NCBI GenBank assembly: GCA_965218425.1
Contig: OZ244621.1
Span: 3,872,001-3,936,000 of the forward strand
DNA: 64,000 nt
Direction of reading: 5' to 3'
Source: an uncultured Candidatus Binatia bacterium
GTDB taxonomy: Bacteria; Desulfobacterota; Binatia; UBA9968; CAXXLF01
In this document: piece after piece, positions 1-64,000 of the stretch
Numbering within the stretch: the first letter of the stretch is position 1
Layout: every line of letters begins with the position of its first letter
Notes under the pieces: generated by a model
Seen by the model: the letters and a program-made list of their open reading frames with translations, nothing else
Database searches by the model: none
What the model was told of the DNA's origin: nothing
Position numbers and translations under genes: made by a program

Positions 1-307
1 CCAAAGGGATTGGGATTGACCACAACGCTGTGAAGCAGGCAATCATCACCGTTCCCAAACTCTATGTCTGGCACAATCCACCAAATCGTACGAGTGGAGG
101 GCACAACCGACAGGGTGAGTTAGAGACAACTCAAACACTATTTAACAAAAGCAAATCCGTATTGCCACGCTGGAAAGGTAGGAAAATGCGTTTAAGGGGG
201 AGCCGATAGGTTTGATCCTCTACGCCCCATTTGCTGGAGAGTCTCTTGCCCCTGACACCACAGGCGTGAGGCCACCAAAACAACCCGCTTTAGGAGCTCA
301 GACAGCA

Positions 308-877
308 ATGTTCGATGGTATGGTGCATTGGCCAGCAGAGTTCGCTCGGCGTTACCGCGCTGAGGGGAATTGCTCTGAGTCCACTCTGGGTGAAGCCTTT
401 GACCGGGCAGTGGAATCCTATGCCCATCGTGAGGCAGTGATGAATGGGCCCAAGCGGCTCACCTATGGAGATTTCCGGATGTTGGTAAACCGCTTCACCC
501 TGTACTTTCCCGAGCGAAGGACCACGTCCGGCAAAAGGGTCGTCTTCCAGCTTCTTAACGTTTGAGAGGTTATCGTTGCCTGCTTTGCTTGCCTCAAGGT
601 GGGGGCGGTCCCTTTAACTTGCCTACCGGCCCATCCCACCTGGCAAATCGAGTACCTAGCAAAATTCACCGAGGCGGCGGCCCGGCTCATACCGTCCGAG
701 TTCCGTAAGTTTAATTACATTGCCATGGCTGAGGAGCTTAGAGGACAGCTCCCCTCCCTCCGGGAAATCTTCGTAGGGGGTGAACACGCGGGGTCAGGCA
801 TGACTCTAATTTCTGATCGGCTTAGTGACTCCATTGCAGCGCTTAAAGCACTTTCTGGAAGAGAGGCGAATCGCTAG
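308..877 (+). pseudogene. Aryl-acid adenylating enzyme (EntE/DhbE-like AMP ligase), N-terminal remnant
   Basis: ORFs 212-565 and 599-877 are in the same frame, split by TGA at 563-565. Read-through gives WPAEFARRYRAEG...RVVFQLLNV*EVIVACFACLKVGAVPLTCLPAH, a typical DhbE N-terminus. It ends before the SGTTG AMP-binding motif. Confidence 0.75.
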
Positions 878-992
878 ATTCAAGTATCCACAACGGCTGG
901 AAGTGGTGGAGTGTTTTCCTACCTCTTCGGCACGGCGCAGATAACTTTAGTAGCTATTATGCGGAGTCACCTCAGTCGTGAGCCAATTTCGA

Positions 993-2078
993 CTAGCGCC
1001 CCATCACTGATCGTACGAACGGCACCATCTCTTTCTTCACTATAGCACGGTATTCCAGTCCATAGGTCTTGATGGCCCCAGGCACCGGGGCTCTCCAATA
1101 AGGCACATGGTCCCTCGGCACATCCATGCGAGCGCTAATGTACCCCGTGGCTCGGGCAAACTCGGTCTGGCCCTCTTTGGAAAGAAGCCAGTTTATATAG
1201 ACCTTCGCCGCATTGGGATGAGGGGCCCGGTTGAAAACTCCCACCTGACCCACGGCAGGATTAATGTCGGAGCCTTCTTTGAGTTTGCGCGGATCGGTAA
1301 TCATGACGGGAACTCCCTGCTTTTGTCGCGCCTCTGCTATGCTCTCAGATAGGCCGACTCCGACAGGTCTTTTACCGTTACCGACCATGTCAACTTCTTG
1401 ACCATAATTTTTCAATATGAGCAGATCCTGTTTTAACAACTGCCGAATGAAGTCTTTGCCCAGTTCGGGATGCAAATAAAAGAATCCAAAGGAGGCCGAA
1501 CCCGGCCCCGGCTTGAGCGGATCATCGACCACTATTTTACCCTTCCACTTGGGTTTCAAAAGATCTTTGTAGGACGTAAAATCCGATTCGCTCACGAGTT
1601 TCGGGTTAATGAACAACTGGCCCCGCGTGTACGGAGACATGACCATGGCGGTCCGTTGAGGGTCGAGGAACTCGAATTCCCCACCGCGCCAGTTCTTCAG
1701 ATTCTTCACTTCCGGCAGGATCATGAACGACTCCAGGGGGTCCAAGACTTTCATCGGGACAATGAGGGCCTCCAAGCCGCCTGCGACAACAAGATCCCAT
1801 CCATACTTGCCCGCGCCACGCTCGGCGGCTATTTTGGGTGGGAAAGTGGTTACCCGCCCGCCCAAAAATTCTACGGTAATCCCGAACTTCTTCTCGAACG
1901 GCCGCACGAGAGCATCTCGCCGAACCGTGCCTGTGGGTCCAAACATCGAAACCTTACCCTCTTTTTTAGCCGCTTTGACTGTTCGATCCCAGTCTTCCTG
2001 CCACCCACCCCACACGCTAACTGAAGTAAAAAGTGCGGCAACGTAAACAATAACGCCAATGCAAAGTATGCGCCTCAT
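993..2078 (-). CDS. ABC transporter substrate-binding protein (Fe3+/AfuA-like family)
   Basis: Signal peptide, WDRTVKAAKKEGKV, DLLKPKWKGKI, APHPNAAKVYINWLLSKEGQ. Confidence 0.85.
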   Translation of the reverse strand: MRRILCIGVIVYVAALFTSVSVWGGWQEDWDRTVKAAKKEGKVSMFGPTGTVRRDALVRPFEKKFGITVEFLGGRVTTFPPKIAAERGAGKYGWDLVVAGGLEALIVPMKVLDPLESFMILPEVKNLKNWRGGEFEFLDPQRTAMVMSPYTRGQLFINPKLVSESDFTSYKDLLKPKWKGKIVVDDPLKPGPGSASFGFFYLHPELGKDFIRQLLKQDLLILKNYGQEVDMVGNGKRPVGVGLSESIAEARQKQGVPVMITDPRKLKEGSDINPAVGQVGVFNRAPHPNAAKVYINWLLSKEGQTEFARATGYISARMDVPRDHVPYWRAPVPGAIKTYGLEYRAIVKKEMVPFVRSVMGR

Positions 2079-2218
2079 AGGCCCTCCTCTGGAACGAAAA
2101 TTTGAAGCACCTTATATCGACTGCCGTTGAATTTGTCAATGGTTAAGGATCGTGGCTGGATGTTCCGTCCCGCTTGACGGATTTGAGCTAAAAACTGATC
2201 GAGGGTACTTGAAAGCAC

Positions 2219-2253
2219 TGGAGCCACTCGCCGGACTCGAACCGGCGACCTAC
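2219..2253 (-). tRNA. 3' fragment of a tRNA (probably Thr); T-arm, acceptor 3' strand and CCA only
   Basis: Minus strand reads GTAGGTC-GCCGG-TTCGAGT-CCGGC-GAGTGGC-T-CCA: perfect T stem-loop and CCA end. Anticodon arm and 5' half are absent. Thr is inferred from the implied GCC... acceptor stem. Confidence 0.75.
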
Positions 2254-2484
2254 ACCCCAAAAATGAACGCTCATGTGGAGAGGTTTAACCGTACGCTTCG
2301 GGGAGAGTTTCCGGATTATCATGAGGAACTGCTCATAGAGCCAGTAGCCTTTAACCGGAAGCTGATCCAATGGCTGTTGCGGTATAATGGCGAGGAGCTC
2401 CATTGGGGGCTCAACCTTAAGTTGCCCGTACAATATTTAATGGAGCGAAGACCCGAAGAGTGCAAAATGTGGCGGCCCGATACA
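2254..2484 (+). mobile_element. IS481-like transposase C-terminal remnant with right end
   Basis: TPKMNAHVERFNRTLRGEF...WLLRYNGEELHWGL is an integrase-core C-terminus; ends ...GGCCCGATACA (TGTA-type terminus). Confidence 0.65.
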
Positions 2485-2573
2485 GCGCCTTGACTACTCA
2501 ACCCCAACAGAAATAAGGTAGGCCCTGGTTTGCCTCAGGACTTGTGCTGCCCAAGAAGGGCCGAGGAGGATTT

Positions 2574-4004
2574 ATGCCCTGGCAAGACTTTCGGGAGTTC
2601 TTCGCGGAGCTCGAAAGGCGGGGAGACACTCGGGTGGTGGAAGGGGCCGATGCCGATTTGGAAATCGGCACCCTCACGGAACTCATGTGCGAGCGCAAAG
2701 GCCCCATGCTCCTCTTCGACCACATCAAGGGATACCCTCCAGGCTCCCGGATAGCGACCAAACCCTACTCTACACCAGCCAGAACCGCACTCGCCCTTGG
2801 GCTTCCTGAACAGACAACCCCATTCGAGATGTTCAAAATCTGGCGCGAGAGGTTTAGAAATTACAAGTCTATCAAGCCCGTGGAAACTTCTTCGAGCGTC
2901 TGGATGGAAAACGCTCAGGAAGGGAACGCCGTAGACCTCACAAAATTTCCCGCTCCCAGATGGCACGAGCGGGACGGAGGGGCTTATTTCGGCACCGGAT
3001 GCACAGTCATCACCCGGGACCCGGATGAGCAATGGGTCAATCTCGGGACCTACCGATGCATGTTGCATGATAATACGACCCTGGGTTTATCCATCGGGCC
3101 CTACCATCACGGAAATCTACAAATAAAGAAATTGTGGGCACGCGGTAAGAGCTGTCCCATTGCGGTAGCCGTTACCGTTGAACCGTATCTTTTTTCTGCT
3201 TCGACCTCTGATGCGGCTTGGGGTACGCCCGAGTATGAGTGGGCAGGTTTTGTTAAAGGCGAACCGATCGAGATTGTTTCCGGTCCGAGAACCGGCCTGC
3301 CGCTGCCGGCCCGAGCCGAGTTGATCGTTGAAGGAGAAGTCCCCCCTACGAGCGAGGAAACCAGAAAAGAGGGACCTTTCGGCGAATTCACGGGCTACTA
3401 TGCGGGCGGCGAGAAAATGGAACCTGTGATTAGAGTGAAATCCGTGTATCACCGAACCCATCCCATTCTCCACGGAGAACCTCCCCTCAAACCGCCTGTT
3501 GAGACACTGGTTTGCCCTCCATCGGGCAGCAGCACATTGCGGGTATGGGAAGGCTTGGAGAAATCAGGGGTTCCCGGAGTGAAAGGAGTGTTTAATCTCA
3601 GCATGGGGGGAGGCCTGGTAACTGTTGTCGCAATAAGCCAGCAGTACTCAGGACACGCGCAGCAAGTTGGACGCATCGCTTCCGGTCTCATGCATACAAT
3701 CTGCCGTCTCATGGTCGTGGTGGATGATGATATCGATCCATCGAACGCGGAGGAGGTTCTGTGGGCAATCGCCACGAGGTGCGACCCGGAAACCTCCCTT
3801 GAGGTCCAACGCGAGTGTCCATCGAGCCCGTTGGATCCAATCATTCCCCCGGAAAGAAAAAAGCAGCGCGACTATAGAAGCAGCCGGATCCTGGTCGTCG
3901 CCTGTCGACCCTGGAAGTGGCGAGACGAATTTCCAATGGTCAACAAGGGGAGCGAAGAGCTTCGGCAGAGCATGTATAAAAAATGGCATCGGCTGTTTTC
4001 GTGA
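2574..4004 (+). CDS. UbiD-family (prFMN-dependent) decarboxylase
   Basis: PMLLFDHIKGY, FPAPRWHERDGGAY, NLGTYR, EGPFGEFTGYY, VVDDDIDPSN...WAIATR; RBS GAGGAGG before ATG 2574. Confidence 0.9.
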   Translation: MPWQDFREFFAELERRGDTRVVEGADADLEIGTLTELMCERKGPMLLFDHIKGYPPGSRIATKPYSTPARTALALGLPEQTTPFEMFKIWRERFRNYKSIKPVETSSSVWMENAQEGNAVDLTKFPAPRWHERDGGAYFGTGCTVITRDPDEQWVNLGTYRCMLHDNTTLGLSIGPYHHGNLQIKKLWARGKSCPIAVAVTVEPYLFSASTSDAAWGTPEYEWAGFVKGEPIEIVSGPRTGLPLPARAELIVEGEVPPTSEETRKEGPFGEFTGYYAGGEKMEPVIRVKSVYHRTHPILHGEPPLKPPVETLVCPPSGSSTLRVWEGLEKSGVPGVKGVFNLSMGGGLVTVVAISQQYSGHAQQVGRIASGLMHTICRLMVVVDDDIDPSNAEEVLWAIATRCDPETSLEVQRECPSSPLDPIIPPERKKQRDYRSSRILVVACRPWKWRDEFPMVNKGSEELRQSMYKKWHRLFS

Positions 4005-4027
4005 CGGAATGAAAGGGGGATCTATCT

Positions 4028-5182
4028 ATGGTGACCCTGCGGGTTTCTCTATTGATCGTTATTGGCTGGGCTCTGTTGCCTGTTACGGAGTTTCATGTTT
4101 TTGCCGCTTCATTTCCTGAATCAACCATGGCGTTACTCAAAAGGTTGAATATAGAGACGTCCGAGTTAGCCGACATCGACCGGGAGCTTCGGATTCCAAA
4201 TGACTGGCTCAAAATGGCCGAACGGGAAGGAAAGTTAAAGATCCGCGGCACCCCTTTCACGCCGGGTCAAACGCGAATCTTTTTAGGACCCTTCAGGGAA
4301 CGCTACCCATTCCTGGATGTCGACTATTCCGGTGGAAACCAAGCGAATCGCTCGATTAAAACGTTGATGGCTTACCGGGCCGGCAGGATCCTCGGCGATT
4401 CCTTGTTAAGCGCGGGTGGTTATATTCTAGACTATAAGCACGCCAATGCTTTGGAGGATTTACGCAACATCCCCGCATGGACGCACGCACCACCGGCAGC
4501 GAAAGAGGATCCAGACGGCCAGTTTCTGGGTAAGAGCGTTAGCTACTGGTGTATGTCGTACAATACGGGGCTCATCAAAGAAAAGGATATCCCCGGAAAA
4601 TGGGAAGATCTAGTGACCAACCCCATCTGGCGCAATGGGAACCTGGCCCTGGCCAATCGTCCCCAACTTTGGGTCTTGAATCTCTGGGTTGCTAAAGGGG
4701 AAGCTTGGGCGAAGAAGTTTCTCACCCGGCTGTTTAACGAAGTCAAACCTCAGTTGCGTAAGGAAGGCCTGAATATCATGCCGGAACTCGCTTCCGTCGG
4801 CGAGTTTCATGCGGCAATACCGTCCTCACCGGCTCGCACGTCCCGGTTAGTCGATGCCGGTGCCCCGGTAGGATTTACATGCCCGGAACCCGTACCCGCT
4901 AACACAGCGACTGTGGTGATCCTCAAGGGGGCTCCGAATCTCTATGCGGCAAGGATTTTTGTAAACTGGCTCTCAAGCAAAGAAGGGCAAATCGCTCAGT
5001 ATGCTTCAAAGCGCTTTGTGCCCATTCATAAGGAACTGCAGCAACGCACTTTTATTCCCTTTAGCGACCAAATCATCGGCAGAAAGGTAGCCTACAGCAC
5101 TCCAGCGCTGCGGGTAACGGTTCTCCCAAAGGTGTACAAATTTTGGAATAACCTATGGCTACGAGGACCAAGAAACAGGTAA
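4028..5182 (+). CDS. ABC transporter substrate-binding protein
   Basis: Signal peptide; AEREGKL, YNTGLI..WEDLVTNPIW, APNLYAARIFVNWLSSKEGQ. Confidence 0.8.
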   Translation: MVTLRVSLLIVIGWALLPVTEFHVFAASFPESTMALLKRLNIETSELADIDRELRIPNDWLKMAEREGKLKIRGTPFTPGQTRIFLGPFRERYPFLDVDYSGGNQANRSIKTLMAYRAGRILGDSLLSAGGYILDYKHANALEDLRNIPAWTHAPPAAKEDPDGQFLGKSVSYWCMSYNTGLIKEKDIPGKWEDLVTNPIWRNGNLALANRPQLWVLNLWVAKGEAWAKKFLTRLFNEVKPQLRKEGLNIMPELASVGEFHAAIPSSPARTSRLVDAGAPVGFTCPEPVPANTATVVILKGAPNLYAARIFVNWLSSKEGQIAQYASKRFVPIHKELQQRTFIPFSDQIIGRKVAYSTPALRVTVLPKVYKFWNNLWLRGPRNR

Positions 5183-5282
5183 TACCGTATCCGGTTTTTT
5201 GATTTTTTATTGGACTAACCGGTCAAAGCTAACAGCTCTCTTCAAACGGAGGTTACGAATGTAGCTTTCTCCTTTGCCTAGG

Positions 5283-5460
5283 ATGAGATTCTCCCGGTCG
5301 TTTACAGTCTTGTTTTTATTCTCATCTTATTAATCGGCCGGCCCGCCACTGCGGATTGGAAGGCGGAGTGGGAACGGACGGTGAAAGCCGCTAAGAAAGA
5401 AGGGCAAGTTACTATATACACAGGGGGCTACGAGAGAGTCTTTGCAGAATTCCAATATAA
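5283..5460 (+). pseudogene. N-terminal fragment of another ABC substrate-binding protein
   Basis: From 5351: ADWKAEWERTVKAAKKEGQVTIYTGGYERVFAEFQ, the same motif as 993-2078. ATG 5283 is out of frame with it and similarity stops near 5460. Confidence 0.7.
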
Positions 5461-5800
5461 AAAGAGCCGTTCCCTTGCTCCAATCAAGGACCCGTTCTTA
5501 CTCCCAATAGAAATGACTAATCGGTAAGAAAGGAGCCGAAGGACAGGAGTGATTAAAGTTTCATCTTCCTTTCTTGGGTCCCTTTTGCCCTCTGCGCTTT
5601 ACCGTGCAGGATTGATCGTCTGCGATAATCGGCGTAAATCTGCGGCTTGCATTTCTTCTGCGAACTTGGCGTCTTTGCGCGAGACTTCTTTTTTTCCTTT
5701 AGCGCCATGCCCTTTGCAGGGCTTCCGACTTCCGACCGCTGATCTCCGGCCTCCGCGCTTGGTTACTCCCGCACGCCCCCATAGAGCTTTGTATGATCGA

Positions 5801-5829
5801 TTGACAATTGAGTCGTCATTTGACATGAT
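5801..5829 (+). promoter_or_regulatory. Possible sigma70 promoter for the AAA+ gene
   Basis: TTGACA (5801-5806), 17-nt spacer, CATGAT. Confidence 0.3.
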
Positions 5830-5831
5830 AA

Positions 5832-7007
5832 ATGACGATGGACTCCTCACGGACCCCAACCCCTTCAGATACAAAGGTTATAGAGCGCTTGCTCGATTTG
5901 CGAGGTCTGCTTAAGAAGAAATCCTTTTTCCTTTTTGGGCCGAGGCAGACGGGTAAGACCTTCTGGGTCCGGCAGTCCCTCGGAGAGATCAAAAGGTACG
6001 ATCTGCTCGATACATCGGTTTATCTGGATTTAAGCCGCAATCCTGCCCGTATCGCCCAGGAGCTCTCCTCAAAGGATCGTTTGGTCGTCATTGACGAAAT
6101 CCAGCGCCTGCCAATTCTCTTGAACGAGGTGCATCGGCTTATCGAGGAGAAGGGGGTTCGGTTCCTCCTGACGGGCTCCAGCGCCCGTAGCCTTCGTCGG
6201 GGCGGGGTAAATCTTCTTGGAGGCCGGGCACGAACGCAATATCTGCATCCCCTCGTCCGCCAAGAGTTGGGGCCGTTGTTCGATCTCGGACGAGGCATTG
6301 AAAGAGGCTTGCTCCCGTCGATCTATTTTTCTGATGATCCGCGCGCCGACCTGCAAGCCTACACCGGATCCTATCTACAACAGGAAATTGTTGCCGAAGG
6401 GGTGACTCGCAACGTCCCTGCCTTTAGCCGGTTTCTTAGAGTTGCGGCGCTCTGCAACGGCACAGTCGTTAATTTTACCAACGTCGGCAACGACGCCCAG
6501 GTGGCCCGCACCACTGTGTACGAGTATTTCGAGATCCTGAAAGACACGTTGATTCTCTACGAGTTCCCCGCCTGGAAAAAATCAAGAAAAAGAAAGCCAC
6601 TGGTCTCGTCCAAATATTACTTCTTTGACGTGGGTGTAGTCTCGGCGCTCCAGGGTCGGGAATTTCGACCCGGCACCCCTGAATTCGGCGAAGCCTTTGA
6701 AACCTATGTGATGCATGAGCTCACGAGTTACCGCGACTACATGTCGGGAGAGCCTCTGTCTCATTGGCGGTCGGCCTCAGGTTTTGAGGTGGACTTCATT
6801 ATTTCTGACCACACGGCGGTCGAAGTGAAGGCTAAAGAAAACGTCTCATCCCAGGACCTGAAACCCTTATACGCACTCGCCGAGGAAAAGAAAATGAAAC
6901 GATACCTCTGCGTGAGCCTGGAACGCCGGCGCCGCAAGCTCGATGGGGTCGCGGTACTGCCGTGGGAAGAGTTTTTGGACGAGCTATGGAACGGTCAATA
7001 TACCTAG
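5832..7007 (+). CDS. AAA+ ATPase, AAA_14/DUF4143 type, with C-terminal nuclease-like motif
   Basis: Walker A GPRQTGKT, Walker B VVIDEIQ, LTGSS, KYYFFDVG, EVDFII..AVEVK. Confidence 0.85.
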   Translation: MTMDSSRTPTPSDTKVIERLLDLRGLLKKKSFFLFGPRQTGKTFWVRQSLGEIKRYDLLDTSVYLDLSRNPARIAQELSSKDRLVVIDEIQRLPILLNEVHRLIEEKGVRFLLTGSSARSLRRGGVNLLGGRARTQYLHPLVRQELGPLFDLGRGIERGLLPSIYFSDDPRADLQAYTGSYLQQEIVAEGVTRNVPAFSRFLRVAALCNGTVVNFTNVGNDAQVARTTVYEYFEILKDTLILYEFPAWKKSRKRKPLVSSKYYFFDVGVVSALQGREFRPGTPEFGEAFETYVMHELTSYRDYMSGEPLSHWRSASGFEVDFIISDHTAVEVKAKENVSSQDLKPLYALAEEKKMKRYLCVSLERRRRKLDGVAVLPWEEFLDELWNGQYT

Positions 7008-7171
7008 GCCCTTTCCTGCGTCTTTTGCGCTTTGCTGTCTGCCGGTATGCGTAAATCTGTAGTTAAATTTCTTTGTTGGGGCTACAAAGATAGTCAAGAT
7101 ATAGAAGTCTGAGGTAGCCCAGGTTTGACGGACACCTAAAAAGGGGACAAGATCCCCGCAGGAGGTGTTCG

Positions 7172-7462
7172 ATGGGCAAGCGAAGGCGTTTCACCCAAGA
7201 GTTTAAGTTGGAAGCTGTTCGACTGCTGGAGGCGGGCGCTCGGCCAGCAGCGGAGATTGCACGGGAACTGGGAGTACCTCGCAATCGACTGTACAAGTGG
7301 CAGGAGCAAGTGACGAGGAAAGGGGCGGCTGCGTTTCCCGGCACAGGTCGAGGTAGAGACAACGATGAGGTAGCACGGTTAAGGCGAGAGCTGGAGCGGG
7401 TAACGCAACAACGAGATATATTAAAAAAGGCCGCAGCGTACTTTGCCAAGGAGCTCAAGTAA
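7172..7462 (+). CDS. IS3 transposase OrfA (HTH)
   Basis: RRRFTQEFKLEAVRL...IARELGV...ILKKAAAYFAKE. Confidence 0.9.
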   Translation: MGKRRRFTQEFKLEAVRLLEAGARPAAEIARELGVPRNRLYKWQEQVTRKGAAAFPGTGRGRDNDEVARLRRELERVTQQRDILKKAAAYFAKELK

Positions 7463-8322
7463 AGTACGCGTTTATACGAGCTCACAGGACAGAGTTTAGG
7501 GTAGTGAGGATGTGCGAGGTATTAGAGGTCAGTCGTAGTGGGTACTACGACTGGAGCGGTCGAGGGGAGTCTCGGCGTAGAGCACAGGATAAGGTTGTGA
7601 TCAAAGAGATCCGCAAGGTGCACGAGAGCTACAAGGAAGCGTACGGGGCAGTCAAGACATGGCTGACGCTGAAGGAGGCGGGGGTGACATGTGGGAAGCA
7701 TGGGGTGGCGAGGCTGAGGAGTTTAGTGGGGATAGAGACGCGTCGGGTGCAAAGGTTTCGATTGGCCTACAAGGCTCGTCACAGTGCGCCACCGGCACCG
7801 AACTTGTTGCGTCAACGCTTCGAAGCGTCAGGCCCCGACCAGGTATGGATGGCCGATATTACCTTCATTGGTACCCGATCTGGGTGGTTATACCTGGCGG
7901 TAGTGGTGGACCTTTACTCTCGGCTGGTGGTGGGATGGTCAATGAAGCAACGTCCCACACAGGAGTTGGTCAGTGAAGCTTTACTGATGGCTATCGAACA
8001 GCGCCAGCCTATGGCGGGGCTGATTCACCATAGCGACCAAGGAATCCAATACGCTAGCAATCACTACGTTGAGTTGCTCAAACGCCATGGGGTGGTGCGC
8101 AGCATGAGCCGCAAAGGGAATTGCTACGACAATGCAGTGGTCGAGAGTTTGTTCAGCTCACTAAAGAATGAACTTGTACACCATCAGGATTATAAGACGA
8201 GGCAGGACGCTAGGTCGGATATCTTCGACTACATTGAACTGTTTTATAACCGAAGAAGAAAGCATGAGTCGTTGGGATACCACACCCCAATGGCATATGA
8301 CTCGATCAAACGTGTGGCTTAA
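7459..8322 (+). CDS. IS3 transposase OrfB (DDE), probably via -1 frameshift
   Basis: VSRSGYY, WMADITFI, HHSDQGIQY, NCYDNAVVES: DDE triad present. Confidence 0.9.
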   Translation, partial: VKYAFIRAHRTEFRVVRMCEVLEVSRSGYYDWSGRGESRRRAQDKVVIKEIRKVHESYKEAYGAVKTWLTLKEAGVTCGKHGVARLRSLVGIETRRVQRFRLAYKARHSAPPAPNLLRQRFEASGPDQVWMADITFIGTRSGWLYLAVVVDLYSRLVVGWSMKQRPTQELVSEALLMAIEQRQPMAGLIHHSDQGIQYASNHYVELLKRHGVVRSMSRKGNCYDNAVVESLFSSLKNELVHHQDYKTRQDARSDIFDYIELFYNRRRKHESLGYHTPMAYDSIKRVA

Positions 8323-8355
8323 TTAACTGTCCGTGAAACCCGGGTCGCTTCAGTC

Positions 8356-8385
8356 TGACCCCAAAGATGACCCCAAAGACAAAGA
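8356..8385 (+). repeat. Short tandem repeat (TGACCCCAAAGA)x2 plus partial copy
   Basis: TGACCCCAAAGA TGACCCCAAAGA CAAAGA seen directly. Confidence 0.7.
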
Positions 8386-8807
8386 TGGGATGACGGCATG
8401 TTGCTGCCTGCCGCTCTCCGCCTCCTGCTCTGCTCACTGCCTATACTGTCTTCCTCTTTTTTATAGCCGGCACCTGCACATTGCCTGGTCTTTGAATTAG
8501 TCTGTAGTCCGCGCTGTGCTCTTTGGTTGTCCCGTAGTCCTGTCGTCAGTAGTCCGTCGTCCCATCTTAACGCTATGCGCTTTGCCCTTCAAATGCCCGT
8601 ATTGATCCCAAGTGCCCGAAGAGTAGGACTTTAGGTAGTTAAGTTCGTTATAAAAACAGGAGGGCGCAGACGGTGAATCAAGAGCACGACCCACAAATAC
8701 GATTCACACCACGCGCAATGACCTTTTCTTTTGCCGGCGGGATGCTATCCACTAACGTTTGCACAGGACTACACCGTGTTTGTCAGATGAAGTCTTAGTA
8801 CATCCAC

Positions 8808-9065
8808 TTATCCCCCTCGCGCTTCATTTGTACCCCATGGCATGCCCGGCCTACCGCCCCGTAACTCTTTAATCCAAACTCCCTTGCTATTTCCCCCGAT
8901 GTCATATCGCTCAGCCTCTTCATCAAGTACTTTCCTCTTCTCGTTCTCCTCTCCCCTTCGGCTCCTTACCGGCTCCGCCCTCGGCCGTGCCCGGACCCGC
9001 TCGTACCGCGGATGCTCCGAACTTATAGATCGCCCGCCCTTCATGACCCTATCCCGAAACCCGAG
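8808..9065 (-). pseudogene. Degenerate C-terminus of a REP-associated/Y1 tyrosine transposase (DnaA-C-like HTH)
   Basis: Two frames join as GFRDRVMKGGRSISSEHPRYER...RRGEENEKRKV / YLMKRLSDMTSGEIAREFGLKSYGAVGRACHGVQMK, resembling RAYT C-terminal HTH tails. Confidence 0.5.
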
Positions 9066-9203
9066 CCAGGGGATATCACATTCGAGCTTATCAAGCTAAG
9101 GTGGAAGATCGGGATGATTTCCCCCCATATTGACGATCTACCACAGGCCAACAAGGAAGCAACCGGCTCACTCCAACCCCAGTCTCTCGACCCTAAACCT
9201 TTT

Positions 9204-10919
9204 TCACCGTTGACGGCCGGCGTTCCGGCCTTGCTGCTGTGCCTTTTCGATCTTAGCCCACGTATCACGTAAGGATACGATTCGGTTAAATATCGGCGCT
9301 CCTTTAATCGAATCGACCGAATCCACACAGAAGTATCCGAGGCGCTCGAATTGGAAACGCTCACCTATTTTAGCGTTTGCCAAACCGGGTTCCACCGGAC
9401 ACTCGGACAGGGTCTCCAGAGAATTGGGATTTAATTGCTGCTTCCAGTCAGTCCCTTCGGGCACGTTGTCCGGATCCGACTGTAAAAAGAGGTGATCGTA
9501 AAGACGGAACTCTACCTTAACGGCGTGCGGAGCGGAGACCCAGTGGATGGTGCCTTTGACCTTACGCCCGCTGGTTGCCGAGCCGCTCTTTGTCTCGGGA
9601 TCGAAAGTGCAGTGCACGACCGTCACTTCACCGGTCTTGGAATCCTTCTCCACACTGACGCATTTGATGATGTAAGCGTAACGCAAACGCACTTCCCGCC
9701 CCGGTGACAGTCGGAAGAACTGCTTGGGAGGGTCCTCGTGAAAATCATCCTGCTCAATGTAAAGTTCACGGGAAAAAGGGACCTTCCGCATCCCTTTAGA
9801 GAGGTCTTCCGGGTTGTTCACGGCCTCCAGCTCTTCAACCTGTCCTTGCGGATAATTATCAAGGATGACTTGAAGGGGTTGCAAAACACCCATCACCCGC
9901 GACGCGGTTTGATTCAATTCTTCGCGAACGCAGTGTTCGAGAAAAGCGATATCGACCGTACTGTTCTTTTTGGCAACGCCGATGCGCTCGCAAAAGCTTC
10001 GAATGGACCCGGGTGTGTACCCACGGCGCCTCAGGCCTGCCAGTGTGGGCATTCGCGGGTCGTCCCAACCTGTTACATGTTTCTCCTCCACCATCTGCAA
10101 CAATTTACGTTTACTCAAGACCGTATAATTCAGGTTGAGCCGGGCAAACTCGATCTGCTGCGGATGGTGAATCTTCAGTTGATTGAGGAACCAATCGTAC
10201 AAAGGTCGATGGTCTTCAAATTCGAGGGTGCAGATCGAATGCGTAATTCCTTCAATGGAATCCGACTGCCCATGGGCAAAATCATAGGTCGGGTAGATAC
10301 ACCACTGATCCCCCGTTCGGTGGTGGGTCGCGTGTAATATCCGATACATGACCGGATCACGCATATTCAAGTTGGGGGACGCCATGTCGATCTTGGCTCG
10401 CAGGGTCCGGGAACCGTCCGGGGCCTTCCCTCCTCGCATACTCTGGAACAGATTCAGGTTCTCCTCCACGGATCGGTCACGATAGGGGCTGTTCCTCCCC
10501 GGCTCAGTCAAGGTCCCTCGGTACTCCCGGATCTCATCCGCGCTCAAATCACACACGAACGCCTTACCGGCCTCAATTAATTGCAAAGCGAACTGGTAGA
10601 GCTGTTCGAAGTATCCTGAGGCATAATACTCCCTGTCACCCCAATCGAAGCCAAGCCAGCGGACGTCCTCCTTGATCGACTCGACGTACTCGACGGCTTC
10701 CTTGTTGGGGTTGGTGTCATCGAAGCGCAGGTTACACAAACCCTTGAACTCTGAAGCGATGCCGAAATTGAGACAGATGGATTTTGCGTGCCCGATGTGC
10801 AGGTAACCGTTGGGTTCCGGTGGGAAGCGGGTATGGACTTGCCCGTCGTTCTTGCCAGCGCTTAAATCATCCAAAATGATGTTACGAATAAAGTGTGACG
10901 CAGTCTCGCTTTTGCTCAT
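9204..10919 (-). CDS. glnS: Glutaminyl-tRNA synthetase
   Basis: [49 protein letters not shown]. Confidence 0.97.
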
Positions 10920-10977
10920 TTCACCTGGGCCTTCTGGTCGCAAATATATCATATTTTAACAAATCAGGAGCCTTTTC

Positions 10978-11300
10978 TAATGTTGACTGAAATTGCCCTT
11001 GGCGCGAGGGCTGAGAGATTCGCTGAGCGGAACTGGACGGAGCAGCGGGCTACCCACCGAGGTCTGCGACGCATGAAAGCCGGAGTCCGCACACGGCGAA
11101 TCTGAGATCCGGAAGGTTCGTGCGAGCGCGGGCCCGGCGGGTCGCTGCGGAGTCCCGTGAAGTGAAGCGAGCCCGAAGCCCATCAGAAAGAGAGAATGCA
11201 TGGGACCCAATCGGCGCTCCATATCAGAGGACACTCTCGCGGAAGTGTTCACCAGCCTTTTTAACGGAAAGCGTTTCCGTCGTTGACTGTATCCCCATCT
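10978..11300 (+). ncRNA. Structured orphan element resembling an IS110-family non-coding end (candidate bridge RNA)
   Basis: No credible ORF. Nested stems 11016-11025/11094-11103 and 11027-11031/11086-11090 enclose large internal loops; second stem 11138-11146/11166-11175. Motif GAATGCATGGGACCC...CATATCAGAGGAC is recalled from IS110 ends (unverified). Confidence 0.45.
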
Positions 11301-11318
11301 TCCTGTTAATTTTTATTC

Positions 11319-12722
11319 ATGCCCCCCATATGCACCCGCTTCGCCCCTAGCCCTACGGGTTTTCTTCACATCGGCAATGCCAGGACCGCTTTGTTCAGCT
11401 TCCTGTTCGTGCGCCGACAAAACGGGCGTTTCCTCCTGCGCATCGACGATACCGACCGGCAGAGATTCGCCCAAGAGTATTTAGATGATATCTTCGATTC
11501 CCTGCAATGGCTGCACCTTGAGTGGGACGAGAAACCCTCCTTTCAGAGCCAAAAGCTGTCGGTCTATCGCGAAAAGATCGAAGAGTTGCTCCGGGCCGAC
11601 AGGGCCTATCGGTGCATCTGCGCACCGGAACAACTTGAAGTGAAGCGCAAGGCGGCAATGGCTGCGGGGAAAAAACCCATTTACGACGGCACATGCAGAA
11701 ACCATCCGCCTGAGATCGATGAAAAATCCCCCTTTACCATCCGCTTCAAGGCTCCCAGGGAGGGAGAAACAGCAGTCGAAGATCTCATCAAAGGCAAAGT
11801 CGTGTTCCAGAACCAGGAGCTGGACGATCTGATCATCCTGCGCTCGGACGGCATGCCCACATACAACTTCTGCTCAGTGGTAGACGATGCATCAATGAAC
11901 ATTACCCATATCGTCCGCGGCGATGACCACCTGGCCAATACTCCACGTCAGGTACTCCTCTTCCAGGCCCTGGGGGCGTCCCTGCCTATCTTCGCCCATC
12001 TCCCCCTTATATTCGGCGCTGACCGCACCCCTTTGAGCAAGCGACACGGCGTCACCTCCGTACGCAGCTACCGCGAGATGGGGTACCTGCCGGAAGCACT
12101 GGTGAATTTTCTGGTTCGTTTGGGCTGGTCGTCTAGGGACCGGGAGGTCTTTACCCGGGATGAGCTCATGAGAGACTTTCGACTCGAAGATGTGGGGAAA
12201 TCACCCGGTGTATTCAACGCCGAGAAACTCCTCTGGCTCAACGCTCACTATATCAAAGAACGTTCCTTGCCCCAGCTCGCGCAGGAAGTTCGACCTTTCA
12301 TCGACCGAAAGGGCTACACCCTTAACCGTGACGCTGCTTGGTTGGAAAAGATGGTGGCGACGCTACAACCGCGTGCCAAAACGCTCACGGAGTTGGTGGA
12401 TACGGCCCACTTTTATCTCAGGGATGACATCCCTATGGATCCCAAAGACAGGGCCAAGTTTCTTACCCCAAATATTAAACCTGTCCTCACCACTTTAAGG
12501 GAACGGCTAGCAGAGCTCCAATTCTGGGAACTCACTGCAATCCAAGGCGCATTCGAGAAGGTTATGGGTGAAACTCACCTCGGGTTGGGCAAAATTGCCC
12601 AGCCGGTTCGAGTAGCACTCACCGGCGGGACCGCAAGCCCCGGAATCTTCGAGGTTATGGAAGTACTAGGAAGGGATCGCACACTGTCTCGTCTCGATCG
12701 GTCAGTCCCATTTTTCCTGTAA
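11319..12722 (+). CDS. gltX: Glutamyl-tRNA synthetase
   Basis: TRFAPSPTGFLHIGNAR, RGDDHLANTPRQ, PLSKRHG, RVALTGGTASPGIFE. Confidence 0.97.
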   Translation: MPPICTRFAPSPTGFLHIGNARTALFSFLFVRRQNGRFLLRIDDTDRQRFAQEYLDDIFDSLQWLHLEWDEKPSFQSQKLSVYREKIEELLRADRAYRCICAPEQLEVKRKAAMAAGKKPIYDGTCRNHPPEIDEKSPFTIRFKAPREGETAVEDLIKGKVVFQNQELDDLIILRSDGMPTYNFCSVVDDASMNITHIVRGDDHLANTPRQVLLFQALGASLPIFAHLPLIFGADRTPLSKRHGVTSVRSYREMGYLPEALVNFLVRLGWSSRDREVFTRDELMRDFRLEDVGKSPGVFNAEKLLWLNAHYIKERSLPQLAQEVRPFIDRKGYTLNRDAAWLEKMVATLQPRAKTLTELVDTAHFYLRDDIPMDPKDRAKFLTPNIKPVLTTLRERLAELQFWELTAIQGAFEKVMGETHLGLGKIAQPVRVALTGGTASPGIFEVMEVLGRDRTLSRLDRSVPFFL

Positions 12723-12761
12723 AAGGCTGAGGCGTTGGATATCCTCTTTTCCACACTGGTT

Positions 12762-13003
12762 CTCCATGTATCAATGGTGGTCTTGCAGCGGCCGAACAGA
12801 TTGTCCGCCATGGTTGCAAGACTCATAATATGATCCAATTGCACGTGAGTGATCAGAATATTCCTGATCTTCTGCTGCCCTTCCAGGTCCAATACAGCCG
12901 CTGTTGAACCGGCGTCGATCAGCAAAGTGCTGTGCAGCAAGTAACTGGACAGATTGTGCCCTGGGACTTGGCCTCCCGAACATCCTATGACTTCGAATTT
13001 CAT
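12762..13003 (-). pseudogene. Truncated metallo-beta-lactamase-fold cyclic-nucleotide phosphodiesterase (class II-like)
   Basis: MKFEVIGCSGG...LLIDAG...ILITHVQLDHI; only about 80 aa before running into the gltX 3' end. Confidence 0.65.
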
Positions 13004-13041
13004 CTGCATCCAATATCAGTCAGATTTTACTTGTGTCACTG

Positions 13042-13350
13042 TTAATACACCTCTGATTTCCCACTCACTTCGATGTCGTGCTCGCTCAAGATATCTGGAC
13101 AGTAGACAATCAGGGAGCCTTCCCGACCAGCCACCTTCACATGACGTAAGGCTTTCAAGGGCATTTTTTCCATGACCTCCGAGGCGGTGAATTCACTGAT
13201 GAGCATTGGCACGCCCATTTTTTTTGGTTAAAGCCTCCAACCTCGAAGCCAGGTTTACTGTATCACCAATAGCCGTAAAGTCCGAACGGACCTCTGAGCC
13301 GATGCTACCAAGGACCGTATCCCCCGTATTAATTCCTACTCCAATTTTGA
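13042..13350 (-). pseudogene. C-terminal fragment of a class III adenylate/guanylate cyclase
   Basis: [38 protein letters not shown]; frameshift in an A-run, then GVPMLISE...VKVAGR. Confidence 0.8.
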
Positions 13351-13878
13351 GCTGGGCTCCCAGTTCTCTTTGGTTGATGAGCCATTTCTTCGACTTGTAC
13401 ACGAATTCAATGGGGTCTTCGATGGTAATCACATGACCCTCAAACTCGGCATTGATATAATCGATTATGGCCGCCAAGGTGGTGGACTTTCCCGAACCTG
13501 TGGGGCCCGTTACCAAAATCAATCCCTTTTCCTTGAGGCATAGCTCTTTAGCGACACTTGGCATCCCCAACTGTTCCAACCTAAAAACATTGGCAGGAAT
13601 TGTACGGAATACGGCAGCCTCTCCCAGCCGTTGCATAACGGGCTATGTCACCCATCTCAAATGAAAAATCAAACTCGAAGGTCTCTTCAAAGATCCTGCG
13701 CTAGGCATCGTTCATGATGTCGTAAGGCATGATTATGGACCTGTTCCCGGTTTAAGACGGGGTGATCCAGTCTCTTCAGGTCGCCGTTAATATGAAACAG
13801 CGAGGGTTTACCTGAACTGATATGACAATCCGAGGCGCCCTGTTTAACCCCGAACCCAAGTAGCTATGCAACGCCCAT
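13351..13878 (-). pseudogene. pilT: Type IV pilus retraction ATPase, N-terminal remnant
   Basis: RBS AAGGAGG; MGVA*LLGFGVKQGASDCHISSG..., [43 protein letters not shown]; stops and frameshifts. Confidence 0.8.
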
Positions 13879-14295
13879 TATGCCTCCTTTAAGATGCATG
13901 GAAAATAAGACAATTAAAGGGAGATACCGACCATTGTGAACGCAAACAGAATGCTACAACGAATTTCACGAACCCAATCGGTTAAGTGCCCTATTTGCAA
14001 TCAATCGAGCCAGGATAAATCGCAAATGAGAATAGATCAGGGTGCGGTGAAGGCAGCTCATTGCCCGAATTTGACAATAAGCGCTTTTATTTTTTGCCCT
14101 TTTGCTCAAAAACTGCTAGCTTTCGCTTCTAGAAATTGAATTAGATTAATCCCATCAGTTAACATGGGACTTGGAATCGGAAGTGGCAGTCGCCATGTTG
14201 AAGAACGCTGTAGCCGAGACATCATAGACCTCGCAATCAATCATAGTGGCAGGCAAGCAAATATCGTTCATGCCGGGTGCAGGACGGTATTATGT

Positions 14296-14680
14296 ATGAA
14301 CATTCGTGAACTCAAGGCCGTTTCCCAAGAGTTACGAAAATATATCATTCGGACGTTGGTGGTGGCAGGCTCCGGCTGGCAGGTCAGTATTCTAGCCACC
14401 GGTGGGATTATAGAAAATTCCGTCAAAGCAGGAGTTGAATTAAAGCGAAGGGGAATCGATGCCGAAGTGATGAACATTCACACCCTTAAACCCATAGACG
14501 AAGAGCTGATCGCCGACAGGTCCAAGAGCCATGGGAAATTCGTTGCAGTAAAAGACTATGGAATTACGGGGGGGCTTGAGAGGGCGGTGGCGGATTTGGG
14601 ACGGGGTCAAGTCAAGCGCATTTGCGTACAAGATTTTAGTGAATCAGGTGACGTGGGCTATGCAAAAAATATGGTCAATC
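14296..14680 (+). pseudogene. Collapsed transketolase (N-subunit start fused to C-terminal domain)
   Basis: ELKAVSQELRKYIIRTLVVAGSG joined directly to VSILATG...GIDAEVMNIHTLKPIDEELI...GGL. Confidence 0.65.
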
Positions 14681-14814
14681 ACAAGAAAACATTGCTGAAA
14701 AAATCCTTGAGCTATTTCAATATCAGTACCCCCACCCCGCTCAAGTATAATCTCGGCTCGCACAACTATGACTCTCTTACCTCTTAGGGTCTGGCAAGAC
14801 TACCATCAATTCAT

Positions 14815-16138
14815 ATGGCTGAGACGAAAGGCATATCCACCTCCACACAACGAGGGAGCTAGTCCAGTGTCATCGGATTTGTGCTCGCCGCCATCGGCTC
14901 TGCCATCGGGCTGGGAAACGTATGGCGATTTCCTTACATTACGGGTCAGTACGGAGGGGGAGCTTTTGTCCTTATTTATATTGCGTGTGTTCTTGCCGTA
15001 GGCATTCCTATTATGCTGGCAGAGCTCCACATCGGGAGGAAAACACAGCGTAATTGCGTGGGAGCGTTCAGAAACCTTAGACCTCGGTCTCCTTGGGTGG
15101 TTACCGGTTGGCTTGGGGTCGTAAGTGATTTTGTAATTCTTTCTTTCTAAGGGGTGGTGGGTGGATGGGTCCTTCACTACATCTTCCTTTCCATCCGCAA
15201 TGGATTTGTGGGTCACTCCCCCGAAGAGGTTTCCAGCATGTTTGCCGCCCTCGCGGCAAGTCCCGTCCATCAAATTATCGGCCACACGCTATTCATGATA
15301 GTGACCATTAGTATTGTTGCCGGCGGAATCCATCGTGGAATCGAGCGCAGCAATAAAGTTATGATGCCAGCCCTTTTTCTCCTTCTATGCGCCTTGCTGG
15401 TCTATTCATTACAGACGGAGAGAGCCATGGCCGGGGTGGATTTTCTTTTGCATCCACGATGGGGCCAGCCGGGATCTTAGAAGCCCTTGGCCAAGCCTTT
15501 TTTCCCTGAGTTTGGATATGGGGGCCATGATTACCTATAGCAGTTATCTAAGCCGGGAAACCAATCTTGTGCGCGCGTCCTTCTATGTGGCCTTGGGAGA
15601 TACATCGGTGGCCATCCTAGCTGGATTCGTAATCTTTCCGTTGGTATTCACCTTCCAACTGGAACCCGGAGGCGGCCCGGGGCTCATATTTCAAACGCTC
15701 CCCATCGCATTCTCCCAACTGCCCGCAGGCATAATTGTAGGAATCGCCTTTTTCATTTTACTCGCGTTTGCAGCTTTGACTTCGGCCATCTCCCTGCTGG
15801 AGGTTGTGGTGGCTTATTTCATTGACGAGCAGGGATGGAGTCGACCAAAAACCACTTGGCTCATGGGCACAATCATTTTTGCATGTGGCGTTCCCTCAGC
15901 CATCTGGCAAAATGTATTCGGCATGATGGATCAACTGGCCACAAATTACCTTCTGCCTTTTGGAGCTTTTCTTATCGCCCTGTTCGCTGGATGGGTTCTC
16001 ACCAAGCGCGAACGGCTCGCGGAATTCGAGCTAAATGAGATTCGTACGTCAACTTACTTGGGGTGGACCTTTCTCATCCGATACGTTAGCCCGGTGGCTG
16101 TAGCGGTCATCTTTTTACACCTGTTGGGTTTGTTTTGA
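14815..16138 (+). pseudogene. Sodium-dependent NSS/SNF-family transporter, disrupted
   Basis: [28 protein letters not shown]...GGGAF, GPGLIFQTLP, AALTSAISLLE; stops at 14860 and 15148, frameshift near 15480. Confidence 0.88.
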
Positions 16139-16250
16139 GGGCTACCGCAACCTCACATGAAATCTTAATCCTAACTCATCCCCTGCATTGCCCCAAGGAC
16201 AAAAAATGTTCAACGCGGCGGGTATTTCTGTAGATAGTAAGACCTGTAGA

Positions 16251-17120
16251 TTAGATGCGCTCTTCCCCGCCCGAAAACCAGGTGTATCGTAACAGTAAAC
16301 TAAACAGGATAATCGCACCTCCAATAGTTGTCGGGGCAGAGGGGATCTCACCCACTACCCATGCCACCCAGAGAGGGTTGAGCACTGGCTCCACGAGCAC
16401 AAGAAGGGAGGCCTCCTGAAGAGCAATCTTCTCCAGGCCCTTGGAAAAGAGAAAGTATGGTATGCCTAACTGAACGACACCCATTACCGCCAGGGCCAGG
16501 AGTTCTCCTCCAAAAGGAATGGGTTGGAAAATCATGAAGGGGATAAGGATAATTGAACAAACCAGGTTGTTCATGAAAGTTACCATCAGGGGATCAAAAC
16601 CCGACAAAAATCGGAGGTTCAGCATATAGATAGCGAAAAAAAAACCACTCAAGACGGCCACTGATACTCCCCACAGGTCCTCCCCTCCGCTGCTACCACT
16701 GAATATGACAGTTACACCGAGCATGGACAAAACTAGAGTCATAAGGTTTACCTTGGAGATGGGTTCACTGAATAACAAACGAACGAATAGAAAAACGAAT
16801 ATGGGGGCGGTGTATTGCAAAACAATTGCATTGGCCGCAGAGGTGAACTTATTGCTTAAGACAAAGAAAGTTAAAGCTGCCGTGTAGCTGGAAACCGAGA
16901 TTAAGAGATGAAAGGATGATTTCCACCTTCCCCGCCTAAGGAAACACATGAAAAACAGAGAAGCAAAAAGGCTGCGGTAAAAGACAATAACAAGGGCCGG
17001 AAGTTCCAGCGACTTGATGAATATTCCCGCGAGACTCCAGAGCAATCCCGCCAGGAAAATGATTATTCGACCTTGATTGACGTTAGATATTTGATGCCAT
17101 GATTCTATCCTGCGAGCCAT
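16251..17120 (-). CDS. EamA/DMT-family transporter
   Basis: About 10 hydrophobic segments; TSAANAIVLQYTAPIFV, LVEPVLNPLWV. Confidence 0.85.
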   Translation of the reverse strand: MARRIESWHQISNVNQGRIIIFLAGLLWSLAGIFIKSLELPALVIVFYRSLFASLFFMCFLRRGRWKSSFHLLISVSSYTAALTFFVLSNKFTSAANAIVLQYTAPIFVFLFVRLLFSEPISKVNLMTLVLSMLGVTVIFSGSSGGEDLWGVSVAVLSGFFFAIYMLNLRFLSGFDPLMVTFMNNLVCSIILIPFMIFQPIPFGGELLALAVMGVVQLGIPYFLFSKGLEKIALQEASLLVLVEPVLNPLWVAWVVGEIPSAPTTIGGAIILFSLLLRYTWFSGGEERI

Positions 17121-17385
17121 GGTTCATCCCATCTGAATTTTTTTCTTCCAGAAGATACTAAAAGATTTACGTCCATTAGAGCAATGCGCTGGTCTTTTGC
17201 CTTCTGCTAAATCCGGGATCCATGGTGGGGTTCCTTAATGGCAATGGATACGAGGACTTCTTTTTATCTTAAAAAGGGGGAAAGGCAAGACTGAAGGCTC
17301 TGCAGATACAAATCACGGCCGCCGAAAGGGTTTCAAGCTAGACCTTCGAGCTTAAATAGGCTTGAAACAGGTGCTTGACTCGTCC

Positions 17386-18571
17386 TGACCTGCCCCCCTT
17401 GATTGTCCTCACCTGGAGGGTAGTCTTTGACCCAAGAGGAGGGGGACGCATGCGCAGGAGCCGATTCAGCGAACAACAGATCATCGGGAAACTGAAGGAG
17501 CACCAGGCGAGACTGGGGGTGGCGGAGCTGTGTCGCAAGCACGGCATCAGTGAGGCGACGTTTTACAAGTGGCGCTCGAAGTAGGGCGGGCTGGAGGTGT
17601 CTGAGGCGAAACGGCTTCGGAACCTGGAAGCGCAGAACACCAAGCTGAAGCGCCTTTTGGCGGAAGCGATGCTGGACGTATCGACGCTTAAGGAGATGGT
17701 GGGAAAAGACTTCTGACGCCGGGGTCCAAGAGAGAAGCCGTGGACTGGGCGATGAAGGAAGGGGGCCACTCACAGCGGCGGGCTTGCGCTCTGGTGGACA
17801 TTGAGCCGCGGGTGTAGCGGTATCGGTCGATGAGACCAGATGACGGGGAGCTACGGCAGAGGCTGCGGGAGCTGGCGGCGGAACGGCGTCGGTTTGGGTA
17901 TCGGCGCCTGCACCTGTTGCTTTTGCGGGAGGGCGTGGTGTTGAATCGCAAGAAGCTCTACCGGCTCTACAAGGAGGAGAAGTTGGCGGTGCGCAAGAGG
18001 GTGCTTGGGAGCCGGGCGCCGATGACGATCCCGCAGGGGGCCAATCAGCGCTGGTCGGTGGACTTCGCATCCGACGCCCTGATCGACAGCCGGCATTTCG
18101 GTGTGCTCTGCGTCATCGACGACTTCACACGGGAGTGCCTGGCCACCATCGTCAGCAACTCCATCACCGGTGAGCGGGTTGCCACAGAGCTGGACAACAT
18201 TGCGCAATGGCGTGGTAATCCCTTGTTGGTGGTTTCCGACAACGGCACCGAGTTCACGTCCAATGCGATGCTACGATGGCAGCAGGGTCGCCGGGTAGAG
18301 TGGCACGACATCGCTCCAGGCAAGCCCATGCACAACGGGCTGGTCGAGAGCTTCATCGGGCCTCTGGGTGATGAATGCCTGAACGAGCACATGTTCACAA
18401 GCTAGCGCAAAGCCCGCGAGATCATCGAAGACTGGAGGGCCGACTACAACGCCAGGAGACCACACACGAGCCTCCACGGACTGACGCCGACGGAGTTTGC
18501 AATCCGGTCCCGATCGGAACACAGTGAAACACGGCTAACTTATACGTGAGGACAAAAAGGGGTGCAGGCCA
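17386..18571 (+). mobile_element. IS3-family (IS407 group) element, inactivated
   Basis: Ends TGACCTGCCCCCCTTGATTGTCCTCAC and GTGAGGACAAAAAGGGGTGCAGGCCA; OrfA MRRSRFSEQQII; Orf[26 protein letters not shown]; in-frame TAGs at 17582, 17815, 18403. Confidence 0.9.
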
Positions 18572-18986
18572 CATCCACAAGATTCAAAGCGATGGGACAA
18601 TGAGGATGAATTTTAGGGCTGAGGGGGCAATTGGGGCATCGACGATAAGACAACCGCGTCCATTCAGGAGCGGAAGACTTCCCCTGTGGAATCAGGAAGA
18701 GGGTTTCTCCATTCAGTCTGAGCTCGAATTCTCAAACGGTCTTATCCGAGAATGTAAACTGATACTCAATAAAGACTGATTCTTCTTCTAATCCTTTGTC
18801 CGCATTCACGATCCGTCTTGCTTCCAACTGTGAAGGTACATTTTCGATGGTACCACAGAGGGGCGGAGCAAGCGAGGAGGGATCAGGGTGGGGTTCCTAA
18901 GAAATGGTTCTAGGTAGCGATCCAGGCTGTTGGGAAAGAGTAAAATTCGTTGTGATGTCGATGGTGGCAAGAAAGGGGCAAAGTGT

Positions 18987-19451
18987 TTATTCCGAGGTTT
19001 GCGCTTCCTCTTCAGAAACCACTGTGACCTTGATACTCGCCGTCACATCGTTGGCTAAACGGATGGGAACTTCGTAGTCTCCAACGTTTTTAATGGGTTC
19101 CGTCAGATGAATTTTACGGCGCTCGATGCTGTGTCCCATTTCCTTGAGTGCTCTTTCAATATGGATATTGGTGACGGAACCAAAGAGCTTTCCCTCCTCG
19201 CCAACTCTAGCCGGAATCCTAAGGGACACAGCGGATAGTTTATCGCCCAGAGATTGCGCCGAAGACAAGGCACGTTCCCGCTTCCCTGCAATCACTCGCT
19301 TTTCATGTTCCAGGGCCTTTAGGTTTTTTTTGCTGGCAAGGAGAACCAATCCACGAGGCAAAAGATAGTTCCTGGCATATCCATCTTTGACTCGGACGAC
19401 GTCGCCCATCTTGCCAAGGTTAAAGATATCTTCCTTCAAAACCACTTCCAT
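18987..19451 (-). CDS. rplI: 50S ribosomal protein L9
   Basis: LGKMGDVVRVKDGYARNYLLP, GKLFGSVT. Confidence 0.97.
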   Translation of the reverse strand: MEVVLKEDIFNLGKMGDVVRVKDGYARNYLLPRGLVLLASKKNLKALEHEKRVIAGKRERALSSAQSLGDKLSAVSLRIPARVGEEGKLFGSVTNIHIERALKEMGHSIERRKIHLTEPIKNVGDYEVPIRLANDVTASIKVTVVSEEEAQTSE

Positions 19452-19462
19452 ATATTCCCCCC

Positions 19463-20443
19463 CTAGGAATCTTGCTCGGACATCTGGTCCTGATTCATAT
19501 CTCGATTCTTGAGCCGGCGAAAATCACCCCACAGATCAAACAGTCCAAGCCCCATCACGGCAAGGGTCACCAACTGCTCGAATGCAATGAGCGCGTATCC
19601 GATGCCTCGCAAGAAGAGAGGCACCCTCTTGTGATAAAAAAAATAGGCCACAATCGCCAAGCCTTGAAACAAGTAAAAGGGCGAAACGATGAGTAGGACA
19701 TTTAATGCAAGGGTATTAAGACCCCAGGCCGAGGGGAGAAAAAGACAAAAACCTGAAACGATAAAACACCATACCACCGGCTCTGGAGAACTCCATTCTT
19801 TCAAGTCCCCGAGTGAATAAAATGTGGCTCGGTGCTGCGGGAATCGATAGGAAAGGATCACGAGGTTAATGAGAATAATGGTTATAAAGCTCAAAAAGGT
19901 CAGGGCCGGCATAATCTGTAAGATGACATCAATGATCTGTGGCGAGCGCTCACGAGCCATTTCGAGGGTCTGTGGGGAAAATCCTGCTTGTTCATAAATC
20001 TTGAGTGAGAGATCCAAGTTTTCCCTTAGTGCATTTCCGGCCACCTCACGAAGCTGGGATAGGGGGCCAACTAGAACTAACATGAACGTATACAGCACAC
20101 AAAACATACCGGCCGCGGTGCCCACCACCACACGGTGGAGGGGCCACTCACGACCGAAAAAGTAAAAGAACAGCACCACCATGAAGGCGAGGAGTAAAAA
20201 CCCCACGGTAATCTCTCCCCCCCACAACAGAAACAGCGACACACTTACGGCGGACAGAACAGCAAAGGCTGGTCCCTTCCCGTATTTCACGCCGAAGGCA
20301 AGGCTTGGCTGAGGTACAAGGGGAATTAACAGGATTCCGGCCATGGGAATCACCAGTCCGGACATGAACAGAAAGAACGTTGCCGCCGCAGCGCCAATAA
20401 ATCTGATGGGGAGATTAATCCGATTCATCAGCGTTTCGGGCAT
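19463..20443 (-). CDS. DUF2232/YybS-family membrane protein
   Basis: Hydrophobic; FQGLAIV, GLFDLWGDFRR; conserved position between rpsR and rplI. Confidence 0.85.
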   Translation of the reverse strand: MPETLMNRINLPIRFIGAAAATFFLFMSGLVIPMAGILLIPLVPQPSLAFGVKYGKGPAFAVLSAVSVSLFLLWGGEITVGFLLLAFMVVLFFYFFGREWPLHRVVVGTAAGMFCVLYTFMLVLVGPLSQLREVAGNALRENLDLSLKIYEQAGFSPQTLEMARERSPQIIDVILQIMPALTFLSFITIILINLVILSYRFPQHRATFYSLGDLKEWSSPEPVVWCFIVSGFCLFLPSAWGLNTLALNVLLIVSPFYLFQGLAIVAYFFYHKRVPLFLRGIGYALIAFEQLVTLAVMGLGLFDLWGDFRRLKNRDMNQDQMSEQDS

Positions 20444-20445
20444 CC

Positions 20446-20733
20446 TCAATTCTTGGCAGTGGTAAACGGCAAGAGGGCTACAATCCTAGCCCTTTTGATG
20501 GCAATGGATAGACGGTGTTGGTGATGATTGCAGTTACCGGTGATTCGACTGGGAATAATCTTGCCCCTCTCGGAGATAAACTGTCCCAAGAGGCGGGTGT
20601 CCTTATAATCAATCTTGATATCTCTGTTCGAGCAAAAACGGCAGACCTTCCTGCCGCGACTCATGGGGCGCCGGCGCTGCGGTCGCCCTTCTTCATCCAT
20701 GCGATCTCGACTGTATCCTGATTCCATTGCCAT
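20446..20733 (-). CDS. rpsR: 30S ribosomal protein S18 (Zn-binding form)
   Basis: [29 protein letters not shown]. Confidence 0.97.
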
Positions 20734-20795
20734 ATTATTCTGTCATTCTCCTTTTTTCATTTTCAGGCTACCAATGGTTATTTTTCGCTTGCCAA

Positions 20796-21194
20796 TCAAG
20801 ATCCCGATTCTCCTTGTTTCGCCGCTTCCTCGGTCCCCGCCTTTGCTCCCTGGAGCTGTTCCTTCGGGGTTGGCTTTGACTCCGGGAGGGCCTCCTCTTC
20901 CACGCGAATTGTGAGAAATCGCATGACTCCCTCGATCAGCTTCATGTTACGTTCAAGTTCCTCTACAATTCCGGCGGTGGCCCGGTATTTCATGAGGGTG
21001 AAGTACCCCCGACCCAGTTTTTGAATGGGATAGGCCAGATCCCTGTTCCCCCACTCCTCGACGCTAAAGTCGGTTCCCTTCAAATCTTCGATAATTTTCT
21101 TAAATCTTTCGATGAACTCCTTTGCCTTCCCCCCCAACTCCGGACGAAGAATAAAGAGAGTTTCATTAAGTGTGAATTCTCTTTGCTTTTCCAT
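20796..21194 (-). CDS. rpsF: 30S ribosomal protein S6
   Basis: ETLFILRP, EEWGNRDLAYPIQK, VMRFL; true start uncertain. Confidence 0.92.
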   Translation of the reverse strand: MEKQREFTLNETLFILRPELGGKAKEFIERFKKIIEDLKGTDFSVEEWGNRDLAYPIQKLGRGYFTLMKYRATAGIVEELERNMKLIEGVMRFLTIRVEEEALPESKPTPKEQLQGAKAGTEEAAKQGESGS

Positions 21195-21273
21195 AATTAA
21201 TCAGATGATTAGCACAGGATAATACCCTTTACAATTGACCTCCTCCAATATCAGGCGCTGGATTTTACCGCCG

Positions 21274-23322
21274 TTAAACCAGTAACGGGGCAATAACCAG
21301 AGACACGACGGACATGAGCTTGATAAGAATGTTCATGGAAGGACCCGAAGTGTCTTTGAAGGGATCCCCCACAGTATCCCCCACCACGGCGGCTTTGTGT
21401 CCGTCTGAACCCTTTAGCTCGCCCGCGATTTCACCCTTTTCAATAGCTTTCTTTGCGTTATCCCAAGCCCCACCTGCATTGGCCATGGTTAAGGCTAAAA
21501 GGACGCCGGTAATCAGGGCACCAGCCAACATCCCGCCCAGAGCCGCCGGACCCACAAGAAATCCAATCACCACCGGCGATATCACCGCTACAACCCCTGG
21601 AATAATCATTTCCTTGAGGGCGGCACGGGTCGATATATCCACGCAACGAGCAGCGTCGGGTTTGACACCTTCCCGACCTTCCAGTAGCCCGGGTATCTCG
21701 CGAAACTGGCGTCTGATTTCGTCCACCATATTTCCGGCAGCTCGACCCACCGCAGTCATGGTCATGGCACCGATCAAAAATGGAATGGTACCGCCAATGA
21801 ACAGCCCGATAACAACCTGCGGCTCGGTTATGATAATTTGAAGTGCCGGCTGACCCTTGGCCAATAGCTCGGCGTTCACGGTCGAAGTGTAGGCCGAAAA
21901 CAGCGCCAAAGCCGTCAGGGCCGCTGATCCTATGGCAAAACCCTTACCGATGGCCGCGGTTGTATTGCCTAGAGAATCTAAACCATCGGTGATCTTACGC
22001 ACCTCCGGTCCAAGGGAGCACATTTCAGAGATTCCACCTGCATTATCTGCGATGGGTCCATAGGCATCCACACTCATGGTGATCCCTACGGTGGCAAGCA
22101 TGGCTACAGCTGCCACGCCAATTCCGTAAAGCCCGGCCATATAATTTGCCACGAAGATAGCAAGACAAATAAAAAGTGCAGGTAAAGCGCAGCTCTCCAA
22201 ACCCACCGCCAATCCGTGGATGATATTTGTGGCGGCGCCCGTTCGGCTTGCTTCGGCGATGCGATAGACCGGTTTGGAGGAAGTGTAATATTCCGTGATC
22301 AATCCAATGGCAATTCCAGTCACGGAACCGGAAAGAACCGCCCAAAAAATTCCTATGCTGATACCATAGCTTTGAACCAGCAAGAAGGCGCCTGCCAAAA
22401 ATAATACGGCGGTAATCAAAGTGGAGCCCCTCAGTGCAGACTGTGGATTGATTCTCTTTAATAGACGCATGGAGGAAATCCCTAGTACGGATGCAATAAG
22501 TCCCGTTAAGGCAAGGCTCAATGGGTAAGCCATAAGCACCAGCCTTGGATTGTCTTGCGCAGAAGTTAGCAGCCCCTTGAGATTTGGTTCCGTCAAGGTC
22601 ACAGCAATTGCAATGGCGGCAATAATGGATCCCACATAGGATTCAAATAGATCGGCTCCCATTCCACCCACATCCCCAACGTTATCGCCTACATTGTCAG
22701 CAATAACGCCGGGATTTCGCGGGTCGTCCTCCGGAATCCCAGCCTCCACTTTGCCCACAAGATCCGAACCCACATCAGCGGCTTTAGTGTAGATCCCTCC
22801 GCCCAGGCGGGCAAACAATGCGATGGAACTCGCGCCCATGGCAAAACCATTGATGATCTTTGCTGTATTAGGTTCACCGTAAAGGAGATAAAAAATGCCG
22901 ACCCCCACAAGGCCCAAGCTCGCAACGGAAAGGCCCATGACTGAGCCACCGTTAAAAGCCACTAGCAGGGCTTCTCCCTGGCCCTGATCCATGGCAGCTT
23001 GCGCAGTCCTGACGTTGGCCCGGGTTGCCGCTTTCATCCCGAAGAACCCCGCCAGCATTGAACAGAACGCACCGGCTAAGAATGCTATGGCCGTGCGAAT
23101 GCCAAGTTGCCACCCCAGGAGAACGGCTACCACGATGATGAAGATGACCAGTATGCGATACTCCCGCATCAAGAAGGCCATGGCTCCTTCATATATGGCA
23201 TCCGCCACTTCTTGCATCTTAGGACTTACGACCGGGATCCGTCGAATACCCAAATAGACCAATAATGCGATAATGAGACCACCCACACCAAAAAAAGGAA
23301 CTGCCGATACCACCCCCTGCAT
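21274..23322 (-). CDS. hppA: Membrane-bound pyrophosphatase, K+-dependent, probably Na+-translocating
   Basis: [69 protein letters not shown] before ATG 23322. Confidence 0.95.
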
Positions 23323-23332
23323 AGATACTCCT

Positions 23333-23899
23333 TTAGTTTGATTGATTAAACTTTTCCATTGCTTGACGAACCCCATCCTTGAGAAGACTTTGGACGGCTT
23401 GTGCAGCCCGTGAAACCACCTGCCCCACCAGGGGCCGTTCTTCTTCAGAAAAAGGGCTCAGAACAAAACCGGTGGGATCCACTCCCCCAGGAGGACGTCC
23501 AATCCCAATGCGAACTCGAAAAAAATTCTCGTCCCCCAAGGCCTCAAGGATCGATAGAACTCCTCGATGTCCGCCGGCACTCCCCTTCGCACGTAGTCGG
23601 ATTCGGCCAAAGGACAAATCCAGATCGTCATGGATCACCACAAGATCCTCCGCCGATACGGGCAGGTAGCGGAATAAAGACGTTATCGCCTCCCCACTGC
23701 GGTTCATATAAGACTGCGGTTTCACCAGCAAGATTCTCTCATGGTCCAACTCCCAACCACCTACCAATGAGTGATACTTTTTTTCACTCACTGAAACGCA
23801 ATGTTCCCCTGCGAGATGGTCCACCACCATGAACCCCAGATTGTGCCTTCCCCGACCATGGCGCTTCCCAGGGTTGCCTAAACCCACAACGATTTTCAC
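23333..23899 (-). CDS. pth: Peptidyl-tRNA hydrolase
   Basis: [34 protein letters not shown]. Confidence 0.96.
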
Positions 23900-23935
23900 A
23901 AAGCATTCCGGAGGTGCGGCAGGAGACGGTTCAAT

Positions 23936-24601
23936 CTATGAACCGGACTCCTCCCCTGTCTTTTTTTCTTCACCTGCGGGGGCCGCAGCCTCACCACCTT
24001 CTGGAGTAACCGCAGCGGCTTCTTCGGCCTTGGGTTCCTCAACCGTCGGTGCAACCACCGTCACTAGAGTAAAGTCGGTGTCGTAAATGGCCTCGACTCC
24101 AGATGGCATGGGCAAAGTACTCACATGGAGGGTGTCTCCGATATCCAATGGCGTAACATCAACATCCAAAGAGGAAGGGATGTCCGAAGGCAGACATTCC
24201 ACCTCGATTTCACGAACCACAGGCTGCAAGATCCCTCCTCTAACGACTCCTTCGGGTTTACCAACAAAGTGCAGGGGAACTTTAACGGTGAGTTTTTCTG
24301 CTAGATCCACCTCGTAAAAATCCAAATGAAGGATTTCACCGGTAATAGCATGCACCTGAATCTCTTTGATTAGAGCCACCTTGTCCTGAAGATTCGATGA
24401 CTGCGACTTCATACGAATCAGATGGGATCCTTCCAGATCGGGAATGGATTTCAAAAGCTCTCGCTTATTCACCTGTAAGGGTATGGGTTGCAGGTTTGGA
24501 CCATAAAATACACCAGGAAGAGTGCCAATGCGTCGCAGCCGCTTTGCCGCCCGCTTATCACTGGCCTCTCTGAGTTCAATTGGAATTTCTAAGGTTTCCA
24601 A
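23936..24601 (-). CDS. rplY: 50S ribosomal protein L25/Ctc
   Basis: PGVFYG, IKEIQVH, HLDFY, VECLPSDIP. Confidence 0.95.
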   Translation of the reverse strand: METLEIPIELREASDKRAAKRLRRIGTLPGVFYGPNLQPIPLQVNKRELLKSIPDLEGSHLIRMKSQSSNLQDKVALIKEIQVHAITGEILHLDFYEVDLAEKLTVKVPLHFVGKPEGVVRGGILQPVVREIEVECLPSDIPSSLDVDVTPLDIGDTLHVSTLPMPSGVEAIYDTDFTLVTVVAPTVEEPKAEEAAAVTPEGGEAAAPAGEEKKTGEESGS

Positions 24602-24628
24602 GGGGGCTTACCTCCTAATCAAATTCTC

Positions 24629-25582
24629 CTACACAAACAGGGAGCTGACCGATTCCTCCAGATGAGTACGGCGAATGGCCTCCCCTATGAGTTGGGCCAC
24701 TGAAAGGGCTTTTATTTTTTTGCACTTTTGTGAGTCCTGGGTCAGCGGAATGGAGTTCGTCACGATCAACTCCTGTAGCGGTGAGTCGTTAATCCTTTGA
24801 ATGGCCTTGCCGGACAGGACAGCATGGGTACAACACGCCAAGGTCTTTTGCGCTCCGGCCTTTTGCAGTGCCTCCGAGGCCATAGCTAAAGTTCCCGCAG
24901 TGTCCACCATATCGTCCACTAAAACGGCCACTCTTCCCTCCACCTCTCCAATGATATTCATTTCATCAACCACATTGGCATCGAGTCTTCGCTTATCGAT
25001 AATAGCGAGACCGGCATTGAGATGTTTGGCAAAGGCTCTCGCCCGAAGCACCCCACCCGCATCGGGGGAGATGATTGTGACCTCATTATGATTCAGGCGC
25101 TGGCGTAGGTGCTCTAGCAACACGGGAGTCGCATACAGATTGTCCACCGGGATATTGAAAAAACCCTGAATCTGCCCCGAGTGAAGATCCAAGGTGAGGA
25201 TCCGTGAAGCTCCGGCCGTGGTAAGGAGGTCCGCCACCAGCTTCGCGCTGATGGGCACCCGGGGACTAACCTTACGGTCCTGACGAGCGTAGCCATAATA
25301 AGGAATCACCGCGGTAATTCTCTCCGCCGAGGCCCTCTTGAAGGCATCCAGCATTAACAACAACTCGAACAAATTGTTGTTTCCTGGAGCGCAGGTGGAT
25401 TGAATCACGAAAACATCGCCTCCTCGGACATTCTCGTTAACTTCAACTCTGCTTTCCCCATCGCTAAAGGTTTCCACTGTGGCCTTACCCATTGAGACAT
25501 TCAGCGAGCGGCAGATTTCCTGGGCAAGGGGAAGGTTTGAATTGCCAGCGAATATTTTCAGAGCATCACGAGATTGACGCAT
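24629..25582 (-). CDS. prs: Ribose-phosphate pyrophosphokinase
   Basis: [43 protein letters not shown]. Confidence 0.97.
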
Positions 25583-25651
25583 AAGCCCACACCATTCATA
25601 CTAAAACGCTGTTTACCTAAGGTTTTTTTGGCCCACTGTGAAAGGCAATTT

Positions 25652-25725
25652 TGGCTGGGCGGGAAGGATTCGAACCTTCGATACCGGATCCAAAGTCCGG
25701 TGCCTTACCACTTGGCGACCGCCCA
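25652..25725 (-). tRNA. tRNA-Gln(UUG)
   Basis: TGGGCGGTCGCCAAGTGGTAAGGCACCGGACTTTGGATCCGGTATCGAAGGTTCGAATCCTTCCCGCCCAGCCA: cloverleaf, anticodon TTG, CCA end. Confidence 0.97.
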
Positions 25726-25762
25726 AGGCAGAACCTTCCACCGCACCATCCTTCCGCCACGT

Positions 25763-26044
25763 CTATTCCCCGTCGGCTTGCCTCCCCGCCTCAGCCAGTA
25801 CTCTTTCATACTGTGCAATGACTTTCTCCTCAATCATCCTCCGCGTTTCATTATTGAGGGGATGGGCGATATCTTTGTAGGTGCCGTCCTTCCTTCTTTT
25901 GCTAGGCATAGACACAAAGAGTCCTGAAGTGCCTCTTATGATTTTGAGGTCTCGAACGACAAAGCAGTGATCGAAGGTGATGGTCACATAAGCTCTGAGC
26001 TTGTCCTCATCCACGGGAAAGACCCTAATCTCAGTGAGCTCCAT
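25763..26044 (-). CDS. spoVG: SpoVG-family nucleic-acid-binding regulator
   Basis: ITFDHCFVVRDLKII, LFVSMPS, YKDIAHPLN. Confidence 0.93.
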   Translation of the reverse strand: MELTEIRVFPVDEDKLRAYVTITFDHCFVVRDLKIIRGTSGLFVSMPSKRRKDGTYKDIAHPLNNETRRMIEEKVIAQYERVLAEAGRQADGE

Positions 26045-26085
26045 GGGGACCTCCTTCCCGCCTGGATCGGTCTAAGGGTTCTGCC

Positions 26086-26934
26086 TTAAGTCAACAAGCG
26101 CACTAAGTAAGCTCGGACCTGTTCCTCCGATTGCAAGCAGCGAAAGGCCTTCTTGGCTTGTTGCTCTGTAGCAAATATCCCAAAGGCCGATGAACCACTC
26201 CCTGACATGAGAGCCCCGGTAGCACCTTCCTGAAGCAATCTTTCCTTGAGATGGGCTATTCGGGGGTAGCGGCTAATGGTCACCTCTTCCAGGTCATTAA
26301 CCAGCAAGCGCGCCAACTCTCCGTAGTCGTCCAAGTGAAGGCTTAACTTAGTATTCTTAATGACTTTTGTCAACTTAAACTTGAGACTCTGGTAGGCCCA
26401 TTTTGTGGATACGGGAAACCCCGGATAGAGGATAACTATCCATAACTTAGGAACCGAGGTCAATATTTTGAGTCGCTCCCCGATACCTCGGGCAATGGCG
26501 GGGCGGCCGTGAACAAAGAAGGGAACGTCAGCACCCAATTGCAAGGCCAACTGGAGCATGGTCTTCTTGCTCACCCCAAGGCCAAAAAACTGATTCAAAC
26601 CGAGCATGGTGGCGGCCGCGTCGCTGCTACCTGCGCCCAATCCCGCGCCCACGGGGATCTTCTTCCGAATATGGATATGGACTGGATGGGCTACCCCGAC
26701 ATGATGGAACACAAGCGCCGCGGCTTTGTGTGCCAGATTTTTTCCTCCGTCCGGCACCATTGGATCATCGCAAGTAACGGTCAAAGAGTTTTTTACGCCC
26801 CGAGGCTTGGTAATCTCAATCTCATCGCACAGGTCCACGGGAACCATCAGACTATCAATCAGGTGGTATCCATCCCTCCTTTTTCCCACTACCTTGAGAT
26901 ACAGATTTATCTTTGCCGGTGCGAGGAATCTCAT
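26086..26934 (-). CDS. ispE: 4-diphosphocytidyl-2-C-methyl-D-erythritol kinase
   Basis: APAKINLYL, KKIPVGAGLGAGSSDAA, LGADVPFF, LMSGSGS. Confidence 0.96.
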   Translation of the reverse strand: MRFLAPAKINLYLKVVGKRRDGYHLIDSLMVPVDLCDEIEITKPRGVKNSLTVTCDDPMVPDGGKNLAHKAAALVFHHVGVAHPVHIHIRKKIPVGAGLGAGSSDAAATMLGLNQFFGLGVSKKTMLQLALQLGADVPFFVHGRPAIARGIGERLKILTSVPKLWIVILYPGFPVSTKWAYQSLKFKLTKVIKNTKLSLHLDDYGELARLLVNDLEEVTISRYPRIAHLKERLLQEGATGALMSGSGSSAFGIFATEQQAKKAFRCLQSEEQVRAYLVRLLT

Positions 26935-27290
26935 GCCAGTCTCTAGGTAACATAGCAGACGGGGAGATACCAGTTGATGGTGCCATCAGGGTTCAGTGAC
27001 GCACCAGATTAGATTGTCGCGCCGAGGTAATTCCGCGAACAAACAAGCCTTGGGAGCCCGATACGTCTCCGGGCTCACGTCCAGTGATCTTCTATGGACT
27101 CATTGGAACCGTACAAAGAAGAAAATAAACGACAAATTTCATGCCTAAAACGGGCGATACAAAGGAGAATACACCGCCGGGGAAAGGAGTTTTAGTTGGT
27201 ACAGGCGTCACGGTGCCTGCCATGAAGGCACCTTATGGCCAAATATGGCCTAAATTGACAAAATTGTGAACTTCTACAACTACAAACCAA

Positions 27291-29111
27291 TCAACCAGCG
27301 CCCCGAATTGGAGCAGCGTGTCTCGGTTCGGCGAACCTCGCGCCGGCAACCACCAGAGTGATCACCATCAGGACACCCGTGACAGCTACCATGATGGTCG
27401 CTGCAGCTGAGGCCACACCCATGTCCCCGTCTCGCCAAAGCAGCCAAACCGAAGCCGAAAGCACCAAATTCTTGGTCTCTGTCAAGAACAAGGCCATACT
27501 TACCTCACGAAATGTAAGCAACGCTGTCCATAGCCCTGCAAATATCAATGAGGGTTTAATCAAGGGGGCAATCACCCGCCCCATGACCGAGACGTTGGAG
27601 GCTCCGCATACCCTTGCACACTCCTCCAACTCGGGAGTGACCTGGAGCAACGCGGCGTTGGTAATTCGAGTCCCGTAAGCCAAGCGATTCAACACGTTTG
27701 CGATAACTATAATAGCCACTGTCCCCCGTAGGGGAAGCCAGGGCATCCATCTGGATACTACGAGTCCAACGATGAACAAAGCGAAGGCAAAAGCCAACCC
27801 AGGGATGGCATGGGGGAGGATGGCAAGGGTGTCCATGGTTCCGCGTCCTCGAATCCGAGTGCGCACAACGATCCATGAGGTCATGAAACTAAAAAACAAC
27901 ACGAAAAACGGTACGCTCACGGTTAACACGATTGTATTTAGAATCACCGAAGGACCTCCCACCACGATGAGAAGGTCTTCGTAGTTTCGGAAGCTCAGCT
28001 TAGATAACGTCTCCACGGAAGGCATCTGTACCACCGGAAGAAGGGAAGACCAAAGAATGACGAGAATGGGTAAAACAACAGCGAGAGACAGGTACAACAG
28101 CACAAAAGCAAGGCCGGCATATTTGAAGCGACCCAGATCCACGTCCCGTGGTCGGTACCCTTTCCCTGTAATCACCCCGTAGCGATGGGCCTTGGCTAAA
28201 ACCCTATGATAAAAATGTAGGGCCAGCAGACTTGGGGCGGCAATTAAAACACCATAAACCCCTGCTGCGCCGTATTTAATTTCTGCGGCGGCCGAATCTG
28301 GCGTTGTCGGATGCACCGTATAGAATAACTCGCTTGCCAATACCGGTGCCTTCCCGCTTGCCCCTCCTAGCATGGCAGGCACTTCAAAGATAGAGATGGC
28401 CGTCATAAAATTATAGATGGCCCCGCCCAATATGGCCGGCCATATCAGTGGAAGACTGACTCCCGTGAACGTCCACCATCGACTGGCACCCGATACCCCA
28501 GCCGCTTCTTCCAAAGAAGGATCCAGAGCTCGCATGGGGCCAGAGATGAGGAAGAACATAGACGGAGTCAACACCAATCCCATCACCCATGCCATTCCAT
28601 AGGGATTGTTTAAGCTGATGGGGATGCTTTCCAGGCCCAGCAGACTTGCCAGTGAGTTGTTCAAGATGCCGATCCGCTCGTTCACCAGAATGATCCAACC
28701 CATGGCTTTGACAAACCCTGGGACCACCACTACGGTGGCGATGAGGGCCATAAAAACATTTCGAAATGGCAAGGTAGTGCGATTTAGCAACCATGCAAGG
28801 GGGCCCGCAAAGAAAACCGTAACCAGGACGGTTCCCACACCTACGATGACTGTATTGGGAATTACTTTGATAAGCAGATAGGAGTCTAAGAGTTCAGTCC
28901 AATGACTCAAGGTAAAGCCCGGGTCCACCGGCAACCCAGGCACAAAGGTCATATAAAGGACGAACAGAGTCAGCGCCACCACACATGAGAGGGCCACCCA
29001 GGAGAAGAGGAGTGGAAGCAGGTGAGGGCCAAAAAAATGTGCCAAACGAGCCCCCACCCATGTGTGCCAAGGGACCCACTTGATCGTGGATTGCCGTTCA
29101 CCCTCCGACAT
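27291..29111 (-). CDS. ABC transporter permease (FbpB-like, two BPD domains)
   Basis: LDPSLEEAAGVSGA and ELEECARVCGA EAA loops. Confidence 0.88.
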   Translation of the reverse strand: MSEGERQSTIKWVPWHTWVGARLAHFFGPHLLPLLFSWVALSCVVALTLFVLYMTFVPGLPVDPGFTLSHWTELLDSYLLIKVIPNTVIVGVGTVLVTVFFAGPLAWLLNRTTLPFRNVFMALIATVVVVPGFVKAMGWIILVNERIGILNNSLASLLGLESIPISLNNPYGMAWVMGLVLTPSMFFLISGPMRALDPSLEEAAGVSGASRWWTFTGVSLPLIWPAILGGAIYNFMTAISIFEVPAMLGGASGKAPVLASELFYTVHPTTPDSAAAEIKYGAAGVYGVLIAAPSLLALHFYHRVLAKAHRYGVITGKGYRPRDVDLGRFKYAGLAFVLLYLSLAVVLPILVILWSSLLPVVQMPSVETLSKLSFRNYEDLLIVVGGPSVILNTIVLTVSVPFFVLFFSFMTSWIVVRTRIRGRGTMDTLAILPHAIPGLAFAFALFIVGLVVSRWMPWLPLRGTVAIIVIANVLNRLAYGTRITNAALLQVTPELEECARVCGASNVSVMGRVIAPLIKPSLIFAGLWTALLTFREVSMALFLTETKNLVLSASVWLLWRDGDMGVASAAATIMVAVTGVLMVITLVVAGARFAEPRHAAPIRGAG

Positions 29112-29384
29112 TAATCAGCCCAGGGAGTCGCCGTAATGAGCGTCGGTTTGTGACAAAGAGTTGTTTGTATTATGAATCGGCAACTCACGATGAGTGTAGT
29201 TACGAACCTGGGGTTAATACATCGGCAATTCACGTAACTGCAATCCAGGATCGCATATCCATTGATATTTTGGTCGGAACCGGGTCCATGCACGGCACCT
29301 GACCTATGAGCCATGGACCCAGTTGGGGATCGCCAAGTCAAAGGGAACCTGTTTCGCAAACCCTAGCTATGGCGGGGTTCCGTT

Positions 29385-30535
29385 CTAACGTCGACGCTTT
29401 TTTCTTTGAGTCAAACCTCTTTTCAACTTGGCCCTATAGGCGCGACCCTCTTTCGTGCCATACCACTTGAATTGCTTGACTGTCTCCGAGCTGTCGTACC
29501 ACGTTATCACCTTGCTACCGCTTGCCTTGAGACTCTTTCTGGCCTGCTTGTCGATGTCGCTCTGGCCGAAGGCGGCATTGGACTGGTAGTTTACGGGTTG
29601 CCAGATGGCTTGCGCCTCGGGCGTAGTCATCCACATGGCCCAGAGGGTTGCCGTAGCAGGGTGTCGCACGTTTTTGGGTATCAGGTGAAGGACCCGGGTC
29701 ATAGGGGTATAATCGGAAAACCAGCGCTGTCCCAAAGCGAGTTTTGGGTCTTTGGCTTTCTTCTGCCCGTAGTAGTAGGAATTTGTTGGCTGGAAGGCAA
29801 ATTCCCCCAGGAGCATCCGGTCCACACCCTGACCGTACCGGCGTTCTTTCCAGTTTGGTCTGCGATCTTCAACCATTTGTCTTTGTCATAGACGAGGATT
29901 CCAATCTCCCACATGGAGGTCCATGGAGGAACCGTGAACATACCCTTAAACTTCGGATTTGCAAGATCTGCCACGCCCTCGGGGAGCTTGTCCTCAGAGA
30001 TGAGTTTTTTGTTGTAAAGAAAGGAACGTGACCTTGTACTCCACATAAAGCTGTAACCACTAAAGGGAGCGGGGCTTACCTCCTCCGGTTTGACTTTGCC
30101 TGAACCCACCAGCGGATTGATTTCCGCCAGTAGGGTCTGCCAGTTATCAATGTAAGTCGAAAATCCGGCCTCTTTCATTTTCACGTGCTCCTGTCCGGTA
30201 CCGGTGAGGGCATCATAGGCGGGGATTCCACCTGTCTTGAGGGTTGCGTGTAATTGAACGAACTTGTTTGACATGCTGCCACGGGCCATGTTGATCTCAA
30301 CGTTCATCCCAAACCGCTTATTGAAGGCATTTATTAGCCGGGCTTGCGCCTTTACAATCCCTGAAGTAATGGCAGTGTTCAGCACCCCTTCCTTCTTCGC
30401 CTTAGCCACCAAATCATTGAGGAATTGTTCTCCTTGCGGGCTCGCGAATGCGGGGCTCCCTAAGAGATTGCAAGAGAAAAACGCCAGAGCAACCCAGGCA
30501 AGACCGACCTGGGGGAACCTGAACAATAAATTCAT
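29385..30535 (-). pseudogene. ABC substrate-binding protein, frameshifted near 29835
   Basis: N part AKAKKEGVL...DLANPKFKG (29699-30535 frame); C part RHPATATLWAMWMTTPEAQ (29385-29876 frame). Confidence 0.78.
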
Positions 30536-30664
30536 TAGGACACCTCCAAAGTGCGATTACGATGGATCGTACGCTTCCCCCCCTCATGGTGTCAAGCTCC
30601 CGTTAGAAAGAATTATGGTAATTTGTGAAGTGAGAATGAGGTAGCCTAGTTTTAAAAGGTCCTT

Positions 30665-31145
30665 TGACCTGCTCCCCTTTTTGTCCTCACCTATAAGTTA
30701 GCGGTATTTCACTGTGTTCCGATCGGGACCGGATTGCAAACTCCGTCGGCGTCAGTCCGTGGAGGCTCGTGTGTGGTCTTCTGGCGTTGTAGTCGGCCCT
30801 CCAGTCTTCGATGATCTCGCGGGCTTTGCGCTAGCTTGTGAACATGTGCTCGTTCAGGCATTCATCGCGCAGAGGCCCGATGAAGCGCTTGGCGTTCTGC
30901 GCTTCCAGGTTCCGAGGCCGTTTCGCCTCAGACACCTCCAGCCCGCCGTACTTCGAACGCCACTTGTACAACGTCGCGTCGCTGATGCCGTACTTGCGAC
31001 ACAACTCCGCCACCCCACGCCCAGCCTGGTGCTCCTTCAGTATCCCGATGATCTGTTGTTCGCTGAATCGGCTCTTGCGCATGTGTCCTCTCCTCCTGGG
31101 TCAATCACTAACCTCGAGGTGAGGACATTCAAGGGGGGCAGGTCA
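30665..31145 (-). mobile_element. Internally deleted (481 bp) copy of the IS407-group element
   Basis: Both terminal IRs present (TGACCTGCTCCCC... / ...GGGGGCAGGTCA); OrfA LEAQNAK fused to OrfB RFIGPLRDECLNEH; near-identical to the ends of 17386-18571. Confidence 0.9.
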
Positions 31146-31320
31146 GTCCTATACCTGCTCATGACCAACGTCATCACAAACCCCACGATATACTGCATAA
31201 GAAATGGGGCTGCCAAATGTTTATAGTTTCGTGCTGGGGTGAACTCAGTTCTAGGTCAAAAGCGACTGTACGATCTCTCGTGTCAAGCGCTTTACCGACC
31301 GCCAATTAATAACGTATGAT

Positions 31321-31854
31321 TCAATTAGACGTTGCTTTCTTATCACCCTTCCAATCGGGCGAATTCTCCACTTGCTCAAACATGTTCCCCAAAACCTTGA
31401 AAAAAGGCATGTATAGAAAAGCCATCCACTTGGCCGGCGTACCTGGAACTTTGTTGAAATGCTGGTGCTCGCAGCCGTCGGGTTTCACTGGCAAAACGAT
31501 TAGATCCCACTTCTCCCACTCCACCTTACTTCTATCCACGACCGTGTAACCCTCACCATCCAGGACAAACAGCTGTATTCCCCCCTGGTGGCGGTGTTTG
31601 CCTGAATGGACCTTGACATCATGGATGAAGCATGTCCAGTCATCCGCCGCCGCGTCCCTCTTACCATGCCAGGTGAGAAAGGTCTTGGTTAGGGCCTGCC
31701 TGCCCTGCCGCCATGGGAGGTCCTTTGCCCGTATCACGATCTTGCCAGTCCTGGCACGCTCTCTAGCCTCTGCGTTAAGTCGTAGCGTCTCTTCATAGTG
31801 CGCCCCCTCCTCCTTCTGTTCCGGTCCTCTCTCTTTTACTCTTTCCCTCTCCAT
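31321..31854 (-). CDS. Single-domain cupin protein
   Basis: SGKHRHQGG..FVLDGEGYT, EHQHFN. Confidence 0.8.
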   Translation of the reverse strand: MERERVKERGPEQKEEGAHYEETLRLNAEARERARTGKIVIRAKDLPWRQGRQALTKTFLTWHGKRDAAADDWTCFIHDVKVHSGKHRHQGGIQLFVLDGEGYTVVDRSKVEWEKWDLIVLPVKPDGCEHQHFNKVPGTPAKWMAFLYMPFFKVLGNMFEQVENSPDWKGDKKATSN

Positions 31855-32180
31855 TGTTGTCCTCCTTTTGCCGCTTGACTAAGTGCCTTTATCATTATGC
31901 AGCCAAAACTGACGAACTGCATTTTTAATCGGTCACTCGCACATACTGAATTTCGGGATAGCATAGCACAATCTCTGATTCGAGGCAGGCCTGGTGCACC
32001 ATTCTCCTAATCACTTGATCGCTTTTCAACCCCTATTCTCAGTGTGTAGTCCAGTGAACGCCGTACCACAGACTCGCGTCTGTAGCCTTGGGCGCCGCCA
32101 CCGTGGAGTAAGGGCCTGCTACTCAGCAAGGGGCTTCAACCCCGCGCAAACGCACAGGCCGTTCTGTACTATGGGTGCGC

Positions 32181-32210
32181 TTGACAACCCCCAATCGGAT
32201 TGGATATTGA
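32181..32210 (+). promoter_or_regulatory. Candidate promoter with operator palindrome
   Basis: TTGACA at 32181 followed by palindrome CCAATC-G-GATTGG (32191-32203) upstream of the FAH gene. Confidence 0.35.
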
Positions 32211-32282
32211 TCGACTTTCTTATTGAACGATGGCGGCAAGAATCCGTATTGAATTTTCAAATAGAAAGAGGGGATCCTATTC

Positions 32283-33194
32283 ATGAAAATTCTTCGTTTT
32301 AACGACGACCGAGTCGGAGTACTAAAAAATGGAGACCGGGTGGTAGATATCAGCGACACCATTAAATACCGCATGGATAAAGGACCCCAAAGAGTCATCG
32401 AAGAAGTGATAGAGAATTTTGATTCCCGGCGTGGAGAGTATGAGAAAATCTTGAGTCGGGAATCCGGAGCCCCCTTGAGTAACGTCAAGCTCTTGGTACC
32501 CATACCCCGCCCCAGCAAATGCCTTGCGGCCTTTTCAAACTACGCCGACAGCCCCGATCGAAAACCAGCCGCCATGTATAATGAGTACTTCCACAAGGCC
32601 CCGGAATTGCTTGGCCCCGAGGGCACCGTTCAATTATTAGATATTCCTCCAGTAGCCGTATTCCAACCCGAAGCAGAGTTGGCCTTTGTGATAGGCGAGC
32701 ACGCAAAAAACGTAAAGGAAGCAGATTCCATGAACTATGTATTCGGCTACATGCCCTTCGTGGATATCTCAGCACGGGGCTTGGTCCGGCGTACTCAGTT
32801 TATTCCCAAGGGACAGGACACCTACGGTCCCTGCGGACCTTGGATCACCACCAGGGACGAGGTTCCGGACCCCCACGACGTCATAGTAAAATCCTGGGTT
32901 AACGGTCAACCCAGGCAGGACTACAACACAAAGTACATGATTCACAGTATTCCCGATCAGATTGCCTGGCTCACCAAGCATATCCAGCTTCAGCCCGCAG
33001 ATGTCATCACCACCGGAACGTTCCACGTGGGTCTCGGTCCTGTTAACGACGGGGACGTGCTGGAAATTGAGATCGTAAACATGGGTAAGGCGCGATTTTT
33101 TATCAAGGGTCAAGGGGCGCGCAAAGAAACGGAATGGTTACCGGGAAAATCTCAGCCCACGAAGCCCACGGAAGGCTCCATGCACAAGGTTTAA
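32283..33194 (+). CDS. Fumarylacetoacetate hydrolase-family protein
   Basis: EAELAFVIG, YVFGY..DISAR, KGQDTYGPCGPWITT, DVITTGT. Confidence 0.9.
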   Translation: MKILRFNDDRVGVLKNGDRVVDISDTIKYRMDKGPQRVIEEVIENFDSRRGEYEKILSRESGAPLSNVKLLVPIPRPSKCLAAFSNYADSPDRKPAAMYNEYFHKAPELLGPEGTVQLLDIPPVAVFQPEAELAFVIGEHAKNVKEADSMNYVFGYMPFVDISARGLVRRTQFIPKGQDTYGPCGPWITTRDEVPDPHDVIVKSWVNGQPRQDYNTKYMIHSIPDQIAWLTKHIQLQPADVITTGTFHVGLGPVNDGDVLEIEIVNMGKARFFIKGQGARKETEWLPGKSQPTKPTEGSMHKV

Positions 33195-33468
33195 GAACGG
33201 ATCGCTGCTTACGAGGAATGGGATAAAAGACTACTCGCGCGAATACGCAAAGTACGCCAAGGTAAGAATTTTCGCTCAACCGGGAGACGAGCATTAAGCA
33301 AAGGCCTTAGCTTTCTGAAGAGCTAAGTTTTTGTCTGTCGATGTCTCCCGACAAACAAAAACTTAATTCTCTGCGCCTCTGCGATGAATCAATAATTGTG
33401 TCCGCGTTAATCTTCGTCTAATAACTCATTGCGGGCTTGGAGTCTTGGCGCGAAAAATCCTGTCAAAG

Positions 33469-34506
33469 TCATTCTGCCTTGGTTGGCCGCAGCTTGAGCA
33501 GCCTACTAGCATTACCACGTAGTATCAACTGCTTATCGTTATCTTTGCAATCTAACGCATCAACTTTCTCAACCCCCATCCAGTCGCCCAGAACGTAGGG
33601 ATAGTCAGTCCCAACCATTAAACGTTCGCAGCCCACGATCCGCCTCAGGTATTCGAGGGTGTCTACGCGGTAAACCAATGTATCGAAGTAGAGATTCTTC
33701 AAGTAAGCACGAGGGGCACTGGCAGCCGTTGCTTTATGGGCCTTGGATTGCACTTCAAAGCCGTGATCAAACCGGCCTAAATGATACGGAAAGAAGCCGC
33801 CACCATGCAGTACACAGATTTTTAAATTAGGAAAGCGATCAAAGACTCCACCATAAATAAGATAGCCCAATGACAACGTTGTATCTGCCGGATTGCCGCA
33901 AACCAGCCGTAACTGCATGGATCCCATTCGCTCCGTACCCGCTACATTGTCGGGGTGCATTACCACGAGGGTATCGAGTTCCTGTGCCTTGGCCCAGAAG
34001 GGTTCAAACTCTTTCCCATGGTAGTACTGACCATTACAGTTCGTGGAAATCATGGCGCCGGAGAGTCTCAAATCCCGAATGGCGGATTCTAAGACCGCGG
34101 CCGCACGGGGCGGGTCCTGCATTGGTACTGCGGCCATGGCCGTAAAGCGGTCTTTTTTTTGTTCCACAAGCTCCTTGAGTCCTTGGTTGTACAGGCGGCA
34201 CCATGACTCACCCTTTTCCCCATCAAGAGGATATCCAAGAGCGCCTGTGTTAGCTTCAGCTGCGGCCAGGGCCACCCTCCCCTTATCCATGACCGCGAGC
34301 CGCTGATCCAACTCCAAGAGACCAGGCTCGACATTTAGAACCTTTTTTCCTGAGAACGAAACTCTTACGCTCCCTCCTTCCTGAACCGACGCCTCCACCC
34401 CTAGTGCTTTTCCATGCTTGCTAACCTCGTTCACCAATCCGGGGGGAAAATAGTGATGATGAATATCGATGGCTCGGGAAATTGTTGTTATTGTTTGAGA
34501 TTCCAT
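33469..34506 (-). CDS. Amidohydrolase_2 family (ACMSD-like decarboxylase/hydratase)
   Basis: IDIHHH, VMHP, FDRFPNLK..HGGG, GTDYPY. Confidence 0.88.
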   Translation of the reverse strand: MESQTITTISRAIDIHHHYFPPGLVNEVSKHGKALGVEASVQEGGSVRVSFSGKKVLNVEPGLLELDQRLAVMDKGRVALAAAEANTGALGYPLDGEKGESWCRLYNQGLKELVEQKKDRFTAMAAVPMQDPPRAAAVLESAIRDLRLSGAMISTNCNGQYYHGKEFEPFWAKAQELDTLVVMHPDNVAGTERMGSMQLRLVCGNPADTTLSLGYLIYGGVFDRFPNLKICVLHGGGFFPYHLGRFDHGFEVQSKAHKATAASAPRAYLKNLYFDTLVYRVDTLEYLRRIVGCERLMVGTDYPYVLGDWMGVEKVDALDCKDNDKQLILRGNASRLLKLRPTKAE

Positions 34507-34515
34507 TTTACTCCT

Positions 34516-35667
34516 TTAACAGACAACCCATTCCCGGGGGAATTCATTTAGCGTTTCAAGGCCGTCTTTTCGCACTACCAAGGTCTCGCCAAACTGCAGA
34601 CCCATCTTTTCATCTTGAGTAATAACATTGGGTTGGATGACAATGGCCATTCCCTCACGAAAGACCATGTCGCCGCTATTATGACGCTTGCCGCTCTTTG
34701 TCTGGATGATGGGTGGATACTGGCTGGCCCCATGGAGCAAGTCATCGTAAATGTTGTAACCGAACCGGTGAATCACTTCTGAAACTTCCTCCACCTCCCG
34801 CGTAGAAGTTCCGTCTTTAATCACCTCGGCAATGGCGTCGAAAGCTGCAACTGCCGCGGCATGAAGACCAACCCACTCCTCTGTCGGACCCTCACCTAAC
34901 GAGAAGGTACGATGGATTTGCCCCGTATACCCCCAGTAGCCGCCGCTGATCTCCGTTATGAGGCAATCGCCGCGTTGAAGCCGACGTTTGGAATGGTACT
35001 GCGCCGGAACCGGGAAGTGCGGCGCTCCCATGGGCATACTGGTCATAAAGTGAATGCCTGCGTATCCACCGGCCTTTAGATAGACCGGCTCCAGCAGCGC
35101 CGGAAGCTCATCTTCCCGAATGCCCTCCTTGAGGCCTTTTGCCAACTCTCGGAGGGAATCGTCAGTAAGCTTAGAGGCAACGCGTAGACGATCGATCTCA
35201 GCCTCGCTCTTAATGGTCCGAAGCATCCTGAACTTACCGCCGACATCAATTAACTCGGCCTGGGGAAATCGCTCCCGCATCTTTAGATAATGCCGATACG
35301 GTATACTACCAACCAGGCCGATCTTCTTCCCCCCCAATCCCCGTTCCCTGACCAGCTCGATCATGGTCTCACTGGTATCAGCACCGGCCCAGCGGACATC
35401 CGGCAACACAGAAAGGACCCGTGCCATGGGCACGTGGTTGTAGAGTTGCACAAGAACCACAGGTTCTTGATCCTTTTGAAAGAGTACATAGGACTCACGC
35501 CCCCCGGGCCAGTCGGTTAGCCAGTAAACCTCAGCAGCATACTTGCTGCCGGCAGTGTAAAACAGGATGGCCTCAACACCGGCCTCGTCCATTAACGCTT
35601 TCACTTTTGTATGGCGTTGGGCCATCTCCTCATCAGTGAATCTGGGAAATTGTGAGGGGTTACGCAT
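34516..35667 (-). CDS. M24 (pita-bread fold) protein, creatinase/Xaa-Pro peptidase-like
   Basis: LRTIKSEAEI, RRLQRGD, GYTGQIHRTF, FREGMAIVIQPN. Confidence 0.8.
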   Translation of the reverse strand: MRNPSQFPRFTDEEMAQRHTKVKALMDEAGVEAILFYTAGSKYAAEVYWLTDWPGGRESYVLFQKDQEPVVLVQLYNHVPMARVLSVLPDVRWAGADTSETMIELVRERGLGGKKIGLVGSIPYRHYLKMRERFPQAELIDVGGKFRMLRTIKSEAEIDRLRVASKLTDDSLRELAKGLKEGIREDELPALLEPVYLKAGGYAGIHFMTSMPMGAPHFPVPAQYHSKRRLQRGDCLITEISGGYWGYTGQIHRTFSLGEGPTEEWVGLHAAAVAAFDAIAEVIKDGTSTREVEEVSEVIHRFGYNIYDDLLHGASQYPPIIQTKSGKRHNSGDMVFREGMAIVIQPNVITQDEKMGLQFGETLVVRKDGLETLNEFPREWVVC

Positions 35668-35811
35668 GCCAGCACCTCCGTCCAGTGAACCTATTGATTC
35701 CCCTACATGACGAATCCATCATGATCGTTAGAGATACTATGGAAAGACAGAAAACTTAGCAAGGGTGGACAATATTGTTGAGAATAGCATTCCGCACCTC
35801 CGTCATCCGCC

Positions 35812-36918
35812 TGAACTGGATCAAACACATGTGAGACAGATTTAAGCTACAAAGGAGGGGTTTTGTAAGTATAAAGAAAGGACCCCTCCATGAGCTACTT
35901 TGGACTGAACTGGCAATTTAACTGGGCTTGCCGTCATCTCCACACTAACCTCTCGCCCAAAGAGCGCGATCGACTTAGAGCCCTCCTTCTGTGGCAGGAG
36001 ACCAAAGACATAAAGCTTACCTACCGCACTTTTGACCTGAGCCGACCCACTGTTTACCTCCGGCTCCAACGCTTTGATCCCAACGACCTCGGCTCCCTTC
36101 GAGAGCGTTCTCGCAAACCGCACCGGTTCACACAGCCCCAATGGCCCCTGGCCCTCAAGCAGGCAATACTACGCTTAACAGAGCAATATCCCCGCTGGGG
36201 TAAAAACAAACTCGTAGTGCTACTTCAAAACGAAGGCTTTGAGGTCTGTGCTCCTACCGTGGGCCGTATTCTCAGCTCTGTCAGGCAGCGCGGACAACTC
36301 ATAGAGCCAAAACCCCAAGCTATCTCCACAAAAAGACGGCGTAAGCTAAGACCCTACGCTATCGGTAAACCCAAAGACTATCAGCCCCTTTACCCTGGCG
36401 ACCTGGTTCAAATCGACACCCTCGACATCGGTCCCGTGCCAGGCGTGATCCTCAAACAGTTCACTGCCCGCGATGTGGTCTCGCGCTGGGACGTACTCAA
36501 AGTTCATCGTCAAGCTAGCGCCCCCCTAGCCGCCTCGTTCATCGATACCATCAAGGCTCGTATGCCCTTTGCCGTACGTGCCTTTCAGGTCGATGGAGGC
36601 TCAGAGTTGTTCTCTGACTTTGAGACCCACTGCCAACAACATGGCATCCGGTTGTTCGTCGTGGGGCCTAAAAGTCCTAAGCTCAATGGTGCTGTGCAAC
36701 GGGCTAACCGTACTCACACTGAGGAGTTCTATGAGGTCCAACAGTGTGCTTGGACCGTTGAGGCTCTTAACCAACAACTGCTCGAATGGGAACGGACCTA
36801 CAATACGGTACGGCCCCACCAGGCACTTAATTACTTAACTCCCTTGCAATATCTCCAAGACCGAGGCATCGTATCCTCCAAAAATCCCTCCCTGTCTCAT
36901 ATGTACTGATCCACTACG
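35812..36918 (+). mobile_element. IS481-family element (transposase 35890-36909)
   Basis: Imperfect IRs TGAACTGGATCAAACACATGTGAGACAG / CTGTCTCATATGTACTGATCCACTACG; CCGCC direct repeat on both flanks; PGDLVQIDT, QVDGGSE, YNTVRPHQAL. Confidence 0.85.
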
Positions 36919-36923
36919 CCGCC

Positions 36924-36953
36924 TTGACAAGCTCCGCACACTTGGGCTAGTTT
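36924..36953 (+). promoter_or_regulatory. Possible sigma70 promoter of the aldolase-cupin-eutA unit
   Basis: TTGACA, 18-nt spacer, TAGTTT. Confidence 0.3.
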
Positions 36954-37034
36954 CCATTGCATCGCGTCTCTAACCTGTGAAAACATGTCCTACAAACCAT
37001 AAAGTCTAGGGTTTAAAAGAATAGGAGGTTCTCT

Positions 37035-37997
37035 ATGCTATCCCCAAAAGATCTCAGCGGAGTATTGGGAATGATGCCGTCCTTTGCCACTGAAGATGCG
37101 GTGGACATTCGTGCTACCCAAACCATTGCCGTTGACAACCTCAAAGAAGGCGTGGACCGAATTATCAAAGACGGCATTGGTCTCATCGCCACCACTGGCA
37201 CCTATGGCGAATGCTACAACCTACTCTTCGAGGAATTCAAAACCCTCACGGTAGCCACTGTGCAGAGCGTCAAGAAGCGAGTTCCCCTTTTTATTGGTTG
37301 CACGAGCCCCAACCCACGCGAGGTGGTGCAGAAAATGAACTTCGTGAAAGACTCCGGGGCCGATGGAGTCCTTCTGGGCGTGCCGTATTACGAGACCCTC
37401 CCGGTTCCCGATGCCATTCAATTCTACCATGACATCGCAGAACTGTTCCCAACGCTAAATATCTTGATATACCACAACCCGGACAATCATCATTTTACGA
37501 TGCCCGTAGCAGCCTTCAAAGAGCTCACAAAAAACCCCACCATCATCGGCATGAAGGACAGCCACAGGACCACTGCGGCCTTTATGAACCTGCAGCGCAT
37601 CATCAAGGGTAAAATCAGTCACTTCGTCAACCAATCCCAACTCTATCCCTATTACAAAATGGGCGCGGTGGGATGTTGGTCTACGGACGCTTGGATGGGA
37701 CCATGGCCGCTGCTCCACCTCATAAGTCTCCTTGGGCACGGGGACGAGGAACAGGCCCAGCAAGTCCTCGCTGAAATCGTGGGCGAAGGGGCTGGTGGTA
37801 AGCCAAGACCCGGTGAGGGCACCAAACGTCCGCAACAGTATTCCGATTACTGCAAGGTGGGCCCCACCCGGGTTCCGTTCCTCCACTTTCCCGAAGCGCA
37901 AATAGAGAAGGCAAAGAGACAAGCGGCCCACTGGAAGAAATTGTGTGACAAATACCGCCCCCTGGTGGAAGCAGAGAGAGGCCGTCCCGCGGCGTAA
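37035..37997 (+). CDS. DHDPS/NAL-family hydratase-aldolase (NahE/PhdJ-like)
   Basis: TTGTYGEC (GxxGE motif of NahE-like enzymes), GADGVLLGVPYY, IYHNP, Schiff-base GMKDS. Confidence 0.8.
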   Translation: MLSPKDLSGVLGMMPSFATEDAVDIRATQTIAVDNLKEGVDRIIKDGIGLIATTGTYGECYNLLFEEFKTLTVATVQSVKKRVPLFIGCTSPNPREVVQKMNFVKDSGADGVLLGVPYYETLPVPDAIQFYHDIAELFPTLNILIYHNPDNHHFTMPVAAFKELTKNPTIIGMKDSHRTTAAFMNLQRIIKGKISHFVNQSQLYPYYKMGAVGCWSTDAWMGPWPLLHLISLLGHGDEEQAQQVLAEIVGEGAGGKPRPGEGTKRPQQYSDYCKVGPTRVPFLHFPEAQIEKAKRQAAHWKKLCDKYRPLVEAERGRPAA

Positions 37998-38078
37998 ATT
38001 GTACGGGCATCGCGCTCCCCCGTGCCGCTTTTCCGGGTACGGGGGGCGAGTCTGGACTGAGTCCAATAGGAAAGAGAG

Positions 38079-39101
38079 ATGGAAACCACCTTCTTCGGTA
38101 ACGCCATTGGTGAGGCCTATAAGCTCGGCAAACAAGAACAGGAGCGGCGAAAAAACTCGCCGGTGCTTGTGAAGTGGCCGGACATCCAAAGGCAACTCGC
38201 TGATAGCAAACATGTTTACGTGATCGATCCGCGGTTAGGCTTCAACAATAGGACCCACCGGCTGTGGTATGACCGGATACCGCCGGAAAGCGAAGACGGC
38301 CAGGAATGGAAGTACATGGGCCACCGCCACACCGTGGAGGCCGTCATTTATTTTCTCAAAGGTCACGGCCATAGTATCATCGACGGCGTTCGTTACGACT
38401 GGGAAGCGGGTGACCTGCTCTCCGTGCCCATGTTCTCATGGCATCGGCACATCAATGACGGTAAGGAGGAAGTCCTCCGCATCGCATCCACCACCAACCC
38501 TCTTTCCATTTCTCTGGGTCAGGCAGTGTACGAAGACGAGCGGCATCCCGAGTTCTGGGTGTTCGCCCAGGAAGGCGAGGACGCCCAAAAAACCTTGATC
38601 CCGGGCGGAGCCGGCGATGCCGGCACGGTGGATGGATCAACGGATACTGGAGCAGCGAAGCTCTACGCTGAACAGGTGGGCTTCGCCATGAAGGAGGAAA
38701 AACTGCGACGCGCGAGCAAGGTGTTGGTTAAAAAGGACGACGTTAAACCGCAACCCACCGCCATGGGCAACCTGGCCTACGTCGTAGACCCCCGCATCGG
38801 TTTCCACTCCAAGGCACTGGCCGTGGTGGCGGCGGAAATTCCCCCTGGCAAGCGATCGGGAGCCCACCGCCACCTGTACGATGAGATTGATCTCGTGGAA
38901 AAGGGGCAAGGACGGATCGTAGTGAACGATAAGGAGTACGAGTTCAGCGCAGGGGATGTCCTCTCAATCCCAGTCTTCGCCTGGCATCAATACTTCAATA
39001 CCGGCAAAAAGCCGTTGCGGATCGTTGGCATCAGCACCAGACCGGCACTGGAAAACCTGGGTCTGGTTCTAACACACCAGGGGGAGCTGGCGGACCATTA
39101 A
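38079..39101 (+). CDS. Bicupin protein (gentisate-dioxygenase-like fold)
   Basis: GHRHTVEA...WHRHIN and GAHRHLYDE...WHQYFN. Confidence 0.82.
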   Translation: METTFFGNAIGEAYKLGKQEQERRKNSPVLVKWPDIQRQLADSKHVYVIDPRLGFNNRTHRLWYDRIPPESEDGQEWKYMGHRHTVEAVIYFLKGHGHSIIDGVRYDWEAGDLLSVPMFSWHRHINDGKEEVLRIASTTNPLSISLGQAVYEDERHPEFWVFAQEGEDAQKTLIPGGAGDAGTVDGSTDTGAAKLYAEQVGFAMKEEKLRRASKVLVKKDDVKPQPTAMGNLAYVVDPRIGFHSKALAVVAAEIPPGKRSGAHRHLYDEIDLVEKGQGRIVVNDKEYEFSAGDVLSIPVFAWHQYFNTGKKPLRIVGISTRPALENLGLVLTHQGELADH

Positions 39102-39179
39102 ACAGCGCCATCGACAGGAACGGCAATCTACGGTTTCCACCCCCCTTGGACCCGATTGATCCGAGTGCCCCAGCAAACC

Positions 39180-40697
39180 ATGGCTCATCACGAACACGCA
39201 AACCACAAGCACACCCATGACTCGGAACATGACCATGGCGGGGACCACGAGCACCATGGGGACCATGACCACATTGATCTGACCAACGCCACGAAGCTGC
39301 GCAGCATTGGCATCGATATCGGGTCAGCTACGTCCCACTTCGTTGTATCAGACATCTTCGTGGGAAAGCGCGATCCTGTGTTGGCGCAGAAGCCCGAGGT
39401 GCTAAAACGGCAACTGGTCTACCAATCCCCTATCCTGTTTACGCCCTTTAGCGACCGGACCACCATCGATGCAAAAGAGTTGGAACGATTTCTAGTGGAT
39501 CAGTGCGCTTTGGCTAATTTAAATCTTGAAGATATGGACACGGGCGCCTTGATCTGTACAGGGGAGGCAGCCCGCAAAGAGAATGCGGGAGCTATCAGCG
39601 AGCGTCTCTCCATGATGAGTGGGAAGTTTGTATGCGCTACGGCGGGTCATCATCTGGAGGCCGTGCTGGGCGCCTACGGTTCCGGCTCGATCATGCTTAG
39701 CAAGGCTGTGCCGGGGCACGTGGTCTCCCTTGATACGGGCGGTGGGACGGCCAAGCGGACCCTCATGTACGACGGCAAGGTCCTTCATACATCCGCGCTA
39801 AACATCGGATCCCGGCTTATTGCGTGGGACCAGCACGGCAGGGTGAACCACTTGGACCACGCAGGAGCTTTGGTGGCGAGAGAAATTGGCCTGGAACCGA
39901 GATTAGGTGAGAGCCTCAACGAAAGCCATCAACAAGCCATCGCCGAACGAATGGCGGACTGTCTCATTGAGTTTATTGGCTTCGAACCCATGGGCGACCT
40001 TGCTCAGGACCTTTTTTTGACGGAGACCCCTCCTCCACCTCTTTCCTCCCAGTTTTCTCTCACGGTGGTGGGAGGGCTGTCGGAGTACTTCTACGGGCGA
40101 GAGACGTCCCCAAAGGGTGATCTGGGCCTGTGGATAAGCCAGGCCCTGCGCAAGAAGCTCCGCCAACGTATCCCGGAGAGTGCTATTTTAACGCCTGAAA
40201 ATGGAATTCGGGCAACGGTCATTGGAGCCGGGCAGTTCAGCATGCAGGTGAGCGGTGAAACCATCTGGACGGACTCGAACCTAAAGCCGCCGTTGCGCAA
40301 TATTCCGGTTTATACCGTTCCCCTAGACTGGACCGACCTCCAACCCCAATCAGTCCATAGGATTTTAACCAATGTCATGGCGAGGGTGGATCCCCAGGAG
40401 ATCTGTAGTCTTGCCTTTAGCAAAGCCCCTTACTTCGGATACGGCATCGTATACAAGCTCGCCGAAGCCCTTGCCTATTCGCTCCAGCACTTGGAACGGA
40501 AACAAGGTCTTGTGTTTGTGTTCCACGAAAACTTCGGACGTGCGGCGGGAATCACTTTTTCCCGATTCATGCCGGGTCTTCCGGTTCTGTGCGTTGATGA
40601 AATAGATGTGGGAGACCTGGATTACCTGGACATCGGCGAACCTCCTGAAGGAGATGAGTTCCTTCCAGTGGTGGTGAAGAGCCTCGTTTTTTCGTAA
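39180..40697 (+). CDS. eutA: EutA-like ASKHA ATPase (reactivating-factor family) with His-rich N-terminus
   Basis: SIGIDIGSATSH, YQSPILFTPF, DTGALICTGEAARKENA, FVCATAGHHLEA, DTGGGT, IRATVIGAG, LPVVVKSLVF. Confidence 0.88.
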   Translation: MAHHEHANHKHTHDSEHDHGGDHEHHGDHDHIDLTNATKLRSIGIDIGSATSHFVVSDIFVGKRDPVLAQKPEVLKRQLVYQSPILFTPFSDRTTIDAKELERFLVDQCALANLNLEDMDTGALICTGEAARKENAGAISERLSMMSGKFVCATAGHHLEAVLGAYGSGSIMLSKAVPGHVVSLDTGGGTAKRTLMYDGKVLHTSALNIGSRLIAWDQHGRVNHLDHAGALVAREIGLEPRLGESLNESHQQAIAERMADCLIEFIGFEPMGDLAQDLFLTETPPPPLSSQFSLTVVGGLSEYFYGRETSPKGDLGLWISQALRKKLRQRIPESAILTPENGIRATVIGAGQFSMQVSGETIWTDSNLKPPLRNIPVYTVPLDWTDLQPQSVHRILTNVMARVDPQEICSLAFSKAPYFGYGIVYKLAEALAYSLQHLERKQGLVFVFHENFGRAAGITFSRFMPGLPVLCVDEIDVGDLDYLDIGEPPEGDEFLPVVVKSLVFS

Positions 40698-40733
40698 CCA
40701 AGTCCTGTTTACTATTGAGCTGTCAATAACAAC

Positions 40734-41930
40734 CTAATGCACAGCCATGGCGTCCCCTGCTCCCGCTTGCCTACCAAGACCTAGAGATTCGTCCAGGTGA
40801 AAAAACTTCACGGCGTTGCCGGCCAGCATGAGGTGGCGCTCCTCAGGGGACACACCGGCGAAGCACTTTTCGATGCCCTTGTGCGAGTGCGGCCATTCGC
40901 TTGCCGCATGGGCAAAATCGCTGCCCCACATAACATGGTGAACCCCCACAGCCTGGCGCGTGCTAACGCCCACCGGGTCGTACAAAAATCCCCAGAGGCT
41001 ATTCTCCCGGAGATAGTGACTCAGGGGGCGCTTAGGAAACTCAAGCCCCCACAGAGCCCTCATCATGTGACCGTAGCGCTCATGGTGGTCATCGATTTGC
41101 CACAGGGCAAAGGGCAGGCAACCGATCTGTGTTTCCGCCCAGTAAATTTGAAGATCTGGGAAACGGTCGAATACCCCGGCAAACGCCATCTGAACCGGAG
41201 CGAAGGCCGCGTCTCCACAGAAGCGGAAGAGCTGTTCGGAGAGGGGGTCGCGGACTCCACCCCGCTTCGGGTATTGGAATACCGGGCCCTGCCTTGAAAA
41301 CCTTGTGGAACCCCCGTTGGAATGGGAGGTCACCGGCATGCGAAGATCCATGGCCGCGGACCAGAACCGGTCGTCTTCCTGTGTGGGATGACCCTTACCG
41401 TTGGGAAACATGTCGAGCTGCACACCTTTCAATCCGGCGCGCGCGCAATACTCCAATTCCGCTACCGCATCATCTATGCGGGTGATGGGAATGACACCCA
41501 TGGCCATCAATCGGTCCGGGGCGGTGGCACAGTACTCCTCCGCGAGGAACTCGTTGTAAGCGTGGTTCAGGGCCAGGTAACCCGCATCCTCCCTGATCCC
41601 GCGGATGATTCCTATGCGGGAAAACATGACCTCTGCTTTCACCCCGTCCTGGTCTTGTTCCCGCAGTCGCTTCTCCGCGCTCCCAGTCCCGGCACTTTTT
41701 TCAAAAGTGGGGACCTGAAGATGAAGTTCCTCGTGGGGCACACCTACGCTCCGGGTGAGACCGATACGGGCAAGGGGCCGGTTCTCCATGATGACCGCGT
41801 CTTCTCCGCTGTCTAACCGGACGCGCCTGGGTGCCCGGTCGCGCCATTTGGTCGGAACACGGTGGGTCCAGCGGTCCGGGGAGAGGTCCAAATGCGAATC
41901 CGCGGAGATCACGTTATAGCGACGTGGCAT
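40734..41930 (-). CDS. Amidohydrolase_2 family protein
   Basis: ISADSH, EQDQDGV..EV, GVFDRFPDL, WGSDFAH. Confidence 0.88.
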   Translation of the reverse strand: MPRRYNVISADSHLDLSPDRWTHRVPTKWRDRAPRRVRLDSGEDAVIMENRPLARIGLTRSVGVPHEELHLQVPTFEKSAGTGSAEKRLREQDQDGVKAEVMFSRIGIIRGIREDAGYLALNHAYNEFLAEEYCATAPDRLMAMGVIPITRIDDAVAELEYCARAGLKGVQLDMFPNGKGHPTQEDDRFWSAAMDLRMPVTSHSNGGSTRFSRQGPVFQYPKRGGVRDPLSEQLFRFCGDAAFAPVQMAFAGVFDRFPDLQIYWAETQIGCLPFALWQIDDHHERYGHMMRALWGLEFPKRPLSHYLRENSLWGFLYDPVGVSTRQAVGVHHVMWGSDFAHAASEWPHSHKGIEKCFAGVSPEERHLMLAGNAVKFFHLDESLGLGRQAGAGDAMAVH

Positions 41931-41971
41931 GAAAAATTCCTCCTGGTTTTAACTCCAACGCGCTTCGGGAG

Positions 41972-42925
41972 CTACACACCCGGCAGGGCGGCAGCCTCGG
42001 GATGCAAGAGAGTATTGAAGTCATACTTCGTAGGTGTGACTCCAAACTGATGAGCGAATGACATCATGGCTTCCAGCGAACGCACGTTGTTATCCACGTT
42101 ATAAGACCAGTAGTTCTCTCCCATGACCGCTCGCTGCTCGTCCATGAGGGCGGCTGCCCACGAAATGGTCAGGACCTCGGGGTCAGACCCGTAGATGCGG
42201 TTGAAGGCAACATCACGTGCCTGGCGGTACGCCTTCAGCAGGGCCACCGGCGCCTCTGGATGCTTGTTCACAAACTCCTGGGTCAACGACACCATGTGGC
42301 TGATGGGGAAGATGCCTGTTGCCTTAAAGTAGTTCTGTTCTTCCGTCTTGTAATCCCGAAAGAGGCGACGCACCCGTGGGTCGCGCCGGCTAACGGAGGG
42401 CAGGACGTTGGGGTCGATTACCGCATCCACCTCACCCTCCACCAACATGTTGTCCAGGGCGGCGTCGGCGGGCCTGGAAACCTTTGGCACGGCCTCGACC
42501 TTGATGCCTGGGGCCCAGCCATTCGCCTCTCGTCCCATCATAAACCAGTTGATCTTGGTGAGATCCACTTTGTAATAATTAAGCAGGGCGCCCCGGGCCC
42601 AGATACCGGCGGTACTGCTGACAAACACCCGCTTGCCCTCCAGGTCTTTTGGAGACTCAATCCCCGAACCGCTGTTCACATAGATATAAGCCAGGCGGAA
42701 TTTTCGGTTCGGGAACGCAGGTATGGATACATAGGGATGATCGCCCTTTGCTTTGGTTTGCATGAGTCCGCCAAAGCTCGCGTCCCATGCATCGATGAAC
42801 TCGGCCCCACGGAAGTTGCTGATCTCCAGGTCGAAGCCCTCAACTTTCACGGTCCCATCGACAAAGGGCCGGTTGGTATCGACCTCAGGTTCACGGAAAC
42901 CAAGTCGTAGCTTGGGGTTAGCCAT
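41972..42925 (-). CDS. 4,5-dihydroxyphthalate decarboxylase-like protein (PBP2 fold)
   Basis: DGTVKVEG, IPAFPNRKFR, PKDLEGKRV, YFKATGIFPISH. Confidence 0.78.
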   Translation of the reverse strand: MANPKLRLGFREPEVDTNRPFVDGTVKVEGFDLEISNFRGAEFIDAWDASFGGLMQTKAKGDHPYVSIPAFPNRKFRLAYIYVNSGSGIESPKDLEGKRVFVSSTAGIWARGALLNYYKVDLTKINWFMMGREANGWAPGIKVEAVPKVSRPADAALDNMLVEGEVDAVIDPNVLPSVSRRDPRVRRLFRDYKTEEQNYFKATGIFPISHMVSLTQEFVNKHPEAPVALLKAYRQARDVAFNRIYGSDPEVLTISWAAALMDEQRAVMGENYWSYNVDNNVRSLEAMMSFAHQFGVTPTKYDFNTLLHPEAAALPGV

Positions 42926-43005
42926 TATGGACCTCCTTGTCCTGAGGAAACAAATTCGTCATAAATTTTGTGCCTCGAAGGACAGTTTCGCTGCTGGCCT
43001 TGCGA

Positions 43006-44025
43006 TCAAGTCGCCGCCTCTTCTTTTCTATAGAATCCCAGCTTTGTCATGGCTGGCCAATCATCGATGGAAAATAGTATCGCATCGCCGTCCACGGAGT
43101 TTTCGAGACGGTGCCATTTCCACGCGGGCACCGCAAAGATATCTCCACGATGCCATTCCAACCGCTCGCCTTCGATGATGACGGCACCCTCGCCTTCAAA
43201 CGCAAAGTAAAAGGTGGTGCTATTGTGCCGGTGGGACGAGGTCTTCTGTCTTGCGGACAACAACTGCGCGTGCCAGGCAATGGTAGGCAGGGTGGGGCCT
43301 CCGTCCACGGAGCTGGCCAACATGAGGCGGATCCCTTCGTAGGGGTCCTCTTCTCCAGCTTCCCTGAGCGCTGTGAGTCCGGCCTGGGTCTCTGCCCATG
43401 GATATCGCATCGGCGGAAGAGGATAAGGAGCGTCTGCGGACATGAGGCGGGCGTGGCCACGGGTCCTGATCCCGTATCCTTCGGGTCTTTTGATCTCCTG
43501 GTAGGGGGCCTCGTTAGGAAGTCTCTCGTTTAAGTTCACGCCACCGTTGTATCCGTTGTCGTAGCCGTCAACCCAAATGGCAGGCTTCGTACCTTGATTC
43601 CAATGGTCGTGGAAGGTCCAGGATGGGCTGATAATCACATCCCCTCGCTCCATTGGAAAGGATTCGAACTCGCATACGAAGACCGCCTCCGGTGGGGCCT
43701 GGCAAACCAAGCGTGTCTCACTCCGTGTATTGCGATGGGCTTGGGTCCGCTCCCCCGGCATGAGGATCTGGGCGTTCATCCAGATGGGAAAGCTGCGCGC
43801 CTCGATGCCGGTAACCGACCGCATCCCAATCATACCGTCGGGTCCCACCGTCACAATCTCCCCTGACTTCATCAGACCTTTATAGATGCCCTCCCAGGTC
43901 CAGTGAGCGGCGGTGTTGCCTTTGCGAGGGGGGGGTTGGCCCTCACGTCTGAGCCCCGCGCCGGAGAGGTGGTGTTCCGCGAGAAATCGTTCCAGGTCTT
44001 CCTGTGCTGTGCTTACGTCACTCAC
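43006..44025 (-). CDS. Bicupin, gentisate 1,2-dioxygenase-like
   Basis: QILMPGERTQAHRN, PSWTFHDHWN, GGPTLPTI, SHRHNSTT. Confidence 0.82.
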   Translation of the reverse strand: MSDVSTAQEDLERFLAEHHLSGAGLRREGQPPPRKGNTAAHWTWEGIYKGLMKSGEIVTVGPDGMIGMRSVTGIEARSFPIWMNAQILMPGERTQAHRNTRSETRLVCQAPPEAVFVCEFESFPMERGDVIISPSWTFHDHWNQGTKPAIWVDGYDNGYNGGVNLNERLPNEAPYQEIKRPEGYGIRTRGHARLMSADAPYPLPPMRYPWAETQAGLTALREAGEEDPYEGIRLMLASSVDGGPTLPTIAWHAQLLSARQKTSSHRHNSTTFYFAFEGEGAVIIEGERLEWHRGDIFAVPAWKWHRLENSVDGDAILFSIDDWPAMTKLGFYRKEEAAT

Positions 44026-44062
44026 GCTTAACTCCTTATTGAGTTACTAATCACCCACCGGT

Positions 44063-45244
44063 CTATTTCCCGTCAAGGTGAAAATATTTCACCGCATTGC
44101 TCACCAACATGGCATGTTTTTCATTCTGGGGCACCTCTGCAAAGTCTTGCTCCATCACCTTGATGGAGTTTGGCCACTCGCTCGCGGCATGGGCAAAGTC
44201 AGTGCCCCACAAGAGTTTATCTGTTCCGATGCAGTCGCGGCGGCGCACCCCCACTGGATCGTGCAGGAAACCCCAGTAATTGCGGTCTTTGATATATTCG
44301 CTGGGCTTGCGCTCCAAATATTTGAGCCCCCAGTTTTCATGAATCATGGGCATGTATCGCTCATAGTGGTCATCCACCTGCCATAAACCGAACTCGAGCC
44401 ACCCGATCATGGTCTCCGCCCAGTATATCTTCAGCTTGGGGAAACGGTCCCACACGCCGGCGAAGGCCAACTGGATGACCCCAGCCATGGCATTGTTAGT
44501 GAAGCGGAAGAAAAAATTCAAGGGTTCCTGTTCGTGTACATCCGGGCCCGGTGTCTTCTCGTAAATAAGTGCGGGTTCCCGCCCGGGCGCGCCGCTAAAG
44601 GGCACAATGGGGCTCCCGAGACGGCCATTGGTGTGGTTGGTCAGCGGCATCCTGAGATCCAACGCGGCCGCCCAGAACCGATTGTCCTCCGATGTCGGAA
44701 ATCCCCTAGCGCTAGGAAACTTGTCGAGCTTCACGCCCTTCAGCCCGAGTTTAGCGCAATGCTCGATTTCCCTAATCGCGTCGTCCACCCCGGTGGTGGG
44801 GATGACGCCCATGGGAATCAGGCGATCAGGATCCGCCGCCATGTATTCATCGGCGAGGTACTCGTTGTAGGCGCGGAACAAGTCCCGATACAAATCGTCA
44901 TCCTTAGCCTGCCGCATGACAATTGTGATTTGGGAGAACAGGACCTCCGCATCGATCCCGTCACGGTCCTGTTCCCGCAATCGCTGTTCCGGAGGGCCGG
45001 ACCCGACGGTGTTTTCAAAGGTGGGGACCTCCCTGGCTATATTCTCGTGGGCCACCCCTACGCCCCGAGTGATGCCGATAGTGTTCGGCTTTCCGCCATC
45101 CACCACAATGGCGTCTGAACCGTTGGGCATTTTAACGCGTTTGGGCGCTCTATCCCTCCACTTGGCCGCAACACGGTTCCTCCAAACATCCGGGTTGAAA
45201 TCGATGTGTCCATCCCCAGAGATGACTTTATACTGGCGTGCCAT
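44063..45244 (-). CDS. Amidohydrolase_2 family protein
   Basis: ISGDGH, QDRDGIDAEVLF, GVWDRFPKL, WGTDFAH. Confidence 0.88.
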   Translation of the reverse strand: MARQYKVISGDGHIDFNPDVWRNRVAAKWRDRAPKRVKMPNGSDAIVVDGGKPNTIGITRGVGVAHENIAREVPTFENTVGSGPPEQRLREQDRDGIDAEVLFSQITIVMRQAKDDDLYRDLFRAYNEYLADEYMAADPDRLIPMGVIPTTGVDDAIREIEHCAKLGLKGVKLDKFPSARGFPTSEDNRFWAAALDLRMPLTNHTNGRLGSPIVPFSGAPGREPALIYEKTPGPDVHEQEPLNFFFRFTNNAMAGVIQLAFAGVWDRFPKLKIYWAETMIGWLEFGLWQVDDHYERYMPMIHENWGLKYLERKPSEYIKDRNYWGFLHDPVGVRRRDCIGTDKLLWGTDFAHAASEWPNSIKVMEQDFAEVPQNEKHAMLVSNAVKYFHLDGK

Positions 45245-45348
45245 ATTCGACTCCTCTCGCTGTCAGAAAGTAATATGCTGTTATGGAACTTTCAATCCCT
45301 TTCCTGTATGAGCATTTCATCTTTATCATCGTGCTCTCGCGGTATTCT

Positions 45349-47148
45349 TTACCGTCTACCTATGGCTTGCGGGGTGCGCGGCGTGGCCCCCCCGATCCCG
45401 GCCGCTATATCATGCCGCACGCCGAAGCGCAGGCCGAAGGCCCTGACGATGAGAGCTCCCCCCACCGTCATGGCGATAATAAAAATGCTTATGATGCTCG
45501 CGGCCTCCCGGTTGCTCACGGCCACCGAAGACAACTCCAGCGCCAAAAGCGACAAGGTCATGGTGTCCCGAGAAGCAAGCAAGACGATGCTGGCGGTGGT
45601 CCCAGCCGCAATAACAAAATTCATAACTGCCAACAGAATCAGGCTAGGCATCAGCAACGGAACCCAAATGCAAAAGTAAGTTCTGATCCACCCGGCTCCA
45701 GACACGCGCGCCGCCTCCTCCATGTCTGTCCCCACCTGGACGAATATGGATTTCATAAGGTTGACCCCTGTGGTTTTTCCCTGAATGATCACCACAAGGA
45801 TCAGCACCCAGATAGTCCCGAAGAGAAAGTTGAGCACCGGGGTGCTTAGGAAAAGCCACAGGAGCCCCAAGCCAGATAGGATGCCGGGGATGGACGAGGA
45901 GGTCCAAATCATCAGGTCCAGTAGCCCACGACCCGGCAACCGTGTTCGGACCAAAATATAAGCGAGGACTGAGAAAAAAAATGGGCTGGCGATGGCAGCG
46001 GTGAGACTGATAATCAATGTGGTGCGTAGCGCTTTCAGGAATACAGGATCGGCCAGGACCAGCCTCCAGTGGTCGAGGGTAAAGCCAAGCACAAAGTAAC
46101 CGAATCTGGTCATGAAGCTGCCAAATTCCAGTACGCACAATGGCCCGATGGTCAAAAGCACCAGAAGGCACCCGATGAGAGCGAAGGTAACGTAGTTCCA
46201 CGGGCCGAGATCCACAAGGCCGGGGCGAAAGCTGCCGGTAATCGTCGTGTACCGTCGCCTTTGCAGGATCCAGCGTTGCAGGGGAATGATAACGGCGATC
46301 ACAAGCATGGTAATGCTCGCCAGAACGGTTGCCTCACCATAATTGGGAATTTCATTTCGGACAAGCGCATAGATCTTCGTCGAGTAGACAAAGAAGCCAA
46401 AGGGCATCCCCAACAGGAACTCGGTCTCAAAGGAGGTGAACACCCGCAGCAGTTGAAGGGCAAAGACCAGGATCATGGGTGAAATCATCAGGGGGAGCGT
46501 GACTTTGAACATGGTCCTCAGGTTGCTGGCACCGCTCACTCGTGCGGCCTCCTCCAAACTGGCATCCATGTTGCGGAAGGCGGGGGTTAAAAGCATAACT
46601 TTGATGGCAATGCCATTGCCCATCAGGTTTGCCTAGACGATACCCGAGACGCTGAATATGTTAAATGGACCTTGCTCGATAAATGGAAGCTTGGTGAGGG
46701 CCGTGTTGATCAGACCGATGTCCGGATCCAACAGGGTGATCCATGCAATGGTGGTAGGAAGGCTAGGAATCATGTAAGCAATCCAAAACAGAAACTCCAA
46801 GGAATGACTGAAAGGAACCTTAGTTCGCGCGAGAATCCAAGCGATGCCCACCCCGACGGGAAAGCTGGTCAGCATGGTCAAGGCCCAGATGAGGATGGAG
46901 TTTCCCAGAGAACGGAGCAAACCCGGTCGCTCGAATGCGTTTTGCCAGTGGCTCAACCCCCATACCCGGGGTTCGACGAACCAATCCGTAGCCGCATTGA
47001 AGCTATTGATCAGCAGCAGCAGGATTGGCCAGACAAGAAAGTAACCCAGGGACAACAGCAAGACGACCATAACGAAATGTCCGGCCCCCGGGCGAGGGAG
47101 ACTTGCCCGTACAACTGGTATGGCTCTGGCAACAGTAGAGTGCTCCAC
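45349..47148 (-). pseudogene. ABC permease (FbpB-like) with one in-frame TAG at 46633-46635
   Basis: ORFs 46633-47148 and 45349-46623 are in frame: SGIV*ANLMGN versus GGIVWVHLMGN in the paralogue at 63170. Confidence 0.85.
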
Positions 47149-47229
47149 GGGATTCCCTCTCAGTCCTGCCCTAGCGCTTGATAGGGTCTGCTATGTGAGC
47201 TTTTGGAACGCCTCCTGCGGTCTGTTCTT

Positions 47230-48378
47230 TTAACGTTGCCGTTTCTCCCAAACCTTCATGACCCATTTTGGGACTTTTTCTTGCTGAGCACCGAAGCCAG
47301 GTTCAGCGTCTGGGAATCGGTATTTCACACCCGACTCGCGTCGCTGATCGGGTGTGACTTCGCCAAACGGGATATCATTTCGCAGGGACATTCGTTCGAG
47401 GAATGGGATCTTGGTGTGGGTCAAGGTCTGTCCTTCCTTCGACAGGAACCAGTTCACGAAGAGCTTGGCGGCGTTTGGGTGGGGGGCCTTGGTAAACACT
47501 GAAATACAGCAACCGGACCCTGTTGCCTCCAAGATGCTCCTTTGTTTTGGCAGCCATACCCTTTTGACCGGTAGTCCTTTCCTCGCCAGAAAGGTAAGTT
47601 CACGACTGTTGGAAGGAAGGGGCTGAAGCGGGAATCTCCCTCCCACGAGCCATGTTTCCAGTATTCTTCGGTTATCCGAGAAGGTCACTCCCGCCTCAAG
47701 AAGGTAGGTCTGCACCCATTTCGGTCCCCGGTCTGGCTCGAAGTAGGCATCCACCATGGACCGAATCCCTGCGGGGTCACCCATCGCTTGACCCGAGATC
47801 TTCCCTTTCCACCGTGGGTCGAAAAAGTCTCCCTATTTCTGGATGGTTGCTATCTCCCCTTCTTTAATCTTTGCGCTGTTGTACCAAAAATCGTACTTAT
47901 TCTCCTGTTTCGCGTGGTAGATAAACGTGTACTTTAATGCCTTGTCGCCGTACCAGTGTTGATTCTGGTACCATTTAGAAGCATCCAGTATCTCGGGATG
48001 AATGAGCAAGGGGCGGAGGGGAACCAAGGAATTCGAGGGGACAAGTCTCTGGTTGTTCACACGTACACTGATCAAAGCCACATCCACCGTGTATCTCCTG
48101 GCCCGCCGCTCGGCGAGCACCCGGTTTGTGGTGGAGGTTGCATTTCCCGAGGAAATCTCAACTTTAATACCATACTTCTTCTGAAAAACATCCGTGATGG
48201 GCCGGTAGGTCCGCGAGGGCTGGCCACCGGCGGCAATGGCAACCGTCCCTTCCTTCTGCGCCGCTGCAATGAGCTGGTCCCACTCCTGACCGGCACCGTT
48301 CGCTTCCAGTGGCACAAGTATTAGAAAAACAAGCCAAGAGTTGAGCGTTAAAAAACCTAAAAGTTTTTTCATTATCAT
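47230..48378 (-). pseudogene. ABC substrate-binding protein with one in-frame TAG at 47833-47835
   Basis: AAAQKEGTV...IQK*GDFFDPRWKGKI...APHPNAAKLFVNWFLSKEGQ; both halves in the same frame. Confidence 0.85.
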
Positions 48379-48559
48379 CGCCTCCTTCTGAAACTTATTT
48401 CTAAACTTCCTTTGAAACGCCTATGACCATGGACTTCATCATATGCAATGACTCTGTCATTGATATCTCGGTTGCCGGCACCGAGCCTGTTTGAAACCGA
48501 ATATCTCTTTCACCGGAATTTTCCCATAGCACCTCCGTTGCGCCGTATAGAGACAAGAG

Positions 48560-49496
48560 TCAGGTCCCAGGCAGGGCAGCCGCCTCAGGGTGGAAAAAAC
48601 TCTCGTAATCGACCCGGTCCGGTGTCACCCCCTGCTGATGGGCAAACTGGGTCATGGCTTCAAGGGCGCGCCGGTTGTTTTCGATGTTGTAGGCCCAATA
48701 GTTCTCTCCCATCAACGCCCGCTGCTGGTCCAGCAAAGCACTTGCCCAAGAGAGCAATAAAATCTGTGGATCCGATCCCTGGATCCGGTCAAAGGCCACG
48801 TTGCGTGCCGTGCGGTAGGCCTTCAGGAGGGCCACGGGTGCGTCAGGGTGCTGGTGGACGGAACTCCCGGGACAACGTCACAATGTGGCTGATGGGGAAG
48901 ATGCCAGTCTCCTTGAAGTAGGTTTGCTCTTCGGTCTTGTAATCACGAAAGAGCCGGCGCACCCGTGGATCCTTCCTGGATATGGAGGGCAACACGTTCG
49001 GTTCAATGATTGCATCCAGCGCCCCCTCCACCAGCAGGGTGTCGCTGTTCCCGCCTTTGGGCCAGTTGTCGATCCGGATGCTTGGGGCTACTGGGGTTTC
49101 CTTGGGGCTCGGTGCAAACCATTGCACACGAGTGAGGTCCACTCCATAGTAGTTCTGCAGGGCGCCTTTCGCCCACATGCAGGCGGTGTTCCCCCAACTG
49201 GAGATGCCCACACGTTTGCCTTCAAGGTCGCGTGGGGATTCGATGCCCGCCGCATCGTTGACAAAGATATAGGACAACCGGAACTTGCGGTTGGAAAAGG
49301 CAGGGATGGAGACGTAGTGAATGCCTTGCACTTTGCCCCGCACAAGCGACCCAAAGCCGGCGTCCCAGGCATCGGTGTCACCCTGGGAGACCATCTCCAA
49401 CTCGAACCCTTCCACCTTGACCGTCCCATCGGTGATGGGCATGTTAATGTCGGTGGTGGCCTCCCGGCAACGGAAGCGGAGCTTTGGATTGGCCAT
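48560..49496 (-). pseudogene. Second dihydroxyphthalate decarboxylase-like gene, +1 frameshift near 48860
   Basis: Paralogue of 41972-42925; removing one C restores EFVHQHPDAPVALLKAYR (compare EFVNKHPEAPVALLKAYR). Confidence 0.82.
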
Positions 49497-49531
49497 CTTT
49501 AAACAGCAATTAATTTTTGCATTGAGACATT

Positions 49532-49903
49532 TTATTTATCCAGCCATACATGGTTTAAACCACCTCCCCAGGGACGAAAGTCACCCGAACTGCTGGTAGT
49601 AAAACCCTTGACATAGTCACGAAAGGCGAAAATCCTGGGTGCATAGCCAATGGCGATTCTGGACACATCTGCATTTGCCCTGGTGACTATCTGTTTTATT
49701 AGCTTTCTTCTCTTTTCCGGGTCTATCTCAACTGCGGCAGCGTTAAGTAGTCCATCCATTTCCTCATTGCAATAACCCGACTCATATCTAACCCTCTTGA
49801 CCTTTCTTTCCGGCTCGCACCGCAAGGCCTCATAGGCTTGCAGAGGATCTATGTCAAATCCCCCACCAGTGAATTTAACGGCGTCGACCCCTGCGGTGAG
49901 CAT
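49532..49903 (-). pseudogene. C-terminal fragment of a peptide/nickel (family 5) substrate-binding protein
   Basis: SGYCNEEMDGLL...DPEKRRKL...RDYVKGF...VWLDK; N-terminus missing. Confidence 0.6.
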
Positions 49904-49982
49904 CGAGGGCTGCGCCTGCGATTCGAAATATTCCCATTCGTATCAATAGCCGTTTTGTTGTGTCTAATACGCAGACCACGAA

Positions 49983-51083
49983 TTACTTCTGCGTACAGAG
50001 GGGATGGTAGGGCATCTGGCACTTTGCTCCTGCTTTGGCAAGCGCCGCCTCAAAGTCCGGATGGATATTGGTATCCTCATCCTCATATTCGATCTGGTCA
50101 CCACCCTCTTTGACGCTTTTGTATACGTAAGCTTTGCCACCGGCCTTGGGTTTATCGCTCCCCCACCCAATGGCTAAAAATAGAACCGGCTCATTGCCGG
50201 TATTAAAATGCTCATGGAACCAGGCCTCGGGAGGAACAAACATGCTCCCCGGGCCCCAATCGATGCGCTCCACAGGCTTCCCCTCTAGCCACATGAGAGA
50301 GTAGCCCTGGCCGCGCAGAATTACGATATGAATTCCCGGTCCGTGCCGGTGGGCCTTCTTGTAGGTCCCCACAGGCCAGGAAGAACTGTGGGACTTGATT
50401 GTATTGTTGACCAAACAAAAGACTGTGCTCTTGGTCCCCTTGCCCCTCGTTTCTCCGCCACCAACCATGGCGCAGCTTTTCACGTCCGGCACAAAGTTCG
50501 TCTCCCAGCGAGACTGATTGGCTAATTGGTCTTTCATTTGAAAGTAGTTTGCCTCGCCGGTGAATCGATCTCGAAACACGAACGGGTTGTCAAAGACAAA
50601 TTCATGGTTGTTGAATGTGTCCAGTACTCGGGGGGCGCTTGTCATGGCCACATACCGGACGGGCTCACCACCGGATACGTTGAAGTGTTGATGCCAGGCG
50701 TTCATTGGAATCGCAAAAAAGCTCCCCTCTTGCCACTCAAAACTCTGCTTCTTGTTCTCGTCCAACCAGACGCTTGTGGCTCCCTGGCCCTTGAGGATAT
50801 AGATGCTCTCCTCAAAGAGATGTTTGTGGGGTTTCAGGGATTTCCCGGGAGGAATTTCACAGATATAAGTGTCGTTAAATCCCCCAGTCCCCTCCAGGTT
50901 AACGAAGGTCGCAAGCCCATCGCCGCTCGATTTCCAAGGTGTGAGCTCTACGTCCAATAGATTTTTGATGAAATATCCCCGAATGGTTGGCAACCCTTCC
51001 GACTCTTTCCATCGTTCGTAGGGAGATTTATAGGCGATAGCCTCCGTGTTGTATTCATCCACTTTCAAATTTGGTTTTGCCAT
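49983..51083 (-). CDS. Bicupin protein (here type A)
   Basis: CEIPPGKSLKPHKHLFEE..WHQHFN; GTYKKAHRHGPG..WFHEHFN. Confidence 0.82.
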   Translation of the reverse strand: MAKPNLKVDEYNTEAIAYKSPYERWKESEGLPTIRGYFIKNLLDVELTPWKSSGDGLATFVNLEGTGGFNDTYICEIPPGKSLKPHKHLFEESIYILKGQGATSVWLDENKKQSFEWQEGSFFAIPMNAWHQHFNVSGGEPVRYVAMTSAPRVLDTFNNHEFVFDNPFVFRDRFTGEANYFQMKDQLANQSRWETNFVPDVKSCAMVGGGETRGKGTKSTVFCLVNNTIKSHSSSWPVGTYKKAHRHGPGIHIVILRGQGYSLMWLEGKPVERIDWGPGSMFVPPEAWFHEHFNTGNEPVLFLAIGWGSDKPKAGGKAYVYKSVKEGGDQIEYEDEDTNIHPDFEAALAKAGAKCQMPYHPLCTQK

Positions 51084-51109
51084 CCTTTCAATCCCCCTTG
51101 AATATCAGA

Positions 51110-51805
51110 TTAAGGTAAGGCCGGTCCCTCAACGGCCAACATGGCGGTGGCAATGGCGCCGCGAAACGCCCGATCCAGGACCAGACCGTCCTCTGTGGCA
51201 CGTAATACGCTCTTCGCAGTGGTTTCATCCGTCACATGCCGCTCAAAAATGGGTTCAAAAATATCTGAATGTTCGATATCGGCCACTGCGTGCACTCGGG
51301 TTCCGGAGTCAATGGTGGGCTCGGGACTCCCGAGCTCTGTTACCCGCTTCTTGACCCACCGTTCCATGAGGCCACCGCCATGAACAACCTGTCCATTGTT
51401 ACGGCGCTCCAAAATATGCGAATAAACCAGTCCTTCCAGCCAGGGTTTTTCCCGGGCGCAGTAAAGCCATGCGTAGAACAGCGCCCTCGCCCCCGGCGAG
51501 AGCTTAGATTCGTCATTGGTGGCAAGATCAGACTCAGCGACGTGGGCCTTGCCCATTCTCTCATCGAAAATGAGCTCTTCCTTTTCGTGTTCCCAGATGG
51601 CCCGCTTCACATCCAGCGGCGCTTTGGATTGAACCGCCGCCCAGCAGTCCCGGCGATTGTTTGAATAGTAGGTCATGTGCACGTTGTGAATCTCCAATCG
51701 CGCAGGGGTGAGCGGAACGGACAAGAGAAGCCTGAACTCAGGCGTCTCGAACTGCTGGTTCACCATTTCATCCAACTGCGTACGTACTTTGGGCCAAAGA
51801 CTCAC
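51110..51805 (-). CDS. Heme-oxygenase-like/PqqC-like iron-containing redox protein
   Basis: Helical about 230 aa with spaced ligand candidates HEKEE..H, LERR, HAVADIEH. Confidence 0.6.
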   Translation of the reverse strand: MSLWPKVRTQLDEMVNQQFETPEFRLLLSVPLTPARLEIHNVHMTYYSNNRRDCWAAVQSKAPLDVKRAIWEHEKEELIFDERMGKAHVAESDLATNDESKLSPGARALFYAWLYCAREKPWLEGLVYSHILERRNNGQVVHGGGLMERWVKKRVTELGSPEPTIDSGTRVHAVADIEHSDIFEPIFERHVTDETTAKSVLRATEDGLVLDRAFRGAIATAMLAVEGPALP

Positions 51806-51840
51806 TCTTTCACCTCGCTAAAAATTTTGACGATACGGCT

Positions 51841-52830
51841 TTACCGCTTTTCCTCCCGATAAAGGCCCAGCGAAACCATGGAGGGCCAGTCGGTGATGGA
51901 AAAAAGGAGGCTATCCTCGTCCCTCCTGTTCCCGTGTTCGTGCCAGTTCCACGGGGGCACCATGAAAATATCCCCCTCTTCCCATTCGAATCTTTCGTCG
52001 TTAACCACGGTGGTGCCCCGTCCACGAAAGGCCTGGTAAACGGTGGTGCTCGTATGGCGGTGAGATCGGGTCTTCTCATCGGGTCTGAGCAACTGGATCT
52101 CACAGGAAAAAGTAGGCAACGTGGGCCCCCCATTGAAAGGGTTAACGTACTGCAATCGTATGCCGTCAAAAGGATCGCCTTCGCCCTCCTTGAGAGTCAA
52201 CAGGGTTGGATAGGTGTCGTCCCAACGGTAACGGAACGGGGGGGAAACGTATTCGTTCTTTATCCAGCTTGGCCGAGCGTAACCCAACGTCTTGGAGGAA
52301 TAGCCGTCCGGTTTCTCCACGGGTTGTCGATCCTGCTTATAGGGTTCCCCAAACATCCCGCCCATATAACTCACTAGACGCACGTCCAGGCCATCGAGCC
52401 AGATAATGGGCTCGTCGGAGCCGTTGAAGTGGTCGTGCCATGTCCAGTTTGGCGTGGTAATGAGATCCCCCTCTTCCATAGGGAAACACTCCCCCTCGAC
52501 AATGGTAAAGCCTTTGGGTGTTCCTTTGAGGACATACCGAATCGCCGCGGCCACATGACGATGGGCCGTGGCGATCTCCCCGGGCTTCACCAACTGGACG
52601 GAAAGGTGAATCGTATTGCTCATCCCCGCTTCCATGCTCGGATTTCGCAACTGGATGGTCCTTCTCCCGGTTTGATCCATGGGGACCACCTCCGCCGCCG
52701 TTTGCAGCCCTTCGTAGATCTCAGACCATTTCCATAAATAAGGCTTGATGGGTGTGGCGCGGTGATCTCGGTTCCAGTGACCGTTCAGGTTTCTTTCCTT
52801 AAGCCACTCATTCAAATCCGCCATGTCCAT
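51841..52830 (-). CDS. Bicupin, gentisate 1,2-dioxygenase-like (type B)
   Basis: PYLWKW, PGEIATAHRHVAAAIR, PNWTWHDH, WLDGLD, SHRHTS, WHEH. Confidence 0.87.
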   Translation of the reverse strand: MDMADLNEWLKERNLNGHWNRDHRATPIKPYLWKWSEIYEGLQTAAEVVPMDQTGRRTIQLRNPSMEAGMSNTIHLSVQLVKPGEIATAHRHVAAAIRYVLKGTPKGFTIVEGECFPMEEGDLITTPNWTWHDHFNGSDEPIIWLDGLDVRLVSYMGGMFGEPYKQDRQPVEKPDGYSSKTLGYARPSWIKNEYVSPPFRYRWDDTYPTLLTLKEGEGDPFDGIRLQYVNPFNGGPTLPTFSCEIQLLRPDEKTRSHRHTSTTVYQAFRGRGTTVVNDERFEWEEGDIFMVPPWNWHEHGNRRDEDSLLFSITDWPSMVSLGLYREEKR

Positions 52831-52878
52831 AACAATCCCCTCCCTTTCGTTGCAGCCTACGCAGTTTCCATCTGTAAA

Positions 52879-54021
52879 CTATTTACCATTTGAAATCCTG
52901 TAGAGGTTCGCCGCGTTCTCGTACAGGATCTTATGGCGCTCAGGGTCCGGCACCCCTGCAAAACTCCGAGCAATGTAGTCCCGGCTACTGGGCCAGGTGG
53001 ACGTGGCCAATGGAAAGTTTGTGGACCACATCACATTATCCGTTCCAATGAAACGCCGGGATTGAACTCCCGCACGATCATACCAACCCACCAGGTAACA
53101 CTGCCGCTTGAACATCTCTGAGGGTTTCAGCTCGTACCCCTCATTTTTCAGCCCATCTTCCCTGGCCTGATGATCGACATACTCCAGAAGGTAGGAGCCC
53201 CAGCCGAGAGTGCTCTCCACGAACACCACCTTCAGCTGGGGAAACCGCGTCAGAATACGGGAGATGAGAAAGTCCACCAGGATTGAAATACTGCTCGCCG
53301 ATCGTGTGATGGATTCAAAGGCTCCGGACAATATTGGTGAATAGCCCTCGTGGGGTTCAATCTGAATCTTACTCGATGCCCCGGCATGGAGGCACAGCGG
53401 TACTTCAAGCTCCTGACAGGTGCCCCAGATAGGGTCATAGACGGATTCGTTTAAGTGAGGGAGATCACGGAGCTCCATGGGAACTGAAGGAAACACAACC
53501 CCTCGATGCCCCTTGGCCACGGCGCGCTTGATCTCTTGAACGGCGGCCTCCACGGGGGCAAGGGGCACGATACACTGAGGTATGAAACGCTCGCTTTTGC
53601 TGGACCATTCCTCAATCAGCCAGTCATTGTATGCCCGCACGCAAGCCAACTCGAACTGCGCATCTTCGATTCGACCAAAGGTTTCACCTGCCATGCCGGC
53701 CACAGTGGGATACAAAACAGAGCAATCCACTCCGTCCGCATCCATAATCTTGAGACGTTCATCAGGCTTATAGGTTACCTCGGGTACTTCCTCCCAGCAC
53801 CGGGGCTTATGGGTCCGATCACGCATGGCAGCACCCACTGAGGCTACACCGGTCAGGGGATAGGACCGTCCGTCGACGACCCAATGCTCGGTCCCATCCG
53901 CCTGGGGTTCAACATGTGGAATGCGCCCGCCCCACTTGGTTTTCGATAAACGCTGGGTCCAAACCTCCGGGTGTTCCAGCACATGGTCATCAACGCTGAT
54001 AAAGCCGTACTTCGTCTTCAT
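52879..54021 (-). CDS. Amidohydrolase_2 family protein, variant active site
   Basis: ISVDDH, MDADGVDCSVLYP, AYNDWL, C-terminal WSTNFPL. Confidence 0.85.
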   Translation of the reverse strand: MKTKYGFISVDDHVLEHPEVWTQRLSKTKWGGRIPHVEPQADGTEHWVVDGRSYPLTGVASVGAAMRDRTHKPRCWEEVPEVTYKPDERLKIMDADGVDCSVLYPTVAGMAGETFGRIEDAQFELACVRAYNDWLIEEWSSKSERFIPQCIVPLAPVEAAVQEIKRAVAKGHRGVVFPSVPMELRDLPHLNESVYDPIWGTCQELEVPLCLHAGASSKIQIEPHEGYSPILSGAFESITRSASSISILVDFLISRILTRFPQLKVVFVESTLGWGSYLLEYVDHQAREDGLKNEGYELKPSEMFKRQCYLVGWYDRAGVQSRRFIGTDNVMWSTNFPLATSTWPSSRDYIARSFAGVPDPERHKILYENAANLYRISNGK

Positions 54022-54095
54022 GCTTTAATGCTCCACTAAGTCACGCCTCTGGATCCGTTGAGTCGCGTTTAAGGCCTTTCAGCCTCCAGCACCGA

Positions 54096-55259
54096 CTAGA
54101 GCTTGTAAAACTTCACCGCGTTGTTAAACAGGAGTTTTTCACGCTCATCCTTGGGGACTCCCTCCATCACACGTTCCACCCACTTCCAGGAATCCGGGAA
54201 AGTGGAGCTCACGTGGGGGTAGTCCGATTCCCACATAATATTGTTGAGCCCGATTTTGTGCCGCAGCTCTAAACCCGAGAATTCAAACCAGAAATCCACG
54301 TAAATCTGGCGGCGAAACGCTTCACTGGGCCGTGTAAGAACTCCTTCGGTCCACAGGTGGCGCCGCTCCCACTCGTGATCGCAGCTTTCCAAAACAAAAT
54401 TGAACCAACCCATCCCCGTTTCGGCGCACATCCATTGGAGTCGCGGGTACCGATCCATCCTGCCCGAGAAAAAGAGATTGGGTATCAGCTGGCACGGGGT
54501 TGAGCATAGGCGCCCCGTGGATGAGGTATGAAACTGGCGCGTGGTGTACCCTTTCCAGCGAGGCACCGCTAGCTGAGTGGACAGACCGGAGGAGCCGTGC
54601 CAGTGTATGGGGAGACCGTGATCCTGGCAAGCGGCCCATAGAGGCTCCCAAGTAGGATCGTTGGAGTGTTTAATGCCCTTCAATGATTTGCTGGGCTCTG
54701 CCAGCATGACGATGCCGCGATGTCCTTTCTTCGCAGACCTTTCCACTTCGGCTACAATGGTCTCCATGGGACTGAGATAAGGGATAACCGCCAACGGAAC
54801 ATACCGATCGCTCTCTTGCCGCCACTCCGCCAGGGCATCGTTGTAGGCCTGTACGCAGGCCAGTTCGTACTCGACATCATCATAAAAAAAGGTGCCCCCT
54901 GCAGTTGGATTATTGGGGAACAGCACCTCGGCATCGATGCCGTCCTCATCGAGGGCCTTCAATCGTTCCAAAGGGTTATAGACCTTGGCGGGCACTTCTT
55001 CCCAACGCTGCGGATAGTAAGGATCGGTTGGGCCGTCCATTACGGCTGGGCAATTAACCACTGAGCCGCCAAAGGGGTCACCCTGAACTTTGCCATTGAC
55101 CTTCCACCGATCCACGTAACCTTCAGCCCCTTCAGTCTTTATCTCCACAACCTGCGGGATCCGATCTCCCCATTTGGTCTTGGACATACGGCTTGTCCAT
55201 GCGTCCCTGTCCAGCTGCGCGTGTGAGTCACAGCTGATCAATCCAAACTTGATATCCAT
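54096..55259 (-). CDS. Amidohydrolase_2 family protein
   Basis: ISCDSH, DEDGIDAEVLFP, IMWESDYPH. Confidence 0.88.
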   Translation of the reverse strand: MDIKFGLISCDSHAQLDRDAWTSRMSKTKWGDRIPQVVEIKTEGAEGYVDRWKVNGKVQGDPFGGSVVNCPAVMDGPTDPYYPQRWEEVPAKVYNPLERLKALDEDGIDAEVLFPNNPTAGGTFFYDDVEYELACVQAYNDALAEWRQESDRYVPLAVIPYLSPMETIVAEVERSAKKGHRGIVMLAEPSKSLKGIKHSNDPTWEPLWAACQDHGLPIHWHGSSGLSTQLAVPRWKGYTTRQFHTSSTGRLCSTPCQLIPNLFFSGRMDRYPRLQWMCAETGMGWFNFVLESCDHEWERRHLWTEGVLTRPSEAFRRQIYVDFWFEFSGLELRHKIGLNNIMWESDYPHVSSTFPDSWKWVERVMEGVPKDEREKLLFNNAVKFYKL

Positions 55260-55362
55260 GGATGTTCCTCCTGGTGGCGATACCTACAAAATACCTCACC
55301 GTAACGCTCCGCACGCTCGGGCTTCAAATCATGCGCCTGTGCGCCCAGCCAATGTCGAAAGC

Positions 55363-56520
55363 CTATGCATTGTTTTCAAGATGGAAGTAATCCACCGCAT
55401 TGCTGACCGACATCTTGTATCGCTCCCTCTCCGGCACGCCTGCAAACATCTCCTCAAAGAGACGATCCGAATGCGGCCAATCGCTGATGGCATGGGGAAA
55501 ATCGCTGCCCCACATGAGCTTGTTCACATCAACTTCATTGCGGACCTTCATACCAAAAACATCGCGATTGAATCCCCACCAGCAATGGTCACGGATGTAC
55601 TCACTGGGCCGGCGCCGCAGGGGTTCCAATCCCAGCAACCGTTTCGCCCAATGGCGGTTCCGTTCGTAGGAATCGTCTAGACTCTCCAGAAAACTCGGCA
55701 CCCACGCCACCTGGGTCTCCGCCCAAAAGATTCGCAACTTGGGATAGCGGTCGAAGACACCCGCGAGAATCATCTGAACCGTGTTCTGACCTGCGGGGGC
55801 GAAACGCGCCAGCAGCCGCACCAGATTGCTGCCTCCGAAATCCATTTCGCCTGGGTCAAGCCGGTATTTAAAGCTTGGCTCCCCGGGATTCGACTGCAGC
55901 GCGACGTGCACGGTCACCGGCATATTGAGATCCAGGGCCGCCGCCCAGAAGCGGTCGTCCTCCGGAGCCGGGTAGCTCTTGCCGTTTGGGAACTTGAAAA
56001 GAACGATTCCCTTCAACCCCAGGCGGGCACAGTGCTCCAGCTCCGCTACTGCGTCACCGATGCCCGTATCCGGGATAGCGCCCATGGCAATCAACCGGTG
56101 GGGCGCCACCGCACAGTACTCTTCCCCAAGGAACTCGTTGTAGGCGTGAAATATCGCCTTGTAGGCATCGTTGTCCTTAATCCCGCGCCACAAATTTGGC
56201 CCCACCCCTCCGAGAAAGAGAACCTCCCCATCGACTCCGTCCTGCTCCTGTTCGCGCAATCGTTGTTCGGGGCTTCCGGCACCGGCTGAGTTTTCGTACC
56301 TGTGACCTCGCGGGGCGTGCTCCTCAAAGGGGCGCCCACCCAATGCCAGACCGACGATGTAAAGGGACCGGTTCTCCACCGCCACGCCGTTACCGCCGTC
56401 GGGCAGGTCGATGAGACGCGGAGCTCGTTCTCTGTACTTGATAGGGACTCGTGGCGTCCATCGTTCGGGGGAAACCTCCAGATGACCGTCAGCGGATAGG
56501 ATTCGATATTTTTGTGCCAT
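55363..56520 (-). CDS. Amidohydrolase_2 family protein
   Basis: LSADGH, GVFDRYPKL, WGSDFPH; start taken at MAQKY by comparison with paralogues. Confidence 0.88.
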   Translation of the reverse strand: MAQKYRILSADGHLEVSPERWTPRVPIKYRERAPRLIDLPDGGNGVAVENRSLYIVGLALGGRPFEEHAPRGHRYENSAGAGSPEQRLREQEQDGVDGEVLFLGGVGPNLWRGIKDNDAYKAIFHAYNEFLGEEYCAVAPHRLIAMGAIPDTGIGDAVAELEHCARLGLKGIVLFKFPNGKSYPAPEDDRFWAAALDLNMPVTVHVALQSNPGEPSFKYRLDPGEMDFGGSNLVRLLARFAPAGQNTVQMILAGVFDRYPKLRIFWAETQVAWVPSFLESLDDSYERNRHWAKRLLGLEPLRRRPSEYIRDHCWWGFNRDVFGMKVRNEVDVNKLMWGSDFPHAISDWPHSDRLFEEMFAGVPERERYKMSVSNAVDYFHLENNA

Positions 56521-56881
56521 GATCGATACTTCCTTATTCCTTATTTTGAAAAATCCTCTTATTGCATAGGCTTCTTTCAGCACCAGTCCATGGTTTTGTC
56601 GCTCGTTGCTTCTGGTTCGCAAAAATGAAAAGGCCAACTCATTCCAAGCGATGCATCACAAAGAATGGCTGGCCTAAACCAATGACTTCTTCCCTCCGAG
56701 AAACTCCTTGAACCTCCGACAGGCCTCACGGCTCATGGCTAGCTATCGCCAACAAGTGGCAAGGCCTTCAATCAACGTTTCGCCCCAGCTTTTAGTAGAG
56801 TCTATTATACCTGTCAACCCTCTCTACGTTTGTGCTTTACCTCTAACAAACTCCAACTTTAGATCGGTGGTGTCAGGTGGT

Positions 56882-58030
56882 TCAATTCTCCAGATGGAAG
56901 AACTCCACCGCATTGCTCACCAGCATCTTATGCTGCTCGTCCTCAGGAATTCCCTCGAACATTTTCTTGATGACTTGACGGGAATGGGGCCAATCTCCGG
57001 CGGAATGGGGAAAGTCATTGCCCCACATGATCCGATCGATGTTGATATCGTGGCGCAAGCGCAACCCGATGGGATCATAGATAAAACCCCACCAGCAATG
57101 CTCCCGGATATACTCGCTGGGCTTGCGTTCCAATGGCTTGAGACCGAAATCACGTTCGATCCAATATCGACTCCGCTTGTAAATATCGTCAAGCTGCTCA
57201 TAGAAGTAAGGAAGCCAGCCCATCTGGGTCTCCGCCCAGAAGATCCTTAACTTCGGAAAACGCTCAAAGACACCGGCAAGTATCAGTTGAATGGCATTAA
57301 GGCCACTGTTTCCTCCAAACCTCGTCAGTACCCGAATGGGATCTCCCCCGAAGGCCACCTCCCCGGGGGTACGCGGGTATTTGAAGGTGGGCCCCTCTCT
57401 GCCAAGAAATCCCACGTGCACCGTCAACGGGATACCGATGTCGATGACGGACGCCCAAAACCGGTCGTCTTCCGGTGTCGGAAATCCTTTGCCACTGGGA
57501 AAGGAATTCAAGGCGACTCCTTTGAGACCTGCACGCGCACAGTACTCCATTTCTTGAATGGCATCGTCAATGCCGGAACTCGGGATCACCGCCATGGCTA
57601 ACAACCGGTCCCGGTCAACAGCACAGTACTCCTCCGCCAGGAACTCATTATAGGCATGGACCACAGCCCTGTAGGCCTCATCGTTCTTGATACCGCGCCA
57701 GAAGGAAAGGTTTCCTGCAGAGGTATATAGAACTTCGCCGTCCACCCCATCCCGGATCTGTTCCTGAATGCGCTCTTGCGGACTCCCCGCCCCGGGGCTA
57801 CCCTGGTAGTTCAAACCAAAGAGTTTGTGTTCTTCATAGGGTTTTCCGGTGATCGCAAGCCCGAGAACGTACACATCCTGACCCTCAACGATGATCCCGT
57901 CACCCCCATCGGGAAGTTTAACCAGACGTGGGGCACGGTCTCGATACTTGGCCGGCACGCGGGATGTCCAGCGATCAGGAGATATCTCCAGATGTGAATC
58001 CGCAGAGAAAAGGTTGTATTTGCTTGCCAT
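56882..58030 (-). CDS. Amidohydrolase_2 family protein
   Basis: FSADSH, GVFERFPKL, WGNDFPH. Confidence 0.88.
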   Translation of the reverse strand: MASKYNLFSADSHLEISPDRWTSRVPAKYRDRAPRLVKLPDGGDGIIVEGQDVYVLGLAITGKPYEEHKLFGLNYQGSPGAGSPQERIQEQIRDGVDGEVLYTSAGNLSFWRGIKNDEAYRAVVHAYNEFLAEEYCAVDRDRLLAMAVIPSSGIDDAIQEMEYCARAGLKGVALNSFPSGKGFPTPEDDRFWASVIDIGIPLTVHVGFLGREGPTFKYPRTPGEVAFGGDPIRVLTRFGGNSGLNAIQLILAGVFERFPKLRIFWAETQMGWLPYFYEQLDDIYKRSRYWIERDFGLKPLERKPSEYIREHCWWGFIYDPIGLRLRHDINIDRIMWGNDFPHSAGDWPHSRQVIKKMFEGIPEDEQHKMLVSNAVEFFHLEN

Positions 58031-58095
58031 GATTATTAACTCCTTTTAACATCCTCGGAACTAGTCAACTCAATCCTGGCGCATCAAAGTATTTG

Positions 58096-59277
58096 TCAAC
58101 TCGATTTCTGAGTGCAGTGGGGTGACACATGCCCCATGTTGCAAGGGACCCCGCCCTTTGCCAACTCGGCCTCAAAATCGCGATGAATCCCGAGGTCCTC
58201 ATCCTGTATGGTGATCACATCTTCTCCTCCCCATGCCACACCACTTTCATGGCTTCCCTTGACGGTATAAACGTAGGCCCCTCCACCCCTCTTGGGCTTC
58301 TCGCTCCCCCAACCCACTGCCAGATGAAGCAGCGGCTCCGGCCCGGTATTGAAATGCTGGTGCCACCACATTTCAGGCGGAACGAATATGGAGCCCGGAC
58401 CGTAGTCCACCCGTACCACTGGGCCCCCCTGTGGCCACATCAAGGTGTAACCACGGCTTGTAAGAATAATGATATGAAGCCCCGGACCGTGACGATGGGC
58501 ATTGAGATAAGTGCCGATGGGCCATTCGGCAGAGTGGGATCTCATGGTGCTGTTGACCAGTTCGAAGACTGCCGTTGTAGCCCTTACTCCTCTAGGCCCC
58601 GACCCTTTGGGATCATCGGCTCTCGGATTGGCCTCCCTAACGTCGGCAACAAAGTTGGTCACCAACTTGAGGGCGCTGCCACCATGGGTGGTGGTGGGAG
58701 CCTGGGTTTTAAAATAGTCCTTCTCTCCCTTGAACCGATCGCTGAACACATAGGGATTGTTAAATACGAAATCCAGGTCCTTGAACGTGTTGATTACCCG
58801 CGGCGCCGCCGTCATCCCCACATACCGCGCAGGCTCCGTCCCCGATCCGTTGTGGTGCTGGTACCAAGCATTGGGCGGTATGGCGAAGAAACTCCGCTCC
58901 CCCCACTCAAAGGTCACCTTCTTTTTCTCATCCGTCCACACCGTCGTGGCCCCATGCCCCTTGAGAATAAAAGTGTTATCCTCGTAGATATGCCGAACGG
59001 GCTTTAGCGACTTGCCCGGTGGGATCTCACAAACGTAACTGTCGGTGAACCCTTCGCTCCCCTCCAGGTTGATGAAGATCCCGGACCCGCCCCGTGTTTC
59101 CCACGGGTAGAGTTTCTGGGTGTAGAGATTGTCCACGCCCCAACCTCGCAACGTAGGCAATCCCTCCTGCTCTTTCCACATCTCGTAGGGTGACTTGTAT
59201 CCCCTGCCTGTTTGACTATCCCAATAGGGTTTCTTGTCTCCGCCGTTTCCTTCAAAGGCAGCCAATGGTTCCGTCAT
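58096..59277 (-). CDS. Bicupin protein (type A), copy 1
   Basis: KPVRHIYED..WYQHHN; AHRHGPG..WWHQHFN. Confidence 0.82.
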   Translation of the reverse strand: MTEPLAAFEGNGGDKKPYWDSQTGRGYKSPYEMWKEQEGLPTLRGWGVDNLYTQKLYPWETRGGSGIFINLEGSEGFTDSYVCEIPPGKSLKPVRHIYEDNTFILKGHGATTVWTDEKKKVTFEWGERSFFAIPPNAWYQHHNGSGTEPARYVGMTAAPRVINTFKDLDFVFNNPYVFSDRFKGEKDYFKTQAPTTTHGGSALKLVTNFVADVREANPRADDPKGSGPRGVRATTAVFELVNSTMRSHSAEWPIGTYLNAHRHGPGLHIIILTSRGYTLMWPQGGPVVRVDYGPGSIFVPPEMWWHQHFNTGPEPLLHLAVGWGSEKPKRGGGAYVYTVKGSHESGVAWGGEDVITIQDEDLGIHRDFEAELAKGGVPCNMGHVSPHCTQKSS

Positions 59278-59290
59278 TTTTCCTCCCGTG

Positions 59291-60277
59291 CTATTTCTTT
59301 TCCTCTCGGTAAAGCCCCAAGGCGCGCATGGCGGGCCAATCTGTAATGGAATACAAAATCGAATCGTTAACCGAGCGGTTCTCGTGACTGTGCCATTGCC
59401 ATGGGGGGATCACCAAAATGTCTCCTTGAATCCATTCAAACGTCTGATCCTCGATCATAGTTGTCCCTTCACCCCGAAAGACGTGGTAAACGGTGGTGCT
59501 GTTGTGCCTGTGGGACCTGGTTTTTTCATTGGGCCTTAAAAGCTGAATTTCGCAAGAGTACGTTGGAAGTGTAGGACCCCCGTTTACCGGGTGGGAGTAT
59601 CGCAAGTGGATCCCGTCATGGGGATCACCGTCGCTCTCTTTCAGAGCTAAAAGGGTCGCGTAGGTGTCCGACCAACGATAGCGAGACGGCGGCGTCGGGT
59701 GCTCATGCTCGATCCAAGTGGGCTTGGCCTTGCCCAGTACCGTAGACGAGTACCCCTGGGGTTTTTCTACGGGTTGGTGACTTTGCGGGAATGGTTCATT
59801 GATGTGCTTGCCAATACTCACCAGACGAGCATCCATGCCGTCCAACCAAATGGCAGGCTCGCTGCCGCCGTTGTAGTGATCGTGCCAGGCCCAGTTGGGT
59901 GTAGTGACGAGATCCCCCTCCTCCAATGGGAAGGCCTCGCCGTCCACAATAAACTCGGCCCCGGGCGCTGCCTTGAGTACGAACCGGGTCTCCCCCGTAA
60001 GATTACGGTGGGCCTTTGTTCGCTCGCCCGGTTTCAAACATTGGACGGAGAAATGGAGAGTGCGACTCATTCCCTCAGTCAGACCGGGATTTTTGAGCTG
60101 AATGGTTCTCATTGGCACGGCACTGATGGGGACCAGCTCTGCAGCCTTTGAAATTCCTTCGTAGAGGTCAGCCCATTTCCACAGGTGTGGTTTGACCTCA
60201 CCCCCACCCCCTTCCCTCTTCCACATGCCCTTCAAATGTTTGTCCTCTAGCCAGTGATCCAATTCAGTCAAGTTCAT
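59291..60277 (-). CDS. Bicupin, gentisate 1,2-dioxygenase-like (type B)
   Basis: PHLWKW, KAHRN, PNWAWHDH, SHRHNS, WHSH; start at MNLTEL. Confidence 0.85.
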   Translation of the reverse strand: MNLTELDHWLEDKHLKGMWKREGGGGEVKPHLWKWADLYEGISKAAELVPISAVPMRTIQLKNPGLTEGMSRTLHFSVQCLKPGERTKAHRNLTGETRFVLKAAPGAEFIVDGEAFPLEEGDLVTTPNWAWHDHYNGGSEPAIWLDGMDARLVSIGKHINEPFPQSHQPVEKPQGYSSTVLGKAKPTWIEHEHPTPPSRYRWSDTYATLLALKESDGDPHDGIHLRYSHPVNGGPTLPTYSCEIQLLRPNEKTRSHRHNSTTVYHVFRGEGTTMIEDQTFEWIQGDILVIPPWQWHSHENRSVNDSILYSITDWPAMRALGLYREEKK

Positions 60278-60314
60278 AGCGCCCTCTTCAAATGAAATAG
60301 TTGACTTCCACTTG

Positions 60315-61493
60315 CTAGGCTTTCTGTGTGCAGTGAGGAGAGACGTGACCCATGTTGCAAGGGACTCCGCCCTTTGCCAGGTCGGCTTCAAAGTCGCGAT
60401 GAATCCCGGGGTCCTCATCCTGTATGGTGATCACGTCTTCCCCACCCCATTTGGCACCGGTTCCATAGTCACCCGAAACTGTGTAAACGTAAGCGCCGCC
60501 GCCCTTCTTTGGCTTCTCGCTCCCCCAGCCGACCGCCAGATGAAGCAGCGGCTCCGGCCCGGTATTGAAATGCTGGTGCCACCACATTTCAGGCGGAACG
60601 AATATGGAGCCCGGACCGTAGTCCACACGTACCACTGGGCCCCCCTGTGGCCACATCAAGGTGTAACCACGGCTTGTAAGAATAATGATATGAAGCCCCG
60701 GACCGTGACGATGGGCATTGAGATAAGTGCCGATGGGCCATTCGGCAGAGTGGGACTTCATGGTGCTGTTGACCAGGTCAAATACCACTGACGTTCCTCT
60801 CACTCCCCTGGGTCCCTTCCCTTTGGGATCATCGGCCCTGGGAGTCACTTCCCTAACATCAGAAACAAAATTGGTCTCCATGTGGAGTGCAGTCCCACCG
60901 TGAGTCGTGGTTGGGGTTTTGGTCTTGAAATAGTCCTTCTCTCCCTTGAACCGATCGCTGAACACATAGGGATTGTTAAATACGAAATCCAGGTCCTTGA
61001 ACGTGTTGATTACCCGCGGCGCCGCCGTCATCCCCACATACCGCGCAGGCTCCGTCCCCGATCCGTTGTGGTGCTGGTACCAAGCATTGGGCGGTATGGC
61101 GAAGAAACTCCGCTCCCCCCACTCAAAGGTCACCTTCTTTTTCTCATCCGTCCACACCGTCGTGGCCCCATGCCCCTTGAGAATAAAAGTGTTATCCTCG
61201 TAGATATGCCGAACGGGCTTTAGCGACTTGCCCGGTGGGATCTCACAAACGTAACTGTCGGTGAACCCTTCGCTCCCCTCCAGGTTGATGAAGATCCCGG
61301 ACCCGCCCCGTGTTTCCCACGGGTAGAGTTTCTGGGTGTAGAGATTGTCCACGCCCCAACCTCGCAACGTAGGCAATCCCTCCTGCTCTTTCCACATCTC
61401 GTAGGGTGACTTGTATCCCCTGCCTGTTTGACTATCCCAATAGGGTTTCTTGTCTCCGCCGTTTCCTTCAAAGGCAGCCAATGGTTCCGTCAT
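60315..61493 (-). CDS. Bicupin protein (type A), copy 2
   Basis: Near-duplicate of 58096-59277. Confidence 0.82.
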   Translation of the reverse strand: MTEPLAAFEGNGGDKKPYWDSQTGRGYKSPYEMWKEQEGLPTLRGWGVDNLYTQKLYPWETRGGSGIFINLEGSEGFTDSYVCEIPPGKSLKPVRHIYEDNTFILKGHGATTVWTDEKKKVTFEWGERSFFAIPPNAWYQHHNGSGTEPARYVGMTAAPRVINTFKDLDFVFNNPYVFSDRFKGEKDYFKTKTPTTTHGGTALHMETNFVSDVREVTPRADDPKGKGPRGVRGTSVVFDLVNSTMKSHSAEWPIGTYLNAHRHGPGLHIIILTSRGYTLMWPQGGPVVRVDYGPGSIFVPPEMWWHQHFNTGPEPLLHLAVGWGSEKPKKGGGAYVYTVSGDYGTGAKWGGEDVITIQDEDPGIHRDFEADLAKGGVPCNMGHVSPHCTQKA

Positions 61494-61568
61494 TTATTTT
61501 TCCTCCTGCTCTCTTATTTTTCGGCAGTTAGCCGAGAGACCATTCTCTAACCCTTCAAGTTGACCTGC

Positions 61569-61582
61569 TGGAATGCATTCCA
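61569..61582. promoter_or_regulatory. Perfect 14-bp palindrome, candidate operator
   Basis: TGGAATGCATTCCA in the divergent intergenic region. Confidence 0.45.
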
Positions 61583-61907
61583 AGCGATTCTTTTAAAGGT
61601 AAACAATTAATATATAAAGCAGTTCTAAGTGTTACGGTAGCCGACACTATTCCAGCTTCTGTTAGGTTGTCAAGACGGTAAAGGATTTCTCGGCAATTGA
61701 TACCACGGAGCTGGAGCTCCTATAGGGTTTTGTCAATATGGATTGGCTTGGGAAACCAACCCTTGACAGGCTATCGTAGACCGAATATAGGAGCCTTTGA
61801 TTCAGATCCCTATACGCCTCGACACCATTCGGATTAACGCTGAAGACGAATGTCCAGTGCATCAGTTTCTTCCAAGATTGAAATTAGCACAGAGGGAGGG
61901 TCACGCT

Positions 61908-63041
61908 ATGCTTAAAAGACCACATGCTTCATTTGGGGCGGCGATTGTTATCCTAGCGACAGTATTGTCAGCAGCCATCGCTGTGGGGGCGGAAGATTTC
62001 AGGACAAGATGGCGACAGCTCATCAAAGCCGCACAAGCCGAAGGACAGGTCAATACTTTTCTTTGTTGCCCCCTGGGCCGGGAGGGTGAGAAGACACTGA
62101 TTCCGACCTTCGAAAAGAAGTTTGGAATCAAGATTCTCAATTCCACCGGTCGCTCATCCCAACAACGACAAAAAATCGGCGCTGAGCGTCGAGCCGGGAG
62201 GTTTACCATTGACGTATGGGCCGGCGGTCCTAGCCTCGCCAACATTAAATTAGTGCAAAAAGGCATCCTTCGCCCCTTGCGGCCTTTGCTAATTCACCCT
62301 GACCTTATGGATGAATCAAAGTGGTACGGCGGCAAGATGGCCTGGTTTGACCCGGAGGAGAAATATCAAATCATGATGGTGGGAAACGGCGGGCGTTCCT
62401 ATGTCGGTTACAACACCAAGCTGGTGGACCCGGCGGAGCTGGACTCCTATTGGGACCTTCTTAATCCCAAGTGGAAAGGCAAGCTGATCATGTTCGATCC
62501 GAGAGTGGGTGGAGGGGGCGGACAAAACGTCTTCTTATACTTTAACAAACAGCTGGGACCGAAGTTCATCAAAAAGCTGCTAACCGAAATGAAGGTCTTC
62601 TATCTGACGGATGGTCGAAAGATAGCGGAGTTGGTGGCAAGTGGGGCCTTTCCTCTGGCGCCTTTTCGAGGAGGACGAGAGTTCGTTAAGCTCAAGAAAC
62701 TCGGCCTCCCTGTGGAACCCGAACTGCCGAAAGTGTTGAAAGAGGGGGTAGCATTAAGCTCGGGCGGAGCGGGACTGTTCGCCGTCAGCAACCCGCCTCA
62801 TCCCAATGCGCAGAAACTTTTCATCAATTGGTTACTGTCGCGCGAGGGCCAGTCCCTGTTGCAAAAAGATATGGGAGCCGACTCCCTCAGGATCGACATC
62901 GACAAAAGCGACGTGGATTCCGCCGATCTCAGGCGAAAAGGGGTCAAATACTTTTTGGCGGAGCAAGATCCCAACTTCTCACACAATCGCAAAAAGGCCA
63001 CTGATTACATCAAGAAGGTTATGAAGGAGGCGGGTCTTTAG
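61908..63041 (+). CDS. ABC transporter substrate-binding protein
   Basis: RBS GGAGG; signal peptide, AAQAEGQV, SYWDLLNPKWKGKL, PPHPNAQKLFINWLLSREGQ. Confidence 0.87.
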   Translation: MLKRPHASFGAAIVILATVLSAAIAVGAEDFRTRWRQLIKAAQAEGQVNTFLCCPLGREGEKTLIPTFEKKFGIKILNSTGRSSQQRQKIGAERRAGRFTIDVWAGGPSLANIKLVQKGILRPLRPLLIHPDLMDESKWYGGKMAWFDPEEKYQIMMVGNGGRSYVGYNTKLVDPAELDSYWDLLNPKWKGKLIMFDPRVGGGGGQNVFLYFNKQLGPKFIKKLLTEMKVFYLTDGRKIAELVASGAFPLAPFRGGREFVKLKKLGLPVEPELPKVLKEGVALSSGGAGLFAVSNPPHPNAQKLFINWLLSREGQSLLQKDMGADSLRIDIDKSDVDSADLRRKGVKYFLAEQDPNFSHNRKKATDYIKKVMKEAGL

Positions 63042-63169
63042 TACCGGGGCCAGACCCCTGAGGATGAGGTTGATGGGGAAAGCTATGGCACGGCAGCGGG
63101 CGATGGCATATCGCCGCGTGCAAGGCGATTCTTTGCAGACTGACCGGTGGTACCCGGGGGCTAAGGTCG

Positions 63170-64000
63170 ATGCTGCTCCTTGACAGAGTTTCGACGTTGC
63201 CGGTCCTGCACTTGCGCCCTCGTCCTTTGGCCGTTGCCCTATTCATGTCGACCCTGATCCTGCTGTTTGGATTCTATATCTTATATCCGCTATTTCTGAT
63301 TTTCATCAACAGCTTCAACGCCGCCGACATCGGCGACCCCTTTGTCTTCACCCTTGGTCATTGGCGCACGGCTTATGCAGACCCGCAGATCTTTCAGGCG
63401 CTGAAAAACACCTTTTACATTTATTTTCTATACACAGGAATTAGCTTCCCCATAGCGGTGATCATTGCCTGGGTTTTGGCGCGAACCAATATCCCGGGGA
63501 ACCGTATGCTGGAATTCATGTTCTGGATGTCTTTCATGATCCCGACCCTTTCCGTCACCGTGGCTTGGACGTTTCTACTGGATCCATTTGTCGGGGCGTT
63601 GAATTACGTTGCGCAACAATTGCCCTTCATTGAGCAGCGTCCCTTTAATATCTACAGCGTGGGGGGAATCGTTTGGGTTCACTTAATGGGCAACGCCATC
63701 TCCGTCAAGGTAATGCTTTTGACCCCGGCCTTTCGCAATATGAATCTAGCCCTGGAGGATGCCGCGGCTGTGTCCGGGGCGTCGAGGGCCATGACCCTGA
63801 CCCGCGTGACCTTGCCCTTGATGGTGCCGCCCATGACCATTGTCTTTATGTTGGATATTGTCAGAGTCTTTCAGTCCTTTGAGATCGAACAAATCCTCGG
63901 AACCCCCACCGGGTTTTTCATATACTCCACGAAAATTTTTGATTTTATTCGGAATACCGATCCACCCCAATACGGCCAGGCCACCGCGCTTGCCAGCACC
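63170..64000 (+). CDS. ABC permease (FbpB-like), runs off the window end
   Basis: Manual translation: FYILYPLFLIFINSFN...LLTPAFRNMNLALEDAAAVSGA; paralogue of 45349-47148. Confidence 0.85.
   Translation, partial: MLLLDRVSTLPVLHLRPRPLAVALFMSTLILLFGFYILYPLFLIFINSFNAADIGDPFVFTLGHWRTAYADPQIFQALKNTFYIYFLYTGISFPIAVIIAWVLARTNIPGNRMLEFMFWMSFMIPTLSVTVAWTFLLDPFVGALNYVAQQLPFIEQRPFNIYSVGGIVWVHLMGNAISVKVMLLTPAFRNMNLALEDAAAVSGASRAMTLTRVTLPLMVPPMTIVFMLDIVRVFQSFEIEQILGTPTGFFIYSTKIFDFIRNTDPPQYGQATALAST

Follow-up and report, generated by a model that had tools for sequence, protein, structure and literature searches.

To our knowledge, EutA has one described job, the repair of a B12 enzyme. The locus studied here raises the question of what a EutA-like ATPase does beside a bicupin gene and away from eutB and eutC. 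It lies in a window, the whole stretch of DNA analysed, of 64,000 nucleotides, where three co-oriented genes, for an aldolase, a bicupin and the ATPase (Table 1), are separated by gaps of 81 and 78 bp, as short as initially described. The initial annotation also noted eight cupins in the window, which agrees with the eight cupin ORFs counted here, and proposed that the ATPase may be a metal-loading or reactivating factor for cupin oxygenases. The link to cupins is well supported by genomics, given that the tree separates this protein from eutBC-linked EutA, that eutBC is absent and that the linkage is conserved across phyla. Metal loading or reactivation is what we infer, the predicted complex being weakly supportive and roughly half of the relatives having a short tail or none. 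From the sequence data, it is likely that the ATPase is an ATP-driven metal-loading or repair (maturation) factor for a matched bicupin subfamily. In the searchable literature, covered by title and abstract, no EutA-cupin pairing was found.

Table 1. Coordinates of the three genes and of the elements of the ATPase within the window.
Feature	Position	Strand	Basis or remark
NahE/PhdJ-like hydratase-aldolase (DHDPS/NAL fold), 320 aa	37035..37997	+	PF00701 95.6 bits
Bicupin, cupB subfamily, 340 aa	38079..39101	+	two Cupin_2 domains (Pfam)
EutA-family ASKHA ATPase, cupin-linked branch, 505 aa	39180..40697	+	PF06277 346 bits
N-terminal tail, disordered, 36 residues with 13 His and 9 Asp/Glu	39180..39287	+	sequence; pLDDT <50 at residues 1-29
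Phosphate-1 motif DIGSATSH, residue 46	39315..39338	+	S49/S52/H53 signature of eutBC-less branch
Phosphate-2 motif DTGGGTAK, residue 185	39732..39755	+	includes Lys192
Adenosine motif GGLSE, residue 298	40071..40085	+	sequence

The ATPase matches PF06277 over its full length (profile positions 2-474 of 475, cut-off of 27 bits). Both phosphate motifs are kept, as first read, and the protein would be expected to bind and hydrolyse ATP, since all three nucleotide motifs are intact. Together with these motifs, the two-lobed model (pLDDT 87.3) places it in the ASKHA/actin-like superfamily, with matches to the folds of PPX/GppA, HgdC, FtsA, MreB and DdrA. Among solved structures, its fold comes nearest to small-molecule ASKHA enzymes, e.g., PPX/GppA (Z 18.3, rmsd 4.0, 261 residues aligned), at 12-15% identity, which is diagnostic of the superfamily only. 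EutA itself is counted among the actin-like families in a published account (PMC5597319). In the ESM Atlas, every cluster retrieved carried a EutA or a cupin label. The NCBIfam EutA cut-offs do not discriminate here, given that the ATPase reached 284 versus 598 bits at best and two eutBC-adjacent controls also fell short (424 and 359). In the ATP-driven electron-transfer activators of HgdC/BcrAD type, a 4Fe-4S cluster is bridged by two conserved Cys; the ATPase matches the folds 1hux and 4eht, and only one Cys (152) is conserved in sequence across its branch.

E. coli EutA (b2451; PF06277) is 33.7% identical to the window ATPase over 475 aa and has the ASKHA motifs in common with it, and 49 columns, including the C-terminal PV..KSL motif, are conserved in both the eutBC-linked and the non-eutBC group. 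Where the non-eutBC branch has S49/S52/H53/C152/K192, eutBC-linked EutA has T/T/Q/V/N, and residue 192 is Lys in 193 non-eutBC sequences versus Asn in eutBC-linked EutA. The cupin-linked branch differs further in its His-rich tail, its cupin partner, its copy number of up to nine per genome and its lack of eutBC and microcompartment genes. In the published descriptions, EutA uses ATP to remove damaged cofactor from its client (PMC5821096), and the diol/glycerol dehydratase reactivases DdrAB/GdrAB are likewise ATPases of actin/Hsp70-like type with an enzyme as client (PMC7674605). The model resembles 2d0o of the latter system (Z 11.7, rmsd 4.2, 247 aligned); unlike it, with its two subunits, subunit swap and B12 enzymes, the window ATPase was seen with neither a small subunit nor a B12 client.

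The lack of eutB and eutC reported for the window extends to the whole genome, a single contig (97.3% complete), where no EutB or EutC was found while the controls were detected in E. coli. Searches of the genome by tblastn with E. coli eutB, eutC, eutM, eutN, eutT, eutH, eutJ and eutQ gave 0 matches. EutB is found in none of 41 related genomes and the EutA family in all 41. To call the gene an orphan understated the case, given that the genome holds nine long EutA-family copies. Among five genomes tested, one (G177) has eutB about 33 kb from cupin-linked EutA-like copies.

What accompanies these genes is a cupin. A co-oriented cupin lies directly upstream of seven of the nine copies in the genome, whereas among 271 genes from eight further catabolic families this is so for 15. 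Across 158 related loci, a cupin is adjacent in 46 of 78 from genomes and 32 of 80 from metagenomes, versus none with adjacent eutB or eutC; the loci lie in catabolic clusters, where genes for Rieske proteins, UbiD, amidohydrolases and transporters occur. Co-occurrence gives the same picture. In a class-level sample, EutB-less copies and partner cupins were found in the same 19 of 151 genomes (one order, one event). In the order of G173, a genome picked as a positive, they occupy the same 5 of 301, each of the 8 copies having a cupin no more than about 500 bases away. Among 251 genomes from the phylum of G174, the cupin family is present in all 14 EutB-less carriers and absent from the 2 carriers with adjacent eutB. 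Among the 41 related genomes, cupB and the cupB-linked ATPase branch occur together in 14, each alone in 1, and neither in 25. As indirect evidence, 11 of 59 close ATPase matches lie on a contig of exactly the same length as that of a cupB match, where 0.8 would be expected.

Trees were built with IQ-TREE (35 chosen rows, unrooted, one degenerate and one frameshifted copy left out) and with FastTree (136 rows). The 13 eutBC-linked sequences separate from the 22 other EutA-family sequences with support 100/100, and the window protein falls on the non-eutBC side, in the cupB-linked branch (support 100/97). For 77 ATPase-cupin gene pairs the two trees match with rho 0.79 (0 of 999 permutations), a statistic that, like those of co-occurrence, ignores shared ancestry. 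Neither eutBC elsewhere in the genome together with a place among canonical EutA, nor a lack of conserved cupin linkage, either of which would tell against the initial proposal, was found. In one conserved ATPase branch (L002 type) no copy adjoins a cupin, and some members of the sister branch lie next to CADD-like di-iron genes, not cupins.

The partner is a bicupin with a predicted 3-His-1-Glu metal site in each barrel (H82/H84/E87/H122 and H263/H265/E269/H303); in 83 homologues H84, E87, H122, H265, E269 and H303 are invariant, and H82 and H263 are conserved to at least 90%. Its model (pLDDT 87.5) has the gentisate-dioxygenase bicupin fold, the closest matches being a salicylate 1,2-dioxygenase (Z 27.2, rmsd 4.4) and a gentisate 1,2-dioxygenase (Z 27.1, rmsd 3.9), with 281 aligned (2phd, 3bu7 and 2d40 at Z 27.2, 27.1 and 26.2, the next row at 22.5). 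The catabolic context is also shared with these enzymes, whereas identity to the solved structures is 16-22% and the Glu present in both barrels of the bicupin is Ala or Ser in theirs. The iron site of gentisate 1,2-dioxygenase consists of three His without the cupin Glu, and the invariance of E87 and E269 sets the bicupin apart from that type of site. It also scores 52.3 bits with TIGR02272, far below the cut-off of 442.1; many of its relatives carry the label 'gentisate 1,2-dioxygenase' at JGI. The 17 gentisate-like bicupins of the genome form a separate class, and none lies directly before any of the nine eutA-like genes; the genome has 102 cupin-like genes in total. The window bicupin may act in the breakdown of aromatic acids, by ring cleavage or decarboxylation, and its product might feed the NahE-like aldolase.

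The aldolase is local context and lies outside the conserved core: NahE-like genes scoring above 100 bits occur in only 4 of 158 related loci (L013, L014, L044 and L103). Its best PDB matches are PhdJ (6dan, E 1.2e-35) and NahE (6dao, E 1.2e-34), the best DapA reaching 2e-16, and its Schiff-base Lys174 aligns with the NahE/PhdJ Lys, which places it in that subgroup, characterised by the cleavage of benzylidenepyruvate-type substrates. The similarity is only moderate (about 125 bits). The gene occupies an equivalent position in genome G001 and in L103, and the genome has four or five NahE-like paralogues, one of which adjoins an eutA-like unit.

The N-terminal tail of the ATPase has 13 His within 30 residues (2-31), exactly as initially counted, and is the most His-dense 30-mer among the 5777 reading frames of at least 150 aa in the genome. 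His-rich tails are found in 79 of 159 non-eutBC copies versus 0 of 10 eutBC-linked ones. Given that the tail is variable, with 25 of 53 close relatives having fewer than 4 His in their 30 N-terminal residues, it is not essential. Judged by its composition and predicted disorder, it corresponds to the His-rich flexible tail of metallochaperones such as HypB, UreG, CobW, UreE and SlyD. The ATPase has in common with these proteins a disordered His/acid-rich tail that varies between species, a predicted nucleotide-driven action and few copies for metal enzymes. It differs from them in its putative clients, which are cupins, in its genome, which lacks hypA and hypB, and in its fold. Its ASKHA fold and the absence of any G3E match in Pfam or NCBIfam distinguish it from the P-loop GTPases HypB, UreG and CobW. 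The tail may hold a divalent metal or hand it over, nickel being a candidate.

The gene order cupin-eutA-NiCoT-nikR is found in Phyllobacterium zundukense and a similar one in locus L064. Of about 230 loci, many of them with flanks of only 1.5 kb, those with a neighbouring nickel transporter come from only 2 genomes. In the window genome nikR precedes a ZnuA-type metal ABC transporter, and no hyp genes, LarA or NicO-family permease were found. Urease, CO dehydrogenase, NiSOD and NiFe hydrogenase gave no motif match, which is a weak test, and the hycE matches, in a genome without hyp genes, are probably complex I subunits. It is possible, at perhaps one chance in a few, that the ATPases form a dedicated ATP-driven metal-insertion machine, in which each branch delivers nickel to a bicupin subfamily of its own, and that the client cupins are a large unrecognised class of nickel enzymes in aromatic-acid breakdown. 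This would explain the nickel regulator in a genome without hydrogenase, urease or lactate racemase, and there would be dozens of client cupins per genome.

The prediction of the complex between ATPase and cupin, suggested initially, gave a score of 0.45 against 0.00 for the best control, with runs agreeing in at least 62% of contacts and partner pLDDT of at least 79. Of 157 solved complexes 116 passed the mark, as did 2 of 215 mismatches; at 0.60 or below it was passed by only 18 of the 157 and by both mismatches, which makes the support weak: the partner stands out from the controls, and the score lies in a range more often wrong than right. Recall from a solved template does not account for it, since the ATPase sequence, searched against the PDB, gave no EutA structure, only a chance match driven by a His-tag. 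The ATPase may dock on the cupin in the way EutA docks on its own client, with a nucleotide cycle that would open the metal site. It would work catalytically and in trans, because the genome has nine ATPases for 102 cupin-like genes and some copies are found without a cupin beside them.

These last two features argue against the main competitor of the maturation factor, in which ATPase and bicupin together make up a single two-subunit enzyme driven by ATP, the ASKHA part phosphorylating a substrate and the cupin metal site completing the reaction, by analogy with the ATP-dependent hydantoinase/oxoprolinase and acetone carboxylase. We regard this as unlikely, at about one chance in five. It would account for the one-to-one co-divergence of the 77 pairs with its branch-level match and for the weak support of the complex, and the Lys next to the phosphate-2 motif, present in each of the 193 non-eutBC sequences, might take part in phosphoryl transfer; it leaves the His tails unexplained, and homology to EutA, which acts on a protein, spans the whole chain including the C-terminal domain. 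Less probable still is that the ATPase produces a small cofactor needed by the cupins, or converts it to an active form, without lasting contact, much as UbiX serves UbiD enzymes. The ratio of few to many, the mutual dependence of ATPase and cupins and the small-molecule enzymes among the closest folds are in line with this, whereas a diffusible product would not need branch-matched ATPases, the cupins have ordinary His/Glu metal sites and those fold matches hold at the superfamily level only.

A role as a pathway enzyme (e.g., a small-molecule kinase) or operon passenger, with no effect on the cupin protein, appears improbable. Gene neighbourhood alone cannot show contact and the clusters are catabolic; nonetheless, the cupin stays while the other neighbours vary freely, and the ATPase almost always accompanies the cupin family (exceptions in the three samples: 1 in 15, 0 in 5 and 0 in 19). 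Least credible, at very long odds, is a remaining reactivase of a cobalamin enzyme, be it ethanolamine ammonia-lyase or another adenosylcobalamin enzyme. The full-length family match, the eutB of G177 and the cobalamin adenosyltransferase and three B12-binding-domain ORFs kept by the genome speak for it; against it stand the absence of EutB, EutC and any methylmalonyl-CoA mutase family gene from the genome, the nine copies and the separate branch with different motif residues. A diol-dehydratase search of the genome gave no match, but neither did its control.

Several observations were counted against the maturation reading itself. Co-divergence and co-occurrence would also arise if the genes moved together as a cassette or encoded a two-subunit enzyme. 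The rare adjacency of nickel transporters, the cupin-less L002 branch, the CADD-adjacent copies, the eutB of G177 and the kept cobalamin adenosyltransferase were counted likewise, as was Ni-quercetinase, a 3-His-1-Glu cupin for whose nickel loading no helper is described (PMC4416304).

A large sister branch of EutA, routinely labelled 'ethanolamine utilisation' in databases, thus has another class of partner. We know of no earlier dedicated ATP-driven helper for the cupin superfamily, and the ATPase, if it matures cupins, would be the first. Many database annotations would then be corrected, and the lack of a characterised member among these bicupins, of which this genome has 59 of one class and which might be inactive when made alone in E. 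coli, would be explained. Phyllobacterium zundukense and Ensifer sp. are cultured and harmless carriers of cupin-linked EutA-like genes.

AGGAGG lies upstream of the aldolase ATG, and scans for promoters and terminators gave results at chance level (3 versus 2.1 and 6 versus 4.5). The ATG chosen for the ATPase is matched by the G001 orthologue, which begins with the same MAHHEH; a TTG at 39156 is a longer alternative. Two metatranscriptome runs (shares 0.08 and 0.05) contain three identical contigs of 161-196 bases, possibly derived from DNA and not implying a transcript, one of which spans the cupin-eutA junction.

The aldolase, bicupin and EutA-family genes are co-oriented, with gaps of 81 bp (aldolase-bicupin) and 78 bp (bicupin-ATPase), as described in the initial annotation, and a convergent amidohydrolase gene follows 36 bp downstream. 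The ASKHA motifs and the 13 histidines in the first 30 residues that had been noticed in the ATPase are borne out by its sequence: DIGSATSH, DTGGGTAK and GGLSE are all kept, and the N-terminal stretch is the densest of its kind when 5777 long reading frames from across the genome (G000) are compared. The 64-kb window does hold eight cupin genes. The aldolase belongs to the unit in the window but not as a general partner, given that just 4 of 158 related loci have it alongside the cupin and the ATPase; together with the nearby 4,5-dihydroxyphthalate-decarboxylase-like gene and the gentisate-like cupin, it suggests aromatic-acid breakdown. The transposase has a near-identical copy 3' of another EutA-like unit of G000 (L009).

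Features of the aldolase-bicupin-ATPase unit and its surroundings (window positions)
Feature	Position	Strand	Remark
Integrase-core (IS-type) transposase	35890-36909		just 5' of the unit
Aldolase, 320 aa	37035-37997	+	most like PhdJ and NahE
Bicupin, 340 aa	38079-39101	+	cupB class
EutA-family protein (ATPase), 505 aa	39180-40697	+	
4,5-Dihydroxyphthalate-decarboxylase-like gene	41972-42925	-	E 3.5e-38 to 9jp7
4,5-Dihydroxyphthalate-decarboxylase-like gene	48560-49496	-	split over two frames

By sequence the window ATPase belongs to the EutA family, and it is very probably not an ethanolamine lyase reactivase. The lack of eutB and eutC reported for the window extends to the whole of G000 (a single 4.46-Mb contig with 97.3% completeness), where neither EutB nor EutC was found by profile search with a positive control, and eight E. 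coli eut genes gave no match by tblastn. Its order is represented by 41 genomes, 18 of them from a single genus; the EutA family occurs in all 41 and EutB in none. The separation of eutBC-less proteins that it had been suggested to test is seen in an unrooted IQ-TREE tree of 35 chosen sequences, which splits 13 proteins linked to eutBC (enterobacteria, Bacillota, Fusobacteriota, haloarchaea and two Chloroflexota genomes) from 22 others with 100/100 support. The window ATPase falls in a 100/97 branch with other copies linked to cupB (cupA, cupB, cupC and cupG being our names for cupin classes), and FastTree on 136 rows is concordant. An alignment of 12 eutBC-linked and 193 other sequences has 49 columns conserved in both groups; at further positions the latter are set apart by S49, S52, H53, C152, A165 and K192, all six of which are present in the window ATPase.

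Nor is the gene an orphan, as it had been called, since G000 carries the EutA family in nine long copies, of which one is frameshifted and another has altered motifs. A co-oriented cupin lies directly upstream of seven of the nine, versus 15 of 271 genes of eight other expanded catabolic families. The cupin-like ORFs of G000 form four classes: cupA (~60 ORFs), cupB (5 full-length), cupC and the gentisate-like cupG. By local profiles, catabolic expansions in this genome comprise ~87 Rieske-like, 72 UbiD-like, 96 amidohydrolase-like and 102 cupin-like ORFs. The copy with altered motifs (HIGSATT, DLGADG; L009, G000:C1:3025476-3027029) sits on a long tree branch, with two single cupins upstream and a 719-aa ORF downstream. 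The copy broken near its 5' end (L008/L011, G000:C1:1738881-1740400) has an upstream part that also starts His-rich. At L001 (G000:C1:1786860-1789548) and more than 20 related loci, a cupA-eutA pair is fixed directly behind ATP synthase genes.

The conservation of the cupin linkage across genomes, on which the initial annotation depended, is confirmed by adjacency in genome and metagenome loci and by co-occurrence. A cupin adjoins the EutA-like gene in 46 of the best 78 genome loci and 32 of the best 80 metagenome loci, and eutB or eutC in none; these are the best matches to the window ATPase among 686 and 563 confirmed candidates, a choice biased away from canonical EutA. Many of the cupin-less loci represent one conserved stand-alone branch amid housekeeping genes. 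Of 151 genomes sampled evenly across the class, 19 have EutA-like genes and the very same 19 have cupA; all belong to one order. In the order of G173, taken from an Ensifer record, they share the same 5 of 301 genomes (4 of 300 when G173, picked as a positive, is left aside), and all 8 ATPase copies in these carriers have a cupin within ~500 bases. In the phylum of G174, taken from a Dehalococcoidia record, 16 of 251 genomes carry the EutA family: the 14 without EutB all have cupA, while the two with an adjoining eutB have none. A lone partial cupA match, unaccompanied by the ATPase, is present in one other small genome, and eight more have EutB without EutA. In one of five named-locus genomes, eutB lies ~33 kb from cupin-linked EutA-like copies. 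Draft genomes may hide genes in these counts, and a cassette moving as a unit would yield the same pattern.

The two partners also match by branch. The trees of 77 adjacent cupin-ATPase pairs are concordant (rho 0.79, reached in 0 of 999 permutations, shared ancestry left in), as are those of the 71 cupA-only pairs (rho 0.76). Among 41 related genomes, cupB and its ATPase branch are both present in 14 and both absent from 25; only G033 and G021 have one alone, one each. The two are adjacent in G000, G001, G009, G011, G023, G027, G031 and G037; elsewhere, G007, G013, G017 and G019 being examples, they lie apart, which fits action in trans. Indirectly, 11 of 59 close ATPase matches pair with a cupB match on contigs of exactly equal size (0.8 expected).

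The ATPase model (pLDDT 87.3, tail disordered) resembles actin-like ATPases, namely PPX/GppA (Z 18.3), FtsA (15.5), the 2-hydroxyacyl-CoA dehydratase activator (14.4) and diol dehydratase reactivase (11.7), with like matches from Foldseek; no EutA structure was found in the PDB. The bicupin model (pLDDT 87.5) is nearest to salicylate and gentisate 1,2-dioxygenases (Z 27), and scores 52 bits against the gentisate 1,2-dioxygenase profile (cut-off 442). Each of its two barrels has a His/His/Glu/His set, conserved in 83 homologues, whereas the solved dioxygenases lack this Glu. The suggested modelling of EutA with cupins was run for the window bicupin and weakly suggests that the ATPase may dock on it, with a score of 0.45 (runs 0.52, 0.41 and 0.45) versus 0.00 for three controls. 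Of 157 solved complexes 116 attain this mark, as do 2 of 215 mismatches; restricted to scores of at most 0.60, the figures are just 18 of the 157 and both mismatches. At least 62% of contacts agree between runs, and partner pLDDT is at least 79.

EutA strips damaged cofactor from its client enzyme at the expense of ATP (PMC5821096). A relative, the reactivase of glycerol dehydratase, uses an Hsp70-like domain to remodel its own client (PMC7674605). A swap of client is the simplest change consistent with the data, and we assign the window ATPase to the ATP-dependent reactivase/maturase type, with a cupin as predicted client. Of the metal loading or reactivation of cupins proposed initially, the cupin link stands on pairing, co-occurrence and trees; the loading or repair itself we hold to be somewhat probable. 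The ATPase would dock on its matched bicupin and open the site in a nucleotide-dependent manner, and metal carried by the His tail would either occupy it or take the place of an incorrect or oxidised metal. We rather favour such a loading or repair factor. That the two proteins form a two-subunit ATP-dependent enzyme is unlikely. A cofactor-making enzyme is more doubtful still, and an unlinked pathway enzyme is improbable. A B12 reactivase is the least credible. No methylmalonyl-CoA mutase was found in G000. Nonetheless, G000 encodes a cobalamin adenosyltransferase and three B12-binding-domain ORFs, which counts against the absence of any B12 client, as does the fact that a diol-dehydratase search, empty for G000, was empty for its positive control too. 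No description of an EutA-cupin pairing was found in the titles and abstracts of the searchable, mostly open-access literature.

Hints of metal come from the tails and neighbours. His-rich tails (at least four His in 30 residues at either end, start calls being rough) occur in 79 of 159 non-eutBC copies versus 0 of 10 eutBC-linked ones; among 53 close relatives, 24 have at least six N-terminal His and 25 fewer than four. The order cupin, eutA, Ni/Co permease, nikR is found in Phyllobacterium zundukense and, similarly, at L064, the only two genomes among ~230 loci. Searches of G000 found no NicO permease, hyp genes or LarA. Its nikR stands immediately before genes for a metal ABC transporter of ZnuA type (G000:C1:1801778-1805105; L272:5779-9103), the ATPase of which begins His-rich; another cupin-eutA pair is 12 kb away. 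Ni-quercetinase has a 3His/1Glu site and is loaded with nickel with no helper described in the available part of PMC4416304; nickel is thus plausible and a helper not obligatory.

The stand-alone branch (L002, G000:C1:961788-963419, and ~30 related loci) has a C-terminal His tail and is never beside a cupin, its neighbours being TPR, ferredoxin, histidine-biosynthesis-like and MoxR-like genes. A sister ATPase branch (L250, L252, L254, L090, L071, L069) adjoins CADD/heme-oxygenase-like di-iron genes and a dihydroxyphthalate-decarboxylase-like gene, and cupB genes at L190, L195 and L198 lie beside genes of the same two kinds; clients of a second type might be found among di-iron enzymes. In alphaproteobacterial cassettes (L060, L064, L219/L221), two eutA-like genes of different branches alternate with cupins.
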